Source: Chiloscyllium plagiosum (taxonomy: Eukaryota). Taken from it: 39,326 nt of DNA. Positions within the stretch are counted from its first letter, which is position 1. Each line of letters starts with the position of its first letter. The stretch covers positions 1,081,606-1,120,931 of the forward strand of contig NC_057718.1 of assembly GCF_004010195.1 (NCBI RefSeq), written 5' to 3'. Below are positions 1 through 39,326 of the stretch, one piece after another. The notes beneath the pieces were generated by a model that saw only the letters and a list, made by a program, of their open reading frames with translations, made no database searches and was not told the origin of the DNA. The translations under genes were made by a program, and so were the position numbers.

Positions 1-1828
1 TACAGCCGGCGCACAGTCAGCCAGGGGGACATACAGTCGGCGCACAGTCAGCCAGGGGGACATACAGTCGGCGCACAGTCAGCCAGGGGGACATACAGTC
101 GGCGCACAGTCAGCCAGGGGGACATACAGTCGGCGCACAGTCAGCCAGGGGGACATACAGTCGGCGCACAGTCAGCCAGGGGGACATACAGTCGGCGCAC
201 AGTCAGCCAGGGGGACATACAGTCGGCGCACAGTCAGCCAGGGGGACATACAGTCGGCGCACAGTCAGCCAGGGGGACATACAGTCGGCGCACAGTCAGC
301 CAGGGGGACATACAGTCGGCGCACAGTCAGCCAGGGGGACATACAGTCGGCGCACAGTCAGCCAGGGGGACATACAGTCGGCGCACAGTCAGCCAGGGGG
401 ACATACAGTCGGCGCACAGTCAGCCAGGGGGACATACAGTCGGCGCACAGTCAGCCAGGGGGACATACAGTCGGCGCACAGTCAGCCAGGGGGACATACA
501 GTCGGCGCACAGTCAGCCAGGGGGACATACAGTCGGCGCACAGTCAGCCAGGGGGACATACAGTCGGCGCACAGTCAGCCAGGGGGACATACAGTCGGCG
601 CACAGTCAGCCAGGGGGACATACAGTCGGCGCACAGTCAGCCAGGGGGACATACAGCCGGCGCACAGTCAACCGGGGGACATACAGTCGGCGCACAGTCA
701 GCCAGGGGGACATACAGCCGGCGCACAGTCAACCGGGGGACATACAGTCGGCGCACAGTCAGCCAGGGGGACATACAGCCGGCGCACAGTCAACCGGGGG
801 ACATACAGTCGGCGCACAGTCAGCCAGGGGGACATACAGCCAGCTCACAGTCAGCCAGGGGGACATACAGCCAGCTCACAGTCAGCCAGGGGGACATACA
901 GCCAGCTCACAGTCAGCCAGGGGGACATACAGCCAGCTCACAGTCAGCCAGGGGGACATACAGCCAGCTCACAGTCAGCCAGGGGGACATACAGCCAGCT
1001 CACAGTCAGCCAGGGGGACATACAGCCAGCTCACAGTCAGCCAGGGGGACATACAGCCAGCTCACAGTCAGCCAGGGGGACATACAGCCAGCTCACAGTC
1101 AGCCAGGGGGACATACAGCCAGCTCACAGTCAGCCAGGGGGACATACAGCCGCGCACAGTCAGCCAGGGGGACATACAGTCGGCGCACAGTCAGCCAGGG
1201 GGACATACAGCCGGCGCACAGTCAGCCAGGGGGACATACAGCCGGCGCACAGTCAGCCAGGGGGACATACAGTCGGCGCACAGTCAGCCAGGGGGACATA
1301 CAGTCGGCGCACAGTCAGCCAGGGGGACATACAGCCGGCGCACAGTCAGCCATGGGGACATACAGCCAGCGCACAGTCAGCCAGGGGGACATACAGCCGG
1401 CGCACAGTCAGCCAGGGGGACATACAGCCGGCGCACAGTCAGCCAGGGGGACATACAGCCGGCGCACAGTCAGCCAGGGGGACATACAGCAGGCGCACAG
1501 TCAGCCAGGGGGACATACAGCAGGCGCACAGTCAGCCAGGGGGACATACAGCAGGCGCACAGTCCAGTCAACCAGGGGGACATACAGCCGGCGCACAGTC
1601 AGCCAGGGGGACATACAGCCGGCGCACAGTCAGCCAGGTGGACATACAGTCGGCGCACAGTCAGCCAGGGGGACATACAGTCGGCGCACAGTCAGCCAGG
1701 GGGACATACAGCCAGCGCACAGTCAGCCAGGGGGACATACAGTCGGCGCACAGTCAGCCAGGGGGACATACAGCCGGCGCACAGTCAGCCAGGGGGATAT
1801 ACAGCCGGCGCACAGTCAGCCAGGGGAC
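1..1828. repeat. 31-bp GC-rich minisatellite (about 59 units, runs off the window start)
   Basis: Unit CCAGGGGGACATACAGTCGGCGCACAGTCAG repeated head-to-tail, with blocks of variant units. Confidence 0.97.
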
Positions 1829-2214
1829 AGTATATCAACATTGAGGTTTAGTCACAGCCTTAACTCCGGACTGAACTGTCAGATGTACTTTGCTGCCAGT
1901 ACCACTGAGGTGATCACATTTATTGATTCTACGGTGCCATATCACTGACATTATCAGAATTTATTCCCCACCAGTAGGTGAATCTGTCTTTCTTTCACCT
2001 CTTCCTTTTCATTCCAGACTGTGCACCAAGACTGTCTGTTCCTAACCCTTGCCTGAGCCTATAGAACCCCCTCTGTATCCACTCTGTTACCAATTTGTAC
2101 AACAGCCATCACTCCTGCAGCAGCAAACTGCATTAGCCCATCTTCTTGGCATATGAACATTACCAGCAAGGCTGGTATTTATCGTCCATCAACAGCTGTC
2201 CTGATAAAGCAGTG

Positions 2215-2420
2215 GTTGAAACTTTATTGCTGGACCAGCACAGCAGGTCAGGCAGCATCCAGGGAACAGGAGATTCGACGTTTCGGGCACAGGCCCTTCT
2301 TCGGGCCTGTGCCCGAAACGTCGAATCTCCTGTTCCCTGGATGCTGCCTGACCTGCTGTGCTGGTCCAGCAATAAAGTTTCAACTTTGATCTCCAGCATC
2401 TGCAGACCTCACTTTCTCCT
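2215..2420. mobile_element. Short Penelope-derived insertion as an inverted dimer (perfect 82-bp palindrome plus 36-nt tail)
   Basis: Arms 2215-2296 and 2303-2384 are exact reverse complements around a TTCTTC spacer. Flanked by the direct repeat GATAAAGCA(G/A)TGG (2203-2215, 2421-2433). Homologous to the 3' end of the Penelope fragment at 2521-3098. Confidence 0.85.
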
Positions 2421-2520
2421 GATAAAGCAATGGGTCTTCTTCAACAGATGGCAGTGGTTTAATATCAGCTGATTGACTTGTTGGGCCACTTCAGGAATTA
2501 GTTAAGAGTTAGCCAGGTCA

Positions 2521-3098
2521 TTGTGGATCGTTTCAGAGATAACCTCTGGGACACCCCACCAATCAACCCACTGCCCTGTGGCCTAACACTTCAACTCCCC
2601 CTCCCCCTCCCCCTCCCCCAAGGACATGCAGGTCTTGGGCCTCGTCCATGGTCAAACCCTATCCACCCGATGCCTGGAGGAAGAACTCCTCATATTCTGC
2701 CTTGGGACCCTGCAACCACATGGGATTAATGCGGATTTCACCAGTTTCCACATTTTCCCCTCCCCCCCGCCTTATCCCAGTCCCAAGTCTCAAACTCGGC
2801 ACCAACCTCCTGACCTGTTCACCGCCTTTCCCATCTATCTGCTCCACCCTCCTAACCAACCTATCACCTTCTCCCCCACCGTCATCTGCCTAATGTATTC
2901 TCAGCTACCTTCCCCCCAGCCCCAACCCCCTTCCATTTATCTCTCCGTCCCCAGACCCACAAGCCTCACTCCTAATGAAGGGCTTATGCCCAAAACCTTG
3001 ATTCTCCTGCACCTCGGATGCTGCCTGAATGGTTGTGCTGTTCTAGCACCACACTCGCAACTCTGATCTGAAGCATCTGCAGTCCTCCCTTTCTCCTG
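2521..3098 (+). mobile_element. 5'-truncated Penelope-like retroelement (C-terminus of GIY-YIG endonuclease plus 3' end with decayed hammerhead motif)
   Basis: Frameshifted translation RFRDNLWDT...HFNSPS...DMQVLGLVHGQTLSTRCLEEELLIFCLGTLQPHGINADF fits the PLE GIY-YIG C-terminus (E..I..L.T..P.G.N). Decayed motif CTAATGAAGGGCTTATGCCCAAAACC at about 2972-2997. TSD GTTAG(C/T)CAGGTCA at 2508-2520 and 3099-3111. Confidence 0.85.
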
Positions 3099-3757
3099 GT
3101 TAGTCAGGTCAGTCTCGAATTGAAGCCAAAAGGGGCTAGATCAAGCCTGACAATGGCCAGTGTTGAAATAACCTCCTTCACCAGAGTACAATATCTACAG
3201 GTGTGGACAGGAGCGGTAATAAATTGGACACAGAGGGAAAAATTAGAACTTGGTCAAAGCAATAAGCTAGAGAAGGACAATACTAAAGTAGAAGCAACAA
3301 CAGCAGAGGTTCAGTGAGGGAATGCGAGTGTGAGACTCTGGCAAAAGAGGTACAGCCACCAATGTTCGAGAGATCAAAACTAGGGAGAAAAAATGGATGT
3401 CAGGGAACTGCCGGGCTTGTCAGGATTACACAGGCAGGGAGGAGCTAGGGTCATGATGGGATGTAAAAACTGGGATGAGGATTTTAAAATTGAGATATTG
3501 CCAGACCAGGAATGACTCTTCGGGTGAATAGTGCAGATTCAGATGGGAGCCGCTGGAAATAATTACTCGAGAGATAACAAAGTTATTGGTGAGGTCTTCT
3601 GAGAAGGTGGCTTGAGGCAAGGTTGGAGATGGGTGATGCCAGCTATAAAGGTTGCAAATTGAGTAACAGAGCAGATATTTGCCAAGAATCCCAGCTCAAA
3701 ATCAAACACCGAGTTCCGGTGGTTACCAACCTTCGGTCTGTCAGTGACCCAGGAGAG

Positions 3758-4783
3758 AAATAGAACATAGAACAGTACAGCACAGAACAGGCCATTCAGC
3801 CCACGATGTTGTGCCGACCATTGATCCTCATGTATGCACCCTCAAATTTCTGTGACCATATGCATGTCCAGCAGTCTCTTAAAAGTCCCCAATAACCTTG
3901 CTTCCACAACTGCTGTTGGCAACGCATCCCATGCTCTCACAACTCTCTGTGTAAAGAACCCGCCTCTGACATCCCCTCTATACTTTCCTCCAACCAGCTT
4001 AAACTATGAGCCCTCGTGTTAGTCATTTGTGCCCTGGGAAATAGTCTCTGCCTATCGACTCTATGCCTCTCATTATCTTGTATACCTCAATTAGGTCCCC
4101 TCTCCTCCTCCTTTTCTCCAATGAAAAAAGTCCGAGCTCAGTCAACCTCTCTTCATAAGATAAGCCCTCCAGTCCAGGCAGCATCCTGGTAAACCTCCTC
4201 TGAACCCTCTCCAAAGCATCCACATCTTTCCTATAATAGGGCAACCANNNNNNNNNNNNNNNNNNNNNNNNNNNNNNNNNNNNNNNNNNNNNNNNNNNNN
4301 NNNNNNNNNNNNNNNNNNNNNNNNNNNNNNNNNNNNNNNNNNNNNNNNNNNNNNNNNNNNNNNNNNNNNNNNNNNNNNNNNNNNNNNNNNNNNNNNNNNN
4401 NNNNNNNNNNNNNNNNNNNNNNNNNNNNNNNNNNNNNNNNNNNNNNNNNNNNNNNNNNNNNNNNNNNNNNNCCACTCACTGTCTTCTGTTGGCCAGCCAA
4501 TTCTGTATCCAGACAGCTAAGTTTCCCGGTATCCCATTCCTCCTGACCTTCTGAATGAGCCTACCATGGGGAACCTTATCAAATGCCTTGCTGAAGTCCA
4601 TATACACCACATCCACAGCTCGACCCTCATCAAACTTTCTAGTCACATCCTCAAAGAACTCGATAAGGTTTGTGAGGCATGACCTGCCCCTCACAAAGCC
4701 GTGTTGACTGCATTTAATCAAGCCACGCTCTTCCAGATGGTCATAAATCCTATTCCTCAGAATCCTTTCTAACACCTTGCAGT
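3758..4783 (-). mobile_element. CR1 LINE 3' portion spanning an assembly gap
   Basis: RT motifs QHGFVRGRSCLTNL, VYMDFSKAFDKVPH, LERVQRRFTRMLPGL, RGDLIEVYK. (CATAGAA)n tail at about 3758-3775. Confidence 0.9.
4248..4471. other. Assembly gap (N run)
   Basis: 224 N. Confidence 1.
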
Positions 4784-4789
4784 CAGTGC

Positions 4790-5810
4790 TCAGGTACAGC
4801 ACACAGAAAGAGCTTTACTCAGTATCTAACTTGTGCAAGACCTGTCCTAAGAGTGTTTGATGGAGACATAGTAGAGGGAACTTTATTCTGTGCCTCACCC
4901 CATATTGTACCTGTGCTGTGAGTGTTTCAAGGGATAGTGTAGTTTTATCCTGTTAACTAACCCCATGCAGTACCTGTTAAGGGAGTGTTTGATGGGGACA
5001 GTAGAGAGAGCTTTACTTCCAATTTAAATGAGTAGAGAGTGCTTTTCATTTAGTGTAAAAGAGTAGAAGGAGCTTTACGTTGTATCCAACCTCGTACTAT
5101 TCCCAATTTGATTCTAACTCTATGTTGTACCTGCCTTGGGAGTGTTTGATGGGGCAGTGTCAAGGGGACTTTATGTTTACTTTTAGTCTAAAGAAGTAGA
5201 CAGAGCCTTCATCTGTATCTAATCCCGTGCTGTAACTGTGCTGGGCGTGTTTGATGGGAACAGTGTAGAGGGAGGTTTACTTCCAAGCCAGGGAAAACTA
5301 CTCTGTATCTAAGCCCATGCTGTACCGATGTTGGAAGTGGTTAACGGGGACTATGGAGAGAGATTTAATTGCAGTTTAAGAGTACAGTGAGCTTTACTCT
5401 GTGTTTAACCCTATGCTATACCTGTCCTGGTAGCATTTGCTGGTGACAGTGTAGAGGGAACTTTACTCTGTACCTCACTTTGCGCTGTCCCTGTCCAGTG
5501 AGTGTTTGATTGGGACGGGTTTCAAAGGAGCTTAAAGTTTAAAAAGAATTTTACTTTCAGTTTAAAAGGTTAGAGTGAGCTTAACTCTGCATTAATCTCT
5601 GTGCTGTGCCTATCCTGGGAAGGGGGAAGCGGGGACAGTGTCAAGGCAGCTTTACTTTCTGTTTGCATTCAATTTAAAATGGGTAGGGGTTGGTTAACTT
5701 TCATTTTCAGACAGTCGAAGGAGCTGTACTCCGCACCAACTCTGTGCTGTCCCTATCCTGGGAGTGTTTGATGTGATAGTCTAGAGGCAAGTTTACCTCG
5801 TGTCTAACTA
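4790..5810. repeat. Degenerate tandem repeat, about 68-bp unit with AT-rich partial units
   Basis: Recurring CTTTACTCTGTATCTAACCC..TGCTGTACCTGTCCTGGGAGTGTTTGATGGGGACAGTGTAGAGGGAG-like units. Confidence 0.8.
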
Positions 5811-5949
5811 AAGAACTTCTGATAAACAGTCACTGGACGTGAAACATTAACTTTGCTTTCTTCCCACAAAAGGTGCCAGACCTTCTGAGTTTCTCCAGCA
5901 ATGTTTGTTTTTGAACTCCATCTGCCATTATCAGACCAGCATTTGCAGT

Positions 5950-7685
5950 TACACAGAACAGTACAGCACAGTACAGGCCCTTCGGCCCTTGATGTTGTGC
6001 TGACCTTTTATCCTCCTCTAAGATCAGATTAACTTACATATCCTACATTGTGCTGTCTTCCATGTGCTGATCCGAGATCCGCTTAAATGGCCCTAATGTC
6101 TCTGACTCTACTACCATTGCCGGCAGTGCATTCCACACACCCACCACTCTCTGTGTAAAGAACCGACCTCTGACATCTCCTCTAAACCTTCCAATCACCT
6201 TAAAATTATGCCCCCTTGTGATAGCCATTTCCGCCAAGGGAAATAGTCTCTGGCTATCCACTCTATCTAGGCTTCCCATCATCTTGTACACCTCTATCAA
6301 GTCACCTCTCATCCTTCTTCACTTCAATAAGAAAAGCCTTAGCACTCTCAACCTTTCTTCATAAGACATGCCCTCCGGTCCAGGCAGCATCCTGGTAAAT
6401 CTCCTCTGCACCCTCTCTAAAGCTTTCACATCCTTCTTAGAATGAGGTGACCAGAATTGAACACAATATTTGAGTGTGGTCTAACCAGGGCTGTGTAGGA
6501 CTACAGCATAACCATGTGGCTCTTAAACTCAATCCCCTGCTAATGAAAGCCAACACACCATACACCATCTTAACAATCCTCTGTATCCGGATGGCAACTT
6601 TAAGGGATCTATGGACATGGACTCGAAGATCCCTCTTTTTCTCCATGTTGCCAAGAATCCTGTCTTTAACTCTGTATTCTACATTCAAATTCGACCTTCC
6701 AAAATGAACGACTTCAGGATGAACTCCATCTGCCAGCTATAAGCCCAGTTCTGCATCCTGTCAATGTTCCATTGCAACCTACAACAGCCCTCCACACTAC
6801 CCAGCACTCCACCAACCTTCCTGTCAACGGCAAACCTACTAACCCACCCTTCCACTTCCTCATCCAAGTCCTTTATAAAAATCACAAAGAGCAGAGGTCC
6901 TAGAACTGATCCTTGCAGAACCCACTGGTCACCGAGCTCCAGACTGAATACTTTCCATCTTCTACCACACACTGTCTTCTATGGGCCGTCTAATTCTGTA
7001 TCCAGACAGCCAGATTTCCCTGTATCCCAGGCCTCCTTACTGTCTGAATGAGCCTATCATGGGAAACCTTATTAAACACTTTGCTAAAATCCATACACAC
7101 CACATCCATTGCTCTACCTTCATCAATATGTCACATCCTCAAAGAATTCAATAAGGTTGTGAGACATGACCTGCCCCTCACAAAGCCATGCTGACTATCT
7201 GTAATTGAATTATGGTTTTCCAAGTAATCATAAATCCTGTCCCTCAGCATCATCTCCAATACTTTGCCCACCACTGACGTAAGACCGACTGATCTGTAAT
7301 TCCCTTTTCCCTTTCTTGAACAAGGGAATAACATTTGCCAACTTCCAATCATCTGGCATTACTTCATTGGACAGTGAGTAAACAAAGTTCATCGCCAAAG
7401 GTGCAGCAAGCTCTTCCCTCACCACCTGTAGTAGCCTTGGGGTATATCCCATCTGGCCCAGGGATTTATTCATCCTTATGTTTTTCAAACTTTTCAGCAC
7501 ATCCTCTTTCCTAAGATCTGCTCTAGTATATCAGTCTGTTTCACACTATCCACAGAAAGTCAAGGTCCCTCTCGGTAGTGAATACTGAAGCAAAGTATTC
7601 ATTAAGGGCCTCCTCTACCACCTCCAACTCCAGGTACAAGTTCCCTCCACTATCCCTACCCTCACTCTGACAATCCTCTTGTTCT
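5950..7685 (-). mobile_element. Decayed CR1 LINE (RT region and 3' UTR)
   Basis: Fragments PDDWKLANVIPLFKKG, SQHGFVRGRSCLT, QGSVLGPLLFVIFI, RGDLIEVYKMM, FFTQRVV..WNALP, with frameshifts. Confidence 0.9.
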
Positions 7686-7862
7686 CGGTTTCATTTTAGA
7701 CTCTTGAATCCGAAGAACGCAAAAGCCCAATATCTGAATCTCTCTGAGTCTCTAACCTACAGAGTCTTCATCTACTTGGCTCTGTTTTATTTTTTCTTAA
7801 CTGAAGAAATATTGTTGTTATTAGTCAGAAATCCATTCGTTCAGGTCATTTGGTATACTTAC

Positions 7863-8119
7863 TGCAATTCCTGAAAACGCTGTCGGTCATACTCGTCGTA
7901 GAGCTCCCTCCAGCTCAGGACACTAACCAAGCCATAGCTGCCAGTGATCACAAACATCAGGAACACCTTCACCATGTGGCTGACCTGCACCAACATGGTG
8001 GTGGCAATAAGTGCTAGCACCGAGATGTAGCTGTAGTATTTTGGTTGTTTCACACAGCTCCTGTTGACCTGGGTCAGGTTTCCTTTTGATGAAGCTTGGT
8101 AGCTATGCAGACAGCTTAA
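7863..8119 (-). CDS. ADCY3: ADCY3-like internal exon (extracellular loop and M2 helices)
   Basis: TTTTGTTCCCAAG acceptor, [91 protein letters not shown] donor. 257 bp, phase 0 to 2. Matches ADCY3 [26 protein letters not shown]...FDEYD. Confidence 0.95.
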
Positions 8120-8246
8120 CTTGGGAACAAAATACTAAAATTATTCAATGTTGTTGAACTGGAGCAGCAAAAAATATTTTCATCAACAATATCACAGGAT
8201 GACTCCTATTTAAATACCAGCATAAACTTCAGCTCTGCTATAATTC

Positions 8247-8353
8247 TCACTCCACCAGCATCATCCCCTCAACCCTCACTCCCACCAACATCCTCCCCTC
8301 AACCCTCACTCCCACCAGCATCATCCCCTCAGATCTCACTCTCACCAGCATCA
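8247..8353. repeat. 30-bp tandem repeat running into a gap
   Basis: CTCACTCCCACCAGCATCATCCCCTCAACC-like units, about 3.5 copies before the N run. Confidence 0.85.
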
Positions 8354-8980
8354 NNNNNNNNNNNNNNNNNNNNNNNNNNNNNNNNNNNNNNNNNNNNNNN
8401 NNNNNNNNNNNNNNNNNNNNNNNNNNNNNNNNNNNNNNNNNNNNNNNNNNNNNNNNNNNNNNNNNNNNNNNNNNNNNNNNNNNNNNNNNNNNNNNNNNNN
8501 NNNNNNNNNNNNNNNNNNNNNNNNNNNNNNNNNNNNNNNNNNNNNNNNNNNNNNNNNNNNNNNNNNNNNNNNNNNNNNNNNNNNNNNNNNNNNNNNNNNN
8601 NNNNNNNNNNNNNNNNNNNNNNNNNNNNNNNNNNNNNNNNNNNNNNNNNNNNNNNNNNNNNNNNNNNNNNNNNNNNNNNNNNNNNNNNNNNNNNNNNNNN
8701 NNNNNNNNNNNNNNNNNNNNNNNNNNNNNNNNNNNNNNNNNNNNNNNNNNNNNNNNNNNNNNNNNNNNNNNNNNNNNNNNNNNNNNNNNNNNNNNNNNNN
8801 NNNNNNNNNNNNNNNNNNNNNNNNNNNNNNNNNNNNNNNNNNNNNNNNNNNNNNNNNNNNNNNNNNNNNNNNNNNNNNNNNNNNNNNNNNNNNNNNNNNN
8901 NNNNNNNNNNNNNNNNNNNNNNNNNNNNNNNNNNNNNNNNNNNNNNNNNNNNNNNNNNNNNNNNNNNNNNNNNNNNNNNN
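8354..8980. other. Assembly gap (N run)
   Basis: 627 N. Confidence 1.
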
Positions 8981-9787
8981 TTTCTAACATCCTCATAAAC
9001 CGCCCCCCCCCCCACCCAATTCAAACCACAACCCGAGCCCATCATTCCCTTATTATGGCATTCACTTTGCTTGCATTAACAAGAATGTGTCCTCACAGAT
9101 TTTCTTATTTGAGAACCTTCAATATTTAAATTTGATCTTAATTGCAGTGTCTCACACAGTTAGAGCTCCTCCAGTTATATGTGGAACTGAATAATCAGTT
9201 TGCTAACCAAAATGTTTCCACTGGGGCAGAAAGAGGGAGAATGAAGTGTTGGGGAGTGGGAAGGGTTTGGTACTCACTGCCCCTCCACCATCTCTTTGGA
9301 CTCTCCTGATGCTTCCATTCATGTGCCAGAAACCGAGTCCTGTGCTAAATACAAATCTGACAGGAAACACATGGGTTATACTGCTTCTTTCTTAATGCTA
9401 AACAGCCCAACATTCAGAACATTAAAATCTGATGTGGCCTTTGCAGATTGCGAGATGGCACAGTGGGTTTAATCTCAAAAGATTCAAGACTGAGGGTTGT
9501 CAGAAGATTGGGAAGTTAGTGCAGAAATGAAGAGCTGCACTGGAGAGTGGGAAAACTGTGTGTCAGAGACAAACAAGCAAATGCACACACAAGCACACAA
9601 GACTGACAAACACAAGTGATGTAGCAGGCTTTGGGCTGCTAAAATACAGAGAGATTGCTAACTTGGCAAAACAGCAAAGAATGCTGGGTACATTGGTCAA
9701 GTAGAACTCTGAAGTCCCAAAATCCACATACCAGACACAGTGTAAATACAGCGGCCAGATGCTAATGACATTAGCATAATGTAAAAT

Positions 9788-10655
9788 TATAGAACATTGA
9801 ACAGTACAGGCCCTTCAGACCTTGCTGTTGTGCTGACCTTTTATCCTACTCTAACATCAGACTAACCTTCATACCCTTCATTGTACTGTCTTCCAATGCA
9901 CCCATCAAAGAGTTGTTTAAACGTCCCTGATGTATCTGACTTTACGCCCACCGCTGGCAGTGCATTTCACACACCCACCACTCTCTGCGTAAAGAACCTA
10001 CGTCTGACATCTCCCCTATACCTTCCTCCAATCACCTTACAATTATACCCCTCATGATAGCTATTTCCATCCTGGGAAAAGTCTCTGGCTATCCACTCTA
10101 TCGAAGCCTCTCTTCATCTTGCACACCTCTATCATGTCACCTCTCATCCTTCTTCGCTCCAATGAGAAAAGCCCTAGCTCCCTCAACCTTTCTTCATAAG
10201 ACACACCCTCCAGTCCTAGCAGCATCCTGGTAAATCTCCTCTGCACCCTCTTTAAAACTTCCACATCCTTCCAATAATGAGGCAAGCGGAACTGAACACA
10301 ATATTCCAAGTGTGGTCTAACCAGGGCTTTATAGAGCTGTGGCATAACCTCGTGGCTCTTAAACTCAATGTCCCTGCTAATGAAAGCCAACACACCATAC
10401 ACCTTCTTAACAACCCTAACAAGCTGGGTGAGAACTTTGAGTGTCTATGTAAGTGGACCCTAAGATCCCTCTGTTCCTCCACACTGGCAAGATTCCTGCC
10501 TTTAATCCTGAATTCTGCATTCAAATTCGACTTTACAAAGTGAATCACTTCACACTTTTCCAGGTTGAACTCCATTTGCTACTTCTCAGTTGAGCTCTGC
10601 ATCCTGTCAATGTCCCGCTGCAACCTACAACAGCCCTCCACACTATCCACAACTT
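9788..10655 (-). mobile_element. CR1 LINE 3' fragment
   Basis: LYKALVRPHLEYCVQF, RVQRRFTRML, QRDIDRM, followed by a CR1-type 3' UTR. Confidence 0.9.
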
Positions 10656-11307
10656 CACTCTGTGCGAAGTTATGTAATGTATTGCTATCTTGGACAGACA
10701 TATCCCGAACAACATATCCACTAAATAAAGGAGGGTTCAGACAGAAAGGTACCGGGTCCTGCTCTACAAAGAAACAAACAATAGCATGCCATCTAAATGA
10801 TTGGCAATGTTTCAAACTATTTTGAGTATCTCCCTGATTGGACAGAACAGAAAGTTCCAGAAAATCATCCATAAAGATATAAAATAGGGTTCACCTGCAG
10901 ACCATGCTCTCTTGGACCCCTGAAGAGACCAGCATGATCCAAGGCAGAGACCTGCTGACCACCCAGATAGAGAGAGGAAGAGAGAAAGCAGCTTTGCAAT
11001 CCCATAAAGACACATGGGAGGGGGAAGAGAGAGAGAGAGAGAGAGAGAAAACACAAATCTACGAGATACTCGGTCAGTATTATAAACATAAGGGGCTGAA
11101 TAGGATTACCGGTAGTGTTGTTTTGTCATAGAAGCTATTTTAACTTGTTTTGTAATAAAGTTGGGACTGTTCTGCATTCGTACTGGCTTGTGTTGGTTGT
11201 AATTTGACCCCATTTTTGTATCATGGGACACCAGGGTAAATTCAATCGTCACAGTGTGGTCAGAGTTGGCTAACTTGTTTTAAGGAGGAACTAGACAATA
11301 AAGTGTG

Positions 11308-11550
11308 CACACGCGCATACACACACGCACACACACATACACACACACACACATACACACACACACACACAATGAATTAAAAAAAACTGATGCATACACA
11401 AGACAGACACAAAAATACAAGACTGGCACAGTACATACACAGCTGACGCAACAAGGTTAATACACACAGACACACAATACTGACACACACTCTGGGGGAT
11501 ACTAACACAGACATATCACAGACAGATATATAGACTGATACAGACAGACA
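11308..11550. repeat. (CA)n microsatellite and CA/GACA-rich low-complexity tract
   Basis: Seen directly. Confidence 0.85.
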
Positions 11551-11552
11551 AA

Positions 11553-11640
11553 AAGTGTGGTTCTGGAAAAGCACAGCCGGTCAGGCAGCATCTGAGGAGG
11601 AGAGTCAGCATTGAGCATGAGCTCTCCATCAGGAAGCTGT
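11553..11640 (-). mobile_element. Short Penelope-derived repeat with decayed hammerhead motif
   Basis: Minus strand TTCCTGATGGA-GAGC-TCAT-GCTC-AATGCTGACTCTCC...GATGCTGCCTGACCGGCTGTGCTTTTCCAG. Confidence 0.7.
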
Positions 11641-12559
11641 CTCCTGACACAGACAGACATACACTGATATAGAGATGAATACTGTGTAATGTTTTAATCT
11701 CTTTAACTCTTGTATTACAAGTGGTTGAAGAAGGACTCAGCTGATCTCTGGAATGAAAGAGTATTTTGATAGATTGAGCATGCATTCATTGGACTTTAGA
11801 AGGCTGAGAGGTGATCTTATTGAAACATACAAGATTGTGAGGTGGACAGGGTCGATGCTGGGAAGATGTTTCCTTTTGGATGAAACTGCACAGATGCAAA
11901 AGAAGTGGTCTCTCCTTTAAGACAGGGATGAGGAGGCATTTCCTCTCTCACAGGGTTGTTATTGTTTGGGACGCTGCCCTGGAGAACAGAATCACAGAAT
12001 TTTTCACAGATTTATTATTGTACAAAGGAAGCTGTCCAACCCATCATGTCCACACCAGCCATTTTCCTGCACACCATTACTATCCAAATATCCATCTAAT
12101 TCCCTCTTGAATACCTGAATTGAAATTACCACATTTCCAGGCAGTCCATTCCAAACCCTAACTACTCACTGGGTGAGAAAGCACTAAAAAGACTGGCCTT
12201 CATTGAAAGTATTTAAAGCTGAGTTGGATAGAATTTGGATCGACAATGAGGTTGCTAACTCTGAGTGAAGATGTTCTTGGAGATTTGTTTATGAATATTA
12301 TAGCACATTGTCACTTGTCAGTTCAACCAGGCGCAATAAAGTCATTTGTTTTACAGAGTGATAGGGGTCTAAGGAGGCCCTGACTCTCTTCTCATTCATC
12401 AGTGGCTACGGTTTAACGTACAGTGCTGGAACAACACCATTAAAAGGGGAAACAGAAGCAATCCATTCACCTCATTCTGAGAGTTATCCAAACATACAGG
12501 TTTCATTAAGGGAGCCATACTGTCTTGGAGTTATTAATCAGCTTGGACACAGCATGTTT

Positions 12560-13530
12560 AATAACAAAACTCATAGAAGATTAGTGAGCAAAATTAGGGC
12601 ACATGGTATTGGGGGTAAAATACTAACTTGGATTGAAAATTGGCTGGCTGACAGGAAGCAAAGAGTAGTGACAAACAGCTCCCTTTTGGAATGGCAGGCG
12701 GTGACCAGTGGGCTACCACAAGGTTCGGTGCTGGGACCGCAGCTGTTTACAATATACATTAATGATATAGATGAAGGTATTAAAAGTAACATTAGCAATT
12801 TTGCTGATGACACAAAGCTGGGTGACAGGGTGAAATGTGAGGAGGATGTTATGAGAATACAGGGTGACTTGGACAGGTTAGGTGAGTGGACAGATGCATG
12901 GCAGATGCAGTTTAATGTGGATAAATGTATGGTTATCCACTTGGTGGCAAGAACAGGAAGGCAGATTACTATCTAAAAGGAGTCAAGTTAGGTAAAGGGG
13001 CAGTACAGAGAGATCTAGGTGTTCTTGTACATCAGTCAATTAATGAAAGCAAGCATGCAGGTACAGCAGGTAGTGAAGAAGGCTAATGGCATGCTGGCCT
13101 TCATAACAAGAGGAATTGAGTATAGGAGCAAAGAGGTTCTTCTGCAGCTGTACAGGGCCCTGGTGAGACCACACCTGGAATATTATGTGCAGTTTTGGCC
13201 TCCAAATTTGAGGAAGGACATTCTGGCTATTGAGGGAGTGTGGCGTAGGTTTAAAGATAAGGGGTAGGCCATTTAGAACAGAGTTGAGGAGAAACTTCTT
13301 GGATATATGGAATGCTCTGTCCCGAAGGGAAGCAAAGACCATGTCTCTGGATACTTTCAAGAAAGTATCTTGAAAGTATCTCTATCCATAGGGAGCTCTT
13401 AAAGATTGTGGAATCAAGGGTTATGGGGATAAGGCAGGAACAGGATACTGATTGTGGATAATCAGCCATGATCATAATGAACGATGGTGCTGGTTTGAAG
13501 GGCCGAATGGCCTACTCCCTCACCTATTGT
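12560..13530 (+). mobile_element. CR1 LINE RT fragment with 3' UTR
   Basis: WIENWLADRKQRVV, SGLPQGSVLGPQLFTIYIND, FADDTKL, LYRALVRPHLEY. Confidence 0.92.
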
Positions 13531-13599
13531 CTAAAGCAGCATCTGCCCAGTTTGAACTTCTTTACATCACAAACTGATCTCTTTCTTAGTCCTCAAGCT

Positions 13600-13750
13600 G
13601 AAGCACCACCCAGCCCCACCCCCCCTCCCATTTATTTCTCAGCCCCCGGCCCACAAGCCTCATTCCTGGTAAAGGGTTTATGCCTGAAACGTTGATTCCC
13701 CTGCTCCTTTGATGCTGCCTGACCAGCTGTGCTTTTCCAGCACCACACTG
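13600..13750 (+). mobile_element. Penelope 3'-end fragment with decayed hammerhead motif
   Basis: Homologous to 2915-3060. Motif CTGGTAAAGGGTTTATGCCTGAAACGTTGA. Confidence 0.75.
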
Positions 13751-14179
13751 GTTGACAGAGATTGGTACAAACCTTTCAAGCAGTGAGAATTTGCCCTCAG
13801 TGTGGCAGCTTCCATGAAGGCAGTGTACATGTGTGTCAGCTTATATATCACACACAAATCAAACCAGGTCACTGCTTTTAACAAATGATTTTGCAGTGAG
13901 CTTTAGTTCCTTTAAAAGGCATTTTGGAATCTCCCAGATTGCTGTTAATAAACAATGGCAGACTAATGTCTAATGCAGTAGAATCACGTCCATCGTTAGG
14001 AACTCAAACTAAGGACGGAGTCAACAGTAATGCAAGTTAGTGCAATCCAGCAGGCCGTGATCTTATTCAATAACAGAGCGAGGGTCTGAGTAACCTAACC
14101 CTTCTCCTGATTCAAATGCTTATCTGAGAGACACAGACTGACAATAGACATGCAGAAGGATACAAACACACATTTAACA

Positions 14180-14760
14180 GCATGTGCAGCTGTACAGGAC
14201 ATTGGTTAGGCCACTTTTGGAATATTGTATGCAATTCTGGTCTCCTTCCTATTGGGAGCGTGTTCTGAAACTTGAAAGGGCTCAGAAATGATTTATAAGG
14301 ATGTTGCCAGATTGGAAGGTTTGAGCTATAGATAAGGGTGAATAAGCTGAGGCTGTTTTCCCTGGAGTGTCGGAGGCTGAGGGGTGACCTTATCGGCTTC
14401 AAAAAAAAATCATGAGGAGCATGGATAGGATTAATAGACAAGGTCTTTTCCCTGTGGTGGGGGAGTCTAGAACTATAGAGCATAGGTTTAAGGTGAGAGG
14501 GGAAAGATATAAAAGGGACCTAAGGGACAACCTTTTCACACAGAGGGTGGAGCGTGTGTGGAATGAGCTGTCAGAAGAAGTGGTGGAGGCTGGTACAATT
14601 ACAACATTTAAAAGGCATCTGGACGGATGTATGAATAGGAAGGGTTCAGTGAGATATAGGCCAAGTGATGGTGAATGGGACTAGATTGGGTTGGGATATC
14701 CGGTCGGCATGGACGAGTTGGACCGAAGGGTCTGTTTCCGTGCTGTACATCTCTATGCTG
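14180..14760 (+). mobile_element. CR1 LINE 3' fragment
   Basis: LFTQRVERVWNEL, TFKRHLD, and 3' UTR GGACCGAAGGGTCTGTTTCCGTGCTGTA. Confidence 0.88.
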
Positions 14761-15159
14761 TCTTTGTGAATTGTTCCACTGCTCTCTCTGATCAGACTAT
14801 CCTCCCATTGACTGAATTGCTGGCAATCAGCCAGTTTCAACAGTCTAATGAGAACTCCATCGTGTGGAAACTATGCCATCACTCCACACAGGCCATCATT
14901 AGCTGACTAAGAGCAGATAATTAGGCCCCTGTGTTACACATTAACCTGATGAATCACTGCACCTACAGTTCAAAGGTCACTTCTGATCAGAACCTTGGCT
15001 CTCAACCAACAATTGTACAGCTTTCTTTTTTATTCAAATTACTTCACTGCAAAATATTGTATATCACTCGCAAATCCAGCTGAAACACACAAAACTGGAA
15101 AACAGACTCCCAGCTCAATCATCTCGACAATCTTGACAGAAAAACATCAGCCAGGGTTA

Positions 15160-16190
15160 GGACACAGAACAGTACAGCACAGTACAGGCCCTTCAGCCCA
15201 CAATGTTGTGCCGAGCATTTATCTTAATCTAAGATCAAACTAACCCACACTCCCCTCAATTTACAGCCATCCATGTGCTTGTCCAGCAGTCACTTAAATG
15301 TCTCTAATGTCTCTGACTCTTCTACCATCGCTAGCAGTACATTCCTTGCACCCACCACTCTCTATGTAAAGGACCTATCTCTGACATCACCCCTATATTT
15401 TCCTCCAATTATGACCCCTCATGACAGCTGTTTCTGCCCTGGGGAAAAGTCTCTGGCTATCTACTCCATCTATGTCTCTCATTACTTTGTACACCTCTAT
15501 TGTCACCCTTTTTCTTCTCCCCAGTGTGAAAAGCCTGAGCTCACTCAACCCCTCTTCATAAGAAAAGCCCTCCAATCCAGATAGCACCGGGTAAATCTCC
15601 TCTGCATCCCCTCTGAAGCATCTACATCCTTCCTATAATGAAGAGACCAGAACTGGACACAATATTCCAAGTGTGGACTAACCAGGGTTTTATAGAGCTG
15701 CAGCATAACCTCATGGCTCTTAAACTCAATCCCCTGTTAATGAAAGCCAAGACACCATATGCCTTCTTAACAACCCGATCCACTTGGGTGGCAACTTTGA
15801 GGGATCTATGTACATGGACCCCAAGATCCCACTGTTCCTCCACACTGCCAAGAATCCTGTCTTTAACCCTGTATTCAGCATTCAAATTCGACCTTCCAAA
15901 ATGAATTGCCTTGCATTTATCCAGGTTGAACTCCATCTGCCACTTCTCAGCCCAGCTCTGCATCTTATCATTGTCTTGTTGTAGCCTGCAACAGCCCTCG
16001 ATACTATCTGCAACAGCACCGACCTTTGTGTCATTGGCAAATTTACCGACCTACCCTTCCACTTCTTCGTCCAAGTCATTTATAAAAACTACAACGAGCA
16101 GAGGCCCAAGAAGAGATTCCTGTGGGACACCACCGGTCACCAACCTCCAGCGGAATACTTTCTAATCACTACCACTCTCTGTCTTCATTC
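15160..16190 (-). mobile_element. CR1 LINE 3' fragment
   Basis: WAEKWQMEFNLDKC, DLGVHVHRSLKVATQVDRVVKKA, GLEGFSYEE. Confidence 0.9.
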
Positions 16191-16866
16191 GGTTCCTGCT
16201 CCTGATATCTGTCCAGTGATATTCCTGGGTTATCGAGATAGATGGGTAATCATCCAGGGTTCCTGCTCCTGATTTTTGTCCATTGACCTTGTTTTAGAGA
16301 GAGTGAGTGAGTAATGGGGACTCAATCAGGGTTTCTTCTCCAGATCACTGTCTAGTGATCCCTGAGTTAGAGACAGAGAGAGGGAGAATGAGGGGGAAAT
16401 CAGCCGTGTTGTATCTGTCAATGCATTAACATGTGTGCAGAAATAAGGGTCGGGTGACAATATTGCTCTCATGTGTTTCACTATTCAACGAGATCACAGC
16501 TGAGCTGTGACCTAAATCCATTGGCATATCTTTGTCAAACATACTAATGTTTTTGCCCTTTGATCTTTCAGAAATTGCAATTATTTCCTGTAAATGCTGT
16601 GGTGTGGGCCAACATTTAATTCCCATCCCTAGTTGCCCTTGATAACATGCTGGTGAGCTGCCTCTTGAACCACTGTAGTCTGTGTGCTGTAGGTTGACCC
16701 ACAATGCCCTTAGGGAGGGAGTTCCAGGATTTTGACCCAGTAACAGTGAAGGAATGGTGATATATTTCCAGGTCAGGATGGTGAGTGACTTGGAGAGTAA
16801 CTTGAGATGGTGGTGTTCCCATGTATCTATGTATACTATTAAGCTGGAAAGGGTTCAGAAGAGATT

Positions 16867-17176
16867 TAGAATAGATTCCTCACAGTGTGGAAACAGGCCC
16901 TTCAGCCCAACAAGTCCACACCAAGCTTCCAAAGAGTAACCCACCCAGACCCATTTCCCTCTGACTCATGCACACCTAACACTATGGACAATTTAGCATG
17001 GCCAATTCACCTAACCTGCACATCTTTGGACTGCGGGAGGAAACCAGAGCACCCGGAGGAAACCCATACAGGCACGGGGAGAATGTGCAAACTCCACACA
17101 GTCACCCAAGGCTGGAATTGAACCTGGGACCCTGGTGCTGTGAGGCAGCAGAGCTAACCACTGAGCCACTGTTCTG
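16867..17176 (-). mobile_element. tRNA-derived V-SINE (shark HE1-like)
   Basis: Minus strand A box TGGCTCAGTGG, B box GGTTCAATTCC, V-domain TGTGGAGTTTGCACATTCTCCCCGTG...GGGTTTCCTCCGGGTGCTC, and a CR1-like tail. Confidence 0.88.
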
Positions 17177-17541
17177 TTACCAGAATGTTTCTGGGAATGA
17201 AGGATTTGAGTAATAAGGAGGGGCTGGATAGGCTGGGACCATTTGCACTGGAGCATAGGAGGTTGAGCAGTGACCCTATAGAGATTTATAAAATCATGAG
17301 GGGGCATGGATAAGGTGAATAGCAGGTGTCTTTTCCCATTAGCTGTGGATTTCAAGACCAGGGGCATACTTTTTAAGGTGAGAGGAGCAAGATTTACAAA
17401 AGACATGAGGGAAATTTATTTTACACACAGAGTGGTTTGAGTGTGGAATGAACTTCCAGAGGAAGTGGTGGATGCGAGTACAGTTACATGTAAAAGACAT
17501 TTCAATAAGTACACAACCAAGGAAGGTTTGTAGGGAATACG

Positions 17542-17685
17542 AAATAAAAACCAAAAGAACTACAGATGCTATAAATCAGAAACAAAAACTGAGGTTGCTG
17601 GAAAAGCTCAGCAAGTCTGGCAGCATCTGTGAAGAGAAATCAAAGTTAATGTTTCAGATCTGGTGACCCTTCCTCAGAATTCTTT
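17542..17685 (-). mobile_element. Second family of hammerhead-motif short repeat
   Basis: Minus strand CTGAGGA-A-GGGTC-ACCA-GATCT-GAAACATTA...GATGCTGCCAGACTTGCTGAGCTTTTCCAGC. Related copies at about 5812-5950 (+) and 37555-37685 (-). Confidence 0.7.
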
Positions 17686-18670
17686 GTTTAAGAGTTGGAG
17701 GGATACGGGCCAAGCGCAGCTAGGTGGGACTACTTTAATTTGGGATTATGTTTGACATGGACTGGTTAGACTGAAGAGTCTGTTTCCGTGCTGTATGACT
17801 CTATGTGCTGCCTCTGTCCTTCCAAATGAAAGTGATTATGGGTTTGGGACGTGCATTTGGAGAAGCCTTGGTGAGTCACTGTGGTGCATCTTACAGACAG
17901 TATACACGCTACTACTGAGCATCAGGGAGGGAGGTAAATGCTGGTGGTGGTGAACTGAGTGCAAATCAAGTAGGAAGCTTTGTTCTAGACAATCTCTAGA
18001 TTCTTTAGTGTTCTTGGATCAGTGTGGGTAGTATTGCATTGCAATCCAGGCACTGCCTTTTTAGTTGGTGGACAAGCTTTGTAGAGTCAGGTGAGTTACT
18101 TGCTGAAGATTCCTAGCCTCTGACCTGCTCTTGTAAGCCACTGTATTCATATAGTTAGTCCAGTTCAGTTTCTGGTCAATGGTAACATCTGGGATGTTGA
18201 TAGTGGAGGATGTTGATAGTGGGGGATTCAGTGATGATAATGCCATTGAATATTAAGGGCTGATGATGGGATTGTCTCTTCTTGGAGATGGTCATTGCCT
18301 GCTGTTTGTGTGGAGAGAACATTACTTGCCACTTTTCAGCCTGAACCTGGATATTGTCCACGTCTTCCTGAATTTGAACGTAGGCTGATTCATTGACAAA
18401 CATTCCCACTTCTGACCTTATGAGGGAGGGAAGGTCATTGGGAAGGCTGAGGACATTACACTGAGGAACTCCTGCAGAGATGTCCTACGATGGGGCTGTA
18501 ATTGGGTGAGTTAGATTAGCCTTACTTTTTGTGGGCAAAAGTTTCTGCATTGGTGGGTAGATGCCAGTGTCATTGTATTGGAAGAGCTTTGCCAGTGGTG
18601 TGACAAGTTCAGAGCATAAATCTTCAGTCCTGTTGTTGGAATGTTGTCAGGGGCCTTGCAGTATCCTGTG

Positions 18671-18887
18671 TGAAATAACTCCATGAAGGTTGGTATCCGG
18701 TCACCAAGTGACCCTTTATTTACATGTGCATAGTCTGTGACACTTACCCTGCTGGCTCACAGCCGGATCCGAGTATGAAATGAATCCTGACCCTCCTGTT
18801 TACATCTGTCAGCCGGACTCCGTAAGTGAATTACAGCCTCAATCAGGGAATTCGATGAGATCCAGTTAGTCAACCTCATTCCATTCA
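18671..18887 (-). mobile_element. 3' LTR of a Gypsy-type retrotransposon
   Basis: Minus strand begins TG directly after the purine-rich tract AGAGGGGCAG (PPT-like), contains AATAAA and ends TTTCA. Lies downstream of the integrase remnant. Confidence 0.65.
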
Positions 18888-20295
18888 CTGCCCCTCTAAG
18901 TCCAAGGACATAGCTTCATTGTTTTTCCTGCAGCTTCTCCTGGAGTGTTTTTGTACCAGGTCTGGTTCCTCCATCGCTGCCTCGGATATTGGCAGCGTGT
19001 ACTGCACCGTAGCCCAACTCTTGCCACTGCAGCATCTCGGCCGAATTTCACCTTCTTCAGGCAATAACAGAGTTAAGGTGACAACATTGATCATGCCCAT
19101 GTCCTTCCTCTTCGATGCCAGGCAGAAGGATTCTGACAGCGTTACTGGATACTCTGAGGAGTTGGTTGCATCTTGCTCCTGGCCTGTTTGTGAGGCTGCA
19201 GCTTTCATGTGGTCCACATGCTTGTTCAGGACCACCTCTCTTAGCCAAACTTTGTATGTCGCGGAGCCTGATCTTGTGTCGACCATGCCTCTTACCCATG
19301 TAGGGCCATTCGTGTGCTTTCAACACCAAACTTCATCCCTGAAGTTAACTGCTACTCTCGCTTCGAGGAGTTTTGTGTTTGGTATGGACAAGCTGGTGCC
19401 ACTTCAACCTCCATCCTGCCAACTCCAGGAAAATCAGGCTTAACCTGGTGAGGAGTCTTCTCTCCATTAGCAACCTTGTTGGAGTTGTCCCTGTAGTTGT
19501 GTGAGGGGTGGTCAAACAGGAATTGGGACAGGCTGGCATTGAATGGAACTGTAGGCTGTTTCTTTAAGCCTGCTTTCAAAGTTTGAACTGCTCTTTCTGC
19601 CAGACCATTGGACAATGGATGGTTTGGAGCTGTCCTTACATGCCGAATGCCATTTGTCTTCAGGAAATACTTGAATTTCCTGCTGGTAAATGATGGCCAT
19701 TTTCTGTTACTAACTCTTTCAGGAGTCTGTGTATTGCAAAAGATACTTACAACTTTTCAATTGTTGTCCCCATGCTTGACAACTGAACTCCATGCACATC
19801 CAACCACTTTGAATGGGTATCCACGATGACTAAAATCATGAAAGAAGTGGCATAGTCAACGTGTAACTGACAGCAAGGTTTACCTGGCCATTCCCATGAA
19901 GATGGGGGGCCTGATGGCAGTAATTTTTGTCCTTGTTGGCACTCTGGGCACTGCCCCACCAATGCGGTTATGTTGGCATCCAATTCTGGCCACCAGACAT
20001 AACTTCTCCCCAATATCTTAATTTGGGAAATGTTTGAATAACTCTGATCGTGTTCTGCCAGTATCTGGCATCGATCTTTGCTCGGGACAATCACTCTTGC
20101 TCCCCATAATGATATGCCAACCTCTACTGTGATCTGGTCTCACTGGGCCTAGAGAGGTTCCAATTCTGATTGTGATGGTCCTTTGGTTTCCCCCATCACC
20201 ACCAGTTGTTTTTAGTTTTGCCAGGAAGGGATCATTTTGTGTCCACAGTCACATATGGTCAATGGTGACTGGAAGTGTGTCCAGAAAACGACTGG
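18888..20295 (-). mobile_element. Decayed Gypsy/Ty3-type integrase
   Basis: GRSYVWWPELDANITALVGQCPECQ (zinc-finger region), WEWPGKP..LHVDYA, VDTHSKW, SNGLAERAVQTLK, TTPHTTTG, HVDHMK. Multiple frameshifts. Confidence 0.88.
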
Positions 20296-20519
20296 GCAAC
20301 TCTGAGTTACACAGGGACCTGAGAGTTCTAGCACATGAATCACAAAGGGTTAGTATGTAAGGACAGCAAGTGATTAGAAAGGCAGAAAGAGTGTCACTGT
20401 TTATTAAAGGGGAGTGATACTTAAAGGTAGCGATGTTTCCTACAGCTTTACAGGGCATCGGTTTGACCTGTCTGCAATACCAGCACACTCTTTCAGATGT
20501 GCCTCCTCAGAATACCCAA

Positions 20520-20890
20520 AGGAGCAGGTAGGACGGTAGGATCATTGCTCCACTAACAATCCAGTAGCCAAGGCTAATTGTCTGGGAATACTGGTTCAAA
20601 TTCCACTACATTAATTGGTCAAACTTAAATTCAATTTAAATCAATTGAATAAACTTAGTATTTAAAAGCTATCCGTAGAAATGGAAACCTGAAATTGTAA
20701 TTGCTTGCTGCAAAAATCCATCTGGTTCACTAATACCCATTAGAGAAGGAAATCTATTTTCTTATCCAAACCAACATCAAGGTCTACAATCATGAGGCTG
20801 ACTCTTAACTGCCCTCTGAAATGACCAAGCAACCCACTCAGCTTAAGGGCAATTAATGCTGCTCTTGTTTTCAAAATACCCAATCAGCTT
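20520..20890 (+). mobile_element. Degenerate tRNA-derived SINE (same family as 31583-31945)
   Basis: B-box-like GGTTCAAATTCC, AAAATCCATCTGGTTCACTAAT and GACTCTTAACTGCCCTCTG. Confidence 0.65.
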
Positions 20891-20963
20891 AGGTATGTAT
20901 GGCCCATCCTTTAAAAATCCATCTAGGTACATAGGAACAGAAGTAGGCCATTCAGCCCCTTGA

Positions 20964-21052
20964 TTTTCCTGCTCCTCGGATGCTGCCCAACCTGCTGTGC
21001 TTTTCCAGCACCACTCTCATCTTGACTCTAATCTCCAGCAGTACCCACTTCT
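20964..21052 (+). mobile_element. Short Penelope-derived insertion lacking the hammerhead core
   Basis: TTTTCCTGCTCCTCGGATGCTGCC... flanked by the perfect 17-bp direct repeat GCCATTCAGCCCCTTGA (20947-20963, 21053-21069). Confidence 0.8.
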
Positions 21053-21315
21053 GCCATTCAGCCCCTTGAGCCTGTCCCACCGTTCAATAACCTGAAAACT
21101 TCTATGTTGTTGTCATTCTATCCATAATGACAGGTCCAAATAATCCCCCAAGGTAAAGCCCTGAGTTTGTTATGTGTGAATGTTTACATACGTGTATCAC
21201 TATGTACCTGTCTCTGGCTGCATGTCAGTATGTTTGTGTACGTGTTTTTGTCTGTGTGCTTGTATGGCTGTATGTCAGTGCCTGTGCACAAGATGGGAAC
21301 TGAAGGTGCACTCAC

Positions 21316-21432
21316 CATGTCTACAATATCTACAGCAGTGAGGATGAGGATAGCAGCCATTGCCCAGATGTTCCTGGCCCAGCGTGTCCGGTCAATCCAT
21401 GTTGAGAAGAAAACTAGTTTGTTGGGAAAGAC
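21316..21432 (-). CDS. ADCY3: ADCY3-like internal exon (M2)
   Basis: CTCCTTAG acceptor, [45 protein letters not shown] donor. 117 bp, phase 0/0. Matches ADCY3 [24 protein letters not shown]. Confidence 0.95.
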
Positions 21433-21576
21433 CTAAGGAGGAATTAAATTGTCAGCATCAACATTCAGAAAAGGAGGTCCCTGGGCACAACTCACAATCA
21501 AAATGGCTGGAGTTTCTACACTGACTAATAGATACCCAGACCAGGGTAGAATTGAGGCCTCTGACCAAGGACTCAC

Positions 21577-21664
21577 CCTGGGGAAGATGGCAGCCAGGGA
21601 ACATAGGGTGAGGATCAAGAGCAGAATTTCCCCCACAACGAAAGTGACGTAATTCACCAGCAGT
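21577..21664 (-). CDS. ADCY3: ADCY3-like internal exon (M2 transmembrane helix)
   Basis: CTTTTCTGTAG acceptor, (G)[35 protein letters not shown] donor. 88 bp, phase 2 to 0. Near-identical to ADCY3 [26 protein letters not shown]. Confidence 0.95.
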
Positions 21665-22985
21665 CTACAGAAAAGAGAAATAGATGGATTACAGGAAAAC
21701 AGAATTTAAAACAGATCTACCTTGACTTCATCACAATCCCTGACTCCACACTCCAATCCACCTCAGTTAGACCCTGGCCTTTCATAAAATATTCCTGGTG
21801 AACTTGGTCTTAAGGTCCCTGAATTTGATTATTACAGCTTCTCACGGAGAGAGGCTAGACAACATAACCAGTCCAGGATTTTTATCCAGCATTAACATAG
21901 CAAACCTTCTCTAGACTGCCTCCAGTGCTAGTATGTCTTCCCTTAAAGAAAACAAAAACAAAACTTCACTAAACATGGATAAGTTAAAAAAATAAAATGC
22001 CAAACAAAAATAATTTCAATCTATTTCCCAAGCCATCACATTATAGTGATTGAAACATAGAGAAATTACCCTTCCATGTCAAATCTTTAAATTCGACATG
22101 GGTGATACTTCCCAGTTATTTCCTATGAGCTGTTAAATCTTCTTACGCGAATACAAAGGAAACGGAGAGACTTTCTCAGCTTTTTAATAGCCTGCAGATT
22201 TGCACACACTAAACTTACCTATGAAGGTAAATAGGTGAAGGAACTACAGAGAAACAACTGGTGGTGGTTTGGCCTGAAGGTCACCAAGCCTCAGGGAAGG
22301 GGAGAGGTTGAGAAGGTGGGTCCCTCATGACAACCTCAGGCAGAAAAGTAACAATGTGTTCTCTAAACCATGCTGTACTCTTCCTTTGGAATAGAAACCA
22401 TTTTTGTTTCTGACACTAGTCAGGTCTCCTCTGAAAAGCCCAAAACCTTTTAATATCTTGGTTTTCTAAACAAGAATATTTGATTGTCTTGGACTGAAAA
22501 TAAGCTAATGACCCTCAATGTTTACCCCACCTGTCATAAACCAACAAAGTAAAAACAATCTTCCATTAACTCCCCAGAGACTCCTACTATCTGACACATA
22601 TTAGGTCAGTGTTCCAAAAGAATTGTCTGGGCTTTTTTTTAAATACTCAGAAAAGTAACCAATCCTATCTGCCAGTATTTTAAAATCCAACGTCTAATAA
22701 GTAATACATATATATATAAATCAGATACCAATCACCAGAGTGTCTAGTCCTAGAAATGAAACTCACAATCTCACAACTCCCTATGTGAAGAACTTTCTCT
22801 TACATTTACTTTTGTATCAATGATCCCTTGATCTGGACTTTCAACTACTGAAAAGGATCTGCTTCTAACTACCTTATACCATAGTTAAATGATTTAACCC
22901 TTCCTTTTTATATTATCCTGTATCTGTCCATTGGTCAGTTGCAGCCCAGTCTGTGAGTGTCTAACAGACACTAATATCCACCTAC

Positions 22986-23147
22986 CCGGGGTCAATGAGA
23001 AGCTGCACCACGAAGGTGAAGGAGAGGACCACACAGGAACAGCTAAAAGCTGCTCCACTCTGTTTCTCCCTCTCCAGTGAGAAGCGGCTCTCCAGCTCAG
23101 GGTCAATGAATCGCATCGAGAGACGGTTTGTGGATTTCCCTTTCAAC
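22986..23147 (-). CDS. ADCY3: ADCY3-like internal exon (end of C1b, first helix of M2)
   Basis: TACAG acceptor, (A)[53 protein letters not shown](G), GTAGGT donor. 162 bp, phase 2/2. Matches ADCY3 [33 protein letters not shown]. Confidence 0.95.
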
Positions 23148-24152
23148 CTGTACATAGGGGACAGGACGAGGGTGAGTGATCAGAGTTAATAGATTCTGAA
23201 CTGCCCAGCAACCATCCCCAACTCCATCTAACTAAATCCAATTGCATTGGCCCCGAACCACTCGCTCCCACAATACTCCTCAACTCCCACTCACTCACTA
23301 TTTTGGAACGCAGATTTACTCAGAGCCAGATCATATTTTCCACTCCCACTCTATCCATGCCACTCCCACTCCTCCATGCATCTGATTCTTCCTCCTTCCC
23401 TTGGCTCCCGCTCCCTGGGCACTGCCAAGTGGGTGCTGAAATCGCAGCCTGACCACCAGATGCAATTCACTAATTAAGGATTAATTGAGACTGAAGTTAA
23501 CCCCAAGACTAGGTGGCCTACATCACAATACAACATCTTCTTTTAGAGCGGCTGATAGTAAGGGGGTAATTTCACTGGAGGCTGCCCTTTGTCCATCAAA
23601 AGCACCTCCCAAAAAAGCATTCCAACATCTTTCCCACTCTTCCTTAGGTCGAAATGCCCAATGTTCCTCAGCCCTTCCCTAATCTGTGTCGAAATTGCCC
23701 CCCCCCAACAGCCTGTAGCTCCCTGATTTACCTCACTCTAAGACTGGGGCCTCCTACGTGGGCAGTGTCTTCAGCTCCAGCAGTGCCCACTACCCAGTTC
23801 TGATGCTTCGAGGATCTGCTAGAGCTGCTCACCAATCGAACAGATCAGCGGTGTTTGGGGGGTGGGTCATCCACTCAGTGAGAGTCAAAGGAATTTGTTT
23901 AGCCAAATAGGACAACAGGCCAGCCATCTTGACCAGCCACACCCCCAGCCCAGTTTCCTATGCTCTCTTCTCTGCTCCCACTCCCTGTCCCTCTGCCTCA
24001 ACTCCCTGGACACTTACTCTCATTTCCCATCTCTTCTGTCGGCTGTTACGTTTTGTTCCAATGCTGATTTGATTCTCAGTGGCTAGAGGTAGCTGTCCAC
24101 CCCTTTTCCTCCCTTCTCTATGATCCCCTGGCCATGTGGGAAGGTTACTCAC

Positions 24153-24295
24153 GCCTGCACAGTCTCTCGCTCTAACAATGCTGCATTCAATAAGCGATTC
24201 AGCTCCAGTTGGTTTTGTTGAGCATCAGTCACCTGTTCCGATATATCACGCAATCGCAGGCGCCTCCGAGGGTTTGGAAACGAAGGGTTAACCAC
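24153..24295 (-). CDS. ADCY3: ADCY3-like internal exon (C1b)
   Basis: TTTTTGTATAG acceptor, [47 protein letters not shown](A), GTGAGT donor. 143 bp, phase 0 to 2. [13 protein letters not shown] is characteristic of ADCY3. Not in the ORF track. Confidence 0.95.
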
Positions 24296-24586
24296 CTATA
24301 CAAAAAGCAGACTGGAGGGAGTAAGTGGGGGACAAGGCTGTTGGCAGTTTGTGTTTTCACAAATTACTCCACATCAGCAATGGCTCACACACAAACACTT
24401 TCTGTTTGTGGACTGTAGCTATTGGTGATGGTTCTGATATTCCCATTTACTATGTCTCCAAACCCACTGAATTGTTCTCAACTTTCCCACTCCCACAAAA
24501 GCAAACTACTGCTACTGCTGGAGGTCCAACATAAGAGCAAAACAAATGCTGAAGAAATTCAGTGAGTCTGGCACCATCCTTGGGTA

Positions 24587-24727
24587 CTCATTCCTCACTC
24601 CTGAAGAAGGGCTTATGCCCGAAACGTCGATTCTCCTGCTCCTTGGATGCTGCCTGACCTGCTGTGCTTTTCCAGCAACACATTTTCAGCTCTGATCTCC
24701 AGCATCTGCAGACCTCACTTTCTCCTC
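24587..24727 (+). mobile_element. Short Penelope-derived insertion with intact hammerhead core
   Basis: CTGAAGA-A-GGGC-TTAT-GCCC-GAAACGTC at 24601-24628. TSD CACCAT(C/T)CTTGG(G/A)TA at 24572-24586 and 24728-24742. Confidence 0.85.
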
Positions 24728-25424
24728 CACCATTCTTGGATAAACAGCTAATGTCTCAGACTATGACCCCCCTGGTGTGGACACCCTGGTCATTGAGAAC
24801 ATCCTTCCTATGTTTCCTCTGCCTAGTCCTGTTAAAATTTAAAGGTTTCTATGAGGTCCACAACTTATTCTTCTAATCTCCTTTGAATATCGGCCTTATC
24901 GATCCAGTACCTTTTCACATGTCAATCCTGCCATCTCAAGAATCTGTCTGGTAAACTCCCCCGCCCCCCTCATCCTTCCTCAGGTAAGGAGACCAAAACA
25001 GCACACAGTATTCCAGATTTGTACTTCCCAATTTCCCAATGTTCAGATAATAATCTGCCTGCTGGTTTTTGCTACCTAAGTGGATAACCTCACATTTATC
25101 CACATTATACTACATTTGCTCACTCACTCAATTTGACCAAATTACATTGAAAAGCTTCTCTGCATTCTCCTCCTGGGCTCACATTCCCACCCAGCTCTGT
25201 GTCACATTACACAAGATATTACATTACATTGCATTAATATATTCGTTCCCTCATCTAAATCATATCGCTGCCTGCCATTCAGAAAAAGACCCACTATTCC
25301 TTCTCTCTGTTTTCTGCCTGCCAGCCAGATTTCTATCCATGGCAGCACACTACCCCCCATTCCCTTATGTAAATCCATGCTGACTCCGACAATCCAATCA
25401 CTGATTTCCAAGTGCTCTTAACTA

Positions 25425-25755
25425 GATCAGATCACAGAATCCCCACAGTGTGGAAACAGGCCCTTCGGCACAACAAGTCCACACCGACCGTCTGAAGAGT
25501 AACCCACCCAGACCCATTTCCTCTACCCGATATTTACCCCTGACTAATGTACCTAATCTACACATCCCTGAACACTATGGACAATTTAGCATGGCAAATT
25601 CACCTAACCTACACATCTTTAGACTATGGGAGGAAACCCACGCAGACACGGGGAGAATGTGCAAACTCCACACAGTCGCCTGAGGCTGGAATCGAACCTG
25701 GGTCCTTGGTGCTGTGAGGCAGCAGTGCTAACCACTGAGCCACTGTGCCATCCCC
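25425..25755 (-). mobile_element. tRNA-derived V-SINE (HE1-like)
   Basis: A box TGGCTCAGTGG, B box GGTTCGATTCC and V-domain. Homologous to 16867-17176. Confidence 0.88.
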
Positions 25756-26564
25756 AAACTCTTATACATGAACTCTAGCATTTTCCCTACTACAGATGTC
25801 AGGCTGACCAATCTATAATTCCCTGTTTCTCTCCAGAAGGGGATTGGCTACTCTCTAATCCAAAGAGTCATCATGTTAAATGCCAACTTGGATTCTCTGT
25901 TCACTGACGCTGGTGAGGATTTCCAGTCTTTTCTGGTTTGACTTCAGATTTCTGCCAGGTTTAATTGTTCAGACTGACAGTCCATGCTGCCCCAAAAGTC
26001 AGTAAAGGAGCTTCACTCAACAATATCACATACAGAACGTAGGACATTACAGCGCAATACAGGCCCCTTCGGCCTTGGATGTAGCATTGATTTGTGAAAT
26101 TAATCTGATGCCCATCTAACCTACACCATTCCGTTATTATCCATATGTATGTCCAATGACCATTTAAATGCCCTCAATGTCAGCGAGTCTACTACTGTTA
26201 CAGGCAGATCGTTTCACACCCCTGCTACTCTCAGAGTAAAGAAATTACCCCTGATATCTGTCCTAAATCTATTACCCTTCAATTTAAAGCTATGTCCCCT
26301 CATGTTAGCCTTCACCATCTGATGAAAAAGGCTCTCACTGTCCACCCAATCTAACCCTCTGATTATCTTATACACCTTGATTACGTCATCTCTCAACCTT
26401 CTTCACTCCGGCGAAAACAGCCTCAGTTCCCTCAGCCTTTCCTCGTAAGACCTTCCCTCCATACCAGGCAACATCCTCGTAAATCTCCTCTGAACCCTTT
26501 CCAAAGGTTCCTTTAAAGCAATGACCAGAACTGTACGCAATACTCCAGGTGCGGCCTTACCAGT

Positions 26565-26695
26565 TTCCTGAAGAAGGGCTTGTGCCCGAAACATCAATTC
26601 TTCTGCTCCTTTGATGCTGCCTGACCTGCTGCACTTTTCCAGCAACACATTTTTCAGCTCTGATGCCCAGCATCTGCAGTCCTCACTGTCTCCTA
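26565..26695 (+). mobile_element. Short Penelope-derived insertion with hammerhead motif
   Basis: CTGAAGA-A-GGGC-TTGT-GCCC-GAAACATC from 26568. TSD GCGGCCT(T/A)ACCAGT at 26551-26564 and 26696-26709. Confidence 0.85.
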
Positions 26696-26855
26696 GCGGC
26701 CTAACCAGTGTCTTGTACAGCTGAAGCATGACCTTGTGGCTCCGAAACTCAATCCTTCCACCAATAAACACTAACACACCATATGTCTTCTTAACAACCC
26801 TATCAACATTGGTGACAACATTCCAGGATTTATACACCCAGACACCAAGATCTCT

Positions 26856-26948
26856 TTCCTGATGAAGGGCTTTTGCCCGAAACGTCAATTTTGCTGCTCG
26901 TCGGATGCTGCCTGAATTGCTGTGCTCTTCCAGCACCACTGATCCAGA
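26856..26948 (+). mobile_element. Short Penelope-derived insertion with canonical hammerhead core
   Basis: Perfect 12-bp TSD ACCAAGATCTCT at 26844-26855 and 26949-26960. The element starts TTCCTGATGA. Confidence 0.88.
26859..26886 (+). ncRNA. Minimal type I hammerhead ribozyme motif (Penelope-type)
   Basis: CUGAUGA-A-GGGC-UUUU-GCCC-GAAA-CG-UC contains the catalytic boxes, a 4-bp stem II and a palindromic ACGU stem III. Stem I is very weak and activity is untested. Confidence 0.65.
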
Positions 26949-29249
26949 ACCAAGATCTCTCTGTTCATCGACACTGCCAATAATTTTACCATTAGCCCAG
27001 TACTCTACATTCCTGTTACTTCTACCTCACACTTTTCCACATCAAACTCTATTTGACACTTCTCAGCCCAGCTCTGCATCTTATCTATGTCCCTCTGTAA
27101 CCCACAACATCCTTCAGTACGATCCACAACTCTGCCTATCTTAGTGTCTTCCGCAAATTTACTAACACATCCTTCTATGTCCACATCCAGATCACTGATA
27201 AAAATCACAAACAGCAGTGGCCCCACTGAACTCAGGATGAACATTTCCCATCAATGACCACACTCTGTCTTCTCCCAGCCGCCAATTTCTGATCCAAATC
27301 ACTAAATCCCTTTCAATCCCGAAAGGGATTTTGTGCAATAGCCTACCGTGGGGGACCTTATCAAAAGCCTTACTGAAATCCATACACACCACATCAACTA
27401 CTTTACCCTCATCCATCTGTTTCATCACCTTCTCAAAGAACTCAATAAGGTTAGTTAGGCATGACCTACCCTTCACAAAACTGTGTTGACTATCCCTAAT
27501 CAAATTATTCCTTTTCAGACGATTATAAATCCTCTCTTATAACCTTTTCTAACACCTTACCCACAACCAAAGTAAGGCTCACTGGTCTATAATTACCAGG
27601 TTTGTCCCGACTTCCCTTCTTAAACAAGGGAACAGCATTTGCTATCCTCCAGTCTTCTGGCACTAATCCTGTTGACCATTATGACATAAAGATCAAAGCC
27701 AAAGGCTCAGCAATCTCTTCCCTGGCTTCCCAGAGAATCGGAGGATAAATCCCATCCAGCCCAGGGGTCTTATCTATTTTCAGATCTTCCAAAATTGCTA
27801 AAACTTCCTCTCTGTCAGCCACAATCCCATCTAATCTTGTAGCTTGTCTCTCCATATTCTCACTAACATTGCCCTTTTCCAATGTGAATACTGACAAAAA
27901 ATATTCATTAAGTGCTTCCCCATGTCCTCAGATTCCATACACAACTTCCCAGTACAATCTTTGATTGGCCCTAGTCTTACTCTAGTCATTCTTTTATTCC
28001 TGATATATCTACAGAAGGCCTTAGGGTTTTCCTTGATCCTATCTGCCAACAACGTCTCATGTCCCCTCCTGGCTCTTAGCACTCTCTTTAGATCTTTTCT
28101 GGCTGACCTATAACTCTCAAGCCCCCTAACTGAGCCCTCACGTTTCATTCTCACATAAGCCTTCTTCTTCCTCTTGAGAAGAATTCAACTTCCTTAGTAA
28201 ACCATGGCTCCCTGTCTCGGCAACTACCTCCCTGCCTGATAGGTATATACTGGAGGTATATAGGTATGCAGTAGCTGTTCCTTGAATAAGCTCCACATTT
28301 CAAGTGTGTCCATCCTCTGCAGTTTCCTTCCCCATCCTAAATCTTGCCTAATTGCATCATAATTGCCTTTTCCCCAGTTATACCTCTTTCCCTGCGGTAT
28401 ATACCTATCCCTGCCCATTGCTATTGTAAACATAACCAAATTGTGGTCACTATCGCCAAGTTACTCACCTGCCTCCAAATCTAACACCTGGCCGGGTTCA
28501 TTCCCCAGCACCAAATCCAATGTGGCCTCGCCCCTTGTTGGCCTGTCTACATACTGTGTCAGGAAACCCTCCTGCACACATTGATCAAAAACTGACCCAC
28601 CTAAACTACTTGAACTCTAGTATTCTCAGTCAATATTGGGGAAGTTAAAGTCCCCCATAACAACTACCCTGTTACTCTCGCTCCTATTTAGAATCGTCTT
28701 TGCTAACCTTTCCACTACATCCCTGGAACAATTCGGAGCTGATAGAAAACTCCCAACAGGGTGACCTCTCCTTTCCTGTTTCTAACCTCAGCCCAAACTA
28801 TCTCAGTGGATGAGTCCTCAAATGTTGTCACAACTGCTGTCATACTACCCTTGATTCAGAATGCCACATCCCCAGCCTCTTTTACTATCATCTCTGTTCT
28901 TCCTGAAACATCTAAATCCCGGAATCTGCAGCAACCATTCCTGTCCCTCCTCTAGCCATGACTCTGAAATGGCCACAACATCGAAATCCCAGGTACCAAT
29001 CCAGGCTGCAAGTTCATCCACCTTATTCCGGATGCTCCTGGTGTTGAAGTACACACCAACATCCTGATTGCCGGTGCCCTCTCGCGACCTTGTAAACCCC
29101 TATCCCTGATCTCGCTACCCTCAACCGCCTGTACACTGGAGCTACAATTCAGGTTCCCATCCCCCTGCTGCATAGTTTATCTGGCACTTTAGCACTGTAG
29201 CATGGAGCAAGGCATTACCCTTTTATAACATCATCTGCATGTTGTCCCA

Positions 29250-30530
29250 CTACAACAGTGGCATCTACCCGAAAGTGTGGAAAAAGACTAAGGTATTTCT
29301 TGTCTACAAAAAACACGACAAATTCAACCCAGCTATTTACCAACCCATTAGTCTACTCTCAATAATCAATAAAGTGTGAAGGAAGGTGTCAGTAACAGAG
29401 CTACCAAGCAGCACCTGCTCAGCAATAACCTGCTCAGTGACACCCAGTTTGGGTTCCCCCAGGGTCACTCAGCTCCTGACCTCATTACAGCCTTGGGTCA
29501 AACATGGACAAAAGAGCTGAATTCCAGAGGCGAGGGGAGAGGGACAGCCCTTGACATCAAGGCTGCATTCGCCCGAGTGTGGCATTAAGGAGCACGAGTA
29601 AGACTGGAATCAGTGGGAATCGGGGGCAAACTCTTCACTGGTTGGAGTCATACCAGTCACATAGAGTCATAGAGATGTACAGCATGGAAACAGACCCTTC
29701 GGTCCCACCCGTCCATGCCGACCAGATATCCCAACCCAATCTAGTCCCACCTGCCAGCACCCGCCCCATATCCCTCCAAACCCTTCCTATTCATATACCC
29801 ATCCAAATGCCTGCAGCCGTGGTTGTTGGAGGGTCACTCATCTCAGCTCCAGGACATCTCTGCAGGAGTTCCTCAGGCCCAACCATCTACAGCTGCCTCA
29901 TCAATGACCTTCCCTCCACCTTAAAGATTGAAATGGGGATGTTCGTTGATGACTGCACAGTGTTCAGCTCCATTTACAACTCCACAGATACTGAAGCAGT
30001 CAGTGTTCAAGTGCAACACAACCTGGATAATATCCAGGCTTGGGCTCATAAAAGGCTAGTACTATTCATGCCACACAAATGCCAGGCAATGACTTTCTCC
30101 AATAAGTCATGATCTAACCTCCTGGTCATTCAATGGCATTACCATCACTGAATCACTATACCTGAGGGTTATCACTGACCAGAAACTGAACTGGACTATC
30201 CATTAATACAGTGGTAACAAGAATAGGTCAGAGGAAAACTTCCTGACTGCCCTATGCCTATCCACCATCTACAAAACACAAGTCTGGAGTACGATGGAAT
30301 AATCTGTCTCCTCTGTGATGGAATAATCCCCACTTGTCTGAATGGGTCCAGCTCTGACAAGACTCAAGAACAACACCATCCAGAATAAAGCAGCTTTCTT
30401 AATTGACACCGTATCCTGATGAAGGGCTTATGCTCAAAACGTCGATTCTCCAGCTCTTCAGATGCTGCTTGACCACCTGTGCTTTTCCAGCACCACTCTC
30501 TTTGACCATATCTACCACCATCAACAATGT
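29250..30530 (+). mobile_element. Decayed L2-type LINE RT with a nested CR1 tail (29659-29810, minus) and a Penelope-derived insert (30416-30504)
   Basis: LLSDTQFGFPQGHSAPDLITAL, ALDIKAAFARVWH, GPTIYSCLINDLPS, MFVDDCT. Confidence 0.85.
30416..30504 (+). mobile_element. Short Penelope-derived insertion with partly decayed hammerhead motif
   Basis: CTGATGA-A-GGGC-TTAT-GCTC-AAAACGTC. Probable TSD ACC(G/A)TATC at 30408-30415 and 30505-30512. Confidence 0.75.
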
Positions 30531-30782
30531 CTCTAACAGGAACAGCTCGCTGTTGTGCACGGACTGGGACTTGGATGTCAAAGGATGGTAAACCTGGGGA
30601 TATTGCTGTCTGCAGTCAAGGTTTGCAGACCAAGCAGCTAGACACAGAGTTAGCAGGTATCACTAGACACCTTTTAGGATCACCTTGCTGCAGGAAAGAT
30701 ACAATGTGAAATGGATATTGAAAGTTCCAGGTATCCTATTTGCTCCCATTGTGCTCAATGGCAGGCTGTGCCATTCACTTAC

Positions 30783-30902
30783 CCGTGTATCAAGCTCCTC
30801 TGGGTCATCAGGTGTGGTGCAGTTGGTATGTAGACTGCCATTACAGTCTGTGGTGTTGATCAACAGGGGTGAGTTTCCATTGGATGATGTGAGAGACAAC
30901 TT
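30783..30902 (-). CDS. ADCY3: ADCY3-like internal exon (C1b linker)
   Basis: CTCTTTTTCAG acceptor, KLSLTSSNGNSPLLINTTDCNGSLHTNCTTPDDPEELDTR, GTAAGT donor. 120 bp, phase 0/0, which fits both neighbouring exons. Resembles ADCY3 SSSPALIETKEPNGSAH...PEEQD. Confidence 0.85.
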
Positions 30903-31224
30903 CTGAAAAAGAGCAGATTATCTGGTAAACAGATGAGAGAGAGAGAGAGAGAGAGATTGCTGGATAAATCAAAAAGACAAAGAGACAGAGAGAGAGAGAG
31001 GTATAGGAACAGGAGTAGGCCAATCAGCCCCTTGACCCTGTTCTGCCATTCTATGAGATTATGGCTGAACTATGACCTAACTCCACGTGCCTGTCTTTGG
31101 CCCATATTCCTTCATATCTTTGCTTAACAAAGATTACCAACTGATCTAGCATCACATGCCGTTTGTAGAAGAGAGTTCCAAATCTTTACCAATCTTTGTG
31201 TTTAGAAGTACTTCTAACAGAAGA

Positions 31225-31435
31225 AAAGAAAATGACAGACAGACAGACACACAGGTAAACAGAAAACAGAGAGACAAAGAAATATAGACAGACAGAGAGA
31301 GACAAGAGATAAAGAGAGACAGATAGACAGAAAGAAACAGAAAGAGAGAAAACAAGGAAACAGAGAAAGAGAGGCAACGATGGACAGAAGGAGAAGTTTA
31401 CAGAAACAGGGACTGAGAGAGAGAGAGAGAGAGAT
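31225..31435. repeat. GA/GACA-rich low-complexity tract
   Basis: Seen directly. A similar (GA)n tract lies at 30934-31000. Confidence 0.8.
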
Positions 31436-31582
31436 CATTTGTTCAGCTCGGGTAAAAGAGAGAAGTCACAAATCAAATCGGAGAGAGATCATTGGAAAAT
31501 ATGACGACAGTCACTTTGGCTTGAGGAATAGGAAAGCAGAATCTTATTTAAATGAGGAGTGACTGGAGAACGCTGCAATACT

Positions 31583-31945
31583 GGGGGGGTGATGGTCTCC
31601 TGGTATTATCGATGGACTGTTAATCTAGAGACCCAGATAACATCCTGCGGATCTGGGTTCGAATCCTGTCATGGCAGATGGTGGAAGTTGACTTCAATTA
31701 AAGAAAATCTGGAATTAAGAATCTAATGATGACCATGAATCCATTGTCGATTTTTGGAAAAACCCATCTGAATCACTAATGTCCTTCAGGGAAAGAAACT
31801 GCCATCCTTACCTGGTCTGGCCTACATGTGACTCCAGACCCACAGCAACGTGGTTGACTCTTAACTGCCCTCTGGGCAATTAGCGATTGGCAATAAACGC
31901 TGCCTAGCCAACGATGCTCTAATTCTGTGAATTAATTTAAAAAAA
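31583..31945 (+). mobile_element. tRNA-derived SINE with L2-like tail (resembles Deu-domain SacSINE1 type)
   Basis: B box GGTTCGAATCC, body CTTACCTGGTCTGGCCTACATGTGACTCCAGACCCACAGC, tail GGGCAATTAG..GGCAATAAA and an A-rich end. Family name is from recall. Confidence 0.75.
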
Positions 31946-32039
31946 CTGAGAGAGCTGGGTCTCCTTCTACACTGTAAAGACAGTCTCTTTTTAGTTTTCT
32001 GCATTTTTGATTGTGGACTTAAAATAGAACCGTCATCGC

Positions 32040-32715
32040 ATCGAAAAAGGTGAACTGATTATCAAGAGTCAGTGTAGATTTTTGAAGGGGACATTGTGTT
32101 TATCTAACTTGCTGCAGGTTTTGAAGAGGTAACGGAAAAGGCTTGATTAAGGTGACACTGCTTATGTGCTGTACATACATTTCCAGAAAGTGATTGATAC
32201 AGCGCCACACAACAGACTGGTGAGAAAAGTTATAGGTAGTGGCATAAGAGGGGCAGTAGCAACACAGGGTGTGTGATGGGAAATAGGGAACATAGGTCTG
32301 AAGGAATGTTTCGAGTGTAAATTCTAGGGGTTGGTATTGGGAGCCTTGTTTGTCCTGATATACAGTAATGATCTGGATCTTCGTGTGCAGGAGACAATTT
32401 TAATGTTTGAAGACCGACATTAAACTTGAAGAATTGCAAATTGTGAGGAGGACAGTGTGGAACTCCAAAAGGACATTTATAAGTTGGTGGAGTGGGCAAA
32501 AAGGTGGCAGATGAGGTCCAATGCAGAGAAGTGTGAGGTGATACATTTTGGGCAGAAGAACACTGAAAGTCAATATACAATTTTAAAGTGGCCGCAGGAG
32601 CAGATTTGTGTATATGTGCACAAACCATTGAAGATGGCAGGACAGGTAGAGAGAGCAGTTAATAAAGCATGCAGGGATCTCAGGTTTATTAATAAAGGCA
32701 TAGAATACAAACTGG
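32040..32715 (+). mobile_element. Highly decayed CR1 RT fragment
   Basis: LQKDIYKLVEWAKRWQMRSNAEKCEVIHFG, QVERAVNKA. Confidence 0.75.
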
Positions 32716-33645
32716 ACAATTTACATGTGGGGCAGGACCAGGACTGAGTGCCTTGGAAGAGAATTAGCAAGAGTGTTTGGGGATGAATTAATCCAAAATG
32801 GCAGGTTAATGGGAACCTATGCAATGTACCAGAGGAAGGAGAATCAAGGGCACAAATAAAATACAGAAAGGGGAATAAGAAGGTGGGAACTCAATGACCA
32901 GAACCAAACAGGGACACTAAAAGACAATGCAAATGGGACAAATAATGTGAAAAAGACAAGACTTAATGCTTTGTGCTTTAACACATGGAGCATTCGTAAT
33001 AAAATGGATGAATTAATCATGTAAATCATGTAAATCGATGAAAACAGGGATGAAATAGTCAAACGTACAGAGACAGGAGTGATGGGGGATGGGAATGAAC
33101 ATTCAGAATGTTCAGTATTTAAGAACAACAGATAAAAAGGAAAATGTGGTTGGACAGCATTACCAGTTAATAGGAAACTAACAAACTAGTGAGGACGGAT
33201 ATTAAGGATATTATCTGCAACAATGTGGTATCAGAATGGGCATAGCTGAGGAATACCAAGAGGCAAAATACATCAGTGGAGTTGTATATTGACCCCCAAA
33301 CTATAGGGATGATGTTGGGAATAGCATTAAATAGGAAATTAATTTTGCAATTTTGTGTGATTATAATCTACATATGGATTGGGCAAATCAAATCAGTAAC
33401 AAAACTAGAGAGGAGGAATTCCTGGAATGTACACAGGATCATTCTTTGGACCAATGCATTGAGGAACCGACTAGAGAACAGGCCATCTTAGACTGTATTG
33501 TATAATAAGAAAGGAATAATTAGCAATCTAGTTGGGGAGGCCCCCTGGGGATGAGCAACCAGAATATGATAGAATTCCTCATCAAAGTGGCAAGTGAGAT
33601 AATTGATTCTGAGACTAGGGTCCTGAATTTAAATAGAAGAAATTA

Positions 33646-33840
33646 CAGGTTGTTCTGCTATAACGCATATTTTGTTAACATGAGTTCGCCATAACACGAT
33701 TGACGAACTGAGGACATTGTTTCTAAAGTGTGAACTTTTAAAATGTGTGTTGGCTGTAATATGATTACATCGCCAACACTTTAAGTGCTGTTTCTAAAGC
33801 ATTATTTTTCTATGGCATGGGGTTGCACAAGAACGACCTG
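33646..33840. mobile_element. Non-autonomous DNA transposon (Tc1/mariner-pogo-like MITE)
   Basis: Terminal inverted repeats CAGGTTGTTCT and AGAACGACCTG (10/11). TA precedes the left end. Interrupts the CR1 sequence. Confidence 0.6.
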
Positions 33841-33924
33841 CCCAGTGGTAGAAGGTGTGAGTTGGCTATGCTGGATTGGGGAACACTACTGAAAGGGGCA
33901 ATGGTGGAAAAGCAACAGCAAACA

Positions 33925-34272
33925 TTTCTTTTTTGCTCATTCACAGGATGTGGGCATTTATTGCCCATCCCTAATTGCCCAGAGAGCAGTTCAGGGTGAA
34001 CCACATTGCTGTGGATCTGGAGTCACATGTAGCCAGACCAGATGAGGATAGCAGATTTCTTTCTCTAAAAGGATGTGAGTGGATAGATGGGTTGTTTTCT
34101 TGACAATCAGCAATGGTTTCATGGTCATTATTAGTTGTGTTAATTCCACTTTTAAAACGAATTCAAATTCCACCATCTGCTAATGACAGGATTTGAACCC
34201 AGGTCCCCAGAACATTAGCTGGATCATTAGATTAATGGTCTAGTGATAATACCACAAGGTGATAACCTCCCA
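33925..34272 (-). mobile_element. tRNA-derived SINE with L2-like tail (same family as 31583-31945)
   Basis: Reverse-complement homology to 31583-31945. Minus-strand B box GGTTCAAATCC. Confidence 0.75.
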
Positions 34273-34885
34273 CGAAACCACATGCATGAACTGCAATAAT
34301 TGCTCATTCCTGTCTGCAACAAAAGTAAAATGGGAAAGATGACAAGCCAAGTGTCCAAAAGAAATTAGAGATAAAAAAGGAATCAAAATTAAATCACAGG
34401 GAGAGTATTTAAACTGGCCAGAATAAAAACAACAGACCTGAGTAGAGGGAGCAGTTTAGAATTCAGCAAAGGAGGAGAGAGGGATTGATTCGGAAGTGGA
34501 AAATAGAGTATGAGAGTAAGCTTGCAATTTATGGAACATATATATTGACTGAAAAAGTATCTATAGGTATTTGAAGAGACTAATGAAGACAAATGTAGGT
34601 TCCTTACAGTCAGAAAGGGGAATTCATAATGAGAAATGACGACTAACTAAACACATAATTTGGTTCTGTGTTCAGAAAGGATGACATAAGTAACATCTCA
34701 GGAATGTCGCAGAACCCAGTGTTGAGGGATCGCGAGGAACTGAGGGAGATCAGTATTAGCAGGGAAATGGTGTTGGGGAAATTGGTCGCATTAAAGGCTG
34801 ATAAACTCCCAGGAATGATAGTCTACATCCCACAGCAGCCTTAGAGATAGTTGATGCATTGGTGGTCATCTTATAAGATTCTATA

Positions 34886-35058
34886 CGTGAAGGTGAGGAC
34901 TGCAGACGCTGGAGATTAAAGTTGAGAGCATCCTGCTGGAAAAGCACAGCAGGTCAGGCAGCATCTGAGGAGCAGGAGAGTTGATGTTTCAGGCAAAAAC
35001 CTGATGAAGGACTTTTGTCCAAAACGTCGACTCTCCTGCTCCTCGGATACTGCCTCGT
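34886..35058. mobile_element. Penelope-derived short insertion as an imperfect inverted dimer
   Basis: Minus-strand copy at about 34889-34999 is joined to a plus-strand copy starting CTGATGA-A-GGAC-TTTT-GTCC-AAAACGTC (35001). Degenerate TSD TTATAAGATTCTATA / TTACAAGCTTCTACA. Confidence 0.75.
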
Positions 35059-36384
35059 TTACAAGCTTCTACAGACTGTGGAACATATCCAACAGATTGG
35101 ACCGTAGCTAATGTAATCCCTCTATTTAAAAAGGGAGGCAGAGAGAAAACTGGGCATTATAGACCAGTCAGCCTGATGTCAGTAGTAGGAAAAATGCCAG
35201 AATACATTACAAAATAATAGCTAAGCATTTGGAAAACAGTGCAGGATTGGACACTGTCAGGATGGATTTGCAAAATCTATTGGAATATTTCAAGGCTATA
35301 TCTAGTAGAACTGTTCAGAGAGAGCCAGTGGATGTAGTTTATTTGGACTTTTAAAAGGCATTTGAAAAGGTCCATGTAAGAGATTAGGGCAAAATTGAAG
35401 TGTATGGGACTGGGGCCAGTGTTTTGAGATGGATGGCAGACAAGAAATAAAGAGTGTGAATAAATGGGTCTTTTCCCAAATGGCAGACAGTGGGGTACCA
35501 TAGGGATTGGTACTAGAAACCTACCTGTTCACAATATATATTATTAATTTAATATCCCTAAATTTACAGGGAGGATGAGGAGGATGCAGAAATGCTGCAG
35601 CATGACTTGATCAGGCTGAGTGAGTGAGCAAATGCATGGCAGGCGCAGTACGATGTGGATAAATGTGATGCTATCCTCTTTGGTAGCAAAAGCAGAAAGG
35701 CAGGTTATTGACTGAATGGCTGTAAGTTGAGAGAAGGGAATGTGTAACAAGGTCTAAGCATGCAGCAGGCAGGACAGGCAGCACATGGTATGGTGCCCTT
35801 TGAGTACATGAGCAGGAGTGTCTTGTTGCAATTATACAGGGACTTGGTGAGGCCACACCTGGAATATGGTGTGCAGTTTTAGTCTCCTTATCTGAGGAAG
35901 GATGTTCTTACTATTCAGGCAGTGCAGTGAAGGTTTCGAGACTGATTCCTCAGATGACAGGACTGATGTATGAGGACAGACGGAGTTGGGGGAATCACAG
36001 TCTAAGGATACAGGTTAAACCTTTTAGTCTGAGCTGAGGAGAAATGTCCTCATTCAGAGAGTAGTGAGCCTTCAAGACATATCTGGACAAACTCATGAAT
36101 AGGAAGGGATCTTCTAAGTGAAGGCAGGTTTACAATGGAAGGATAAAATGTGCTGGCACAGGCTTGGAGGGCCAAATGACCTTTGCTGGATTGACCTTTG
36201 TTCTCTGTGGAATTCTCTGCCACAGAAAATGGTTGAGGCCAAAACATAGTGTGACTGCAAGAAGGAGTTGGATATAGCACTTGGGGCTAAAGGAATCAAA
36301 CGACAAAGGCAGGAACAGCAGAATGGCCTACTGCTGCTGTATTTTCTATGTTTCCATGAAACTCTCCAGTCCCCCCAGATTCAC

Positions 36385-36550
36385 CACTCCATTGATCCCA
36401 TTCTTGACAGCCGCAGATTTTGCCACAACCACCAGGTATGTCGTGATCCCCTTTTCCCGCAAATACTCATTCCTCTTCTCCCCTTCTCCTGGTTCAAGCT
36501 CAAACTCTCCATTCAGACAGTTACAGGTGCTTTCTGAAATGTGCACTCTC
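36385..36550 (-). CDS. ADCY3: Adenylate cyclase 3-like internal exon (end of catalytic C1a domain)
   Basis: Minus strand: CAG acceptor, then (G)RVHISESTCNCLNGEFELEPGEGEKRNEYLREKGITTYLVVVAKSAAVKNGINGV, then GTGAAT donor. 166 bp, phase 2 to 0. Resembles ADCY3 [24 protein letters not shown]...YLEEKGIETYL. The donor could alternatively be 3 nt earlier. Confidence 0.9.
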
Positions 36551-36684
36551 CTGTGGACAAAGCAGACAAGGAACAAATTCACCTTTAACCATCGGGTTCT
36601 AATTGGATATGAGCACAATTATTCTGATATCTTGTGTAGGCAATAGGTTAGAGAAAGCTTGAATCGAACTGTGATTAGCAGCCT

Positions 36685-37383
36685 CAGGGAGTGCTGCACC
36701 ATCAATGGGTCATACTGAGGGAGCAGGCACTGTCAATGGGCCAGTCTGACGGAGTGCTGCATAGTCACAGGGTCAGTACTGAGGGAGTGCCACCCTGTCC
36801 GAGGGTCAGTACTGAGGGAGTGCCACACTGTCAGAGGGTCAGTGCTGAGGGAGTGCCACACTGTCCGAGGGTCAGTGCTGAGGGAGTGCCACACTGTCCG
36901 AGGGTAAGTGCTGAGGGAGCGCCGCACTGTCCGAGGGTAAGTGCTGAGGGAGTGCTGCACTATAGGACAGATGTTAGGGGTAGATTCTTTACTCAGCGAG
37001 TCGTGAGTTCATGGAATGCCCTGCCAGTAGCAGTGGTGGACTCTCCCTCATTATGGGCATTTAAGCGGGCATTGGATGGGCATATGGAGGATACTGGGCT
37101 AGTGTAGGTTAGGTGGGCTTGGATCGGTGCAACATCGAGGGCCGAAGGGCCTGTACTGCGCTGTATTCTTCTATGTTCTATGTTCTATGCACTGTTGGAG
37201 GGTCAGTACTGAGGGACTGCTGCACTGTCGGAGGGTCAGTATTGAGGGAGTGCTGCACTGTTGGAGGGTCAGTACTGAGGGAGTGCTGCACTGTCATAGG
37301 GTCAGTACTGAGGGAGTGCTGCACTGTCATAGGGTCAGTACTGAGGGAATGCTGCACTGTCAGATGGTCAGTACTGAGGGAAT
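36685..37383. repeat. 33-bp minisatellite interrupted by a CR1 3' end
   Basis: Unit GAGGGAGTGC(C/T)(A/G)CACTGTCCGAGGGTCAGT(G/A)CT. The CR1 tail at about 36965-37188 ends in (TTCTATG)n. Confidence 0.9.
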
Positions 37384-38599
37384 ATGTATGTGTAGGTGAT
37401 TGTAGGTACCTGAATGAGCATATGCATGCGTATATGGCAATGTGTGTATATTGTGATGCAGACTTTGTGATTTGTATATATTTTAATATTCTATCTTGTA
37501 AATTTGAGCTGTTGATTTCTAAATTAGATACCACCTTCCAAACCTTTACTAAATAGAAACCAAAGAAGTATAGAAATCAGAAACAAAAACAGAAATTGCT
37601 GGAAAATTTCAAAAGCTCTGGCAGCATCTGGGGAAAGAAAGCAGAATTAACGTTTCGGGTCGAGTGACCTTTCTTTTGAACTTCCTGTTTTTGTTTCCTT
37701 CCAAACCTATGACCATGACCATCCAGAAGGACAAGGGCAGGAGATACTTGGGAACACAAGCATTTGCAAGTTCCCCTTCAAGCCACTCACCATGCTGACT
37801 TGGAAACATATTGTTGTTCTTTCAGTGTGTTACAGGGTGTAACGGCATCTCCCGCATGGACAGCAGAGGTTCAAGAAAGCAGCCACCAAGGGGCAACTAG
37901 AGATGGACAATAAATACTACAGGAACCAGTGATACCCACGTCCATGTTGTGGGTGATGCAAAAAGCACGTTTTTAACGCACAGTCTGAAATTAAATAAAC
38001 TTGTCAGTATTTCTGTAGTCAGGGCAATTTCTTCAAAAACAGTTTTTTTAAACCCAGCTTTAGACTCATTGTGCTTTAGTGCACTTTCTGTTTACCTTAG
38101 ACTGCTCTGAGCCATCCTGGCATAAAGAGTTAATATCAGACAGAAGAGAGAAGACCAGAAGTGTTGGAATAAAACCTTGCAGAGATTGCTTGAAACTGAG
38201 TGAATATATGATCAGGTGTCTAATAGCTCTAGGAAGCAGCTTTCTGCAGTTCCCGTTTATACGCTGAAATCAGAAGTTATGTAAATCTAATGAGGTGTTA
38301 GAGTTGGGGAATCTGATGTGGGCATGTACAAGTGGTATTTTGGGGAACTATAGAAGGTGTCCTATACTAAAGTCGTTGTTTTGTGTTTCAATTTAAAAGG
38401 AGCGCTTTGTGATGAATGGGATTATACTTTTACGTGGGTTTTAAAATCTGAATTTGTGTTATAACAAAATGGTTTAGTTTATTTCATCTTCATTGCTTCA
38501 TTCATAAACTTCTGTTTTATTTTTAAAACAAAACCTGCAGCATTTTATGCTCGTTTCAACAAGAGGCCATTAGTAAAAACCAAAACAAATCAAAATTCT

Positions 38600-38955
38600 T
38601 TACAGCATGGCAAGTTAAGAGGGGATCTGATTGAGATGTATAAGGTTATTAAAGATATAGACAGAACGGATAAAATGCAGGGGTCAATGACAAGGGGCCT
38701 AATTTTATGGAGAAGGGAAGCAGGTTTAGAGGGGGTTTTTGGAAGAACCCCAGTGGGTGCTGGGAATGTGGAATGCATTGCTTTGGAAGGTAGCAGAGAT
38801 GGAAAACCTCAAAACCATTAAAAAGTACTTGGATGAGCATTAAGTGTCAGAATCTTCAAAGCTAGGGACCAAATGCTGGAAAGTGTGACTACTGTAGATA
38901 GGTCAGTGCAGATTATATAGGCCAAAGGGCCTCTTCTATACAGGATGAATTTCTT
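38600..38955 (+). mobile_element. Decayed CR1 3' end
   Basis: LRGDLIEMYK-encoding DNA and a GGCCAAAGGGCCTCTTCTATAC 3' UTR. Confidence 0.75.
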
Positions 38956-38999
38956 AGTTTAAAATATCATTTATCAGACGAGGCGGGGATGTGGGGAGA

Positions 39000-39326
39000 T
39001 GGAGAGAGAGAGAGACAGACAGACAGAGAGTCAGTGCAGGAGTACATGTGTATTTATACAAGTGTGTATAAATAAACAGTGTTTGTAGGTGCCTGAGGGC
39101 AAGTACGTGCGAGAGTGTGAATGTGTATGTATATATGTGAGCGGAGTGAGTGATTGTGTGTATAAGTGTGGTTGTGAATGCATGTGTGAGAGTATGTGTG
39201 TGTGAATGAGTGTGGGTACAAATGTAAGCGAATGTCTATTTGAGTCTGAGCGTGTGCAAGAATGAGTGAGTCAGTGTGTATGGGAGTGAGTCGGTGTGTA
39301 TGCGGGTGAGGGGGGGGAGTGGGAGC
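39000..39326. repeat. (GA)n/(GT)n-rich low-complexity tract
   Basis: Seen directly. Confidence 0.8.

What the first reader, a model, noticed from the sequence alone, without database searches (positions are those of the whole stretch)
24587..26948. Family of tiny TSD-flanked mobile inserts carrying a minimal hammerhead ribozyme (non-autonomous Penelope/retrozyme-like system)
Seen: about 10 copies of a 90-200 bp repeat (2215, 2965, 11553, 13660, 20964, 24587, 26565, 26856, 30416, 34886). Most have their own 8-17 bp TSD. Three keep CTGANGA-A-GGGC-N4-GCCC-GAAAC(G/A)TC (24601, 26568, 26859). Established: CUGANGA/GAAA/UH is the hammerhead core, Penelope-like elements carry minimal type I hammerheads with palindromic stem III that are thought to act as dimers, and an extra A after A9 occurs in some natural hammerheads. 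Inference: this is an abundant shark short element built around the ribozyme and mobilised by a Penelope RT/GIY-YIG. At roughly one copy per 4 kb here, it may be a major and poorly annotated genome component.
Basis: partly seen in the sequence, partly recalled or inferred. Interest (0 to 1): 0.8.

Follow-up and report, generated by a model that had tools for sequence, protein, structure and literature searches.

The report
Penelope retroelement tails carrying minimal hammerheads
The short repeats are the tail ends of Penelope-like jumping genes, each carrying the small hammerhead self-cutting RNA motif already known from such elements: real and very abundant in this shark-type genome, but a known kind of thing.

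Summary
All 10 listed copies are real, and there are two more arms and two copies of a second family. The motif CTGANGA-A-GGGC-N4-GCCC-GAAAC(G/A)TC sits at 24601, 26568 and 26859. TSDs of 11-16 bp flank 6 of 12 insertion events, and a seventh is weak.

The repeats are the last ~95-280 nt of a Penelope-like element (PLE). Long copies run upstream into an ORF ending in a CX4CX2C linker and a GIY-YIG motif. RT fragments lie further upstream. Shark homologues carry RVT_1 plus GIY-YIG. The ribozyme is the minimal PLE hammerhead of Cervera and de la Pena 2014 (PMC4209133), extra base included. PLE hallmarks are all present: two alternative 3' ends about 35-40 nt apart (the "tail"), fold-back pairs and partial tandems.

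The family is huge: 87,506 exact motif copies. Most short copies start 1-4 nt before the ribozyme core, in both families, so a discrete short unit is plausible but unproven. Retrozyme-like tandems are rare (138). No read or insertion evidence shows cleavage.

This scan had already reached the same verdict eight times on other DNA of this genome. It is a new member of a known kind.

The parts
24587..24727 (+). Copy H. PLE 3' tail fragment covering ref 141/145-280 of a natural 282-nt 3' UTR, with the tail. It has an intact min-HHR and 10 parental nucleotides upstream of the core.
   Evidence: 96% identical to the L024 3' UTR
24601..24628 (+). Intact minimal hammerhead: CUGAAGA-A-GGGC-UUAU-GCCC-GAAA-CG-UC. 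The predicted cut is after C24628.
   Evidence: features match PMC4209133
24572..24586 (.). TSD of copy H (caccatccttgggta); its partner is 24728-24742 (caccattcttggata).
   Evidence: read directly
26565..26695 (+). Copy I. HHR-first short copy with the tail. HHR at 26568-26595, with 16.2 G>A. TSDs at 26551-64 and 26696-709.
26856..26949 (+). Copy J. HHR-first short copy without the tail. Intact min-HHR at 26859-26886. TSDs at 26845-55 and 26950-60.
2217..2305 (-). Arm A of a fold-back pair. Tail-less; core has U4>C.
2303..2421 (+). Arm B of the fold-back pair. It starts inside helix II and carries a 39-nt tail that arm A lacks. One TSD (2204-16 / 2422-35) encloses both arms.
2569..3098 (+). 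Copy C. Older, longer PLE fragment: GIY-YIG domain remnant at 2569-2748, then the 3' UTR at 2860-3098 with a decayed HHR.
   Evidence: tblastn with P0001-P0003, 60-70% identity
11552..11634 (-). Copy D. Decayed short copy with a ~16-nt TSD and 9 extra nucleotides at its 5' junction.
13606..13749 (+). Copy E. Tail-less copy that reaches about 50 nt upstream of the HHR; core decayed.
17545..17679 (-). Copy F, second family: CUGAGGA-A-GGGUC-ACCA-GAUCU-GAAAC-AUU. It starts at TTCTGAGG.
20962..21052 (+). Copy G. It lacks the whole HHR core and begins at the first nucleotide after the predicted cleavage site. Perfect 15-nt TSD (20947-61 / 21053-67).
30414..30500 (+). Copy K. HHR-first, tail-less; G12>A; weak TSD.
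34889..35001 (-). Arm L of a second fold-back pair.
35000..35055 (+). Arm M. Helix II is GGAC/GUCC (both sides changed); G12>A; cut short at its 3' side.
37596..37685 (-). Copy N, second family, decayed. Helix II is GGUC/GACC.

Best explanation
The repeats are insertion relics of Neptune-like, endonuclease-bearing Penelope-like elements (PLEs).

Shown: each copy is the 3'-terminal part of the PLE RNA. That part is its 3' UTR, which doubles as the pseudo-LTR. The copies share one of two fixed 3' ends about 35-40 nt apart, which is the PLE 'tail' signature. They carry 11-16 bp TSDs. Some extend upstream into the GIY-YIG/RT ORF.

Inferred by analogy with PAc (PMC11167929): the two 3' ends reflect two internal start sites of target-primed reverse transcription.

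Shown: about 40% of copies in the sample, and about 87% of one large subfamily, end 1-4 nt upstream of the ribozyme core. Fold-back pairs have their axis at the same spot.

Inferred: the template RNA had a discrete 5' end there, most simply a pLTR transcription start as in Drosophila Penelope.

Shown: on the sense strand, 98 nt from the 3' end, sits the PLE-type minimal hammerhead. It has CUGANGA, one unpaired A, a 4-5 bp helix II, GAAA, the palindromic C15.2-G16.2, and UH.

Inferred from the literature: it would cut after GUC or GUU only as a dimer, and weakly.

Inferred from the copies: since the inserted copies keep the whole motif, their templates were mostly uncleaved.
For: Shared ends. 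Thirty near-identical genomic copies (96-100%) share the end ...CTGCAGNCCTCACTTTCTCC. Of these, 16 of 30 continue upstream into common sequence and 14 of 30 do not.

ORF continuity. Walking upstream reaches an ORF whose stop lies 282 nt before the 3' end. Its C-terminus reads ...GTFPCNRKKCKTCAH...IIYCIRCTRCGLLYIGETGR..ERF.E.. Pfam GIY-YIG scores E 0.012, 16.4 bits, below the 22.6-bit cut-off. RT-part fragments on the same strand, upstream of EN and the 3' UTR, are seen in L034, L038 and L053 (tblastn, 58-80% to P0001).

Homologues. P0001-P0003 (bamboo shark and whale shark by their source names) are 62-75% identical. P0008 reaches the Pfam cut-offs for both RVT_1 (32.9 bits) and GIY-YIG (24.3 bits).

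3' ends. Of 64 untargeted copies, 29 end at ref 229-247, 23 at ref 276-281 and 12 elsewhere. In the window's fold-back pair one arm has a 39-nt tail that the other lacks.

5' ends. 26 of 64 lie at ref 150-156. 17 of 31 motif-bearing untargeted copies keep 5 or fewer parental nucleotides before CUGA. Genome-wide, only 5,433 of 40,644 CTGATGAAGGGCTTTTGCCC copies have the parental CATTC in front. In the second family, 24 of 39 scored copies start at the same query base, 2 nt before CUGA. Read and k-mer depth step up about 5-fold (raw reads) to 20-40-fold (contigs) at ref 150-153.

Fold-backs. There are 6,615 head-to-head junctions with 10 nt or fewer between the two CUGA boxes; the control gives 0.

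Ribozyme. 87,506 exact motif matches for family 1 and 1,212 for family 2, controls 0. Between the two families 11 of 11 fixed core nucleotides are the same (mean column identity 0.95), against 7 of 18 downstream columns (0.72). Helix II is 97.7% paired, with pair UA:12/CG:6. The closing pair of helix I is UA:11/CG:5. Overall 86.6% of cells pair, against 12-48% when the partner is slid.

Literature. Every feature matches PMC4209133 (parts 1-2 of 4 and keyword passages read), PMC8557442 (passages) and PMC11167929 (passages).
Against: - No full-length element could be read. Long ORF stretches are withheld (N) in the loci, so the RT core, the ORF start and a 5' pLTR were not seen on one copy.
- Pfam GIY-YIG on this genome's own copy is below the cut-off. 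A Pfam scan of the RT fragments failed on a stop codon.
- Rfam finds no hammerhead at the gathering threshold or at E up to 10.
- Helix I is only 2-4 bp, and helix III does not exist in a monomer. The cofold MFE dimer pairs GAAACGUCGAUUC with itself rather than forming the active fold.
- Covariation rests on only two families, so on at most one event per pair.
- A sharp 5' end is not what random 5' truncation gives, so 'dead-on-arrival truncation' alone does not explain the main class.
- Self-cleavage is untested. Only 2 of 64 sampled copies, plus window copy G, start at the cleavage site.
Confidence: 0.85

Rival explanations
1. The HHR-first unit of about 95-130 nt is a discrete, self-perpetuating non-autonomous element (SINE-like, or a retrozyme monomer). 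It would be derived from the PLE pLTR, transcribed on its own, and copied in trans by the PLE RT/EN.
For: - The 5' end is discrete, 1-4 nt before the core, in two diverged families.
- The unit keeps the whole min-HHR, including the 2-4 bp of helix I.
- Depth of the unit is 5-40 times that of the upstream UTR.
- Fold-back axes lie at that same end.
- Preprint 10.64898/2026.07.22.740005 (abstract and Results part 1 read) derives animal non-LTR retrozymes from PLE pLTRs and reports monomer offspring.
Against: - Short and ORF-linked copies share the same variants, for example CTGTTCCCTGG...GCAGACC.
- 13% of the TTTT subfamily do keep upstream parental bases.
- Unit-length tandems are rare: 138 against 87,506. 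In the 10 loci inspected, most are adjacent copies of different age or partial tandems.
- No circular or unit-length RNA was seen. 93% of laid RNA reads run on into unlike flanks, on both strands. That library is poly(A) single-cell and is ill suited to this question.
Confidence: 0.3
2. The motif is not a working ribozyme. It would be a conserved hairpin plus sequence kept for another reason, such as a promoter, RT binding or a template-end signal, that merely retains hammerhead-like boxes.
For: - No Rfam hammerhead hit.
- A very short helix I and no helix III.
- The literature reports low in vitro activity of metazoan min-HHRs (PMC4209133).
- HHR mutants do not change insertion in vitro, and no reads end at the cut site (PMC11167929, passages).
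- Naiad PLEs thrive without an HHR (PMC8557442, passages).
- Inserted copies here keep the motif uncut.
- The block GATGCTGCC...TTTTCCAGCA downstream is conserved as strongly.
Against: - 11 of 11 catalytic-core nucleotides are identical between two families that differ in 11 of 18 downstream columns.
- Both-sided changes keep helix II and the closing pair of helix I.
- N7, loop II and H17 vary exactly where hammerhead rules allow.
- The PAc HHR does cleave, and C3G or G8C abolish cleavage (PMC11167929).
Confidence: 0.15
3. The repeats are SINEs or MITE-like fold-backs moved by a LINE (CR1/L2) or by a DNA transposase, with a chance hammerhead look-alike.
For: - The fold-back pairs score as miRNA-like hairpins.
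- CR1-like LINE fragments lie nearby.
Against: - The 3' end is continuous with a GIY-YIG ORF, not a LINE.
- A single TSD encloses whole fold-backs whose arms are unequal and whose tail sits on one side only.
- The reversed-pattern control gives 0 against 87,506 matches.
Confidence: 0.02

Closest known systems
Minimal hammerheads (min-HHR) in the pseudo-LTRs of metazoan Penelope-like elements (Cervera and de la Pena 2014, PMC4209133)
   Same: CUGANGA and GAAA boxes. One unpaired nucleotide between A9 and 10.1. G10.1-C11.1. Palindromic 15.2-16.2 with no helix III. A short helix I. Most copies are single motifs from truncated PLEs, with pairs on opposite strands. Families within one genome have covarying stems.
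   Different: Host is a shark-type genome (no shark is named in the parts read). Helix II is 4-5 bp rather than the 7-8 bp of Schistosoma. There are 87,506 exact copies of one 24-base motif, against about 4,000 (coelacanth) and about 9,000 (Xenopus) by their descriptor. The counts are not strictly comparable.
Neptune-clade EN+ PLEs of fishes (as summarised in Craig et al. 2021, PMC8557442)
   Same: A C-terminal GIY-YIG preceded by a CX2-5CxxC linker. High 5' truncation. Partial tandems (pLTR). An adjacent inverted 5'-truncated copy. A 30-40 bp tail on one side. HHR in the pLTR.
   Different: Clade placement here rests on the linker motif alone; no tree was made. The full ORF could not be read.
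PAc (Poseidon of Anolis carolinensis), internal initiation of reverse transcription (PMC11167929)
   Same: Two adjacent 3' ends that define the tail. The HHR lies about 100 nt upstream of them. Unprocessed RNA appears to be the template.
   Different: In PAc the HHR overlaps the ORF start. Here it lies in the 3' UTR, 155 nt after the stop codon, and the relation to the ORF start is unknown.
Animal non-LTR retrozymes (Cervera and de la Pena 2020, PMC7229834, listing only; Li et al. 2026 preprint, abstract and Results part 1)
   Same: A type I hammerhead in a short non-coding unit related to PLE pLTRs, with many dispersed monomers.
   Different: The defining tandem arrays are rare here. No circRNA evidence was obtained.

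Membership tests
Penelope-like element (EN+, canonical order) | Single ORF with an RT followed by a C-terminal GIY-YIG endonuclease | tested here: met
   A YIGETGR..ERF.E. motif lies at the ORF end of L046, L049 and other loci. RT-part fragments lie upstream on the same strand in L034, L038 and L053. Homologues reach the Pfam cut-offs for RVT_1 and GIY-YIG. Caveats: this genome's own copy scores below the GIY-YIG cut-off, and the RT core is withheld as N.
Penelope-like element (EN+, canonical order) | Pseudo-LTRs, partial tandems and an adjacent inverted 5'-truncated copy | tested here: met
   Fold-backs at 2217-2421 and 34889-35055. 6,615 head-to-head junctions genome-wide. Partial tandems in L077 and L081.
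Penelope-like element (EN+, canonical order) | Optional 30-40 bp tail at one end | tested here: met
   3' ends are bimodal: 29 of 64 at ref 229-247 and 23 of 64 at ref 276-281. A 39-nt tail sits on one arm only of the 2217-2421 pair.
Neptune/Nematis clades | CX2-5CxxC motif in the RT-EN linker | tested here: met
   GTFPCNRKKCKTCAH in L046. The criterion is taken from PMC8557442 passages. No phylogeny was made.
PLE min-HHR (PMC4209133) | CUGANGA ... GAAA core, an unpaired nucleotide after A9, G10.1-C11.1, palindromic 15.2-16.2, and U16.1-H17 | tested here: met
   In family 2 most copies have G10.1-U11.1 instead.
PLE min-HHR (PMC4209133) | Helix I of 4-5 bp | tested here: inconclusive
   2 bp, a mismatch, then 1 bp in copy H. 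4 bp in the GAAUC/CAUUC variant (strings). 3 bp in family 2 if the preceding G is part of the RNA.
PLE min-HHR (PMC4209133) | Self-cleavage after H17 (as a dimer) | not testable with these tools
   There are only indirect hints. Copy G and 2 of 64 sampled copies start at the cut site. No pile-up of read ends was seen.
Rfam hammerhead families (type I and others) | A match to the covariance model | tested here: not met
   No hammerhead hit at gathering or at E up to 10 in the whole window. This is expected for motifs without helix III.
Non-LTR retrozymes | Head-to-tail tandem repeats of the HHR unit | tested here: not met
   138 motif pairs at 85-115 nt spacing against 87,506 motifs. Of 10 loci inspected, most are adjacent copies of different age or partial tandems, and one (L084) holds a short-unit array.
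Non-LTR retrozymes | Circular RNA of unit length | not testable with these tools
   The only raw RNA reads were from a poly(A) single-cell library.

The most novel reading that the evidence does not exclude
The HHR-first unit of about 95-130 nt is an RNA in its own right. It would begin 1-4 nt before the ribozyme core at a pLTR start site; the family 1 parent reads TCAYTCC there, which fits an initiator-like motif from recall. It would be copied from end to end by the PLE enzyme, and when the enzyme reaches that 5' end it would often snap back to make the fold-backs. This solo-pLTR or SINE-like parasite would account for most of roughly 10^5-10^6 copies, which may be the largest hammerhead-bearing family in a vertebrate genome. 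Because the ribozyme occupies the first ~32 nt of the RNA, cleavage would remove the capped leader. It could then act as a switch between messenger and template or decay fates.
Probability: 0.3. Interest if true: 0.55.

Novelty: new member of a known kind. Interest (0 to 1): 0.3.

Why it matters
It adds a cartilaginous-fish case to the rule that canonical PLEs carry minimal hammerheads, and a very large one. There are 87,506 perfect motif copies, and about one fragment per 3-4 kb in the DNA sampled.

The large numbers make this genome a natural data set for open questions about PLE transposition. Those questions include where the template RNA begins, why fold-backs form, where reverse transcription starts (tail or no tail), and whether the ribozyme ever cuts in vivo.

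For annotation, these fragments should be labelled as PLE tails, not as a new repeat class or as miRNA-like hairpins.

Tried and rejected
- Rfam at gathering and at E up to 10: no hammerhead. The best hits were miRNA models on the fold-backs.
- ARAGORN: no tRNA in the window.
- Upstream walk to a full-length element. Unmasked neighbours were truncated copies next to CR1-like LINE pieces. Long copies are withheld as N, and the N runs also cover LINE sequence, so ORF length could not be inferred.
- Pfam on RT fragments: the call failed on a stop codon and was not repeated.
- Retrozyme-like tandems: rare, and mostly adjacent copies of different age.
- Cap-derived extra G at the 5' end. G is enriched before ATTCCTGAAG: by my hand count of the first 100 rows, G 57, A 27, T 16. 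Fold-backs of the form CAGGAATG|ATTCCTG also give G, so nothing can be concluded.
- Test for a short-only lineage. The TTTT subfamily is not purely short: 5,433 of 40,644 keep CATTC.
- RNA. No RNA holder was listed for the stretch. The one run that gave laid raw reads (X20; run X21 laid none) shows the element inside other transcripts on both strands, and no place where many molecules begin or end.
- Cofold of two 46-nt RNAs does not return the hammerhead dimer.
Ten short stretches were fetched instead.
Full report
**1. What is in the sequence**

The motif CTGANGA-A-GGGC-N4-GCCC-GAAAC(G/A)TC is at 24601, 26568 and 26859. Decayed versions lie at 2280(-), 30416 and 35001. The search gave 8 hits at up to 1 mismatch against 0.83 expected, and 0 of 100 shuffles reached 8.

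blastn of 24561-24760 against the window finds 13 further hits. They also reveal second, inverted arms at 2303-2421 and 35000-35055, and two copies of a diverged family at 17556-17679(-) and 37596-37685(-).

Read directly, 6 of 12 insertion events have clear TSDs of 11-16 bp and one more has a weak one. The fold-back at 2217-2421 is enclosed by a single TSD, so it is one insertion.

Only 24601 and 26859 keep the whole motif. The copy at 26568 has lost G16.2 to CpG decay. Rfam reports no hammerhead at the gathering threshold or at E up to 10.

**2. What the copies are**

The window lies in a 3.56-Gb genome. A search with 24587-24727 gave 732 candidates, of which 40 were scored, at 96-100% identity.

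Aligned on their flanks, the 30 fetched copies share one 3' end but differ at the 5' side. 16 of 30 continue upstream into common sequence and 14 of 30 do not.

A second search with the upstream part (874 candidates, 40 scored) led into an open frame. It reads ...DPTTRDIFPSPPLS...GTFPCNRKKCKTCAH...IIYCIRCTRCGLLYIGETGR..ERF.E....QPQGMNSDF...APPS*. Its stop lies 282 nt before the element's 3' end.

Pfam sees GIY-YIG only weakly in this copy: E 0.012, 16.4 bits against a cut-off of 22.6. The closest database proteins are uncharacterised proteins that their sources name from bamboo shark and whale shark. They are 62-75% identical. They and a 43%-identical relative carry RVT_1 followed by GIY-YIG, and the relative P0008 scores above both cut-offs.

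tblastn with these proteins finds RT-part fragments in L034, L038 and L053. These lie on the same strand, upstream of the EN part and the 3' UTR. It also finds an EN remnant at window 2569-2748, just upstream of the copy at 2860-3098.

RT followed by a C-terminal GIY-YIG is the Penelope-like architecture. The CX4CX2C linker is the mark of the Neptune and Nematis clades as given in PMC8557442 (passages read).

The long ORF stretches of the fetched loci are withheld as N. No complete element was seen, and the N runs also cover neighbouring LINE sequence.

**3. Anatomy of the copies**

I used one natural 3' UTR as a ruler (L024, 282 nt). On it the ribozyme's C3 is at 155 and the predicted cut is after 182.

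In 228,810 non-N bases of loci plus window there are 64 copies that were not the target of a search. That is about one per 3.6 kb. The sample lies next to PLE copies and may be enriched.

3' ends. 29 of 64 end at ref 229-247, 23 of 64 at 276-281 and 12 elsewhere. In the window's fold-back, arm B carries 39 nt that arm A lacks. This is the optional 30-40 bp tail of PLEs (PMC8557442). In the anole element PAc it corresponds to two internal start sites of reverse transcription (PMC11167929, passages read).

5' ends. These are not spread evenly.
- 26 of 64 lie at ref 150-156.
- Among 31 untargeted copies with an intact box, 17 keep 5 or fewer parental nucleotides before CUGA, 3 keep 8-22, and 11 keep at least 29.
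- Genome-wide, 40,644 copies match CTGATGAAGGGCTTTTGCCC, but only 5,433 (13%) have the parental CATTC in front.
- For the CTGAAGA type, 48,338 copies have CATTCC and 17,743 have a non-C before ATTCC.
- In the second family, 24 of 39 scored copies begin at the same base, TTCTGAGG, 2 nt before CUGA.
- Read and k-mer depth over a long copy rises about 5-fold (raw RNA reads) to 20-40-fold (contigs) at ref 150-153.

Fold-backs. Their axis lies in the same few nucleotides. There are 6,615 junctions genome-wide with 10 nt or fewer between two opposed CUGA boxes, and the control gives 0.

Tandems. Head-to-tail pairs at unit spacing are rare: 138. In the 10 loci inspected, most are adjacent copies of different age or the partial tandems usual for PLEs.

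**4. The ribozyme**

The motif has every feature listed for metazoan PLE min-HHRs in PMC4209133 (parts 1-2 of 4 of the text and keyword passages read):
- both core boxes;
- one unpaired nucleotide between A9 and 10.1;
- G10.1-C11.1;
- the palindromic C15.2-G16.2 with no helix III, so that ACGU of two molecules must pair;
- a short helix I.

It is on the sense strand of the ORF.

The genome holds 87,506 exact matches to CTGANGAAGGGC-N4-GCCCGAAACGTC, with 0 for the reversed control. It holds 1,212 matches to the second family's CTGANGAAGGGTC-N4-GACCTGAAACRTT.

I aligned 19 natural copies of the two families.
- The 11 fixed core nucleotides have the same commonest base in both families in 11 of 11 columns, with mean identity 0.95.
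- For the 18 columns downstream the figures are 7 of 18 and 0.72.
- Helix II is paired in 97.7% of cells, with one pair UA:12/CG:6.
- The closing pair of helix I is UA:11/CG:5.
- Overall 86.6% of cells pair, against 12-48% with the partner slid by 1-3 columns.

Two limits apply. Only two lineages are compared. A downstream block, GATGCTGCC.GAC.TGCTG.GCTTTTCCAGCA, is conserved as well.

Nothing here shows cleavage.
- Inserted copies keep the motif.
- Only copy G in the window (20962, perfect 15-nt TSD) and 2 of 64 sampled copies begin at the nucleotide after the cut site.
- The one run that gave laid raw RNA reads, a poly(A) single-cell library, shows no pile-up of ends. 93% of its 2,129 laid reads run on into unlike flanks on both strands. 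The element is therefore mostly a passenger in other transcripts.
- Folding two 46-nt RNAs together does not return the active dimer.

**5. Mechanism, with its steps marked**

Shown:
- the copies are the 3' ends of a PLE;
- they have two fixed alternative 3' ends;
- they have TSDs;
- many have a sharp 5' end next to the ribozyme;
- fold-backs are centred on that end.

Inferred from PAc and Penelope: target-primed reverse transcription starts at one of two internal sites of the RNA and runs to the RNA's 5' end. That end would be a transcription start inside the pLTR, as in Drosophila Penelope (PMC8557442 passages). At the end, the cDNA either joins the target, with microhomology seen in L007, L016 and L021, or snaps back.

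Open question: whether the short RNA comes only from ORF-bearing masters, or also from earlier short copies. I put that at about 0.3.

Discarded: an excess of G just before the first base (57 of the first 100 rows, by my hand count) cannot be read as a cap footprint, because fold-backs also produce it.

**6. Comparison, novelty and verdict**

The kind is known. Min-HHRs in PLE pLTRs, mostly as single motifs from truncated copies, were described in 2014. A PLE expansion in a shark genome is reported in bioRxiv 10.1101/443036 (passages read), and PMC8455134 lists Penelope among whale-shark repeats (passages read). A 2026 preprint links animal retrozymes to PLE pLTRs and sampled one chondrichthyan (abstract and Results part 1 read).

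Two literature searches found no paper whose listed title or abstract start describes hammerheads in shark PLEs. Dfam and Repbase could not be consulted.

This scan had already reached the same verdict in eight earlier notes on other DNA of this genome. I read those notes after forming my own view, and they agree with it.

New here:
- the genome-wide counts;
- the two-family comparison;
- the measured pile-up of 5' ends and fold-back axes at the ribozyme's first helix;
- the bimodal 3' ends.

Verdict: observation confirmed, interpretation partly supported, a new member of a known kind, interest 0.3.

Noticed in passing
window 24646-24714 (copy H); alignment A2 columns 54-62 with 112-120 and 70-74 with 83-87: The body sequence (C/G)(A/G)GATGCTG is the exact complement of CAGCATCTG in the tail, giving 9 bp. 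This helix encloses a 5-bp hairpin, TGCTG...CAGCA. Both are almost invariant in two families that differ elsewhere, so there is no covariation. The two alternative 3' ends fall just after the inner hairpin and just after the outer helix. This may be the structure that the RT recognises.
   Followed up: partly
G000:C2:20694027, C7:77962992, C15:63676068, C7:77281088, C22:4984550; locus L084: Short-period tandem arrays (units of about 27-46 nt) made only of the hammerhead core plus a few bases past the cut site, for example CATTCCTGAAGAAGGGCCTGTGCCCGAAACGTCGAATCT repeated. In this variant helix I is 4 bp (AUUC/GAAU). Their origin is unknown; repeated template switching at the RNA 5' end is one possibility.
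   Followed up: no
window 20962-21052: This copy lacks the ribozyme core and starts at the first base after the predicted GUC/GUU cut, with a perfect 15-nt TSD. It is the kind of insertion expected from a cleaved template, but such copies are rare (2 of 64 in the sample).
   Followed up: partly
window 25430-25760 (-): A tRNA-derived SINE-like repeat. Its reverse complement begins GGGGATGGCACAGTGGCTCAGTGGTTAGC...GGTTCGATTCC, which has box A-like and box B-like motifs by my recall of the consensus. ARAGORN calls no tRNA.
   Followed up: no
window 35056-35200 (+); loci L061, L062, L069, L070: CR1/L2-like LINE reverse-transcriptase fragments (for example ...LVRPHLEYCVQFWSP...) abut PLE copies. The family label is from recall and was not tested.
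   Followed up: no
loci L074, L075, L083: Younger PLE tails often sit directly beside or inside older ones of a different subfamily. This suggests that the endonuclease prefers its own sequence as a target, as reported for Penelope EN in PMC11167929 passages.
   Followed up: no
L013:1086 (+): One further descriptor hit with a different helix II (GGAG/CUCU, GAAAGCUU). It may be a third hammerhead family or chance.
   Followed up: no
window 4248-4471 and 8354-8980: Two runs of N (851 bases in all) in the window. Their content is unknown.
   Followed up: no
window 24614-24616 and many copies: Loop II variants TTAT, TCAT and TAAT followed by G create an ATG inside helix II. This recalls PAc, whose ORF starts at stem II. 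Here the frame closes after 26 codons, and the ATG is absent from the TTTT, CTGT and TTGT variants.
   Followed up: partly
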